Assembly: GCA_964016885.1 (NCBI GenBank)
Contig: OZ024743.1
Location: 88,660,001 to 88,724,000 of the forward strand
Reading direction: 5' to 3'
Source: Eledone cirrhosa
Taxonomy: Eukaryota
Length of the DNA stretch: 64,000 nt
Below, in pieces: positions 1 to 64,000 of the stretch. Each line of letters starts with the position of its first letter. Position 1 is the first letter of the stretch. A program made the position numbers and the translations under genes. The notes beneath the pieces are model-generated. The model ran no database searches. It was not told the origin of the DNA and was given only the letters and a program-made list of their open reading frames with translations.

Positions 1-41
1 TTGCTAAATCATTACAAGGAATTAAGAGTTAATGCTGCAAA

Positions 42-522
42 TTTTCACAGTGGTCAGTCCACCAGCAAAGATATAAATATTTCACAGTGGTCAGTCCACC
101 AGCAAAGATATATTTCACAGTGGTCAGTCCACTAGTAACGATACTATAAATATTTCAGTGGTCAGTCCACTAATAAAGATATTATAAATATTTCACAGTG
201 GTCAGTCAACTAGTAAAGATATAAATATTTCACAGTGGTCAGTCCACTAGTAAAGATATAAATATTTCACAGTGGTCAGTCAACTAGTAAAGATACTATA
301 AATATTTCAGTGGTCAGTCGACTAGTAAAGATATTATAAATATTTCAGTGGTCAGTCCACTAATAAAGATAGTATAAATATTTCAGTGGTCAGTCCACCA
401 GTAAAGATATAAATATTTCACAGTGGTCAGTCCACCAGTAAAGATATAAATATTTCACAGACCAGTAAAGACACTATATATTTCACAGTGGTCAGTCTAC
501 CTGTAAAGATACTATAAATATT
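42..522. repeat. Minisatellite, ~35-41 bp unit (aaatatttcacagtggtcagtccactagtaaagatat), ~12 copies
   Basis: Recurrent cagtggtcagtc core every ~38 bp. Confidence 0.9.
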
Positions 523-577
523 TAAATTAACAAACCTTTTTTCTAGATACTAGAATTTTTTTCAACACGCTGACATG

Positions 578-614
<37 letters not shown>

Positions 615-1874
615 ATACATTTATATGTATGAGTATATAAATATAAACGCACAAACACAGACACTTACAAAAATACACACTCACATTCACACAAAAACAC
701 ATACATTCACACATTCATTCATACAAACACACACACATACTCACACACAGCGTAACAAATGGAATGCCAGCTGCTGTTTTGCTATAGTTTTTTCACCCTT
801 CCTTGTGTGATGGACAGAAGTCGCTCAAATTTATATATAAATTTTCTGCTAGACCATTGCAGAATATTAAGAATTAAACAAAGTTATGAAAGTTCTAGAT
901 TCTTTATATAACGCTATATACAGATATTTTTATGACTAGTTTCAAATATCTATGCAGTAAAAAGGAAAACGGTCATTTAAAAAAAAAATTTCTTATTGAA
1001 TTTTTTAAGACAATCATATTTAATTTTATATAATTTAAATTTAACAAAAATTATCCAAAGAGCCAATTGTATTCAAGAAGCTTTAAGCAAATTTTGAATT
1101 TTTGATAGTATGTTGATGTAATTTGTTTCAACGTAGTTTTTTTGACTATGAAAAATAGTCAAATAATTTAGGTATACTGTCCATTTTCTTTTGTCACTAG
1201 AAGCTTATATGCCCAATTTTTTTTACTATTTCTTTATAGTAAAAAATCTTACGTTGAAGCAGCTTCAGGTCCCAAATAATAGCGGGGTTAGGGTGGGGTT
1301 TTGGACATTTGCTTAAATTCTTATAAGCGAGATGTGGGGTGTGTGTGGAATAGACGAGGCATTAGGAAATTGGTAACTGTATGTTCGTGAATATGGGATT
1401 TCTTGTAATCCCATTTCTTGTCAATTTTTTTGGTCATATATAATGTTTTTTTAATGTAAAATAAAATTATCATTAAATCCTCCAGCTGCTGTACCACTGA
1501 AGTACAATCAAATTTTGCCGGAGATAGATTAGAAAAAATTTAAAGAAAAAATCTAAACAGTCTTTCTCTGCTGAAACCAAAATCAAAAGTAAATAAAATA
1601 TACATTCCTAAACATTTGTTTATATTTTTTCTTTTCTTTTCTTGCATCAAACATATCCTATGATGTTGAGTGAGAAGATAGTAAGTCTCTATCCCAGAGA
1701 ACTGAGTTTCACTTCATTGGTTGATTGAGTTGGGGTTGGGGTAGGGGCAGGGAGTGCATTTTAGTTTTAACTGTGATTCAATATTTTACTTGCTGTCATT
1801 ATCGTCATCGTCATCCTCATCATCATTTTTATCATCACTATCATCATCACCATCATTATTGCCACATCATTGTC

Positions 1875-2312
1875 AACCAGCCCACCCTGTAAAATAGGTG
1901 GGTTGGTGATGACAAAAGTGCCCAGTCCACCCTGTAGTGTGGTCATGTTAGCAACACGACAGCCTTGTAAAGTGGTTGTGATAGATTCATGACAAAAGCA
2001 CCCAGTCCAACCTGCAAAGGGGTTGTGATGGATAAAAGTGGCTGTTTTGGTGACAAGCATCCAGTCCACACTTTGGTGTCACAACAAAAACTCTCAGTCC
2101 ACACTGTAAAGTGGTCATGTAGGTGTCATGACAAAAAGTGCCCACTCAACACTGTAACTATGGTTGGCATTAGGAAGGGCATCCAACTGTAGAAACAAAG
2201 CCAGAAACAGTTCTGTATGAGCAAGACATGTGACCTGACTTGACTCACAACGGGTCAACTTGTCTAATCCATGCCAGCATGGAAAAATGGTCATTAAATG
2301 GTGATGATGACC
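1875..2312 (+). mobile_element. SINE-like family 2 (internal ~45-bp tandem units, RTE-like 3' tail ending in (GAT)n)
   Basis: Repeated cacccagtccacactgtaaagtggt units, then ttaggaagggcatcca and ccatgccagcatggaaaaatgg..ttaaatggtgatgatg. The same layout recurs more than 10 times in the window. Confidence 0.75.
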
Positions 2313-2344
2313 ATGTGTGTGTGTGTGTGTGTGCGTTACACACT

Positions 2345-4925
2345 AATTTATAATAATAATAATAATGAAATATTGTGTACAGTGCTCAGGTGCACTACAA
2401 CTCATCAAAAAGTGTATGTATAGTACATAGGGTAATGTACAAACATCAGGAAAATGAACAGTGCATGAGTCATGATACACACGTGTGCATGTGTATAGAA
2501 GGGGTACATCAGGTGTAGTTTTGGCGTATTTCGGGAAGCATGAGTGTCTTAAAGGATGCAGTGTCTCGGCAGCTAACAACTGACGCAGGCAGTTTGTTCC
2601 ATGCTTCAGCAACTCTGAGCGTGAAAAAATGTCTACGAAAGTCATGGGAGCTGTGCTGTTTTCAGATTTTGTAGGCATGTCCACGTGTGTTAGACACATG
2701 GAGATCAAAAAGGTGTTCAGGGTTGCAATTGGCGAGATGGTTAATAACTTTGTGGGTATTTACCAAGTCCATTGCCAGACGTCGGAGCTTCAATGAATCC
2801 ATGCCCAGGGAAGCAAGGCGTTCAGAGTATGGTAGGTGTCTGATGGAGGGTATGCGCTTGGTTGCACGTCTCTGAACAGTTTCCAGGAGGTCAATGTTCT
2901 GAGTAAGATAGGGGTTCCAGACTGATGATGCGAATTCCAAGTGTGGTCGTACCATAGCTGTATACAGTTTTAAATAGATGGCTGGAGAGCGGCTAACAAA
3001 GGTCTTGCTGAGTGATGCCAAGACACCCTTGGCCTTCTTGACAATCTTAGAGACATGCTTTGTCCAACGCAAATCGCTGCTGACAGTAATACCCAGGTCA
3101 CGTTCACAAGAGGACTTCTTGATATCAGTGTTGTGGAGGGAGTATGTGGACGCTGGATTTTTCCTCCCAAAATGCATGGTGGTACACTTGTCCACAGCCA
3201 GCTTCAGTTGCCAGTCTGTGATCCATTGCTGCATTGTGTCCAGGTCTGATTGTAGGAAAGAGTTGTAGATTTCAGGATCAGTCCTTTTGATTTCAAGGTA
3301 CAGCTTGATGTCATCTGCATATTTCAGTACCGTGGCATTCTGTAAGTTGGCATCTATGTCATTAATATATGCCACAAACAAAAGGGGACCAAGAACAGAT
3401 CCCTGTGGTACACCAGGTGACATCTCATATGGTGAAGAATGCTGTCCTAGAACCGTGACTACTTCTTTTCGGCTGAGAATGAAGGATTTCAACCAGTCGA
3501 AAAGATCATCCCTCACACCCATTGCAGAGAGTTTTGCCATAAGTCTTTTGTGTGGCACAGAATTAAAAGCCTTAGCAAAGTCAAGGTAAACAACATCCAC
3601 CCATGAGCCGCTGTCAGTGATCCGGGTGATGTCTTCAAGGAACTCGATAAGCTGATCACAGCAGCTGGAGTTAGGGATAAATCCAAACTGTGAGGGCCGG
3701 ATGAGGCTGTGAGAGCTCCAGAAGTTCCAAAGTGTTTCTCTGACACAGGATTCCATCAGTTTGGCCATACAGCTAGTAAGACTGACTGGACGATAGTTGA
3801 CAGGTGACATGTGGTTGCCCTTTTTGAACAGGGGAATGACACTGGCAGTTTTCCACTGCTCCGGAGTAGCACCATTGTTGAGACAGTACTGAAAGAAGAA
3901 AGAAAGCTGGCGCAAAAGGAAATATCCGCCACGTTTGAGAAGCAGGTATGTCACACCGTCAAGACCAGGGGAGGCATAGTTGCGCTTATTCTTAAGGTGA
4001 CGTCGCAACATTGCAGGTGTAAATTCCATAGTTGTTATGGAATTTGATGTTAGAGATGGTGGAGATGGTACATTCTGGTTTTCAACAGTAAAAATACTTG
4101 CATAGCACTCAGTAATGAGTTCTACGCATTCTTTGGGATCGTCAGTGATCTGGCTTGTGTGGGGATTGCGAAGAGGACCAACTGGAGAGTGAGGTCTCTG
4201 CTTTGAATGAACATATTTTCAGAACACCTTACTGTCAGGATTGGTTGCTATGCACTGTTCAAATTCAAGCACTGCCTTCTTTGTCACTTGCTTGAGATGG
4301 TTAGAAGATTTATTCCGCTTTTTTCTGTTGGCATCTGATTTATGCAGTTTATATTCCTGTTCAGCGTTCCGACGTTCTTTCCTGGCAAGTCGGACCACTG
4401 AAGTTTCCCAAATTGCACTTTTGGGGTGGTTTTTTTTCTGCTTACGTGGCACCGATGCTGCACACACTATCCATATTGAGTCCAGGATGCTCTGGAGTAT
4501 AGTGTTCACATCTCCAGAGTTATACATCTCATGCCAGTTTGGGCACTGTAGCTCAGTGCAGTACAAGTTCCAATCCACTTTCTTCCAATCAAAGCAAGCA
4601 GATTGGAGATGGCTCTGGTTTTTGTTGCTGCCCGCAAGTGCCAGATTGGCAATGATCATAGCATGATCAGAGTCGCCTAGAGGTTCCTCAGTAGTACAAC
4701 TGATAACCACTTCAGGAGTAGTGGTGAAGATCAGGTTCAAAGTGTTGTCACCTCTTGTTGGAGAGGTGACTACTTGTGACCAGTTTGAGTCCAGCACTAG
4801 TTCAAGGAAATCGTTTGCACCTTGTGGCCAACGAAAGGTTTCCCAATCGATCTCAGGATGATTGAAGTCACCTGCAATAAACACATAAGTGGCTGTTTTC
4901 TTGGCAGCAACTCTGAGGATATCGC
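2345..4925 (-). mobile_element. 5'-truncated CR1/L2-group LINE with ORF2 (APE endonuclease C-half + RT) and (ATT)n tail
   Basis: APE motifs AGDFNHPEIDW, TRGDNTLNLIF, GDSDH. RT motifs NYRPVSLTS, YLDFAKAF, GVPQGSVLGPLLF, YADD. CR1-type C-terminus TRGH..RHFF..RV.EAWNKLP. 3' (TAA)n on + strand at 2350. Confidence 0.95.
2510..4890 (-). pseudogene. CR1-type ORF2 pseudogene: one frame with two premature TGA stops (4219-4221, 2662-2664)
   Basis: ORFs 4219..4884 and 2662..4029 are in frame and joined by 63 stop-free codons (KVF*KYVHSKQR..). The frame continues past 2662 as KQHSSHDFRRHFFTLRVAEAWNKLP. Confidence 0.9.
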
Positions 4926-4929
4926 AAAG

Positions 4930-5520
4930 CTGTTTATCAACTATATATCCCCCATTGAAATCAATAACATTCTTCCAATGCTGTAAGGCATTTTTTATGA
5001 CCTTCCTACAGAAATCAGACAGTTTTGAGGGAGGAAATCACATAGGTTCATTTCAAGTGTCTCTAAATAATTGTACTCTTTTCCATTAATAAAATGTTGC
5101 AAACTTTGGAATAATCTGAAGGAGCAAGGTCAGGAGAATATGGTGGATGTGGAAATCTTTCCCAGCCAAGTTTTTTAATCTTGGAATATGTAATTCTTGT
5201 ACTATGAGGTCGATGTGATAACATCCTTTTTTTCTTTCAATTTTTCATTAAGTTATTCACAGTACATTTGAGTTTTGATTGGTTTTGTGACAAGGTTTAA
5301 ACATGTATTACACCTGTCATATCCTACTAAACATGTAACAAGGTCTTCTGAGGATGAAGATCTTGTTTCGGGTGAGGTTTTGTTTGTTGTCTTGATTGAA
5401 CCCACTACTGTAGGCATCTAACATTCTTATAGAGCATCCACTTTTCATCACCAGTTACTAGACATTTAAAAAATAGAGAGTTGCATTCTTGAGAATGAAG
5501 AGCAGTGGAAATGTTGATGC
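4930..5520 (-). mobile_element. Degenerate mariner (Tc1/mariner) transposase remnant
   Basis: Minus-strand VTGDEKWMLYKN (~5425-5460), GWERFPHPPYSPDLAPSDY (~5110-5167) and mariner-like C-terminus HWKNVIDFNGGY (~4945-4980). Confidence 0.88.
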
Positions 5521-5524
5521 ATGG

Positions 5525-5670
5525 TCTTGCTTGGGGATCCAGCTGGATCAATTGGAGATGGTTGCTTCTGACAGGATCCACTGGAAGGAGTGTTTGAGGA
5601 CTCTGCCTCCACAACCCTCTCAGGAATAAGTGGCTGAAGAAGATGACGATGGCGAAGAAGAAGAATTTCA
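5525..5670 (+). mobile_element. 3' end of RTE-like LINE with (GAA)n tail
   Basis: LEMVASDRIHWKECLRTL...ccctctcaggaataag then gaagaag; homologous to the minus copy at 50600-50960. Confidence 0.6.
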
Positions 5671-6810
5671 AAGAAAAGTTTTGAAATATTTGGGAAATTT
5701 TTTGAGATAATTTTGACTAAAATATTTTACAAACTTTTTATGAAATTTTTTTGATGAAAGTTTAAAGAAAAGTTTTGAACATTTTTGAGAAAAAATGTTG
5801 AAGAAAATTGTGAAGAATGTTTTCTCTTTACACATTAAAATTCTTACTTTTGCATAATCTGAACAATCGTTTTGTTCTCTCTTTCTCTTTTCTCACTGTG
5901 GCCACCAACACCAACACCTCCACCACATCACCATTATCTTTTCTATCATCATCTCCATTATGATGACTGCAAGAAATTTTGAATTGTTTCTATTCAAATG
6001 TAAATTTGAATAAAACTACAATGAAATAAATGTGTTTTAGTGATGGAGTGTAACACAGCATGCAGATAGTTATATTTAAAAGATAATATAAAGTGAGGTG
6101 TATAATGTTCCAAAACTGTTAATCCAATAATTAGTGATTTTATTATTGTTAAATATTTTACAAAAAATCTGAAAAAATTTTAAATAAAATTTTGATTTTT
6201 AAAAAAATTTTTGGGAATATCATTTTAGGAAACCTTTGGAATTTTAGAAAAAAGTTAAAAAAGTTTTAAAAAAATTCGAGGAAACTTTTAGCAAAATTTT
6301 TGAGACAATTTCAACTAAAATATTTGAGAAATTTTTTTTCTGAAAGTTTTCGGAAAAGTGAAAAATTTTAAGAAAAATGTTGAAAATTTTGATGAAGAAT
6401 TTTGAAAAATTTGGAGAAAAAGTTAAGAAAATTCTAATGAATATTTTGTTTTTACACACTACAAATGTTACTTTTGCATAACCTGAACAATCATTCTTTG
6501 TCTCCTTCCTCACCTGGTGGCCACCACCACCTCCACTACATCACCATAATCTCCTCTATCATCACCGCCACTACTATCAGAGAAAAACATTTTATGCTGT
6601 TTCGATTCAAACGTAAATTTGAATAAAAAAAAATAAAAAATAAATTTAGCAATAGAGGGTAATAGCATGCAGATGGTGAGATTTGAAACATAACTTAAAG
6701 TGAAGGTGTGTAATGGATCAAAACTGTTTATCAGATGATTAGTGTTTCTTAAATAATTTACAAAAATGTCCTCAAATATTTCTCCAAAAATTTTCCTCAA
6801 AATAAAAAAA
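5670..6810. repeat. Old diverged tandem duplication, ~600-bp AT-rich unit x2
   Basis: ttacttttgcataa.ctgaacaatc..gtggccacca..cacctccac..gcatgcagat..caaaactgtt at ~5845-6120 and ~6468-6730. Confidence 0.75.
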
Positions 6811-7139
6811 AATGTCTTTAAAAATTAACCCCTTAGCATTTAAATCGGTCATAGCCAGAATTCCTTCACCTCTTTCTGTTAAAATCGACTGTAAGTAGCG
6901 ACTCATACTGATGTTAAGATATTGTTCTCAAAATAAATAATATCAAAATCTCATAGACTCGATATTAAAGTGTTTACCATAAAAATAGAATAGTAAAAAT
7001 AAAGTAATGAATAAATTAAAGAGTTTAAAAAATGTCCCATTATTTTTCTCATCAAAATGTTTCCGAAACAATTTCAGCAACAATTTCAGCAAAAATAATC
7101 TCAAACGTTTTCCTGACACTTTTTGTTTTTCCTCCTGTT

Positions 7140-10100
7140 TGCTCTCCTTTCTCTCATTCTCCTACCCCTTGATCTCCCTTTCTCTCATTCTCCTACCGCT
7201 TGATCTCTCTTTCTCTCATTCTCCTACCCCTTGATCTCCCTTTCTCTTATTCTCCTACCCCTTGATCTCTCTTTCTCTCATTCTCCTACCCCTTGGTCTC
7301 TCTTTCTCTCATTCTCCTACCCCTTGATCTCTCTTTCTCTCATTCTCCTACCACTTGATCTCTCATTCTCTCATTCTCCTACCCCTTGATCTCTCTTTCT
7401 CACATTCTCCTACCCCTTGATCTCTCTTTCTCTCATTCTCCTACCCCTTGATCTCCCTTTCTCTCATTCTCCTACCCCTTGATCTCTCATTCTCATACCC
7501 CTTGATCTCTCATTCTCCTACCCCTTGATCTCTCTTTCTCTCATTCTCCTACCCCTTGATCTCTCTTTCTCTCATTCTCCTACCCCTTGATCTCTCTTTC
7601 TCTTATTCTCCTACCCCTTGATCTCTCTTTCTCTCATTCTCCTACCCCTTGATCTCTCTTTCTCTCATTCTCCTACCCCTTGATCTCCCTTTCTCTCATT
7701 CTCCTACCCCTTGATCTCCCTTTCTCTTATTCTCCTACCCCCTGATCTCTCTTTCTCTCATTCTCCTACCCCTTGATCTCCCTTTCTCTTATTCTCCTAC
7801 CCCTTGATCTCTCTTTCTCTTATTTTCCTACCCCTTGATCTCTCTTTCTCTCATTCTCCTGCCCCTTGATCTCCATTTCTCTCATTCTCCTACCCCTTGA
7901 TCTCTCTTTCTCTCATTCTCCTGCCCCTTGATCTCCATTTCTCTCATTCTCCTACCCCTTGATCTCTCTTTCTCTCATTCTCCTACCCCTTGATCTCTCT
8001 TTCTCTCATTCTCTTACCCCTTGATCTCCCTTTCTCTCATTCTCCTACCCCTTAATCTCTCTTTCTCTCATTCTCCTATCCCTTGATCTCTCATTCTCTC
8101 ATTCTCCTACCCCTTGATCTCTCTTTCTCTTATTCTCCTACCCCTTGATCTTTCTTTCTCTCATTCTCCTACCCCTTGATCTCTCTTTCTCTCATTCTCC
8201 TACCCCTTGATCTCTCTTTCTCTCATTCTCCTACCCCTTGACCTTTCTTTCTCTCATTCTCCTATCCCTTGATCTCTCTTTCTCTCATTCTCCTACCCCT
8301 TGATCTCTCTTTCTCTCATTCTCCTACCCCTTGATCTCTCTTTCTCTTATTCTCCTATCCCTTAATCTCCCTTTCTCTCATTCTCCTACCCCTTGATCTC
8401 TCTTTCTCTCATTCTCCTACCCCTTGATCTCTCTTTCTCTCATTCTCCTACACCTTGATCTCTCTTTCTCTTATTCTCCTACCCCTTGATCTCCCATTCT
8501 CTCATTCTCCTACACCTTGATCTCTTATTCTCCTACCCCTTGATCTCTCTTTCTCTCATTCTCCTGCCCCTTGATCTCCATTTTTCTCATTCTCCTACCC
8601 CTTGATCTCTCTTTCACTCATTCTCCTACCCCTTCATCTCTCTTTCTCTCATTCTCCTGCCCCTTGATCTCCATTTCTCTCATTCTCCTACCCCTTGATC
8701 TCTCTTTCTCTCATTCTCCTACCCCTTGATCTCTCTTTCTCTCATTCTCTTACCCCTTGATCTCCCTTTCTCTCATTCTCCTACCCCGTAATCTCTCTTT
8801 CTCTCATTCTCCTATCCCTTGATCTCTCATTCTCTCATTCTCCTACCCCTTGATCTCTCTTTCTCTTATTCTCCTACCCCTTGATCTTTCTTTCTCTCAT
8901 TCTCCTACCCCTTGATCTCTCTTTCTCTCATTCTCCTACCCCTTGATCTCTCTTTCTCTCATTCTCCTACCCCTTGATCTTTCTTTCTCTCATTCTCCTA
9001 CCCCTTGATCTCTCTTTCTCTCATTCTCCTACCCCTTGATCTCTCTTTCTCTCATTCTCCTACCCCTTGATCTCTCTTTCTCTTATTCTCCTATCCCTTA
9101 ATCTCCCTTTCTCTCATTCTCCTACCCCTTGATCTCTCTTTCTCTCATTCTCCTACCACTTGATCTCTCTTTCTCTCATTCTCCTACCCCTTGATCTCTC
9201 TTTCTCTCATTCTCCTACCCCTTGATCTCTCTTTCTCTCATTCTCCTACCCCTTGATCTCTCTTTCTCTTATTCTCCTACCACTTGATCTCCCTTTCTCT
9301 CATTCTCCTACCCCTTGATCTCCCATTCTCTCATTCTCCTACACCTTGATCTCTCATTCTCCTACCCCTTGATCTCTCATTCTCCTACCCCTTGATCTCT
9401 CTTTCTCTCATTCTCCTAACCCTTGATCTCTCTTTCTCTCATTCTCCTACCCCTTGATCTCTCTTTCTCTCATTCTCCTACCCCTTGATCTCTCTTTCTC
9501 TCATTCTCCTACCCCTTGATCTCCCTTTCTCTCATTCTCCGACCCCTTGATCTCCCTTTCTCTCATTCTCCTACCCCTTGATCTCTCATTTCCCAACCCT
9601 TGATCTCTCATTCTCCTACCCCTTGATCTCTCTTTCTTTCATTCTCCTACCCCTTGATCTCCCATTCTCTCATTCTCCTACACCTTGATCTCTCATTCTC
9701 CTACCCCTTGATCTCTCATTCTCCTACCCCTTGATCTCTCTTTCTCTCATTCGCCTACCCATTGATCTCTCTGTGTCTCATTCTCCTGCCCCTTGATCTC
9801 CATTTCTCTCATTCTCCTACCCCTTGATCTCTCTTTCTCTCATTCTCCTACCCCTTGATCTCCCTTTCTCTCATTCTCCTACCCCTTGATCTCTCTTTCT
9901 CTCATTCTCCTACCCCTTGATCTCCCATTCTCTCATTCTCCTACACCTTGATCTCTCATTCTCCTACCCCTTGATCTCTCATTCTCCTACCCCTTGATCT
10001 CTCTTTCTCTCATTCTCCTACCTCTTGATCTCTCTTTCTCTCATTCTCCTACCCCTTGATCTCTCTTTCTCTCATTCTCCTACCCCTTGATCTCTCTTTC

Positions 10101-13100
10101 TCTCATTCTCCTACCCCTTGATCTCCCTTTCTCTCATTCTCCTACCCCTTGATCTCCCTTTCTCTCATTCTCCTACCCATTGATCTCTCATTTCCCAACC
10201 CTTGATCTCTCATTCTCCTACCCCTTGATCTCTCTTTCTCTCATTCTCCTACCCCTTGATCTCCCATTCTCTCATTCTCCTACACCTTGATCTCTCATTC
10301 TCCTACCCCTTGATCTCTCATTCTCTTACCCCTTGATCTCTCTTTCTCTCATTCTCCTACCCATTGATCTCTCTTTCTCTCATTCTCCTGCCCCTTGATC
10401 TCCATTTCTCTCATTCTCTTACCCCTTGATCTCTCTTTCTCTCATTCTCCTACCCCTTGATCTCCCTTTCTCTCATTCACCTACCCATTGATCTCTCTTT
10501 CTCTCATTCTCCTACCCCTTGATCTCCCTTTCTCTCATTCCCCTACCCCTTGATCTCTCTTTCCCTCATTCTCCTACCCGTTGATCTCCCTTTCTCTCAT
10601 TCCCCTACCCCTTGATCGCTCTTTCTCTAATTCTCCTACCCCTTGATCTCTCTTTCTCTCATTCTCCTGCCCCTTGATCTCCATTTCTCTCATTCTCCTA
10701 CCCGTTGATCTCTCTTTCTCTAATTCTCCTACCCCTTGATCTCTCTTTCTCTCATTCTCCTGCCCCTTGATCTCCATTTCTCTCATTCTCCTACCCCTTG
10801 ATCTCTCTTTCTCTCATTCTCCTACCCCTTGATCTCTCTTTCTCTCATTCTCCTACCCCTTGATCTCCCTTTCTCTCATTCTCCGACCCCTTGATCTCCC
10901 TTTCTCTCATTCTCCTACCCCTTGATCTCTCATTTCCCAACCCTTGATCTCTCATTCTCCTACCCCTTGATCTCTCTTTCTCTCATTCTCCTACCCCTTG
11001 ATCTCCCATTCTCTCATTCTCCTACACCTTGATCTCTCATTCTCCTACCCCTTGATCTCTCATTCTCCTACCCCTTGATCTCTCTTTCTCTCATTCGCCT
11101 ACCCATTGATCTCTCTTTCTCTCATTCTCCTGCCCCTTGATCTCCATTTCTCTCATTCTCCTACCCCTTGATCTCTCTTTCTCTCATTCTCCTACCCCTT
11201 GATCTCCCTTTCTCTCATTCTCCCACCCCTTGATCTCTCTTTCTCTCATTCTCCTACCCCTTGATCTCCCATTCTCTCATTCTCCTACACCTTGATCTCT
11301 CATTCTCCTACCCCTTGATCTCTCATTCTCCTACCCCTTGATCTCTCTTTCTCTCATTCTCCTACCTCTTGATCTCTCTTTCTCTCATTCTCCTACCCCT
11401 TGATCTCTCTTTCTCTCATTCTCCTACCCCTTGATCTCTCTTTCTCTCATTCTCCTACCCCTTGATCTCCCTTTCTCTCATTCTCCTACCCCTTGATCTC
11501 CCTTTCTCTCATTCTCCTACCCATTGATCTCTCATTTCCCAACCCTTGATCTCTCATTCTCCTACCCCTTGATCTCTCTTTCTCTCATTCTCCTACCCCT
11601 TGATCTCCCATTCTCTCATTCTCCTACACCTTGATCTCTCATTCTCCTACCCCTTGATCTCTCATTCTCTTACCCCTTGATCTCTCTTTCTCTCATTCTC
11701 CTACCCATTGATCTCTCTTTCTCTCATTCTCCTGCCCCTTGATCTCCATTTCTCTCATTCTCTTACCCCTTGATCTCTCTTTCTCTCATTCTCCTACCCC
11801 TTGATCTCCCTTTCTCTCATTCACCTACCCATTGATCTCTCTTTCTCTCATTCTCCTACCCCTTGATCTCCCTTTCTCTCATTCCCCTACCCCTTGATCT
11901 CTCTTTCTCTCATTCTCCTACCCCTTGATCTCCCTTTCTCTCATTCCCCTACCCCTTGATCGCTCTTTCTCTAATTCTCCTACCCCTTGATCTCTCTTTC
12001 TCTCATTCTCCTGCCCCTTGATCTCCATTTCTCTCATTCTCCTACCCCTTGATCTCTCTTTCTCTCATTCTCCTACCCCTTGATCTCTCTTTCTCTCATT
12101 CTCCTACCCCTTGATCTCTCTTTCTCTCATTCTCCTACCCCTTGATCTCTCTTTCTCTTATTCTCCTATCCCTTAATCTCCCTTTCTCTCATTCTCCTAC
12201 CCCTTGATCTCCCTTTCTCTCATTCTCCTACCCCTTGATCTCTCTCTCTCATTCTCTTACCCCTTGATCTCCCATTCTCTCATTCTCCTACACCTTGATC
12301 TCTCATTCTCCTACCCCTTGATCTCTCTTTCTCTCATTCTCCTACCCCTTGATCTCTCTTTCTCTTATTCTCCTATCCCTTAATCTCCATTTCTCTCATT
12401 CTCCTACCCCTTGATCTCTCTTTCTCTCATTCTCCTACCCCTTGATCTCTCTTTCTCTCATTCTCCTACCCCTTGATTTCTCTTTCTCTCATTCTCCTAC
12501 CCTTTGATCTCTCTTTCTCTTATTCTCCTACCCCTTGATCTCCCTTTCTCTCATTCTCCTACCCCTTGATCTCCCTTTCTCTCATTCTCCTACCCCTTGA
12601 TCTCTCTTTCTCTCATTCTCCTACCCCTTGATCTCCCATTCTCTCATTCTCCTACCCCTTGATCTCTCATTCTCCTACCCCTTGATCTCTCATTCTCCTA
12701 CCCATTGATCTCTCTTTCTCTCATTCTCCTACCCCTTGATCTCTCTTTCTCTCATTCTCCTACCCTTTGATCTCCCTTTCTCTCATTCTCCTACCCCTTG
12801 ATCTCCCTTTCTCTCATTCTCCTACCCCTTGATCTCCCTTTCTCTTATTCTCCTACCCCTTGATCTCTCTTTCTCTCATTCTCCTACCCCTTGATCTCCC
12901 ATTCTCTCATTCTCCTACACCTTGATCTCTCATTCTCCTACCCCTTGATCTCTCATTCTCCTACCCCTTGATCTCTCTTTCTCTCATTCTCCTACCACTT
13001 GATCTCTCTTTTTCTCATTCTCCTACCCCTTGATCTCTCTTTCTCTCATTCTCCTACCCCTTGATCTCTCTTTCTCTCATTCTCCTACCCCTTGATCTCC

Positions 13101-15270
13101 CTTTCTCTCATTCTCCTACCCCTTGATCTCCCTTTCTCTCATTCTCCTACCCCTTGATCTCTCATTTCCCAACCCTTGATCTCTCATTCTCCTACACCTT
13201 GATCTCTCATTCTCCTACCCCTTGATCTCTCATTCTCCTACCCCTTGATCTCTCTTTCTCTCATTCTCCTACCCCTTGATCTCTCTTTCTCTCATTCTCC
13301 TACCTCTTGATCTCCCTTTCTCTCATTCACCTACCCCTTGATCTCTCTTTCTCTCATTCTCCTACCCCTTGATCTCCCTTTCTCTCATTCCCCTACCCCT
13401 TGATCTCTCTTTCTCTCATTCTCCTACCCCTGATCTCCCTTTCTCTCATTCCCCTACCCCTTGATCTCTCTTTCTCTAATTCTCCTACCCCTTGATCTCT
13501 CTTTCTCTCATTCTCCTGCCCCTTGATCTCCATTTCTCTCATTCTCATACCCCTTGATCTCTCTTTCTCTCATTCTCCTACCCCTTGATCTTTCTTTCTC
13601 TCATTCTCCTACCCCTTGATCTCTCTTTCTCTCATTCTCCTACCCCTTGATCTCTCTTTCTCTTATTCTCCTATCCCTTAATCTCCCTTTCTCTCATTCA
13701 CCTACCCCTTGATCTCCCTTTCTCTCATTCTCCTACCCCTTGATCTCTCTCTCTCTCATTCTCTTACCCCTTGATCTCCCATTCTCTCATTCTCCTACAC
13801 CTTGATCTCTCATTCTCCTACCCCTTGATCTCTCTTTCTCTCATTCTCCTACCCCTTGATCTCTCTTTCTCTTATTCTCCTATCCCTTAATCTCCATTTC
13901 TCTCATTCTCCTACCCCTTGATCTCTCTTTCTCTCATTCTCCTACCCCTTGATCTCTCTTTCTCTCATTCTCCTACCCCTTGATCTCTCTTTCTCTCATT
14001 CTCCTACCCTTTGATCTCTCTTTCTCTTATTCTCCTACCCCTTGATCTCCCTTTCTCTCATTCTCCTACCCCTTGATCTCCCTTTCTCTCATTCTCCTAC
14101 CCCTTGATCTCTCTTTCTCTCATTCTCCTACCCCTTGATCTCCCATTCTCTCATTCTCCTACCCCTTGATCTCTCATTCTCCTACCCCTTGATCTCTCAT
14201 TCTCCTACCCCTTGATCTCTCTTTCTCTCATTCACCTACCCCTTGATCTCTCTTTCTCTCATTCTCCTACCCCTTGATCTCCCTTTCTCTCATTCCCCTA
14301 CCCCTTGATCTCTCTTTCTCTCATTCTCCTACCCCTTGATCTCCCTTTCTCTCATTCCCCTACCCCTTGATCTCTCTTTCTCTCATCTCCTACCCTTGAT
14401 CTCCCTTTCTCTTATTCTCCTACCCCTTGATCTCTCTTTCTCTCATTCTTCTACCCCTTGATCTCCATTTCTCTCATTCTCCTACCCCTTGATCTCCCTT
14501 TCTCTCATTCCCCTACCCCTTGATCTCCATTTCTCTCATTCCCCTACCCCTTGATCTCTCTTTCTCTCATTCTCCTACCCCTTGATCTCCCTTTCTCTTA
14601 TTCTCCTACCCCTTGATCTCTCATTCTCCTACCAATTGATCTCTCATTCTCCTACCCCTTGATCTCTCTTTCTCTCATTCTCCTACCCCTTGATCTCTCT
14701 TTCTCTCATTCCCCTACCCCTTGATCTCTCTTTCTCTCATTCTCCTAGCCCTTGATCTCTCTTTCCCTCATTCTCCTACCCCTTGATCTCCCTTTCTCTC
14801 ATTCTCTTACCCCTTGATCTCCCTTTCTCTCACTCTCCTACCCCTTGATCTCTCATTTCCCAACCCTTGATCTCTCATTCTCCTACCCCTTGATCTCTCT
14901 TTCTCTCATTCTCCTACCCCTTGATCTCTCTTTCTCTCATTCTCCTACCCCTTGATCTCTCTTTCTCTCATTCTCCTACCCCCTTGATCTCTCTTTCTCT
15001 TATTCTCCTACCCCTTGATCTCTCTTTCTCTCATTCTCCTACCCCTTCATCTCTCTTTCTCTCATTCTCCTGCCCCTTGATCTCTCTTTCTCTTATTCTC
15101 CTACCCCTTTATCTCTCTTTCTCTCATTCTCCTACCCCTTGATCTCTCTTTCTCTCATTCTCCTACCCCTTGCTCTCTCTTTTTCTCATTCTCCTACCCC
15201 TTGATCTCTCTTTCTCTCATTCTCCTACCACTTGATCTCTCATTCTCATACCGCTTGATCTCTCTTTCTC
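7140..15270. repeat. Polypyrimidine satellite A, 31-bp unit ccccttgatctctctttctctcattctccta (with ~22-23-bp deletion variant), ~8.1 kb
   Basis: Direct tandem periodicity. Variant markers recur at a 1344-bp offset (9591/10935, 10193/11537). Confidence 0.97.
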
Positions 15271-18200
15271 TCATTCTCCCATTGTTCTCTCTTTCTCTTG
15301 CTCTCCTTTCTCACATTCTCCTCCTCTTCCTCTCTCTTTCTCTTGCTCTCCTTTCTCTCATTCTCCTCCCCTTTCTCTCTCTTTCTCTTGCTCTCCTTTC
15401 TCTCGTTCTCCCCCCCCCCCCCCCCCACCCCTGCTCTCCCTTTCTCTCATTCTCCTCTCCAATCTTTTTCTCTTGCTCTCCTTTCTCTCGTTCTCCCCCT
15501 TTCTCTCTCTTTCTCTTGCTCTCCTTCCCCCCATGCTCTCCCTTTCTCTCATTCTCCTCCCCTTTCTCTTTCTCTTGCTCTCCTTTCTCATTATCCCCTC
15601 TTTCTCTCTCTTTCTCTTGCTCTCCTTTCTCTCGTTCTACCCCCCTTCTCTCTCTTTCTCTTGCTCTCCTTTCTCTCGTTCTCCCCCATTTCTCTTTCTC
15701 TTGCTCCCCTTTCTCTCATTCTACCCCCCTTCTCTCTCTTTTTTCTTGCTCTCCTTTCTCTCGTTCTCCCCCATTTCTCTTTCTCTTGCTCTCCTTTCTC
15801 TCGTTCTCCCCCATTTCTCTTTCTCTTGCTCTCCTTTCTCTCATTCTCCCCTTTCTCTCTCATTCTCCCCCTTTCTCTCTCTTTCTCTTGCTCTCCTTTC
15901 TCTCGTTCTCCCCCCCCTTTGTTCTCTTTCTCTTGCTCTCCTTTCTCACATTCTCCTCCTCTTCCTCTCTCTTTCTCTTGCTCTCCTTTCTCTCATTCTC
16001 CCCCCCCCCCCCTCTCTCTTTCTCTTGCTCTCCTTTCTCTCGTTCTCCTCCCCCTTGCTCTCCCTTTCTCTCATTCTCCTCTCCAATCTTTTTCTCTTGC
16101 TCTCCTTTCTATCGTTCTCCCCCTTTCTCTCTCTTTCTCTTGCTCTCCTTTCTCTCGTTCTACCCCCCTTCTCTCTCTTTCTCTTGCTCTCCTTTCTCTC
16201 GTTCTCCCCCATTTCTCTTTCTCTTGCTTTCCTTTCTCTCATTCTCCCCTTTCTCTCTCATTCTCCCCCTTTCTCTCTCTTTCTCTTGCTCTCCTTTCTC
16301 TCGTTCTCCCCCCCCTTTTTCTCTCTTTCTCTTACTCTCCTTTCTCATATTATCGCCCCTTTCTCTCTCTTTCTCTTGCTCTCCTTTCTCACATTCTCCT
16401 CCTCTTCCTCTCTCTTTCTCTTGCTCTCCTTTCTCTCATTCTCCTCCCCCTTCTCTCTCTTTCTCTTGCTCTCCTTTCTCTCGTTCACCTCCCCCTTGCT
16501 CTCCCTTTCTCTCATTCTCCTCTCCAATCTTTTTCTCTTGCTCTCGTTCTCCCCCTTTCTCTCACTTTCTCTTGTTCTCCTTTCCCTCGCCCCCCATGCT
16601 CTCCCTTTCTCTCATTCTCCCCCCTTTCTCTTTCTCTTGCTCTCCTTTCTCATTATCCCCCCTTTCTCTCTCTTTCTCTTGCTCTCCTTTCTCTCATTCT
16701 CCCCCATTCTCTCTCTTTCTCTTGCTCTCATTTCTCTCGTTCTCCCCCATTTCTCTTTCTCTTGCTCTCCTTTCTCTCATTCTCCCCTTTCTCTCTCATT
16801 CTCCCCCTTTCTCTCTCTTTCTCTTGCTCTCCTTTCTCTCGTTCTCCCCCCCTGTTCTCTCTTTCTCTTGCTCTCCTTTCTCATATTCTCGCCCCTTTCT
16901 CTCTCTTTCTCTTGCTCTCCTTTCTCTCTTTCTCCACCCTTTCTCTCTCCTTCTCTTGCTCTCCTTTCTTTCGTTCTCCCCCTTTCTCTTTCTCTTGCTC
17001 TCCTTTCTCTCGTTCCCCCTCTTTCTCTCTCTTTCTCTTGCTCTCCTTTCTCACATTCTCCTCCTCTTCCTCTCCTTTCTCACATTCTCCTCCTCTTCCT
17101 CTCTCTTTCTCTTGCTCTCCTTTCTTTCATTCTCCTCCCCTTTCTCTCTCTTTCTCTTGCTCTCCTTTCTCTCGTTCTCCTCCCCCTTGCTCTCCCTTTC
17201 TCTCATTCTCCTCTCCAATCTTTTTCTCTGCTCTCCTTTCTCTCGTTCTCCCCCTTTCTCTCTCTTTCTCTTCCCCCCATGCTCTCCCTTTCTCTCATTC
17301 TCCTCCCCTTTCTCTTTCTCTTGCTTTCCTTTCTCATTATCCCCCCCCCCCTTTCTCTGTCTTTCTCTTGCTCTCCTTTCTCTCATTCTCCCCCCTCTCT
17401 CTCTCCTTCTCTTGCTCTCCTTTCTCTCGTTCTACCCCTCTCTTTCTCTTGCTCTCCTTTCTCTCGTTCTCCCCCTTTCTTTTTCTCTTGTTCTCCTTTC
17501 TCTCGTTCTCCCCTCTTTCTCTCTATTTCTCTTGCTCTCCTTTCTCTCATTATCGCCCTTTCTCTCTCTTTCTTTTGCTCTCCTTTCTCTCATTCTCCCC
17601 TTTCTCTCTCTTTCTCTTGCTCTCCTTTCTCTCATTCTCCCCCTTTCTCTCTCATTCTCTTGCTCTCCTTTCTCTCATTCTCCACCCTTTTCTCTCTTTC
17701 TCTTGCTCTCCTTTCTCTCGTTCTCCCCCCTTTCTCTCTCTATCTCTTGCTCTCCTTTCTCTCTCTTTCTCTTGCTCTCCTTTCTCTCATTCTCCCCCTT
17801 TCTCTCTCTTTCTCTTTCTCTTGCTCTCCTTTCTCTCATTCTCCCCCATTTCTCTCTCTTTCTCACGCTCTCCTTTCTCTCGTTCTCCCTTTTCTCTCTC
17901 TTTCTCTTGCTCTCCTTTCTCTCATTCTCCCCCCTTTCTCTCTCTTTCTCTTGCTCTCCTTTCTCTCATTGTCCTCCATTTCTCTCTCTTTCTCTTGCCC
18001 TCCTTTCTCTCATTCTCCCCCATTTCTCTCTCTTTCTCTTGCTCTCCTTTCTCTCGTTCTCCCCCTTTCTCTTTCTCTTGCCTTCCTTTCTCTCGTCCCC
18101 CCTTTTCTCTCTCTTTCTCTTGCTCTCCTTTCTCTTTCTCTTGCTATCCTTTCTCTCATTCTCCCCCCTTTCTCTTTCTCTTTCTCTTGCCCTCCTTTCT

Positions 18201-21200
18201 CTTGTGCTCCCCCCTTCTCTTGTGCTCTCCCCTTTCTCTCTCTTTATCTTGCTCTCATTTCTCTCGTTCTCCCTTCTTTCTCTTTCTCTTGCTCTCCTTT
18301 CTCTCGTTCTCCCCCTTTCTCTTTCTCTTGCTCTCCTTTCTCTCATTCTCCCCCCTTTCTCTGTCTCTTTCTCTTGCCCCCCTTTCTCTTGTGCTCCCCC
18401 CTTCTCTCTCTATCTCTTTCTCTCCTTTCTCTCATTCTCCCCCCTTTCTCCTTCTCTTGCTCTCCTTTCTCTCGTTCTCCCTCATTTCTCTCTCTTTCTC
18501 TTGCTCTCTTTTAGCTCATTCTCCCCCTTTCTCTCTCTTTCTCTTGCTCCCCTTTCTCTTTCTCTTGCTATCCTTTCTCTCATTCTCCCCCCTTTCTCTT
18601 TCTCTTTCTCTTGCCCTCCTTTCTCTTGTGCTCCCCCCTTCTCTTGTGCTCTCCCCTTTCTCTCTCTTTATCTTGCTCTCATTTCTCTCGTTCTCCCTTC
18701 TTTCTCTTTCTCTTGCTCTCCTTTCTCTCGTTCTCCCCCTTTCTCTTTCTCTTGCTCTCCTTTCTCTCATTCTCCCCCCTTTCTCTGTCTCTTTCTCTTG
18801 CCCTCCTTTCTCCTGTGCTCCCCCCTTTCTCTTGTGCTCCCCCCTTCTCTCTCTATCTCTTGCTCTCCTTTCTCTCATTCTCCCCCCTTTCTCTTTCTCT
18901 TGCTCTCCTTTCTCTCGTTCTCCCCCATTTCTCTCTCTTTCTCTTGCTCTCCTTTCTCTCGTTCTCCCCCTTTCTATTTCTCTTGCCTTACTTTCTCTCG
19001 TCCCCCCTTTTCTCTCTCTTTCTCTTGCTCTCCTTTCTCTTTCTCTTGCTATCCTTTCTCTCATTCTCCCCCTTTCTCTTTCTCTTTCTCTTGCCCTCCT
19101 TTCTCTTGTGCTCCCCCCTTCTCTTGTGCTCTCCCCTTTCTCTCTCTTTCTCTTGCTCTCCTTTCTCTCGTTCTCCCTTCTTTCTCTTTCTCTTGCTCTC
19201 CTTTCTCTCGTTCTCCCCCTTTCTCTTTCTCTTGCTCTCCTTTCTCTCATTCTCCCCCTTTCTCTGTCTCTTTCTCTTGCCCTCCTTTCTCCTGTGCTCC
19301 CCCCTTTCTCTTGTGCTCCCCTCTTCTCTCTCTATCTCTTGCTCTCCTTTCTCTCATTCTCCCCCCTTTCTCTTTCTCTTGCTCTCCTTTCTCTCGTTCT
19401 CCCCCATTTCTCTCTCTTTCTCTTGCTCTCTTTTAGCTCATTCTCCCCCTTTCTCTCTCTTTCTCTTGCTCCCCTTTCTCTTTCTCTTGCTATCCTTTCT
19501 CTCATTCTCCCCCCTTTCTCTTTCTCTTTCTCTTGCCCTCCTTTCTCTTGTGCTCCCCCCTTCTCTTGTGCTCTCCCCTTTCTCTCTCTTTATCTTGCTC
19601 TCATTTCTCTCGTTCTCCCTTCTTTCTCTTTCTCTTGCTCTCCTTTCTCTCGTTCTCCCCCTTTCTCTTTCTCTTGCTCTCCTTTCTCTCATTCTCCCCC
19701 TTTTTCTGTCTCTTTCTCTTGCCCTCCTTTCTCCTGTGCTCCCCCCTTTCTCTTGTGCTCCCCCCTTCTCTCTCTATCTCTTGCTCTCCTTTCTCTCATT
19801 CTCCCCCTTTCTCTTTCTCTTGCTCTCCTTTCTCTCGTTCTCCCTCATTTCTCTCTCTTTCTCTTGCTCTCCTTTCTCTCGTTCTCCCCCTTTCTCTTTC
19901 TCTTGCCTTCCTTTCTCTCGTCCCCCCTTTTCTCTCTCTTTCTCTTGCTCTCCTTTCTCTTTCTCTTGCTATCCTTTCTCTCATTCTCCCCCCTTTCTCT
20001 TTCTCTTTCTCTTGCCCTCCTTTCTCTTGTGCTCCCCCCTTCTCTTGTGCTCTCCCCTTTCTCTCTCTTTATCTTGCTCTCATTTCTCTCGTTCTCCCTT
20101 CTTTCTCTTTCTCTTGCTCTCCTTTCTCTCGTTCTCCCCCTTTCTCTTTCTCTTGCTCTCCTTTCTCTCATTCTCCCCCCTTTCTCTGTCTCTTTCTCTT
20201 GCTCTCCTTTCTCCTGTGCTCCCCCCTTTCTCTTGTGCTCCCCCCTTCTCTCTCTATCTCTTGCTCTCCTTTCTCTCATTCTCCCCCCTTTCTCTTTCTC
20301 TTGCTCTCCTTTCTCTCGTTCTCCCCCATTTCTCTCTCTTTCTCTTGCTCTCTTTTAGCTCATTCTCCCCCTTTCTCTCTCTTTCTCTTGCTCCCCTTTC
20401 TCTTTCTCTTGCTATGCTTTCTCTCATTCTCCCCCTTTCTCTTTCTCTTTCTCTTGCCCTCCTTTCTCTTGTGCTCCCCCCTTCTCTTGTGCTCTCCCCT
20501 TTCTCTCTCTTTATCTTGCTCTCATTTCTCTCGTTCTCCCTTCTTTCTCTTTCTCTTGCTCTCCTTCCTCTCGTTCTCCCCCTTTCTCTTTCTCTTGCTC
20601 TCCTTTCTCTCATTCTCCCCCCTTTCTCTGTCTCTTTCTCTTGCCCTCCTTTCTCCTGTGCTCCCCCCTTTCTCTTGTGCTCCCCCCTTCTCTCTCTATC
20701 TCTTTCTCTCCTTTCTCTCATTCTCCCCCCTTTCTCTTTCTCTTGCTCTCCTTTCTCTCGTTCTCCCCCATTTCTCTCTCTTTCTCTTGCTCTCCTTTCT
20801 CTCGTTCTCCCCCTTTCTCTTTCTCTTGCTCTCCTTTCTCTCATTCTCCCCCCTTTTTCTGTCTCTTTCTCTTGCCCTCCTTTCTCCTGTGCTCCCCCCT
20901 TTCTCTTGTGCTCCCCCCTTCTCTCTCTATCTCTTGCTCTCCTTTCTCTCATTCTCCCCCTTTCTCTTTCTCTTGCTCTCCTTTCTCTCGTTCTCCCTCA
21001 TTTCTCTCTCTTTCTCTTGCTCTCCTTTCTCTCGTTCTCCCCCTTTCTCTTTCTCTTGCCTTCCTTTCTCTCGTTTTCCCTTTTCTCTCTCTTTATCTTG
21101 CTCTCATTTCTCTCGTTCTCCCTTCTTTCTCTTTCTCTTGCTCTCCTTTCTCTCGTTCTCCCCCTTTCTCTTTCTCTTGCTCTCCTTTCTCTCATTCTCC

Positions 21201-21800
21201 CCCCTTTCTCTGTGTCTTTCTCTTGCCCTCCTCTCTCCTGTGCTCCCCCCTTTCTCTTGTGCTCCCCCCTTCTCTCTCTATCTCTTGCTCTCCTTTCTCT
21301 CATTCTCCCCCCTTTCTCTTTCTCTTGCTCTCCTTTCTCTCGTTCTCCCCCATTTCTCTTTCTTTCTCTTGCTCTCTTTTAGCTCATTCTCCCCCTTTCT
21401 CTCTCTTTCTCTTGCCCTCCTTTCTCTCATTCTCCCCCATTTCTCTCTCTTTCTCTTGCTCTCCTTTCTCTCGTTCTCCCCCCCCCCATTTCTCTCTCTT
21501 TCTCTTGCTGTTCTTTCTCTCATTCTCCCTCCTTTCTCTTTCTCTTGCTCTCCTTTCTCTCATTCTCCCCCATTTCTCTCTCTTTCTCTTTCTCTCGTTC
21601 TCCCCCCCCATTTCTCTCTCTTTCTCTTGCTGTCCTTTCTCTCATTCTCCCTCCTTTCTCTTTCTCTTGCTCTCCTTTCTCTCATTATCCCCCTTTCTCT
21701 CTCTTTCTTTTGCTCTCATTTCTCTCATTCTCCCCCTTTTCTCTCTCTTTCTCTTGCTCTCATTTCTCTCGTTCTCTTCCACCTTGCTCTCTGTTTCTCT
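15271..21800. repeat. Polypyrimidine satellite B, ~38-45-bp unit tttctcttgctctcctttctctc(a/g)ttctccccc, ~6.5 kb
   Basis: Tandem periodicity. The marker ttagctcatt at 18511, 19433, 20355 and 21379 gives a 922-bp higher-order unit. Confidence 0.95.
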
Positions 21801-22769
21801 TAGCCTTCTTCCAAAGACACTTATACAAGGTGGCATGCAGTTAAATAGAACCTGTAACCAGAAAGTTGTGAATCAAACTTCTTAACCACATAGCTAAGCC
21901 TGCACATAGGATCATGTGACCATTATGTCATATTACATGATATCACATGATATCACAAGATATTATAATAGTTAACCCTAGATGTTATGCTAACATCCCA
22001 CATCACATAGTATCACTGTAGATATATCTATATGCAGTCACATGATATTACACGATTCATTAAAAAACAAATATTGTATTGTGTTACATGATATCACAGG
22101 ATATCTCATAATATTACAGTAGATATGCTGAGTCATATATTATGTCACATCAGATACATGTTATGTGGTATTTAGTCGTGACACAGTAGTGTACGTCACA
22201 GCACATCACAGCACGTTACAGCATGTCACATATATACAAACATACATACATATATATATACATATATACAGACATATTCATACATATATACATACATACA
22301 TATATACATATATACAAACATACATATATACATACATATATACACACACACACATACATACATATACACATCCATATACACATATATACATACATCATAC
22401 ATCATACATCATACATCATCATCAGCCTACAATAACTTCAACCTCTCTTTTACTGACACAATTGGAGAATTATCAGACATGGTGATACAATAATGGAGTT
22501 TGTGGATATATAATATATATATATATCATCATCATCATCGTCATCATTGTTTAACGTCTATCTTCCACGCTAGCATGGGTTTATATATATATATATTATT
22601 TATATGATGGGAGGGTGGGGGTGAGAAAAGAGAAGGAGAAAGTCAAGATATTAGATAGGTAGCTATGATGGTGGTAGTGGTGGTGGTGGTGGTATTGTTG
22701 GTACTGGTGATGGGGTTGGTTGTGGTAGTGATGGTAGTGTTCATAGTAGTGTTAATGGTAGTGATGGTG

Positions 22770-23143
22770 GTAGTAGTGAGGCCGATGGTAGTCACGGTGG
22801 TGGTGGTGGTGGTGGTGAGGCTGGCGGTAGTCACGGTGGTGGTGGTGGTGGTGAGGCTGGCGGTAGTCACGGTGGTGGTGGTAGTAGTAAGGCCGATGGT
22901 AGTCACGGTGGTGGTGGTGGTAGTGAGGTTGGCGGTAGTCACGGTGGTGGTGGTGGTGGTAGTAGTGAGGCCGATGGTAGTCACGGTGGTGGTGGTGGTA
23001 GTAGTGAGGCTGGCGGTAGTCACGGTGGTGGTGGTGGTGGTAGTAGTGAGGCCGATGGTAGTCACGGTGGTGGTGGTGGTAGTAGTGAGGCTGGCGGTAG
23101 TCACGGTGGTGGTGGTGGTGGTAGTAGTGAGGCCGATGGTAGT

Positions 23144-23175
<32 letters not shown>

Positions 23176-23805
23176 TGAGGCTGGCGGTAGTCACGGTGGT
23201 GGTGGTGGTGGTGGTGGTAGTAGTGAGGCTGGCGGTAGTCACGGTGGTGGTGGTGGTGGTGGTATTGTCGATAATAAGGCAGTGGTAAACACTTGTATTG
23301 ATCTCTGTAGCAGTACCATCACTACCATCAGCCTCATTACTACCACCACCACCACCACCACCACCGTGACTACCATCGGCCTCACTACTACCACCACCAC
23401 CACCACCGTGACTACCATCGGCCTCACCACCACCACCACCACCACCACCGTGACTACCATCGGCCTCACTACTACCACCACCACCACCACCGTGACTACC
23501 GCCAGCCTCACTACCACCACCACCACCGTGACTACCATCGGCCTCACTACTACCACCACCACCACCACTGTGACTACCGCCAGCCTCACTACCACCACCA
23601 CCACCGTGACTACCATCGGCCTCACTACTACCACCACCACCACCACTGTGACTACCGCCAGCCTCACTACCACCACCACCACCGTGACTACCATCGGCCT
23701 CACTACTACCACCACCACCACCACCGTGACTACCGCCAGCCTCACTACTACCACCACCACCACCACCGTGACTACCGCCAGCCTCACTACTACCACCACC
23801 ACCAT
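22770..23805. repeat. Inverted pair of (GGT)n-based minisatellite arrays around a ~60-bp spacer
   Basis: Units gtgaggccgatggtagtcacggtggtg / gtgaggctggcggtagtcacgg at 22770-23260; reverse complements at 23320-23805. Confidence 0.92.
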
Positions 23806-24061
23806 CTTTACATATTGTTAATCAACTAACATTTGATTAGGACAAAACAATTTACTCACAGATTCAACACTTATTGCCCCCCCCCCATCAACATCCCCGT
23901 CATCACCACCATCACCTCTCCTAACTGCCACTGCCGCCCCCACCATTTTACCCCACTACCACCACTGCCACCACCACAGTCTCTACTACCACTACTAGTA
24001 CAACTATTACCCCCGCCACCACCACAGTCTCTACTACCACTACTAGTACAACTACTACTAT

Positions 24062-24114
<53 letters not shown>

Positions 24115-24529
24115 TTATTTTCATTCATTCTTCCTCTCCTGCTCCCCTCCTTCATTCTCTAATTTATTCACAGCCCTCCCACCCTCCTCTCTCAATCGCT
24201 ACCCTCCTCCTCTCACTCAATCGTTTTCCTTCCCCTTTCTTTCAAACGCTCTCTTTCTTCCTCTCTCAATAGTTCTCCTCCTCTCCCCCATTCGATCTCC
24301 TCCTCCCCTCTCTCAGTAGCTCTCCCTCTCTTCTCTCTTAATCACTCTCCTCCTCCTCTCTCTTAATCACTCTCTTCCTCTCTCTCTTAATCACTCTCCC
24401 CCTCCTCTCTCACAACCTCAACCCTCATTCCTCCCCCTCCCCCAGCCATCTCACCAGCCAACCTGACTGACAGCAGCCTCCCTGTAGACATCTTCTAGAA
24501 AGTGTGAGTGCTGCTGCAATAGTCACAAT

Positions 24530-25061
24530 CAACTATCAACTACAACACAGCTACACACACACACACACAGTCACACACACACAGTCACACACACACAGTC
24601 ATACACACATATACACACAACCACAAACTGCCACACACACAGCCATACATACACAGCCACATACACACAGCCACACACACATAGCCATACCTATATACAC
24701 ACACACAGCCACATTCAGCCACACACACAGCCATACACACAGTTACACACACACAGCCACGCACATATATACACAAAGACATAAACAGCTACACACACAC
24801 ACACAGTCACACACACACAGTCATACACACATATACACACAACTACAAACAGCCACACACACAGCCATACATACACACAGTCACATACACAGCCATACAC
24901 ACAGCCACATGCACACAGCCACACACACATAGCCATACCTATATACACACACATAGCCACATTCAGCCACACACACAGCCATACACACAGTTACACACAC
25001 ACAGCCACGCACATATATACACAAAGACATAAACAGCTACACACACACACACAGTCACAGT

Positions 25062-25093
<32 letters not shown>

Positions 25094-25200
25094 CCCCCCC
25101 TCATACAACCACACATACAGAGCCATACACTATCACACAGCCATAAACATAGCCACACTCACACAGCTACTTACACACAAGCACACATATACACAGTCTC
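24530..25200. repeat. CA-rich compound repeat with ~248-bp tandem duplication
   Basis: acaaagacataaacagctac at 24773 and 25021 with colinear flanks. Confidence 0.8.
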
Positions 25201-25320
25201 CCCCCCCTCCATCTATTTCCACTCTATATGTTGTGGTGGCAAGGGAATTTGTTTTGGTGACTAATTTTTCAAGGTTTCCGATGAATTAACACCTGAACAG
25301 AGTGTTTTCCTCTTCCACAG

Positions 25321-25393
25321 GTGTGCAGCCCTGACTGTTGCTGTGATAGTCTGTTGCAAGACAAGGAAAGAACGGCAGCAGAAGCAGCAGTAG
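25321..25393 (+). CDS. Candidate terminal coding exon of a membrane protein (..CAALTVAVIVCCKTRKERQQKQQ*)
   Basis: Strong acceptor ttttcctcttccacag|G. The phase-1 reading gives a hydrophobic helix end, CC, a basic stop-transfer segment and TAG. No upstream exon identified. Confidence 0.42.
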
Positions 25394-26599
25394 CAACAGC
25401 AGCAGCAGTAGCAACAGCAGTAGCAGCAGTAACAGTAGCAGCAGCAGCGACAGCAGCAGCACCACCACCACCACCACCACCACCAGCACTAGTCTATTTT
25501 GCTGTCACACGTTTTACTTACACACATGTATATTATTCCTAAGACATACCTGTTGAGTTAATCGACAGACTCTAAAGTTAAACGGCTCCATTCTCACATA
25601 TATTGGACAGCATCAGTAATAACACATGCAGCAGTCGTTGCTTTTATTGTGCATCTGTGTAGAAATGCACCAAAAACAAGTGATTAATCTGCACCGGTGA
25701 TTTTATTTCAAAAGATTTGGATATTTTTAATGGATTCATATGGATTACACAACATATCACACAGAACTACTTGTGACCCATCCATAAAGGTTTGTTGGTT
25801 TTTTTCACTCTTATTTGGTGTGCATGTTGGTGTTATCTTCTTCTTCTTCTTCTTCTTCCCCACCCCTCCCGAAGAAAGGACCAATTCTAGCGACAAAGGG
25901 AAGTATTTTTCTAAGTCAAACCCTGAATAATTTTATTCTACATGTGAACAATGTATTTATATAATACAGTACATCACTTCCTTTACCAACATGAACTAAT
26001 CTTATATTTACCATTTCCTGAAAAACCTTATTCAATATTCAATCTTTTTTGCTCTCTTCTGGGGTAACACATTCACAGTTATGTCCACTGGGACCTTGAG
26101 GCAACATCTATCTCATGTTTTACAAAGGACATGATATGGTTGTACTACCAATTGATGGTTTAGATTACAGTTTGGTTTTTGGTATATTCTTAACAATATA
26201 TTCTCCATATGCTTATTTCAATTTGCTGTGTGTAATCTGTCTTAGAATAGCTACACTGTATTCTTGCATGTCATGTATGTATGGACTTGTGACTCTCGGT
26301 GGAGTCAAAGGGATACCATAATGACATATGGCATTTCTTGAGCCTTTTCTAAACCTGGTGGAGCTCATCCCTGCTATACAGTTGTTTTCTTCCTTCCAGA
26401 GAAATAAAGAGAGAGTAAAAGATAGGAAGTGGGGAAAGAGATAAAGATGAAGATTCAACCTTAGTACTGGACTGGTCATTTTTTTATTGACTTTGAAAAG
26501 ATGAAAAACAAAATAGACCTCGGTGGAATTTGAACTCTGTTCACAAAGAGCCAACCTCAAAAGACAGTAAAATCACTTAACCTTTGACTCTACAAAATA

Positions 26600-26885
26600 C
26601 TTCAGCATAGTCACTGCATTCATCTCTCTCACTCTCCCTATCTCTCACTATTATAAGCAAATGGGGGTCCATGACCTGGCTGCCCCGCAGCAGACAGAAT
26701 AGAAAAGGTAATTCCCGGAGGATGGTGAGGGAGACGCATTGGAAGAGCCATTCTATCTTGCAAGGCTCACACATGTGGGTAGCCAACTCCATGCCAATGG
26801 CACTGAGTAGGGAGGTGATTCTAGGACTAAGAACACCTGAAGTCTCCACTGTTACGGGCTTCACTACAAACCTGTTGGAGAGGAA
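26600..26885 (-). mobile_element. C-terminal fragment of an RLE-type non-LTR retrotransposon (CRE-like)
   Basis: PVTVETSGVLSP..LLSAIG.EL..EP...WLFQCVSLTILR resembles the CRE-clade C-terminus P.AVET.G..G....L....G......EP....L.QR.S.AI.RGN. Confidence 0.65.
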
Positions 26886-27121
26886 CCAATAAAATTCAAT
26901 GTTGACCCTCAGTGGGATGTGAACTCAGTGAGAACTGGTAGAAAATATGCCACAAAGCATTCTACCCAACATTCTCAGCACTCTGTCAATTCACCATCTA
27001 TGTTTATTTCAATAATTTTATTCAAAAACTTAATCATATTTCATATGTTACATCTCTCATAGAAGTACCAATGTGAATACTAAGTTGTGTCGATGTTTGT
27101 CCAAATCTGGTGGAATGTTAT

Positions 27122-27404
27122 TTAACTCTTTTGATACCAATCCATCTGAAAAAATCCCACTTTCTATGATCCAAAGCTCTTTGTTTTAAAGTGTTTATAT
27201 TTATCTAAAATCCTTTTATCATAATGTTATGTAAGGACCTTTACAACATAATGTTATGTAAGAACCTTTACAACATTATGCTCCTGACTCCAGCTCAACA
27301 ATGAGAAAGTTAGTTATATTACTGAATCACTCAAAACATTCTTGATCATTTTCAAAATTTCTATGCTGTGTCTTTCATTAGAAATATGGTAAAGGCAAGG
27401 GTTA
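27122..27404. mobile_element. piggyBac-like MITE
   Basis: Ends ttaa-ctcttt ... aaggg-ttaa. Diverged relatives at ~27890-28070, 46808-47170, 57720-57936 and the duplicate at 39898-40153. Confidence 0.5.
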
Positions 27405-27420
27405 AATAAAACTTCAAATA

Positions 27421-27461
<41 letters not shown>

Positions 27462-27599
27462 TCTAATCAGAAGAAAAAACAAATTCTTCATCAATGTAGT
27501 TAAAGGAAGGTTTAACCCTTTCATTACCATGATAATAATGAAACACACTCCCCGCGGGTACAAGCCGAAGCTGAAGCATATATACAGTATGCCCCACCC

Positions 27600-27876
27600 G
27601 CTTCCCACTGTAAAGTGGTCGTGGAGGTGTCATGACAAAAATCTCCCTGTCCACACTATAAAGTGGTTGTGTAGGTGTCATGGTAAAAAAGCACCCAGTA
27701 CTCACTGTAAATAAGGTTGGTGTTAGGAAGGGCATCCAGCTGTGGAAATCAAGCCCAAATCAGTTCTGTATGAGCAAGACATGGTTACCCTACCTGGCAT
27801 TGTCCACAACAGGACAACCCATCTAACCCATGCTAGCGTAGAAGAATGGATGTAAGATGGTGATGATGATGATGAC
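27600..27876 (+). mobile_element. SINE-like family 2 copy
   Basis: Tandem cactgtaaagtggt units, gttaggaagggcatccagctgt, ctaacccatgctagcg, (gat)n. Confidence 0.75.
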
Positions 27877-28597
27877 TGCCTATGATTTTCAAATAATTTT
27901 GAAAACAATCAAGAAACTGGAGTAATTTAGTAATTTAGCTAAATTTCTCATTATTAAGCTGGTGTTTGGAACATAACTTAACAAATGTTCTTACATAAAA
28001 TGATGATGTAAGGTTTTTAGATAAATATAAACACTTTAAAACAGTTTTGTATCACAGAACCAGGTATGGTTTCAGGTGTATGTAAAAATGGAGGTGTGAC
28101 TGCATCATCCTCATTGGCATCATCGGCATCATCATCATCATCATCATCATCATCATTATCAATATCCTCATCACCACCACCACCACCACCACCACCACCA
28201 CCACCACCACCACCACCGCCGCCGCCGCCACCACCACCACCATCACCACCACCACTACCACCACCAGCACCACCATCATCATCACTGTTTTACATGTCTT
28301 TTCTATGTTTACATGGGTTAAATGTGATGTCATGTCCCGAGGCCTGCCAAGTCAGATGACCGTGTCTTGTTCATATGTTATATTCCCTCGTGGTTTCTAT
28401 AACTAGATGCCCTTCCTAATGCCAACCACTTCATGCCATGTACTAGATGTGTTTTATCATGGCATTGCTACAACCACCTAACAGGGTGGACTGGCTACTT
28501 TTTAATGTGGAGCTGCCACTACCATTGTATAGAGTAGGCTGGGTACATTTTATTATGGCACTAGCATAAATATATACACTATACGCTATATATATAT

Positions 28598-28700
28598 GTA
28601 TGTAAAAGGTAAACAAATAACAAAACAAATGACAGTGTATGGAAGAATTATATTAGTTTAACGCTTGAAATAGCAGAAAGAGAGTCTTAATGTTTCGGAC
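28598..28700 (-). mobile_element. Short TA-embedded repeat ending at an HHR-like 3' half (GAAACAUUA)
   Basis: tgtaaaaggtaaaca...gtttaacgct family, also at 54980, 61965 (-) and 63937; flanked by (TA)n. Confidence 0.5.
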
Positions 28701-28720
28701 ATATATATATATACACACAC

Positions 28721-28788
<68 letters not shown>

Positions 28789-28789
28789 T

Positions 28790-29306
<517 letters not shown>

Positions 29307-29307
29307 G

Positions 29308-29338
<31 letters not shown>

Positions 29339-29663
29339 GCATATATATATATGTATATATATATATATGCATATATATATATGTATATATATATATATAT
29401 GCATATATATATATGTATATATATATATGCTTAACCCATGTAAGCGTGGAACAACAGACATAAAATGATGATGAATACACAACAAGCTGAAACTGCTTGG
29501 CACCGTGGTTGGGATTTTACATATCTCTCTCTCTCTTCATATATGTATATCTATATATATAGCTATATATATCTATCTATATATCTATCTATATATCTAT
29601 CTATATATCTATCTATATATATATCTATATATATATCTATATATATCTATATATATATATATA

Positions 29664-29736
<73 letters not shown>

Positions 29737-29777
29737 ATATATATATCTATCTATATATATATCTATCTATCTATCTA

Positions 29778-29842
<65 letters not shown>

Positions 29843-29873
29843 ATATCTATCTATATATATATCTATCTATCTA

Positions 29874-29921
<48 letters not shown>

Positions 29922-30835
29922 ATATATCTATATATCTATCTATATATATATATCTATATATCTATATATCTATATCTCTCTCTCTCTCTCTCTCTCTCTA
30001 GATATATATATATAGATATATATAGATATCTATATATATATCCAGGGAGTGTAACACTGAGTTACTGTCGGTTCACCTGGGTGAGTACTCGATGTTTAGG
30101 TTCTCATCTGTATCGATCTAGCCCCCGACTCTGTAATGAACGGCCCTTCAAACCCTTTTTGGTGGTAATGATAGATGATCGGTGGTGAAACACGCGCCAC
30201 CAACCAATAAACATAATGAAGGAGTAACCACTCGCCCTTGTTTTATTATATATATATGTACAGACACACACCCAATGTGTTGGTGTATCTCATGCAATAT
30301 GCTTGTATATAGAGTGGGTTACGTGCTCACTAACAACTAACCCATACTAACCCATCAACTAGGCTTGTGGTCAGCAGCCACATGCCCGTTCATGGTAATT
30401 CGAATAATTCCTAGTTTAATTCTGAGTTTAATTATTCCACCACTTATCACCCATCCACCCTTCCATCCAAACCCCCAACCACCCTCCATCCACCCATCCA
30501 TACACCACTTCATTTTTTTCTTATCCTCACTCTCACTTTCCACTCCACTCCACTCCAACTCCACTTCCACTCCACTTCCACTTCCACTCCATTCCACTCC
30601 CACTTCCACTCCATTTCCACTCCACTTACACATACCTCAATCTTCACCGAAATAAATAATAAAACAAAACGTTTATCGTTTTTAAACAAATGTATTATTT
30701 TTTGCTTTGTTTTGTTTCTTCTTCTTCCACCTCTTGTTAGTCTCTCCCACTCCCTCCCTTCTATTCTATCTCACCTCATCCCTTACATAACACTGCCTTG
30801 AATTATTTGAAACAACAATGTCTACAAAATCCACA

Positions 30836-30921
<86 letters not shown>

Positions 30922-30924
<3 letters not shown>

Positions 30925-31052
30925 ATATATTTAATATAGAAATTACTTCTACAGGACTAGAACTGTTTATATATATATATACATACATATATATATATAA
31001 ACAGTTCTAGTCCTGTAGAAGTAATTTCTATATTAAATATATTATATATATA
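30922..31052. repeat. Palindrome with TA-microsatellite core (family of 32010 and 63601)
   Basis: tagaaattacttctacaggactagaactgttt ... aaacagttctagtcctgtagaagtaatttcta. Confidence 0.9.
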
Positions 31053-31105
31053 TATATATACATATATAATATATAAGATCAAAAGATGGTTAAAAGAGTT
31101 CCATG

Positions 31106-31175
31106 TATTTTATTATGCGCATTCAAAAACAAATATCATCATGCAATAACATTTGCGTTTTCGTCAGATAAAATA
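31106..31175 (-). ncRNA. Type I hammerhead ribozyme, one core A missing
   Basis: UAUUUUAU-CUGACGA-stem II (GCAAAUGUUAUU/GAUGAUAUUUGU)-GAA-UGCGCA-UA-AUAAAAUA; lies between inverted repeats 31068-31098 / 31236-31266. Confidence 0.65.
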
Positions 31176-31393
31176 GGGAGACATGATATGAAGGTTAAAA
31201 CACACTTGTGAATAGTGCAGTTTTAAATCAACATATCTTTTAACCATCTTTTGATCTTATATATTATTTATACTCCAGTCCTACAAATTGTAGAGTGCTT
31301 CTTATCCGATATCTGCATTGCTTTATTGTACTACAATAAAACTCACCTCCTACATATATACATATATATATATATAATATATTTAATATAGAA

Positions 31394-31435
<42 letters not shown>

Positions 31436-31512
31436 CTATGTGTGCTTACACACTTGTAAAAATTATCTCCTGTGATTATTCATGTTTATTTATATGTTAA
31501 TCAATTTCTAGT

Positions 31513-31559
<47 letters not shown>

Positions 31560-31563
31560 CATA

Positions 31564-31571
<8 letters not shown>

Positions 31572-31610
<39 letters not shown>

Positions 31611-31652
31611 AATTATTGTGTACAGTGCTCAGGTGCACTACAACTCATCAAA
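31572..31652 (-). mobile_element. Extreme 3' end of the CR1-type LINE
   Basis: (taa)n-tgaaattattgtgtacagtgctcaggtgcactacaactcatcaaa, matching 2350-2410. Confidence 0.85.
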
Positions 31653-31818
31653 GATAAATATTTGTAAATGATATAGTAGAAAGTATATAGCATGTTGGTC
31701 TGTCAGTCAGAAAGCTGGCCTTCTATCTCTTTATTACTTTAATATATATATATTGTAATATTGTAATATATATATTGTAATATATTGTATGAGTCTGTGC
31801 ATGCATTCATATAGATGT

Positions 31819-31956
<138 letters not shown>

Positions 31957-32009
31957 GCAGCAATTGATACATATATATATATACATATATATATACATAT
32001 ATATATATA

Positions 32010-32166
32010 ATATATTTAATATAGAAATGACTTCTACAGGACTAGAACTGTTTCATTCGAATGAAACAGTTCTAGTCCTGTAGAAGCCATTTCTATATTA
32101 AATAATTATACTCTGCTATGTATTGAGTACCTTACTTACTGTGGTTACCCCGATTGAACCCGGGAT
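32010..32166 (+). mobile_element. Near-perfect palindrome (32010-32104) plus tail, TA-embedded, with HHR 3' half
   Basis: Apex ttcattcgaatgaa; GAAACAGUUCUAGUC; tail tgtattgagtaccttacttactgtgg shared with 63736. Confidence 0.8.
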
Positions 32167-32205
32167 ACACATATCTATATCTATATCTATATCTATATAT
32201 ATATA

Positions 32206-32251
<46 letters not shown>

Positions 32252-32392
32252 AATTAAAATACTAGAGTGTGTTGGAGTTAAACACCCTCTTCATATTATA
32301 GAAATGACAGTATAAGATATAGCTCAATGTAATTAAACAGAGCCGAAGAATTATAAAAAATAAACCAAAGAAGCCTTCAATACATCAAAAGT

Positions 32393-32446
32393 CTTTATTA
32401 GCCAACAATGTTTCATCCTATTAAGGACTCATCAGGGCAAGTAAAG
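32393..32446 (-). ncRNA. Minimal type I hammerhead ribozyme, apparently intact
   Basis: CUUUAcuuGCC-CUGAUGA-GUCC uuaaua GGAU-GAAAC auu GUU-GGCuaaUAAAG. Confidence 0.85.
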
Positions 32447-33015
32447 CTACAAGAAGCACTATCGGCCAATACAAGCCAAAAACTCGGAAGAATAGGGAGT
32501 ATACATCTATTAAAGCTTAGCTTATATATATATATATATTCAGTTATTGGCGGTTTCAATAAGAGTTCTTCTGCAAACGAAACCATGGTAGGGAGATCTT
32601 TATGTAAGGGAATTTAGATAGAATATTTTTTTGTCTATCTTTTTGTCTATCTTATAACTGTAATTTTGCTTCCTGCATTTTGTTTTGTTTTATTTATTAA
32701 CTATATATATATATATATATATATATTCCTTGACTAGGTTGTGTTTTGTGTTCTTGGACAAAACACTTCATTTCATGTTGCTCCAATACACTCAGCTGAA
32801 AATGAGCACGAGGTGTAGCAGGGAGTTTAATCCTATGATGGACTGGTGTCCTGTCCAGAGGGTAGTTTTTAACCCTCAGTTGCTTAATGCCATGAAAAGT
32901 GGGATAAGCACCAGCCTGATGAATTTCTGGGCTTGAGTTAGACTTTTAGATGTATGTATGTAATGTTTCAAGAATGTATGCATAAAACCGTCTCTATTCT
33001 TTATAATATATATAA

Positions 33016-33060
<45 letters not shown>

Positions 33061-33705
33061 CATTTAAATATGTATATATGCACCCATGTGTATATATATA
33101 TATCATAACTTAATGTCCATTTTCCCTACTAGCAACATCATCATCATCATCATCATCATCATAGATATATATCCAACCCATGATGCAAGCATAGAAAATA
33201 GATGTTAAATGGTGATGATGATAACATTGATGATGATGATAATGAAACACCTATACAAGCACCCATATACTCCGCCAACACATGTTGACATCTATACATA
33301 CAATAGCACATACATACACTCATGCATACATACACACACATACATACATACATACATACATACATACATACATACATACATACATACATAAGACCTAGTG
33401 CCACAATATAATGCACCCAATACACTCTGTAAAGTGACTGCTAAATGAATGGCGTCCATATACAATTATGTGGAGTCTCTAGTCTTGCAGAGGACAAAAC
33501 AATCTCGCTATGGCGAGTGCCTTGATAAAATGCACCCAGTACACTTTGTAAAGGGGTTGGAATGTATGAGTGAGACATGGTCATCTAAGTAGTCACAAGG
33601 GGTAGCAACTCAAGCTGGGAGGACATGTCCAATCCACACCAGCATGGGAAGTGGACATAAAATAAGGATTATGATGAAAAATTATATACATTACATTCCT
33701 CATAT

Positions 33706-33965
33706 ATCATCATCATCATCATCTTCGTTTAACGTCCATCTTCCACGCTAGCATGGGTTAGACGGGAGTTGTCCCACTTGAGGCAAGGCTGGTCGGGTGA
33801 CCGTGTCTCGCTCATATAGGACTATCTGGCAGGTTTTCTATGGCTGGATGCCCTTCCTAACACCAACCACATTTACAGTGTGGAACTGGGAACTTTTTAC
33901 CGTGTTACCTACACGGCCACATTACAGCGTGGACTGTGTGTGTTTTTTGTCGTGACACCTACACG
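33706..33965 (-). mobile_element. SINE-like family 2 copy
   Basis: (cat)n-gtttaacgtccatcttccacgctagcatgggttag ... gctggatgcccttcctaacaccaaccac. Confidence 0.8.
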
Positions 33966-34474
33966 ATCTCAATCTCATTATCTCATGCTGTTGGTGGGAG
34001 TGGGAGGATAGGGTAGGGGTAGTGTATATTTGGTTAAGAGGTGCCTACTGACTGTAGGTTTCGCTTTGTACAATATATATATATATATGTGTGTGTGTGA
34101 GTGTGTGTGTGCATTACTGGTACCTTATTTTATTGATCCCATAAGGATGAAGGCAAAGTTAATCCCAGTGGGATTTGAGTTCAGAATGTAAAGTCCGTAA
34201 CTCTATGCCACAAAGCCTCAAATTTTCCCCAACATGGTTACCATTTTATTTGTTTCATTATATATGTTGTCTCCTTACACTTGTGAAATGTCTTGGGTTA
34301 ATTTACCCCATGGATTACACTTTGGATGAATCAGTTCATTCTATTTCTGGATTGCAGAAAACACATTCTTCTTTGAAATTTTGTAATTTTGAACTTGAAA
34401 TTTTCTTGGTATATCTTAACTAAGTTTGATCTCATGTTTATATATATATAATGTGCGTGTATGTATATATATAT

Positions 34475-34665
34475 CCGTATGTGGTTGACGGTTGAGAGAA
34501 AGTGGTACTCAATAATAAAGTAGAGTTTTGATATTCATTTTATTAAGGCTAAATAGTGAGTCTTGTTACTCTGGAGTTTTATCTGTTTATCTCAGGGTCA
34601 TCAGATGACCCTGTAATAAACAGGTGAAACTCCAGAGTAACAAGACTCACTATTTAGCCTTAATA
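34475..34665. mobile_element. Fold-back insert whose apex is an HHR CUGAUGA box
   Basis: Arms 34541-34601 / 34605-34665. The right arm reads CAGAUGA-CCCUG..CAGGU-GAAACUC ca GAGUA-ACAAGAC. Relatives at 44240 and 62735. Confidence 0.8.
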
Positions 34666-34699
34666 GTGAGTGTTGTTAATAAAATGAATATATATATAT

Positions 34700-34885
34700 A
34701 ATTGTTTCTACTTTTGGCACAAGGCCAGCAATCACCCCATTGTATTACTGGTACTTTATTTTATCAACCCCGTAAGGATGAAAGGAAAAGTTAACCTCGG
34801 CAGGATTTGAACTCAGATTATAAAGGGCCGTAGCTCTATGCTGCAAAGCATGGCGTCTGACCCTCTACCAATACTGCCAATCCAC
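34700..34885 (-). mobile_element. tRNA-derived SINE family 1 copy
   Basis: Reverse complement of tggcagtatcggtag..gagttcaaatcc.gccgaggttaac..gctggccttgtgccaaaagtagaaacaat. Confidence 0.85.
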
Positions 34886-35364
34886 TATTCGCAGGGATTA
34901 CTCTCCTAGAGCACCCGTGAAGAGTGAAAAACATGAATAACCGAGACTGCGAATGCTGGGACCAGGGCCTTGAATGCTGAGGGTACACTGTATATATATA
35001 TATATACATGTTTAGTATTGGTGAACAGGAGAATGAATGCTCAATATCCCAGTAGAGATTTGATCCAGTAGCCTGTTTTTTAAAAATTCCCTTCTGTGCT
35101 GCAGGTTTCTCTGACAGCTATAGACTGCATGCAAGGGAAACCCTGGGTTAACTGGCTATTGGATCAGCCTATATATCTATATATTATATGTGTGTGTTTG
35201 TATATATATATAAATATATATATGTTAGGCTGTTTGCCAATGGGTAGAACTGGTGGTTTGGGTAGGTAAATGATTTACTTTAGAATATTAATTCAGCTTT
35301 CATAGAATTAAAATTCTAAAGTAAATTTTCCAGTCCGGCCTTCTGTTGTTATTTTAATGAATAT

Positions 35365-36080
<716 letters not shown>

Positions 36081-36415
36081 AGAAAGATTTGAATAGATAC
36101 AGTTTAGTTGAAAGGAATTTATTGACACGTATATATATACACACACACACACATCTATATATATATTTAATATAATATATAATATAATATAATATATATA
36201 TAATAAAATATATAGAAATACACACACATACACATATATATGTATGTGTTTATATAAAGATGTGAATGTAGGGTTGTAGAATAATAGGTATAAAAATATC
36301 AACAAACACGGAGGTGGGGTGGGGTGCGTGACTCATTACATGTAGCTAAGATGTGTTTATTATGTGTGATACACACACACACTCATACTCACATATACAT
36401 ATGTGTGTACAAGTA

Positions 36416-36462
<47 letters not shown>

Positions 36463-36514
36463 ATAATAATAAATTTGAAGACTAAAATCCAATTGCTTAA
36501 ACTTTAATCTGTTA

Positions 36515-36563
<49 letters not shown>

Positions 36564-36622
36564 GTGAGGTTTTTTTTTACAAAATGAAAAATAACCGAGG
36601 TGTCCTACACGAGTGAAAGTAT

Positions 36623-36845
36623 AAGAAAATCGAAAATGCAACTGGAGTCTTATTTTTAAAAAAATATATATATTTATTTGGTTCCTTTACGGGTTTTGCA
36701 GTTCTTCTGCTTTTCAAAAGTAGAGTTGAGATGGAGGGTCTGTGGTTTTTCTTTGAAAAGCAGAAGAACTGCGAAACCGGTCAAGAAACCAAATAAATAT
36801 ATATATTTAAAAAAAAAAAGACTCCAGTTGCATTTTCGATTTCAT
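36623..36845. mobile_element. Fold-back insert, arms ~36623-36720 / 36751-36845
   Basis: Reverse-complementary arms around a 30-bp spacer; TA repeats nearby on both sides. Confidence 0.88.
36743..36791 (+). ncRNA. Minimal type I hammerhead ribozyme, U3-A8 core variant, apparently intact
   Basis: UGGUUUUUCU-UUGAAAA-GCAG aagaa CUGC-GAAAC cg GUC-AAGAAACCA. The opposite arm has G12A. Confidence 0.8.
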
Positions 36846-37024
36846 CTTTTTTCCTTATATATATATAAGGGAATGAATATGACCGCAGCTAGTAAACAAG
36901 GACCCACACCTCACCCACCCGCACCAAAATTAGACTTATCGTCCCCTACTTTTGCTCTTTACTCTCTTTACTCTTTGTTCTTGAATGTTTGGTTGGTAGA
37001 GTCCATAACACCAATCAAACCCTT

Positions 37025-37084
37025 TTTATAGCTCTGACGAATCCTACGCTTACGTAAGGAAGAAACATTGTAAGCCAATATAAA
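37025..37084 (+). ncRNA. Minimal type I hammerhead ribozyme
   Basis: UUUAUA GCU-CUGACGA-A UCCU ACG cuua CGU a AGGA A-GAAAC auu GUA-AGC caa UAUAAA. Confidence 0.8.
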
Positions 37085-37309
37085 TACAGAGTATATATAT
37101 ATAAATACAGAGTATTTCATTAGAAATACAATCACAAAAGTGCTTTATATGTATATCTATCTATGTATATCTGTCTATGTGTGTGTGTATAATAATAATT
37201 GTTTCTACTTTTGGCACAAGGCCAGCAATTACCCAGTGCATTACTGGTACTTTATTTTATCGACCCCGTAAGGATGAAAGGCAAAGTAAACCTCGGGGGG
37301 TGTATGTAT

Positions 37310-38174
37310 AATAATAATAATAATAATGAAATTATTGTGTAAAGTGCTCAGGTGCACTACAACTCGTCAAAGGTGCATGTATAGTACATAGAATAATACA
37401 CAAATGTCAGGGAAGTGAATAGTGTATGAGTCATGATATACATGTGTATATGTGAATGGAGAGGGAACATTAGGTGTAGTGTTAGCGAATCTCGGGAAGC
37501 ATGGAGGCCTTAAAGGATGCAGTGTCTCGACAGCTAACAACTGATGCAGGTAGTTTGTTCCACGCTTCAGCAACTCTGAGCGTGAAAAAATGTTTCCGAA
37601 AGTCATGGGAGCTGTGCTGTTTTCTGACTTTGTGGGCATGCCCACGTGTGTTAGACACATGGAAATCAAAAAGGTACTCAGGGTTGTTGTTGGCAAGATG
37701 GTTAACAGTTTTGTGGGTGTTTACCAGTCAGTTGCCAGGCGTCGGAGCTTCAATGTATCCATGCCCAGGGAAGCAAGGCGCTCAGAGTATGGTAGATGCC
37801 TGATGGAGGGTATTCGCTTGGTTGCACGTCTCTGAACAGTTTCCAGGCGGTCAATGTTCTGAGCAAGATAGGGGTTCCAGACTGATGATGCAAGTTCTAA
37901 GTGTGGCCGCACTATAGCCATGTACAGCCTTAAATAGATAGCTGGAGAGCGGCTGACAAAGGTCTTGCTGAGTGATGCTAAGACACCCTCGGCCCTCTTG
38001 ACAATTTTAGAGACGTGCTTCGTCCAACGCAAATCGCTGCTGACCGTAATGCCCAGGTCACGTTCACAAGAAGACTTCTTGATATTAGTGCTGTGGAGGG
38101 AGTATGTGGACGCTGGGTTTTTACTCCCAAAATGCATGGTGGTGCACTTGTCCACAGCTAGCTTGAGTTGCCAG
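37310..38174 (-). mobile_element. 5'-truncated CR1-type LINE, second copy
   Basis: WQLKLAVDKC...LRRLA, homologous to 2345-3214; (TAA)n tail; 5' end abuts (TA)n. Confidence 0.95.
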
Positions 38175-38514
38175 TATATATATATATATATATACACACA
38201 CATAGATAGATATACATATGAAACACTTTTGTGATTGTATTTGTAATGAAATACTCTTTATTTTGACTAAATAATGAAGAATTTGAAGGGTTACACTAAA
38301 ATTCTTATTTATTTCATTATCAGAATGGTTTTTGTAACAAAAGGTTTTATAATGGTGGTGCTGCAGCATGGTCTCAGCCTTTAAGCTAGAACAAGTAATA
38401 GAGTAATAGAGTAATATAAAATAATGGCTGGTTTTGTGCAGGTTGGTATATATATATATATATATATATATATGGTGATAGAGGACTAGAATTGTTTCAT
38501 TTGTATAGATATAA

Positions 38515-39050
38515 TCTTCTTCATCATTTTACCTCTGTTGTTCCAAACTCACGTGGGTTGGACAGGTCCGTCTTAGTACAGCATCTTACCACTTGTCACA
38601 TTCCTTTGTTATCTCTTCTGTGAGCTTCAGCAATCTGAGATCAGCTCTAACCACTTCCGTCCAGATCTTCCCTGGTCTTCCTTGTTCTTCTTTGACTGCG
38701 GCTCTCTCCCACTGGGATTACTTGGCATTTCTTCACACATTCATCATATCTCCATACTAACGCAGTCTCCTCTCCTGCACACTACTTTTGATTCCATTTA
38801 TATGCAATTTCTCCCTCAGTTCATCAATGCTTTCTCGTTCTTGCACATTAACTTTGCACATCCATTGAAGCATGCTTAATTTCTCTCCAGATTTTGCATG
38901 TTCTCTGTGTTCACTGCCCATGTCTCACTACCATGCAGCATGGCACTTTGCACACAGATACCATAAAGCTGATTTTTTGTTGTTAGCAGAGGTAGCAGTT
39001 CCCTAAACTTCTTTCATCCGATCTTTATTGTAGCTACTATACTCTTCGCT
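38515..39050 (-). mobile_element. RTE-clade LINE 3' fragment
   Basis: AMLHGSETWAV, VQERRLR*YG, GRPGKIWTEVVRADL; 3' end resembles the SINE family 2 tail. Confidence 0.8.
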
Positions 39051-39076
39051 CCATTACTAATTATATCACCTATATA

Positions 39077-39107
<31 letters not shown>

Positions 39108-39152
39108 TAGAATATATACATATATATATATATATATATTAGAATATACACA

Positions 39153-39257
<105 letters not shown>

Positions 39258-39801
39258 TAGAATATATACATATATATACACACACACAGACATATATATC
39301 TATATGCATATATACACATACAAATACATACATATATAATGTGTGTATGTATAAAATAAAATGGTCGGTGTACATAGGATAAATAGAGCCAGTCATATAG
39401 ACAGTAGGTTGATGTAGAGATGTAAAGAGAGGGATAAGAACATGAGAGATAGTAAGAGTGAGATTTAGTGAGAGTATGAGAAGGTTGCATGGTTTATTCT
39501 GGGTGTCTAAAAACAAAAATATTATCGAGCAATATCAATGAGTACATATAGGAAAGGATATTTCCAGCTAGTATTAGAATTAATAGCATCTTTTATTTAC
39601 AGCTGATGAAAGGGATATCCCCTACTATTAGCTGCTATATATTAGTTGTTACATAATGTATTTAGGGTCCTGTCATGCCCGATGGAATTGTAAGGGTGCT
39701 GTGGTAACATGCAACCTGTCTTGAATATTTTCAACTTGGTGGAGTGTCCATCTTGTCCCTAGGTCAGAATACAGCAGTTTTCTTACAGAGAGAGAGAGGG
39801 A

Positions 39802-39839
<38 letters not shown>

Positions 39840-39882
<43 letters not shown>

Positions 39883-41250
39883 TATTTGAAGTTTTATTTA
39901 ACCCTTGCCTTTACCATATTTCTAATGAAAGACACAGCATAGAAATTTTGAAAATTATCAAGAAATGTTTTGAGTGATTCAGTAATATAACTAACTTTCT
40001 CATTGTTGAGCTGGAGTCAGGAGCATAATGTTGTAAAGGTTCTTACATAACATTATGATAAAAGGATTTTAGATAAATATAAACACTTTAAAACAAAGAG
40101 CTTTGGATCATAGAAAGTGGGATTTTTTCAGATGGATTGGTATCAAAAGAGTTAAATAACATTCCACCAGATTTGGACAAACATCGACACAACTTAGTAT
40201 TCACATTGGTACTTCTATGAGAGATGTAACATATGAAATATATAATGTGGAAAGTGATATAAGGCTAAACAATGCAAAATGGATGGTAAAGTGAAGGTAA
40301 GGAAAATGTTAGTTACCTGTTGCTGTTGTTTCTTTTGTCCTAATATTTAAATTAAATTTAAAATCTAAATTTAATTCCAAAGAGAAGAAACCAGAACTCT
40401 GAGAGTTCCTTATACTCTGAAGAAGGGAATTGTGAGACCCAAAATATTAGGACAAAAAAATAACAGCAAAAAAAAAAAAATACCAGGTAACTTACTTTTT
40501 TGTTACCTTCATCTTACTGTTCATTTTGCGTTGTTTAGCCTTCTATCTCTTTCCACATTATATATTATATACAATGCTTCAAGCAAACTACATTTTATTA
40601 TATATAAATATAATTAAAAGTATTGAAATAAACAGAGGTGGTGAATTGGCAGAGTCCTCAGAAGGTTGGGTACATTGCTTTGTGGCATATTTTCTTCCAT
40701 TTCTCTGTACTCTCTGACTTCAGATTCCGAGATCAACTTTGCATTTCATCCTTTTGAGGTTGATAAAAAAATGTACCAGTCCATTAATGAGTTGATTCTT
40801 CTTCTATATCTTTTTCTCACTTCAATATGATAGATTAGTCTACACAATTATAGATAGACCTCTTTGATAAACCTGCTTTGTGGTATTCATTCTGGCTCTC
40901 TGTGAACAGAGTTCAAATTCCACTGAGGTCAATTTTGTTTTTCATCTTTTCAAAGTCAATAAAAAAATGACCAGTCCAGTACTAAGGTTGAATCTTCATC
41001 TTTATCTCTTTCCCCACTTCCTATCTTTTACTCTCTCTTTATTTCTCTGGAAGGAAGAAAACAACTGTATAGCAGGGAATGAGCTCCACCAGGTTTAGAA
41101 AAGGCTCAAGAAATGCCATATGTCATTATGGTATCCCTTTGACTCCACCGAGAGTCACAAGTCCATACATACATGACATGCAAGAATACAGTGTAGCTAT
41201 TCTAAGACAGATTACACACAGCAAATTGAAATAAGCATATGGAGATGTAA
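39840..41250. repeat. Right copy of the inverted segmental duplication (partner 26200-27460)
   Basis: See partner; matching translated strings appear in ORFs 26213..26560 and 40880..41098. Confidence 0.9.
40240..40565 (+). mobile_element. Diverged fold-back insert with degenerate HHR (40418-40452)
   Basis: Arms 40240-40347 / 40441-40565; CUGAAGA-AGGG..CCC-AAAAUAUUA (G12A). Confidence 0.6.
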
Positions 41251-41284
41251 CACATGAAATATAATTAAGTTTTTATTAAAAAAA

Positions 41285-41450
41285 GAATAATAATGAAAAT
41301 TATTGTGTACAGTGCTCAGGTGCACTACAACTCATCAAAGGTGCATGTATAGTTCATTGAATAATGTACAAATGTCAGGAAAGTGAACAATGTATGAGTC
41401 ATGACATACACACAGACACACACATGAGTGTAAGTGTGTGGAGAGGAGTA
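41285..41450 (-). mobile_element. CR1-type LINE 3' UTR fragment
   Basis: Matches 2355-2510 and 37310-37470. Confidence 0.85.
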
Positions 41451-42439
41451 AAGCTATTGAAATAGGCATAGATGGTGAATTAGTAGAGTCCTTAGAATGT
41501 TGGACTGGTATCTATTATCAACCTCAAAAGAATGAACGGATGAAAGACTAAGTTTACCTCAGTGGGAATTGAACTCAAGATGTTGAGAGCCTCAACAAAT
41601 ACTGCAAAGCATTCTATCCAACTCTGCCAATCCACCACCTGTTATATAATGCACTTCTGTTTGAGCAAGGTGTGGCATAGCCGACTGATCTCTCCCTCCT
41701 CATATTGGAACCACCAAGTTCCAAACTGTAAACATGTCTGGTGTTAGGAAGGGCATCCAGCTGTAAAAAACCCCAGCCAAAATACAGTTCCATTTGAGCA
41801 AGGTACGGCATGGCCAACTGGCCAGACTTGTCTCATAATGTGGATGACCTGTCTAACCCATGCAAGCATGGACAAATAGACGTTAAACAGTGATAATGAT
41901 GATGATGATGATGACACACATACACACACACACAAATACACTAATACATACATAATACATACATATTTCATTGTCTTATTCAGTTATAGGTTCTCCTGAC
42001 TAATTAACATATCCCCCCCCCCCGATATCAGGGGGTGGGTGGGGTGGAAGCATTTCTGAAGGGGGGAGGGTGCAAATGTAGCCAATTTAGTTGTAGTGAT
42101 TAGTTTAGCTGTTATTATTAAATATCAACCAAGATATAAAAAACTTTGATATGTGATAAACATAACATGGACATAAATTGTAGTGCATATACAAATAGAT
42201 GTCTAACCCGTGCTAGCGTGGAAGATGGACGTTAAACGATGATGATGATGATGTTTTAATAGTTTGGGGAGAAAAATATAATTACTGGTGGGGCCATTGC
42301 CCCCCCCCCCCCCCAGTTCCACCACCCCTGCACATATATATACATAGTACTGTGTTTGGTCAGTATAGAACACCCAGCAAAAATGCAAGATCTTCCTGCA
42401 GTATCATGATGTAATCTCAACATAATTTCTTTTCAAATC

Positions 42440-42745
42440 TAATAATTGTTTCTAATTTTGGTACAAGGCCAGCAATTACTCCAGTACATTACTGGTACTT
42501 TATTTTATCGACCCCATAAAAATGAAAAGTAAAGTAAACCCCGGTGGGATTTCAAATATAATAAATGTTTCTACTTTTGGCACAAGGCCAGCAATTATTC
42601 CAGTGCATTACTGGTACTTTATTTTATTGAACCTGTAAGGATGAAAGGCAAAGTTAATCTCAGCAGGATTTGAGTTCAGATCGTAAAGGGCCGCAATTCT
42701 ATGCTATAAAGCATGGCATTCGACCTTCTACCGATACTGCCAATC
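42440..42745 (-). mobile_element. Two tandem tRNA-SINE family 1 copies (one truncated)
   Basis: tgtttcta.ttttgg.acaaggccagcaatta occurs twice; A/B box-like head in the second copy. Confidence 0.85.
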
Positions 42746-42965
42746 TAATAACACTGAAGATTAAGTCAGGTTAAAGTCATAATATCTAATGAAATAGCTT
42801 AAAGGTTGTTGTATGTTTATTTTTGAGTAATACGTATACTAGGGTAGTAGCTTCAGCGTGGTAACTTTGAAGGAGAAAACTCTTTGTGTGAAGTTTGGGT
42901 TTGAAATAAATCTTTTGTGACATCAGTCCTGGAACTTTTCTGATCCACCTCGTATATATATATCC

Positions 42966-43008
<43 letters not shown>

Positions 43009-43076
43009 TTTACGTCCGCTTTTCCCTGCATGTAAGGGTGGGACGGGAACTGATTCTGGCTTGATTTCTACAGCTG

Positions 43077-43121
<45 letters not shown>

Positions 43122-43123
43122 TA

Positions 43124-44195
43124 TTCATTAGTTAAGCAAAACAAGACCACAAACTTCACAAGGAAGACATTATTAAAAGATTGTCAACATATTTTAGTTT
43201 GATGTAAGGAATGTAGAGAATAATAATAATAATAATTAATAATAATAATGTCCGTTTACAATTGTTTCGCTACTCCATATAATATTTCTGGATCAGATGA
43301 CTATATATCATAATTGATTTTGTTCAGTTGAAAATAATTGACATATTTAAAAAACAGAGTGGCTCATCGGAACTCAAAGGAATATAAATTAAAATAATGG
43401 GATAATGTTACATAATAGGCAGATCTCACACAATGCAGCCTCGACAGATGAATACTACTGGATTATGGCTGACAGCTGATGCAACCAAGACACCATAGTA
43501 AAAACCAATATATGGAACATTATATTATGTATGGATTGGCAGTATCGGTAGAGGGTCGGACGCCATGCTTTCCAGCATAGTTACGCCCCTTTACGATCTG
43601 AGTTCAAATCCCGCTGAGGTTGACTTTGCCTTTCATCCTTACGGGGTCGATAAAATAAAGTACCAGTAATGAACTGGGTAATTTGCTGGCCTTGTGCCTA
43701 AAGTAGAAACAATTATATTATGTAACATTATCCCATTATTTTAATTTATATTCCTTTGAGTTCCGATGAGCCACTCTGTTTTTTAAATATGTCAATTATT
43801 TTCAATTGAACCAAATCAATTATGATATATAGTCATCTGATCCAGAAATATTATATGGAGTAGCGAAACAATTGTAAACGGACATTATTATTATTAATTA
43901 TTATTATTATTATTCTCTACATTCCTTACATCAAACTAAAATATGTTGACAATCTTTTAATAATGTCTTCCTTGTGAAGTTTGTGGTCTTGTTTTGCTTA
44001 ACTAATGAAATTTCCAGCTCTGCGCACCTAACTTCTGCATGAACCCAGCCACCTAGCTGCTTTCTACTGCATATTGCACATTGAGCACATGCCTTTACGC
44101 TTTGGCTTCTAACTAATTCACCAATCTCTCCTCTCATATCTCCTCTACTATCTCCATCTCTCTCTTTAAGATTGGTTACTCTTGAACTGTGTATA
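43124..44195 (+). mobile_element. Fold-back insert with ~290-bp near-identical arms (43124-43416 / 43716-44009), degenerate HHR-like core and tail
   Basis: Arms are reverse complements; CCGAUGAGCC...AAAUAUGUC at 43763-43793; ttgagcac in tail at 44081; (TA)n on both sides. Confidence 0.85.
43533..43711 (+). mobile_element. tRNA-SINE family 1 copy with 13-bp TSD attatattatgta
   Basis: TSD at 43520-43532 and 43712-43724. Confidence 0.88.
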
Positions 44196-44231
44196 TATAA
44201 ATATATATATAAATATATATATATATATATT

Positions 44232-44378
44232 CATTTTATTGAGTCTAATGACCCTGTCATAAACAGGCGAAATTCATTCCAGAGTAACAAGACTCACTAT
44301 TTAAACTTAATAAAAGAATATTAAAACTCTACTTTGGTATTGAGTACTCTTTTCTCTCAGTCGTCAACCATATATGGA
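44232..44378 (+). mobile_element. Linear copy of the 34.5-kb HHR family (degenerate core)
   Basis: CUAAUGA-CCCUG..CAGGC-GAAA..GAGUA-ACAAGACUC; tail gtattgagtactc. Confidence 0.7.
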
Positions 44379-44557
44379 TATATATATATCATCATCATCA
44401 TCATCATCATCATTGTCATCGATTAACGTCTATCTTTCACGCTAGCATGGGTTAGACGGGTCCCATTTAGAGGCAAGTTGGGTCGGGTGACCGTGTCTCG
44501 CTCATATAGAGGTGTTTCTGCTGGCTGGTTTTCTACGGCTGGATGCCCTTCCTAACA

Positions 44558-44600
<43 letters not shown>

Positions 44601-44828
44601 TGTGCACTATGGGACAAAGATAGTGATATACATACATACATATATAGATAGATGTGATTATTTCCATGTAAATATAAAATAACATCTGAATAAATAACTG
44701 AATCTGTGAAGTAGAGTTGCATATATATTTAACAAAATGAAGTAGCATTTATATTGATGTAACACTATACTAATTACAAGTAAAATATGTTTTGAAACAG
44801 TGAGCAGGTTTGAAATTAGAAAATAGAA

Positions 44829-45140
44829 TAGCTTTCACCGTATTTTTTGACTAAAGAAATGTTAGTCTGATAATGGGGTTTAGAACCCTCAGATAAGTGG
44901 AAAAAGATGAGTATTGACGTACATGGGAGGCGAACCCCCATCTTTGGTTATCCAGACCACTGTGCTACCATTTACACCAACACATCATTGGTGTAAATGG
45001 TAGTACAGTGGTCTGGATAACCAAAGATATGGGTTCGCCTCCCATGTACGTCAATACTCATCTTTTTCCACTTATCTGAGGGTTCTAAACCCCGTTATCA
45101 GACTAACATTTCTTTAGTCAAAAAATACGGTGAAAACTAT
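44829..45140. repeat. ~150-bp-arm palindrome with a tRNA-like sequence at its apex
   Basis: Arms 44829-44980 / 44988-45140; tggtgtaaatggtag(c/t)ac..tggt ctggata acca..gggttcgcctccc resembles A box, anticodon arm and B box. Confidence 0.85.
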
Positions 45141-45217
45141 ACTAATTGTATGTGTACAGTTTACTATATAATTATGTTTTGTGTTTGTTTGTGTGTGCAT
45201 GTTTATATATATTTATA

Positions 45218-45292
45218 TACAGGGTGTCGCCTTAACATGTATACACACTTCAACAGCATTCTAATAAAATTGTGTATACATTTTTGGCGGGA

Positions 45293-45300
<8 letters not shown>
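45218..45300. mobile_element. Tiny Tc1/mariner-type MITE remnant
   Basis: ta-cagggtgtcgcc..tgtatacac ... gtgtataca..ggcgggataccct-ata. Confidence 0.5.
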
Positions 45301-45337
<37 letters not shown>

Positions 45338-45341
<4 letters not shown>

Positions 45342-45517
45342 AAAAAGTATGACCCCGACGGCAGAGCTCAAGCAATGACTCAAGAAATAGCCGTCGAAAC
45401 GGCTTGAGCTCTGCCGTCGGGGTCATACTTTTTCCTATTACCCACCCTACTACCCTAAGTATTGAGTACTCTGGTGCGTTATGGTCCATCTGGCGGTTCC
45501 TTACCACATTTCCTTCG

Positions 45518-45520
<3 letters not shown>
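45338..45520 (+). mobile_element. 5'-truncated fold-back copy of the 55.4-56.4-kb HHR family
   Basis: Arms 45338-45373 / 45402-45438; HHR 3' half GAAACGGC..GCCGUC-GGGGU; tail homologous to 56313-56392; in (TA)n. Confidence 0.85.
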
Positions 45521-45569
<49 letters not shown>

Positions 45570-46399
45570 ACACACACATTCACAACCAAACACACATAGA
45601 TATAAACCCACACACATTCACAAACATACACATACATTCTCAAACATACACAAATGCACACACATACCCAAACATATACTACATTAACAAACACACAGGC
45701 ACACACTGACAAACACACACACATTCATATACATACATTATGGATGAGTAATCATGTGTACAATGATTTCATCAATACTGGTGCCGTATATACTTCCCCG
45801 CTCCTCTCTTTAGCCTCCTTCTCCTCCCCACCACCACCACCACCACCACCACCATCACCGTCACCCCCCTCACCCCGACCACTAACCCCCACCATCATCC
45901 TCATCACCATCGTCATCACCACCAACTACACCCCCCACTACCTCCACTATCCCCCACCACCTACACCACCACCGCCACCACCCCTACACCCCCCGTCATC
46001 CCCATCGTCCCCCCACTACACCCCCCACCATTGTTGTCACTGTCATCATTATTCCAATCGTTATTGGAACCATCGTCATCATTGTCGTCATCTTAACTGT
46101 CACTGTTAACTGTCATCAACGTCTTTAATGCCACCTCCACCCCTCCACTGCCAACACCCTCCTCCTCCTCCTCCTCCTCCTCCTCCTCCTCCTCCTCCTC
46201 CTCCTCCTCACCACCATCGTCATCATCAGCATACCCACTACTACCATCATTCTCATCATCATCATCGTTGTCACCACCACCACCAAGACCATCATCATCA
46301 ACGTCACCATCATCAATGACATCATCATCATCATCATCATCATCCTTTTAATGTTAGTATACGTTACCAAACACACAGTGTGTATGGTGTGTCTACATT

Positions 46400-46700
46400 A
46401 CAAAACATCAGCATTTCTGTTATCCCTTATTCTAGAAAGAAACCTTTTCAGTTTAGGTCCCGTCTTTCTACATCTTCCATGGTGTCTGCTGCTACAACTA
46501 GCCTCTACGTCATCTCTTTGTCTCCACATCACATATCTTCAAATATCTATTCTCCATTCACATCATGTGTCCATAGCCATGCAGCCATCTATCACATGGC
46601 CACAGTAATGCAGCCGTCTCTTCTGCTTACGTTAGCCAAATTTCTCTGTTGTCCAGCTGATGCCTTTTCCCACCTCCTAACTTTCACTAAAACCGTTGTT
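46400..46700 (-). mobile_element. Old RTE-like LINE fragment
   Basis: KQKRRLHYCGHV resembles the RTE RRLRWYGHV motif; GRCRKT resembles GRPRKT. Confidence 0.5.
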
Positions 46701-47486
46701 ATGGTTACCAAAAGTAGACATATATAAAGAATGCTCCCCCATTTTCCACCCTCTCCACACACACACACACATAGACCACAAACAAGTAAGTGGAGCTATT
46801 GTAGTTTTAAATCCCTTTGTTATAAAACTGCCTGAAACCGCCTCTGGTTCTATGATAGAAAGCTGTTTATTTCGAAGTGTTTACCATCATTATCATCAAC
46901 ATCATCATCATCATCATCATCACTATTTAATGTTTATTTTCCATGCTTGCATGGGTTCAACAGAATGTCTCATTCTGAGGCTAGACCTGTCAAGTGATAA
47001 TTTTAATGCTCACATTAAAATTGTTCATATTAATTTTAAAATTTCACATCATAATTCTTTGTTAAGTGATGTTCCAAACGCCAGCTTGATAATTAGTAAA
47101 TTACTAAATCCCTCAAAATTCTTGATTATTTTCAAAATTGTTAAAAAAACATTACATGATAATTTCATGTAAGCACCTGTAACCCTTTAACATTTACATT
47201 ACTCTATATACACTATTGTATTTTCACGGTAAAGGCTTTATCTCACATAATAGCGAATCTACAAGATGTTGATATTATTTATTTTGAGAACAATACCTTA
47301 AAATAAGTATGAGCAGCTGGTTACGGCCGGTTTGAACAGAAAAATGTGAGAGAATTTTGCCTTTCATCCTTCTGAGGTCCATAAAATAAAGAACCACTCA
47401 AGTATTGGAGCCAATATAATCGACCCCCTTCCCCTAAAAAGAATTACTGGCTTTGTGCCAATATCAGAGAGAATTATTATATATAA

Positions 47487-47808
47487 CCAACACTGTGAAG
47501 TGGTCATGTAGGAGTCATGACAAAAAGCATCCAGTCCACACTGTAAATTGATCACATAGGTGTCATGACAAAAAGCACCCAGTCCACACTGTAAATTGAT
47601 CACGTAGGTGTCATGACAAAAAGCACCTAGTACACATTGGAAAGTGGTCATGTAGGTGTCGTGACAAAATGCACCCAGTACTCACTGTAAATGTGGTTGG
47701 TGTTAGGAGGGTATCCAGCCATAGAAACCAAGCCAAAATCAGTCCTGTATGAGCAAGACATGGTCACCTGATTTGACTTGTCTCACAACGGGACAACTCA
47801 TCTAACAT
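47487..47808 (+). mobile_element. SINE-like family 2 copy with ~5 internal 47-bp units
   Basis: cacactgtaaattgatcac.taggtgtcatgacaaaaagcacc repeated in tandem. Confidence 0.75.
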
Positions 47809-48091
47809 GTACTGCTGCCTTCGTCTTTTCCCTTTTCTCTATTGGTATGTCCTTTTTTTTTTTTGTCGTTCTCTTCGTTATCGTCTGTTGTGTTTCTTCC
47901 CGGATAGCTATCCATTTTAGCTATCAACGCACTGCGGTGAGATGTACTGTCTTTAATGTATTTGAAACATCAGTGATCCACAGAAGACAGCTGATAAGCG
48001 AGAATGGTCCTTGTGTTTGTGTTTCTCTCACGTTTTCTAAATAATATTTATTAGTAACCACACAGCACCATTCTCACTTTTTTAATTCATA

Positions 48092-49435
48092 CTAGCAGTG
48101 TATCCCGGCGTTGCACGGGGAAGAACATTGGTAATAGCACCTCCAATGAGAAACGTTTATTTGTGAGTGCCTGTTAAAAACTCACGAAAATATACCGACA
48201 GGAAACTTGTTTTATTTGGAGAAAATTAAGAAGTTGAAAGTACAGTTTAGCTGTCTACGTGCATTGTTCATAGAAATATTGTTGAGCCCCTTCTTTTCAT
48301 ACTCCTCTGTTTTGGCCTTTTGGAGTAAATGTGAAAGAGAAAGTCACAGGTTAAGTTGGCAGAAGGTTCCAGTGTCATAGCAGTAAGGCGTAGCCTACTT
48401 ACCTCAAAAGTTCATTCGCACTCTTTCCACCAAGTTACTCTTTCTCTCTATTCCTCTCGGTGCAGTCCCTTGTGAATTTCTCTCGTAGGCCTGGTGTAGA
48501 TTTGCACCCGATCCATCTACCCGATGCTAATGTCCGCTTTGTACGGCTTTTGGAGGAAGGAGTGACCAGCAGTACGTTGTTCGGTATTGTTACGAAAAGG
48601 TGTAGCAGAGAATCCCGCGTGAACTAACAGCTTGGGAGGAAACTGCTTACCTCGAAGATTCATTCGCCGTCGTTCTTGTCAATGCTCCGTTTAGTTGGTA
48701 TTTGTTGGTCTACAGTTAGATGAATGGTGCACAAAGGGTTAATGCTTATTGGCAAGAAGTGCAACTGGGCTGGCTTGCCTTGCTTATTGGCAGTATCGGT
48801 AGAGGGTCGGACACCATGCTTTGACGCATAGAGTTACGGCCCTTGCAATTCTGAGTTCAAATCGCGCCGAGGTTAACTTTGCCTTTCATCCTTACGGGGT
48901 CGATAAAATAAAGTACCAGTAATGTACTGGGTAATTGCTGGCCTTGTGCTTAAAGTAGAAACAATTATATATTAAAATAACAGATTAAAGTTTAAGCAAA
49001 GAATCGCTGCTTTCACCCTTAACGGGATCTTCTGAAACTAAAAAAAATCAATCTCTGAACGCAGAAGTAAATATTTCGAAAAACGTTGCAACCAAAGGAA
49101 AACATGACGACGATACTTTGGTTCGTGAAGACGTTCCCTGGCAATGAATGGAAAATAGTGAACATAATACGTCATCAATGTTCGTCAGAATGTCGTAATG
49201 CAGACAGCCAGGCATACAGACAGATATTATAAGAGCGCGACGGAGATGGATAACCGGCGCCTAACAGACCTTTAACAACAGAAAATAGAAAAGTAAAAGC
49301 TGCAGTTAATATCTTTAGACCGCAAGGAATATATAAATGCAAGTTTGAAGTCAATCGGAGTAGAAATGTGGATTTGTATAGACTTTGCAAAAATGAGGAC
49401 CTACGCACAGACAACTACAGTTTTATATATATAGA
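48092..49435 (-). mobile_element. Non-autonomous Helitron
   Basis: Minus strand: 5' TCTATATATATAAAACTG, 3' hairpin CCCGTGCAACGCCGGG then CTAG, inserted A|T. Termini shared with 62089-62718. Nested SINE at 48785-48968. Confidence 0.8.
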
Positions 49436-49519
49436 TATATATATAGATTTGTATCACTGTGTTTGTTTGTTTCTTTTATCAACTATCTATATGTATATAT
49501 ATATATGTGTGTGCGTGTG

Positions 49520-49565
<46 letters not shown>

Positions 49566-50601
49566 CACACACACAGACATGCGCAATCACACCCAGACAC
49601 ACACACACACACATATATATATACACATAGTATATATAGCCTGTAGCTATTTCAATGATACAAAGTTGAAGGGAGCTGCTGTAAGATAGCTTATTCATTA
49701 AAACTTCATAAAAAAGACGTTTGTCTGCTGCTGAGGAGCAGCTATAGCAGAGACTAAGTGTGAGGATTATTTAGTGTTAATTAACCTCGACTAATCCTCT
49801 TAAATATCATTAATACCAATGTCTGACACTCAAACCTTAAAATACACAAAGGATTTCTTTTCAGGAGAAATACTTCTATTTTTACAACTTCTCATGTTTG
49901 ACATGGGATGGGAAGGGGATGGGATAAGGTGAGGAGGAAGGTTTCTTTCTTTCTTTTTTCTTTCCTTCTCTTTTTCTCTCTCTCTCTCTGTGTAGCATTG
50001 CCTATCTCTTTCCCTCTCTACCTCCAATTTCTCTACTATTGTCTCTTATCTCTTTTTCTCTAATCTTGCCTTTCCTCTCTCTACCACTAACTCTCCTCAT
50101 CCTATCTCTGTACCATTGCCTCTCTTTCTTTCTAACTCTCTTTCTAACCTTGCTTCTTTTTTCTCTACCACTATATCCTCCACCCTTTTTTCACTATATA
50201 CAACTGCCTTACTCTCTTCGGGAAGTCGTTATTATATCATGACCAATTCTAATAAATCAGAAAGGAAGAAGACTCACATGGGAGGTTATGATAGAACTGA
50301 AGTAGCTGACCTTATGGGATTATTTATCCTCGACAGCCTCAGGAATTAAACCTCTCCCAACATTTTAAGATTGTACAGAGATGATGCATTGGATGTTTTG
50401 CTTTTTATTTTGCAATATGGACTGATAAGGTTATTCAAGGATTTTGGCTTAAATATAACCATCTCCACCATCTTAATAATACCTAATTTCCTAGATACTA
50501 AATTAAGCTCTCAAGATTGATAATCACCCTTATTAAAAACCAAATAGGAAAATGGTATATATTAATAAAACCTCTAACCATCCTCCAGCTATAATTAGTT
50601 A

Positions 50602-51140
50602 CCTTCTTCTTCTTCTTCTTCTTCTTCTTCTTCTTCTTCTTCTTCTTCTTCTTCTTCTTCTTCTTCTTCTTCTTCTTCTTCTTCTTCTTCTTCTTCTTCT
50701 TCTTCTTCTTCTTCTTCTTCTTCATCATCTTCTTCTTCTTCTTCTTCTTCTTCTTCTTCTTCTTCTTCTTCTTCTTCTTCTTCTTCTTCTTCTTCTTCTT
50801 CTTCTTCTTCTTCTTCTTCTTCTCCCCCCTATCCACACCCTCCTCCTCCTCCCACTTATTCCTGAGAGGGTTTGTGATGATAGAGCTCTCAGATATACCT
50901 TCCTGAGAGTCCTATCTCTAGCAACCATCTCCAAACAATCTGGTTGTATACCCAGGTGAGACTAACTGAATTTATGGATGTGGTCCAAATCATCTTGCTT
51001 ATGGTCTACTCTGGGTCTACCCCTGGTTACCTCTGGGTCTATCCGTAGTTCTACCCCTGGGTCTACCTCTGGGTCTCCTACCAGTTGCTTTTGCCAGAAA
51101 AATATGTCTTTCTTTCCTTAGACCTTCTAACCACATATGA
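50602..51140 (-). mobile_element. RTE-like LINE 3' end with ~220-bp (GAA)n tail, inserted in the PLE
   Basis: (ctt)n at 50604-50822; homologous to 5525-5670. Confidence 0.65.
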
Positions 51141-51968
51141 ATGTCATATTTCAAGGAATCAAATGAATTTGTTTTGCTATAATAAATAATATACAAGGTT
51201 CATGATGAAATTTACATCTAGGGGCCCCATGCAAACTTGATCTACCCCTGACTAACAACAGGTGTGATCAGAAGATTCTTTTACATATCCTCCAGGATGG
51301 AAATTTTCAACAAAGTAGCTCCCTACTATAATAAAGTCCTTTGCTGAGTGGATTCAGCATGATGTTAGTCTACATGGAAAATCACTCATGCACTCAACAC
51401 CTGAGGAGAACCATGAGGTAGAAAGTAATATGGTTTAATGGGATGGATTACCCTATAATTTAACCTTTAGCATGCTAGTAATTGTTATCAGTTATTTCGC
51501 CCACAACTTGTTGAAGGTTAAATAACTCTTTGGCTCTGTCAAAGACATGACAACCTATCTAGTGATGGTGCCATGATAAAATGGATTTGGTAGAGTGTGG
51601 GGATATATGTAAGTGAGATGCAGGCCTCCAGCACATCTGCGAGGTCAGTAACTCAGCTTGAGTAGTGACTTGGTCTGTGAAGACTTGGTCTGGGAAGATG
51701 GAAATTAATGATGATGATGATGATATTGCTAGGAACATTTTATCACCTGTAAAGTACCTCTTTCCAACCACACATAAATACCACAAACTTTTCAATGCAC
51801 ATAATCTTAATGTTAGCTATTCATGCCTAAATAACATCGATTCCAGCATGTCTGTGAAAGTAATGGGCATGAAAATCATTAACTGCTTATCATATCATGC
51901 TGTTTAGTTACGTTTGTGACAGATGACAGATATGTCACAATGTGGCCTCATTATGAAGATGTCCACCA

Positions 51969-52240
51969 AGGGCGGTGTATTGGCAGTATCGGTAGAGGGT
52001 CAGACGCCATGCTTTGCAGCAAAGAGTTACGGCCCTTTAAGGTCTGAGTTCAAATCCCGCCGAGGTTAACTTAAGAATAACATCAAGAAAGTTTCTTTAT
52101 ATAAAGCGTTCATTCACTATAATTATTTCTATGCAAATCCTGCCGAGGTTAACTTTGCCTTTCATCCCTACGGGGTCGATAAAATAAAGTACCAGTAATA
52201 CACTGGAAAAATTGCTGGCCTTGTGCCAAAAGTAGAAACA
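51969..52240 (+). mobile_element. tRNA-SINE family 1 copy with 19-bp TSD attatgaagatgtccacca and an internal interruption
   Basis: TSD at ~51950-51968 and 52241-52259; caaatcc.gccgaggttaact duplicated around a ~60-bp insert. Confidence 0.88.
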
Positions 52241-52391
52241 ATTATGAAGATGTCCACCATAACACAAGAACACACATGTAATAAAACACTTCTTTATTAT
52301 TGAGTGCTCCCACTGCTTATATACATTGTACATACTCATAGGACTTATATTTACATCTAAGTTAACTGAGCCAGTGATAGTGGCCTTAAAG

Positions 52392-53060
52392 GTGGCAGTG
52401 GTGGTGATGGTAGTAGTGATGGTGGTGGTGGTAATGGTGGTGGTGATAGTGGTGATAGTGGCAGTGATGGTTGTGGCAGTGGTGGTGATGGTAGTAGTGA
52501 TGGTGGTGGTGGTAATGGTGGTGGTGATAGTGGTGATAGTGGCAGTGGTGGTTGTGGTAGTGGTGGTGATGGTAGTAGTGATGGTGGTGGTGGTAATGGT
52601 GGTGGTGATAGTGGTGATAGTGGCAGTGGTGGTTGTGGCAGTGGTGGTGATGGTAGTAGTGATGGTGGTGGTGGTAATGGTGGTGGTGATAGTGGTGATA
52701 GTGGCAGTGATGGTTGTGGCAGTGGTGGTGATGGTAGTAGTGATGGTGGTGGTGGTAATGGTGGTGGTGATAGTGGTGATAGTGGCAGTGGTGGTTGTGG
52801 CAGTGGTGGTGATGGTAGTAGTGATGGTGGTGGTGGTAATGGTGGTGGTGATAGTGGTGATAGTGGCAGTGGTGGTTGTGGCAGTGGTGGTGATGGTAGT
52901 AGTGATGGTGGTGGTGGTAATGGTGGTGGTGATAGTGGTGATAGTGGCAGTGGTGGTTGTGGTAGTGGTGGTGATGGTAGTAGTGATGGTGGTGGTGGTA
53001 ATGGTGGTGGTGATAGTGGTGATAGTGGCAGTGATGGTTGTGGCAGTGGTGGTGATGGTA
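52392..53060. repeat. Minisatellite, 81-bp GGT-based unit x~8
   Basis: 27-codon periodicity in ORFs 52326..53123 and 52357..53070. Confidence 0.92.
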
Positions 53061-53254
53061 GTGTCGACAATAGTATTGGTGATGGTAGTGATAGTGGTGG
53101 CTGTTGTGGTAATGGTAAGGTGATAGTGATGGTGTGATGATGGTGAGGATGGTGGTGGTGTTAATGGTAATGATGGAGGTTGTGCTGGTAGATGTAGTGG
53201 AAGTGGAAGGGGTTATGATAATGATGCTGATGAAGTTAATGATAATGTGCAAAC

Positions 53255-54150
53255 TACCACCACCATCATCCCTGCCACCACCACTAGTTCTGACGTTGCT
53301 ACCACAGCCACCACCACCACCACCATCACCCCCGCCACCACCACTGCTTCTGACGTTGCTACCACAGCCACCACCACCATCACCCCCGCCACCACCACTG
53401 CTTCTGACGTTGCTGCCACAGCCACCACCACCACCACCATCACCCCCGCCACCACCACTGCTTCTGACGTTGCTACCACAGCCACCACCACCACCACCAC
53501 CACCACCATCACCCCGCCGCCACCATCAACATCACCCCGCCACCACCACTGCTTCTGACGTTGCTGCCACAGCCACCACCACCACCACTGCTTCTGACGT
53601 TGCTACCACAGCCACCGCCACCATTACCATCACCCACCCCGCCACCACCACTGCTTCTGACGTTGCTACCCCAGCCACCACCACCACCACAGCCACCACC
53701 ACCACCACCATCACCCCCGCCACCACCACTGCTTCTGACGTTGCTGCCACAGCCACCACCACCACCACAGCCACCACCACCACCACCACCATCACCCCCG
53801 CCACCACCACTGCTTCTGACGTTGCTGCCACAGCCACCACCACCATCACCCCCGCCACCACCACTGCTTCTGACGTTGCTGCCACAGCCACCACCACCAC
53901 CACCACCATCACCCCCGCCACCACCACTGCTTCTGACGTTGCTGCCACAGCCACCACCACCACCACCACCATCACCCCCGCCACCACCACTGCTTCTGAC
54001 GTTGCTGCCACAGCCACCACCACCACCACCACCATCACCCCCGCCACCACCACTGCTTCTGACGTTGCTGCCACAGCCACCACCACCACCACCACCATCA
54101 CCCCCGCCACCACCACTGCTTCTGACGTTGCTGCCACAGCCACCACCAGT
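53255..54150. repeat. Minisatellite, ~57-63-bp unit containing ctgcttctgacgttgct, ~14 copies
   Basis: Direct tandem periodicity. Confidence 0.92.
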
Positions 54151-54782
54151 GAGAGCATCAGATATCTTACCCCCACCCACTCCACCCTATCTGTCTAATG
54201 TGAGTCAGCATCAGTGACCCACCACCACCACCACCACCACCACCACCAACACCACCACCAACACCAACACCACCACCACCACCACCATGAATACCCCCCC
54301 CCCCCCCATCAACACCACTCCACCACTACCATTACCCCTTTCCCCCATCACCGCTACCACCATCACTACCATCACCCCTCCACACATCACCACTACCCCT
54401 TCTTTCCACCCACGCATATGCACACACACACACACATTCAAACACACATCCACACACACATGCACACATACACACATACACACATGTTCATATATGTATA
54501 ACAACAACCGTCTGGTCTGGATCAGCTGGAAGAGGGGGAGGAGGAGTGGTCAATGATCAATGTAAGAAAAACAGGGAAGGGTGGGTGGTAGGGAGTAGGG
54601 AGGGGGACGCGAGTTACAGGTTGGTTACCATAGAAACTGTAAAGATGGGGAAGATGGGATGACCATTATTATTATTATCTCTGTAAACACGATGTGTGAT
54701 CAATATTTGACATCTGGTTAATGTATAAGATACTTATTGGGTATTGATGTGACATATATATATGTATATATATATACACATG

Positions 54783-54962
<180 letters not shown>

Positions 54963-55017
54963 ATACATATATATATATATGCAAAAGGCAAACAGAAATA
55001 AATAAAATAAATAACTG

Positions 55018-55051
<34 letters not shown>

Positions 55052-55271
55052 TATGTATGTATATATATATATATATATATATCTAAGGCGGGTAAAATTC
55101 CCGAGATTGTAATTAGGGGCTCTAACCCTAGTGCTGTTAGATCGACTCTCCATATTTCTTTTCAATGGCTGACAATACCTTACCGGCGCCTCCACATTCC
55201 CCACATCTCCTGAACTCCCGAACTGGAGCCTTGCCACTGGATGTAGTTTAATGTCATACCCAGGACATATA

Positions 55272-55373
<102 letters not shown>

Positions 55374-55428
55374 ATATATATATATATATGTATGTATATA
55401 TATATATATATATATAGGAACGAGTAGG

Positions 55429-55524
55429 ACCCCGATGGCTGAGCTCAAGCCGTTTCGACGGCTAATTCTGGACTAAATGAACATTTTTATCCTGGTATTT
55501 GAATAGCCGAGCTTCTCAAGGGGT
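55429..55524 (-). ncRNA. Type I hammerhead ribozyme, U3-A8 variant (mirror copy, stem III mismatch)
   Basis: ACCCC-UUGAGAA-..-GAAACGGCU..AGCCAUC-GGGGU. Confidence 0.6.
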
Positions 55525-56203
55525 AATTCCATATATGGTCAAAGTGATTGTCACAGGGATTGGTCAAAAGTTTGTTGTTGAAACATAATAATTCTATGAT
55601 GGCAATTTGTGGAGGGAAGGGGTAGCTAAACCTGCCAGTAGGAGAAAGAGGGAGAGGGGGTGGATTAGACCCATACAGCTGGGCATGAGGTGAAAGAAGA
55701 TACTAGGGAGGGGGAGGGGGAGGAAGTCGAAACAGTAAGTAGAACAATAAGGGGTAAATATATAGAAAAAATACTGAGTGTTAAAAGCAATTAAATGTAA
55801 AAAAAAAAATAAACAATTTCTGGTACTACGACCTAAGTCTCTCACTGGTACTGCTAGGCTAAAAAAAAAAAAAAAAAAATATATATACTAGGTGGGACGG
55901 AATTATAATGAGACCCTTTTAAGAGGTATAAGTAATAAACCGAGTAAATCTTACGGTGACGTTCTACTTACTGTTTCGACTTCCTCCCCCTCCCCCTCCC
56001 TAGTATCTTCTTTGACCTCATGCCCAGCTGTAGTCGGCACTATCAACGCATGAATGGGTCTAATCCAACCCCTCTCCCTCTTTCTCCTACTGGCAGGTTT
56101 AGCTACCCCTTCCCTCCACAAATTGCCATCATAGAATTATTATGTCTCAACAACAAACTTTTGACCAATTCCTGTGACAATCACTTTGACCATATATGGA
56201 ATT

Positions 56204-56299
56204 ACCCCTTGAGGAGCTCGGCTATTCAAATACCAGGATAAACATTTTCATTTAGTCCAGAATTAGCCGTCGAAACGGCTTGAGCTCAGCCGTCGGGGT
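56204..56299 (+). ncRNA. Type I hammerhead ribozyme with long stem II and stable stem III (U3-G8)
   Basis: ACCCC-UUGAGGA-G..CGGCUA UUC [~33 nt] GAA u UAGCCG uC-GAAA CGGCU ugagcuc AGCCG UC-GGGGU. Confidence 0.75.
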
Positions 56300-56411
56300 C
56301 CTACTCGTTCCTATTACCCACTCTACTACCCTAAGTATTGAGTACTTTGGTGCTTATGGTCCACCTGGTTCCTTACCACATTTCCTCCGTTATATATATA
56401 TATATATATAT

Positions 56412-57506
<1,095 letters not shown>

Positions 57507-58289
57507 TATATTATGTATATATATGTATGTGTATATATACATATATATATCATCACTGTTTAATGTCCATTTTCCATGCAAGCATATACACATGTGTATG
57601 TATATATATATATGTATGTGTGTGTATAAATTAAGGGGGTAATGTACTTTAACCAAATGATTGTTTGACAGAATTAGTTTCATCAGAAGTCATCAAACTA
57701 GCATAAGAAAAGTGTTAAATTTAGCACTTTTGTTACCATATTTCTAACAGAAGACATTGTTTGCGGTCTTCAAATAATTTTGAAAATAATCAAGAATCTG
57801 GAGGCATTAACCTCTTAACAAGGGTTCTTTCCTAAAATTATAATGCAATTTTTTCAGATAAATATAAATGTTTTAAAACAAACTATTTCATATCAACTCA
57901 GGGTGGTTTCAAGCAGTTTGGTATCAAAATGGTTAAGGTTCTTTTCTCTACTAAAACAGATGCCAAAAGACAACAATGACTGGGGGCACATCATATAGTA
58001 TATATACATATTATATATGATGTATATATATATATATATATATACATCATATATAAACACAAAACCAACCACGCATATCTTTACTATCTCTAATCCTTCT
58101 ATAGATTTAGAAAAATAACCAATAATATATTCTATAAAAAATGTCAAAACAACAGATGGGAATCTAATTACTCACTGCCACCAAGAATTCTCACTGCTAT
58201 CAAAAAACCACTCCTTCAACTATTCTTCTAACAACTTCACCCCTCCCTCCTAATATTCTCTATAAAAACTAAATAGGTCCTCAGTAATA

Positions 58290-58443
58290 TTATTCTGATG
58301 AAATGACAGTAAATAATAACATTGAAATATTGAATGTCTGCATAACTAAAAGTTTGTAGATAGCAGCTGTTTTAGGTTATGTAACTGTTATAGAAACACG
58401 TGTCAATAAATTCCTTTCAACTAAACTGTATCCATTCAAATCT

Positions 58444-58450
<7 letters not shown>
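58290..58450 (+). ncRNA. Degenerate HHR plus a second HHR 3' half
   Basis: AUAUU-CUGAUGA-AAUG..CAUU-GAAAUAUUG-AAUGU; downstream GAAACACGUGUC-AAUAAA. Truncated relative at 36080-36130 (-). Confidence 0.45.
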
Positions 58451-58527
<77 letters not shown>

Positions 58528-58643
58528 CATCTCTTAATCAAATATACAATCCCATCCCACTACCTCACCCCCACCCCCATCAACACCACCCCTTTCTCTG
58601 TAAAGTTATGTTGGTACCACAACATCCAGTCCTAAATAAATGA

Positions 58644-58895
58644 GGTTGTGTAGGTGTCACGACAAAAAAATACAGTCCACGCTGTAAAGTGGCCATGTAG
58701 GTAACACGGTAAAAACCTCCCAGTCCACACTGTAAACGTGGTTGGTGTTAGGAAGGGCATACAGCTGTAGAAAACCTGCCAGACAGTCTTATACGAGCGA
58801 GACCACCAATCTTGCCTCAAGTGGGATAATTCCTGTCTAAACCCATGCTAGCGTGGAAGATAGACGTTAAACGATGATGATGATGATGATGATGA

Positions 58896-58898
<3 letters not shown>
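58644..58898 (+). mobile_element. SINE-like family 2 copy
   Basis: Close match to the reverse complement of 33706-33965. Confidence 0.8.
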
Positions 58899-58949
<51 letters not shown>

Positions 58950-58956
<7 letters not shown>

Positions 58957-59470
58957 ATTTAAGTATCGTGAGAGAGAAGAAGAGGTTTAAAGGGATAAGC
59001 GATACATATAGTTAGTTGCCAATAGTTTGTGCATTCGTGCTCAATACTTGTACCTACAGGGTTAACTATCGGAAGCGTTAATATTTAGCGGGCGAGAATA
59101 TAAGCAGAGTGGTTACAAATGAAAAGATTACAAAGGAGAATATACTATTAGAACATGTTTATACAAAAGCACCTATGTACGTTTCGCTCGAAAAGGGCTT
59201 CTCAAGGGCATAGAAAACTAAAGAGTGTTCAGTACAGGACCCAGAAGGGGTTTTAAGGTGATAATTACATCAAAATTCAAACATACAAGTTGTTATTGTC
59301 ACAATGAACTTTGATGTAATTATCACCTTAAAGCCCCTTCTGGGTCCTGTACTGAACACTCTTTAGTTTTCTATGTCCCTGAGAAGCCCTTTTCGAGCGA
59401 AACGTACATAGGTGCTTTTATATAAACATGTTCTAACAGTATATATTCTCCTTTGTAATCCTTTCATTTA
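58950..59470 (-). mobile_element. Fold-back insert, arms 59118-59274 / 59310-59469, with U3-A8 HHR remnant and tail
   Basis: Minus strand CUAUGCCC-UUGAGAA-GCCC uuuuc GAGC-GAAACGUA-CAUAG (59173-59213); gtattgagcac in tail. Confidence 0.82.
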
Positions 59471-59480
59471 TATATAATAG

Positions 59481-59523
59481 CACCACTGACGATGTTGCAG
59501 ATGTGCAACGAAAGAACTTTGTT
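59481..59523 (+). ncRNA. Candidate minimal HHR with weak stem I
   Basis: CA-CUGACGA-U GUUGCA gaug UGCAAC-GAAAG aa CUU-UG. Confidence 0.55.
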
Positions 59524-59718
59524 AGACTATATATATGTGTTTGTGTCTATATTGTATCTGTATTTTTGACCGTTGGTCAGTCAATGGTATAATTGAGGAC
59601 CGAATAAATTAAATTAACCGATATAAAAGACACAGAAGCGAAAACCAACCAAACAGTGAGTGTGTTCTGTTATTAATTCTGGCAATATTATTACACAAAT
59701 ATGACCCTCTCCAAGTAT

Positions 59719-61875
<2,157 letters not shown>

Positions 61876-61906
61876 TAATAACTTGTGTGTTACACCTCTA
61901 TTCTTT

Positions 61907-61950
<44 letters not shown>

Positions 61951-62001
61951 TATATATACCGATTGTGTTGTTATTTCTGTTTACCTTTTACATATATATA
62001 T

Positions 62002-62049
<48 letters not shown>

Positions 62050-62088
62050 GTTTAACGGCTATCTTCCATGCTAGCATGGGTTTAGATA

Positions 62089-62718
62089 CTAGCAGTGGTA
62101 CCCGGCGTTGCACGGGATAAGGTATTTTGGAACGCAGGCCGCCAACAGACCTAATCGTGGAAAAACTGCATGCCTGGACAATATGTAAAGAAAATAAACC
62201 GAATACTCTGATGGCTGGATAATCTTTAAGATTTTCCTCGATGAAGCAGGAAAAATGCAGGTTTTCACCTAATGCGGGCCCTGGGGAATCAAGAAAATGA
62301 ATTTTTTTTATGTGCATAATATGCCTTGAAATTTCGGGAAAATCGGCTTGACGTAACGCCTCTAAAAAGCTGAAAAAATGAAATTTTTCACCTAATGCGG
62401 ACCCTAGGCCATAAAAATGGATTTTCTTTGCTCACAGTATGAAGAAGAGACTGACTAATACATAGTTACAATTTCAAGGAAATTGGTCTGACGTAACGCC
62501 TCAAAAAAATCCCAAAGAGCTGAAAAAACGGCAGTTTTTCACCTAATGATCCTAGGGGATCAAAAAGTTGAATTTTGTTATGTGCATAACACTCCTTGAA
62601 ACATAAGTAATACACATGTAAAGTTTGAAAAAATCGGTTGGGTACTTCTTGAGTTTTAGTGATTCAAACACACACACACACACACACAGACAGACATCCT
62701 CAGTTTTATATATATAGA
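62089..62718 (-). mobile_element. Non-autonomous Helitron with internal ~120-150-bp repeats
   Basis: Same TC.. and hairpin-CTAG termini as 48092-49435; ttttcacctaatg occurs three times. Confidence 0.8.
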
Positions 62719-63404
62719 TATATGTGTATATATAAATGTTTTTATAGGGTCATCAGACAAGACATAAATATGTATGTATGTATGTTCTCTGGTTTTATAA
62801 TTTCACAAAGTTTTACCAATAGAGAGAGTCGGTTTCTAACAGACACAAGACTCTCTCATTGGAATTTACACAACATCAACTAGGTAGATATGTATGTATG
62901 TCTGCATGCATGTATGTGTATGCAGGTATAGATGTTATTGTATGTGTGGACGTGTATGTGTGCATGTGCATACGCTTTGTATCTGTACATGTGTATATGC
63001 AGTTATTAAATGCAAAAATTGTTGGTATATTTTACATATTTTTACTGTTCCATTAATGGATTGTACTTGTAGTTTCCTAACTAGTTGTGTTCTTTCTGAT
63101 TCTGTGAAGCCCAGCTTCTCAAAATTTGTATTGTGAAAAAGGTGTGAAAAAGGAAAAAGGAAAACTGCTCAATCAGGAAGAGAACTTATGTTCATACACA
63201 GAACTAAAGTGCTACCTAAGGTGTCAAGGCCCAATATTGACCATATCTCCAGAATGTAAGAGGGGCCAAAATTGTGACCTAATCTTGAGGTGTTTAAATA
63301 AATAATATAATATTTCTGCTCTCTTACCAATTGAGAACTGTTTTTGTTTTTCCTTTTTCACAACTATGGATATTGCTACACACACACACGCACACACATA
63401 TATG

Positions 63405-63590
63405 GAAGAGTATCCAATTGTAGAAACCAAGCCCAAATCAGTTCTGTATGAGCATGACATGGTCACCTGACCCAGCATTTTTCACAACAAGACAACTTGT
63501 CAAACCCATGCTAACATGGAAAAATGGACGTTAAACGGTGATGATGATGAGATGATGATGATGATAATGATGATGATGATGATGATGATA
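63405..63590 (+). mobile_element. SINE-like family 2 3' part
   Basis: gtagaaaccaagcccaaatcagttctgtatgagc..aacccatgctaacatggaaaaatggacgttaaacg..(gat)n. Confidence 0.75.
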
Positions 63591-63600
63591 TATATAAATA

Positions 63601-63785
63601 GCTTCTACAGGACTAAAACTGTTTCATTTGAAGGAAATTATCAGGAAAGCCCTGATGATTTCCTTCAAATGAAACAGTGAAAAACAGTCCTGTAGAAGTA
63701 ATTTCTATATAAAATTTTGTATATATACTCTACTATGTATTGAGTACCTTACTTACTGTGGTTACCCTCGATTGAACCCAGGACT
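63601..63785 (+). mobile_element. Fold-back insert of the 32.0-kb family with HHR core CUGAUGA..GAAAC
   Basis: Arms 63602-63646 / 63651-63700; tail near identical to 32106-32165. Confidence 0.8.
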
Positions 63786-63793
63786 CACACACA

Positions 63794-63875
<82 letters not shown>

Positions 63876-64000
63876 CTATAGTGAGCAGAGGTTGTAGAAT
63901 AATCAGAGTGACTGAGGATATATATATATATATATATGTAAAAGGTAAACAGAAATAACAACACAATCAGTATATGGAAGGTATATATTAGGTTAACGCT

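What the first reader, a model, noticed from the sequence alone, without database searches (positions are those of the whole stretch)
32393..32446. Canonical-core hammerhead on the minus strand
CUGAUGAGUCC-UUAAUA-GGAUGAAAC closely resembles the classic hammerhead core and stem II. Stem I has an internal loop (GCC/GGC, then CUUUA/UAAAG) that could dock loop II. It lies in a 270-bp island bounded by (TA)n.
Basis: partly seen in the sequence, partly recalled or inferred. Interest (0 to 1): 0.72.

Follow-up and report, generated by a model that had tools for sequence, protein, structure and literature searches.

The report
Hammerhead ribozyme in Penelope-like retrotransposon end
This is a real hammerhead ribozyme motif sitting in a 270-base leftover end of a young, high-copy Penelope-like jumping gene; like others of its kind it would likely cut only when two copies pair up, so this lone copy is probably inactive and the finding is mostly ordinary.

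Summary
The motif is there as described (minus strand, 32446-32393): intact type I hammerhead core, cut site GUU| between 32404 and 32403. The (TA)n-bounded island (32249-32520) is the 5'-truncated 3' end (pseudo-LTR) of a Penelope-like retrotransposon of the Hydra clade. Full copies have a ~900-codon RT + GIY-YIG frame and one ribozyme per 4.3-4.6 kb unit, in tandem and inverted arrangements. There are 1,199 exact or one-base-variant copies of the 38-nt ribozyme centre, and 8,028 related cores, in the genome. Hammerheads in Hydra elements are published (Craig 2021); this family was not found in the tables read. The two-part stem I is kept in 14 of 16 chosen family representatives. Canonical loop I-loop II docking is not supported: proximal helix I is 3 bp, not 6, and helix II varies from 14 to 21 nt among sister families. 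One new lead: AAUAAA (or AUUAAA/AGUAAA) sits 5 nt after the cut, inside stem I, in 7,250 of 8,028 cores, but in only 1 of 25 published Hydra families. Cleavage and expression were not tested.

The parts
32249..32520 (-). 5'-truncated 3' end (pseudo-LTR plus ~100-nt tail) of a Hydra-clade Penelope-like element
   Evidence: 98.1% and 95.2% identical to the two pLTRs of full copy L088; 40 top genome hits 98-99% identical; shared 3' end TTTTAATTCT
32393..32446 (-). type I hammerhead motif
32429..32435 (-). core CUGAUGA
32415..32428 (-). helix II: GUCC/GGAU plus a likely fifth pair U-A and loop UAAU; closing pair G-U (family majority G-C)
32404..32414 (-). core GAAA, palindromic helix III strand ACAUUGU (32411-32405) and U17; predicted cut between 32404 and 32403
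   Evidence: monomer hairpin +3.7, two-copy duplex -2.3 kcal/mol
32436..32446 (-). 5' arm of helix I: distal CUUUA, loop CUU, proximal GCC
32393..32403 (-). 3' arm of helix I: GGC, UAA, UAAAG; holds AAUAAA at 32399-32394
32457..32470 (-). upstream 14-mer predicted to pair with 32410-32397 and mask the cut site (this subfamily only)
   Evidence: no compensatory changes seen
32264..32290 (-). hairpin near the 3' end of the tail
   Evidence: 91.1% of cells paired in 15 copies, no two-sided change
32171..32248 (.). (TA)n tract at the element's 3' junction (insertion target)
32524..32539 (.). (TA)n tract at the 5' truncation point

Best explanation
The motif is the type I hammerhead in the pseudo-LTR of a young Hydra-clade Penelope-like retrotransposon, and the island is a 5'-truncated copy of that end inserted in (TA)n; the ribozyme is predicted to cut only as a dimer, so this lone copy is likely inactive. 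Shown: the element's anatomy (pLTR with ribozyme, ATG 226 nt after the cut, RT + GIY-YIG frame, ~1.7 kb 3' UTR, second pLTR), its two preferred 3' ends about 55 and 155 nt after the cut, and its copy number. Inferred from published work on such elements: a transcript of a tandem copy carries two ribozymes about 4.5 kb apart, whose ACAUUGU palindromes would pair to build helix III, probably with protein help, and cutting would release a unit-length RNA; the element's RT would start inside the RNA at one of the two end sites after the endonuclease nicks (TA)n, and early stopping gives 3' fragments such as this one. This copy has no ORF, no same-strand partner in the window, a G-U in place of G10.1-C11.1 (likely CpG decay), and a predicted masking helix.
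For: Family: 2,356 first-look candidates, top 40 at 98-99%. 27 of 30 loci show a TA-rich run within a few bases of the shared 3' end; L008 runs into other sequence and L017 into the ORF leader (read by eye). Tandem pLTR-to-ORF junctions; ribozyme spacing 4,347-4,600 nt in 8 of 8 tandem copies measured. Inverted 5' copies ending at the short end. Of 21 pattern-picked copies, 10 end near +155, 10 at +43 to +58 (6 binned '~55', 4 at +43), 1 runs into the ORF. Protein: RWR, DKT, CxCx5C, CxxC, CxH, the Hydra marks in PMC8557442 section 11; GIY-YIG Pfam hit E 5e-4, just under its cut-off. Helix III monomer probability 0.00-0.04 in all 29 representatives; its middle base takes all four letters across families while ACA/UGU mostly stays. 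Published Hydra ribozymes show the same palindromic helix III (File S2).
Against: No cleavage or expression data. Rfam score is below gathering. Pfam found no RT domain in the three frames scanned; RT is assigned from motifs (YRDD) and 35-45% identity to ~700-aa homologues. No tree was built against the published clades. In the anole element, ribozyme cleavage needed protein, was not needed for insertion in vitro, and no RNA reads ended at the cut (PMC11167929), so 'releases a unit-length RNA' is uncertain. None of the copies translated had a fully open frame, so present activity is not shown.
Confidence: 0.85

Rival explanations
1. Canonical, tertiary-stabilised hammerhead: this subfamily shortened helix II to 4 bp plus UUAAUA, and that loop docks on the stem I internal loop, giving fast cleavage at low Mg2+.
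For: 4 bp plus 6-nt loop fits the canonical helix II size (PMC4209133). The distal helix I arm is conserved (14 of 16 against 7 of 48 control windows). The short form is the high-copy, near-identical one.
Against: Proximal helix I is 3 bp, canonical 6. Loop II ends behave as a fifth pair, and the loop differs by a TTA unit between subfamilies. The same stem I goes with helix II regions of 14-21 nt. Helix III still cannot form in one molecule.
Confidence: 0.15
2. The stem I 3' arm is kept because it is the element's poly(A) signal. Folding of the ribozyme hides AAUAAA and cleavage removes it from the ORF RNA, so the ribozyme chooses between polyadenylated mRNA and read-through template. This can hold together with the best explanation.
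For: A[AGU]UAAA at +5 in 7,250 of 8,028 cores (against 43). A at +5 in 25 of 25 representatives although unpaired in this family, while +4 and +11 to +26 vary. The two family-level variants are AUUAAA and AGUAAA (recalled as the common poly(A) variants). U/GU-rich sequence follows. It is the first sense AAUAAA after the stop codon in 4 of 4 copies of this family checked.
Against: Families share ancestry, and counts are dominated by a few high-copy ones. The 25 representatives were filtered for A-rich +7 to +10. Only 1 of 25 published Hydra families has AAUAAA at +5 (File S2, counted by eye). No significant lack of AAUAAA upstream: 1 seen against about 3.8 expected over 6 non-independent UTR pieces. 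UAAA is also explained by pairing with UUUA. No RNA data.
Confidence: 0.15
3. A non-autonomous retrozyme or satellite monomer of about 270 nt that propagates through a small circular RNA.
For: Size near the 220-390 nt animal retrozyme monomers with type I hammerheads (PMC7229834).
Against: No head-to-tail ~270-nt repeats in 30 loci. 5' ends vary and continue into the ORF-bearing element in other copies. The unit between ribozymes is about 4.5 kb.
Confidence: 0.02
4. A host-domesticated, single-locus regulatory ribozyme, or a chance match.
For: None beyond the intact core.
Against: More than a thousand near-identical dispersed copies. This copy differs from its 29 nearest by three recurrent substitutions, one weakening the ribozyme.
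Confidence: 0.02

Closest known systems
Hydra clade of Penelope-like elements (Craig et al. 2021, PMC8557442; includes Hydra-1_Obim from Octopus bimaculoides)
   Same: C-terminal GIY-YIG, RW[KR], DKT, CxCx5C, CxxC and CxH motifs, (TA)n targets, inverted 5'-truncated copies, type I hammerhead with palindromic helix III near the 3' end.
   Different: Unit 4.3-4.6 kb against generally <3 kb; ~900-codon frame with 120-140 extra Asn/Ser/Arg-rich residues after the RT; ~1.7 kb 3' UTR; ~100-nt tail against the 30-40 bp described for such elements; ribozyme sequence differs from all 25 Hydra families in File S2, including Hydra-1_oBim (by eye).
Minimal hammerheads of metazoan Penelope-like elements (Cervera and De la Pena 2014, PMC4209133)
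   Same: In pLTRs, palindromic helix III, short proximal helix I, mostly solo truncated copies, dimer model.
   Different: This subfamily has a short helix II (4-5 bp) without the extra 5' nucleotide, where theirs is 7-8 bp; sister families here have the long form. A distal helix I is conserved here.
Canonical type I hammerheads of Schistosoma and non-LTR retrozymes (PMC7229834; bioRxiv 10.64898/2026.07.22.740005)
   Same: Core, 4-bp helix II with 6-nt loop, weak palindromic helix III.
   Different: Helix I proximal 3 bp against 6; no short tandem arrays; part of an autonomous element.
PAc Poseidon element of Anolis (PMC11167929)
   Same: Two preferred 3' ends defining a tail; AT-rich targets; hammerhead at the pLTR-ORF junction.
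   Different: There the cut lies inside the ORF; here it is 226 nt before the ATG.

Membership tests
Type I hammerhead ribozyme | Core CUGANGA...GAAA...UH with three helices, open ends in helix I | tested here: met
Type I hammerhead ribozyme | Rfam gathering score | tested here: not met
   HH9 24.3 bits against 52; lower-scoring clan overlaps were not shown
Type I hammerhead ribozyme | Self-cleavage | not testable with these tools
   needs an assay
Canonical (loop-loop) type I hammerhead | Helix I of 6 bp before the interacting loop | tested here: not met
   3 bp here, 3-4 bp in most sister families against 6
Canonical (loop-loop) type I hammerhead | Conserved 4-bp helix II and loop II nucleotides | tested here: inconclusive
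   fits in this subfamily; not kept in sister subfamilies
Penelope-like element | Single frame with RT and GIY-YIG endonuclease | tested here: met
   RT by motifs and homology, not by Pfam
Penelope-like element | Tandem pLTR, inverted 5'-truncated copy, optional tail | tested here: met
Hydra clade | RWK, DKT, CxCx5C linker, CxxC and CxH beside the conserved E and N | tested here: met
   RWR 38, DKT 129, CxCx5C 744 in L092; CxxC and CxH in P0001; by-eye match to Hydra proteins in the supplement
Hydra clade | Insertion into (TA)n and hammerhead near the 3' end | tested here: met
Hydra clade | Generally short (<3 kb); a tendency, not a diagnostic | tested here: not met
   4.3-4.6 kb
Hydra clade | RT phylogeny groups with Hydra | not tested
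   reference sequences were seen only as supplement text
Non-LTR retrozyme | Short head-to-tail repeats, non-coding | tested here: not met

The most novel reading that the evidence does not exclude
In this genome's radiation of Hydra elements (about 8,000 ribozyme copies, many families) the hammerhead is fused with the poly(A) signal: AAUAAA is the 3' arm of a conserved distal helix I, 5 nt after the cut. The ribozyme would then act as a 3'-end switch that hides the signal in the upstream pLTR and chooses between polyadenylated mRNA and read-through template carrying the RT start sites. That would be a concrete function for Penelope-like hammerheads other than simple self-excision.
Probability: 0.15. 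Interest if true: 0.65.

Novelty: new member of a known kind. Interest (0 to 1): 0.27.

Why it matters
As a locus it is ordinary: one of more than a thousand dead 3' fragments. As a family it adds a long, recently amplified Hydra-clade element with full pLTR structure. It also offers a natural series of sister ribozymes with the same helix I and helix III but helix II regions of 14-21 nt, a ready set for testing what these ribozymes need, which is an open question (PMC8557442 section 15 passage; PMC11167929). The AAUAAA lead would matter if 3'-end data bore it out.

Tried and rejected
Expression: no RNA holder listed; the three runs laid are contigs of unknown kind from one sample, and their depth was not used as evidence. 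Earlier scan notes: nothing by place, sequence or words. Covariation within the family is weak: 1 pair with a two-sided change, 21 of 500 shuffles reach the paired percentage, outer distal pair broken in 4 of 15. The masking helix 32470-32457 beats 200 of 200 shuffles in this subfamily but in none of the related element families at that level, shows no compensatory change and was picked after the fact: kept as a note only. Depletion of AAUAAA in 3' UTRs: not significant. The 92-bp palindrome at 32013-32104 is unrelated to the element. Genome search for the third hammerhead-like motif returned nothing, not even itself (the search skips very common words). Lunse et al. (PMC5785218) is not held; only its title was seen in a reference list. 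The host species was not determined.

Full report
Observation. It has a full hammerhead core, a 4-5 bp helix II, a 3-bp proximal helix I, a 3x3 internal loop and a 5-bp distal helix. The cut would fall after GUU, between 32404 and 32403. Alone the motif is modest: z -2.08 and an Rfam HH9 score of 24.3 bits, under the gathering score of 52. Between GAAA and the cut lies ACAUUGU, a palindrome. As a hairpin it costs +3.7 kcal/mol; between two copies it gives -2.3.

What it is part of. The island is a repeat: 2,356 first-look candidates, the 40 scored at 98-99%. Copies share a 3' end (TTTTAATTCT, mostly followed by TA runs) and differ at the 5' end. Longer copies run into a frame with RT and GIY-YIG motifs. 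Searching with that frame's 5' part gave copies in which the ribozyme-bearing end is joined directly to the ORF, the ATG lying 226 nt after the cut. Eight tandem copies have ribozymes 4,347-4,600 nt apart, and many carry an inverted, truncated copy at the 5' side. The protein has RWR, DKT, YRDD, CxCx5C, CxxC and CxH, the marks listed for the Hydra clade (PMC8557442 section 11). Its 120 listed homologues have a median of 706 residues and mostly share these motifs; the five best lack a 120-140 residue stretch after the RT. Copies end either near +55 or near +155 from the cut (20 of 21), the tail pattern that the anole element traces to two RT start sites (PMC11167929). The window copy has the long end. 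It differs from its 29 nearest copies at three recurrent places, one being U for C at position 11.1 (36 against 1,163 copies).

Ribozyme comparison. A looser pattern finds 8,028 cores with an ACANUGU palindrome (control 46), in many families. For two of them I traced a Hydra-type frame at about 60% identity. From 192 motifs in my loci I clustered 29 representatives and kept 16. The 13 dropped were 5'- or 3'-truncated junction copies, three unrelated hits, a near-duplicate and two decayed copies with broken stems, so the count leans in favour of structure. Of the 16, 14 have UUUR placed to pair with UAAA (control windows 7 of 48). The outer pair is C-G in 6, U-A in 2 and a purine-purine mismatch in 6. 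A permutation gave 13 of 10,000, but the representatives are related, so this is not a probability. Within the family the formal count is weak. So the distal helix is probably real. Canonical docking is unlikely: helix I has 3 proximal pairs against 6 (PMC4209133), the internal loop's 5' side is 1-4 nt, the helix II region is 14-21 nt, and the ends of 'loop II' change as U-A, U-G, C-G. It is not excluded for this short-helix subfamily.

How it likely works. Published work on such ribozymes finds no cleavage as monomers, low cleavage as dimers (PMC4209133; review PMC6765202) and protein dependence in one element. I infer the same here. In the pLTR context ViennaRNA also gives helix I a probability of only 0.01-0.04 in this subfamily, because an upstream 14-mer pairs over the cut; this lacks covariation support. 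The window copy has no ORF and no same-strand partner ribozyme in the 64 kb, so it is likely a dead insertion.

The AAUAAA lead. The 3' arm of helix I holds AAUAAA at +5. A[AGU]UAAA is at that place in 7,250 of 8,028 cores. Against a general role: 1 of 25 published Hydra families has it there (File S2, counted by eye), upstream depletion is not significant, and pairing alone explains part of it. Searches for a paper linking these ribozymes to a poly(A) signal gave nothing on the point; the library lacks most subscription papers. The Clec2 hammerhead, which cuts between stop codon and poly(A) signal, is a known parallel (PMC6765202 passage).

Prior art. Hammerheads in Hydra elements, including one from Octopus bimaculoides, are tabulated in Craig 2021; that ribozyme's sequence differs from this one. 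Searches found no description of this family; Repbase and Dfam were not available. Papers seen: PMC4209133 parts 1-2 of 4; PMC8557442 outline, section 11, passages, supplement part 2 of 59 and two supplement searches; PMC11167929 and PMC7229834 passages; PMC6765202 passages and the second half of section 11; bioRxiv 10.64898/2026.07.22.740005 part 1 of 5 and passages, supplements not seen. Poly(A) variant hexamers and the CpG-decay reading are recalled knowledge.

Verdict. Observation confirmed; interpretation partly supported. A new family of a known clade carrying a known kind of ribozyme. Interest 0.27.

Noticed in passing
window 37024-37085 (+): Second type I hammerhead (core at 37034, long bulged helix II, same ACAUUGU palindrome, cut after 37072) in a truncated end of a sister Hydra family; 1,447 first-look candidates; tandem parent copies with about 4,960-nt spacing and 62% identical RT.
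   Followed up: yes
window 57087-57117 (+): Third hammerhead-like motif (ACUAGU palindrome, extra U before helix II); 19 hits in 12 of 184 loci fetched for other reasons, often in tandem or inverted pairs; parent not traced.
   Followed up: partly
window 32013-32104: Near-perfect 92-bp palindrome in TA runs (z -16.8); arms recur in 18 loci with variable middles; looks like a MITE. A related piece may lie near 63652-63700.
   Followed up: partly
window 50278-50599 (+): Degenerate fragment of a Hydra-type RT, 40% identical to the family protein.
   Followed up: no
window 7139-21800: About 14.6 kb of extremely pyrimidine-skewed satellite: 31-bp unit x 277, decaying into CT-rich arrays.
   Followed up: no
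window 44915-44986 (-): Weak tRNA match (35.6 bits), possibly a tRNA-derived SINE head.
   Followed up: no
L092:4233-6743 (-), residues about 490-630: Asn/Ser/Arg-rich insertion with an internal repeat between RT and linker, absent from the five best homologues and from the sister family.
   Followed up: partly
L037:7752-8795 (-), L043:2294-3205 (-), L052:2502-3125 (+), L095:2-1513 (-): Other Penelope-like frames (different clades and Hydra families) lie next to these copies, in line with shared (TA)n targets.
   Followed up: no
window 22757-23804 and 52392-54397: GGT/ACC-rich minisatellites in inverted arrangement.
   Followed up: no
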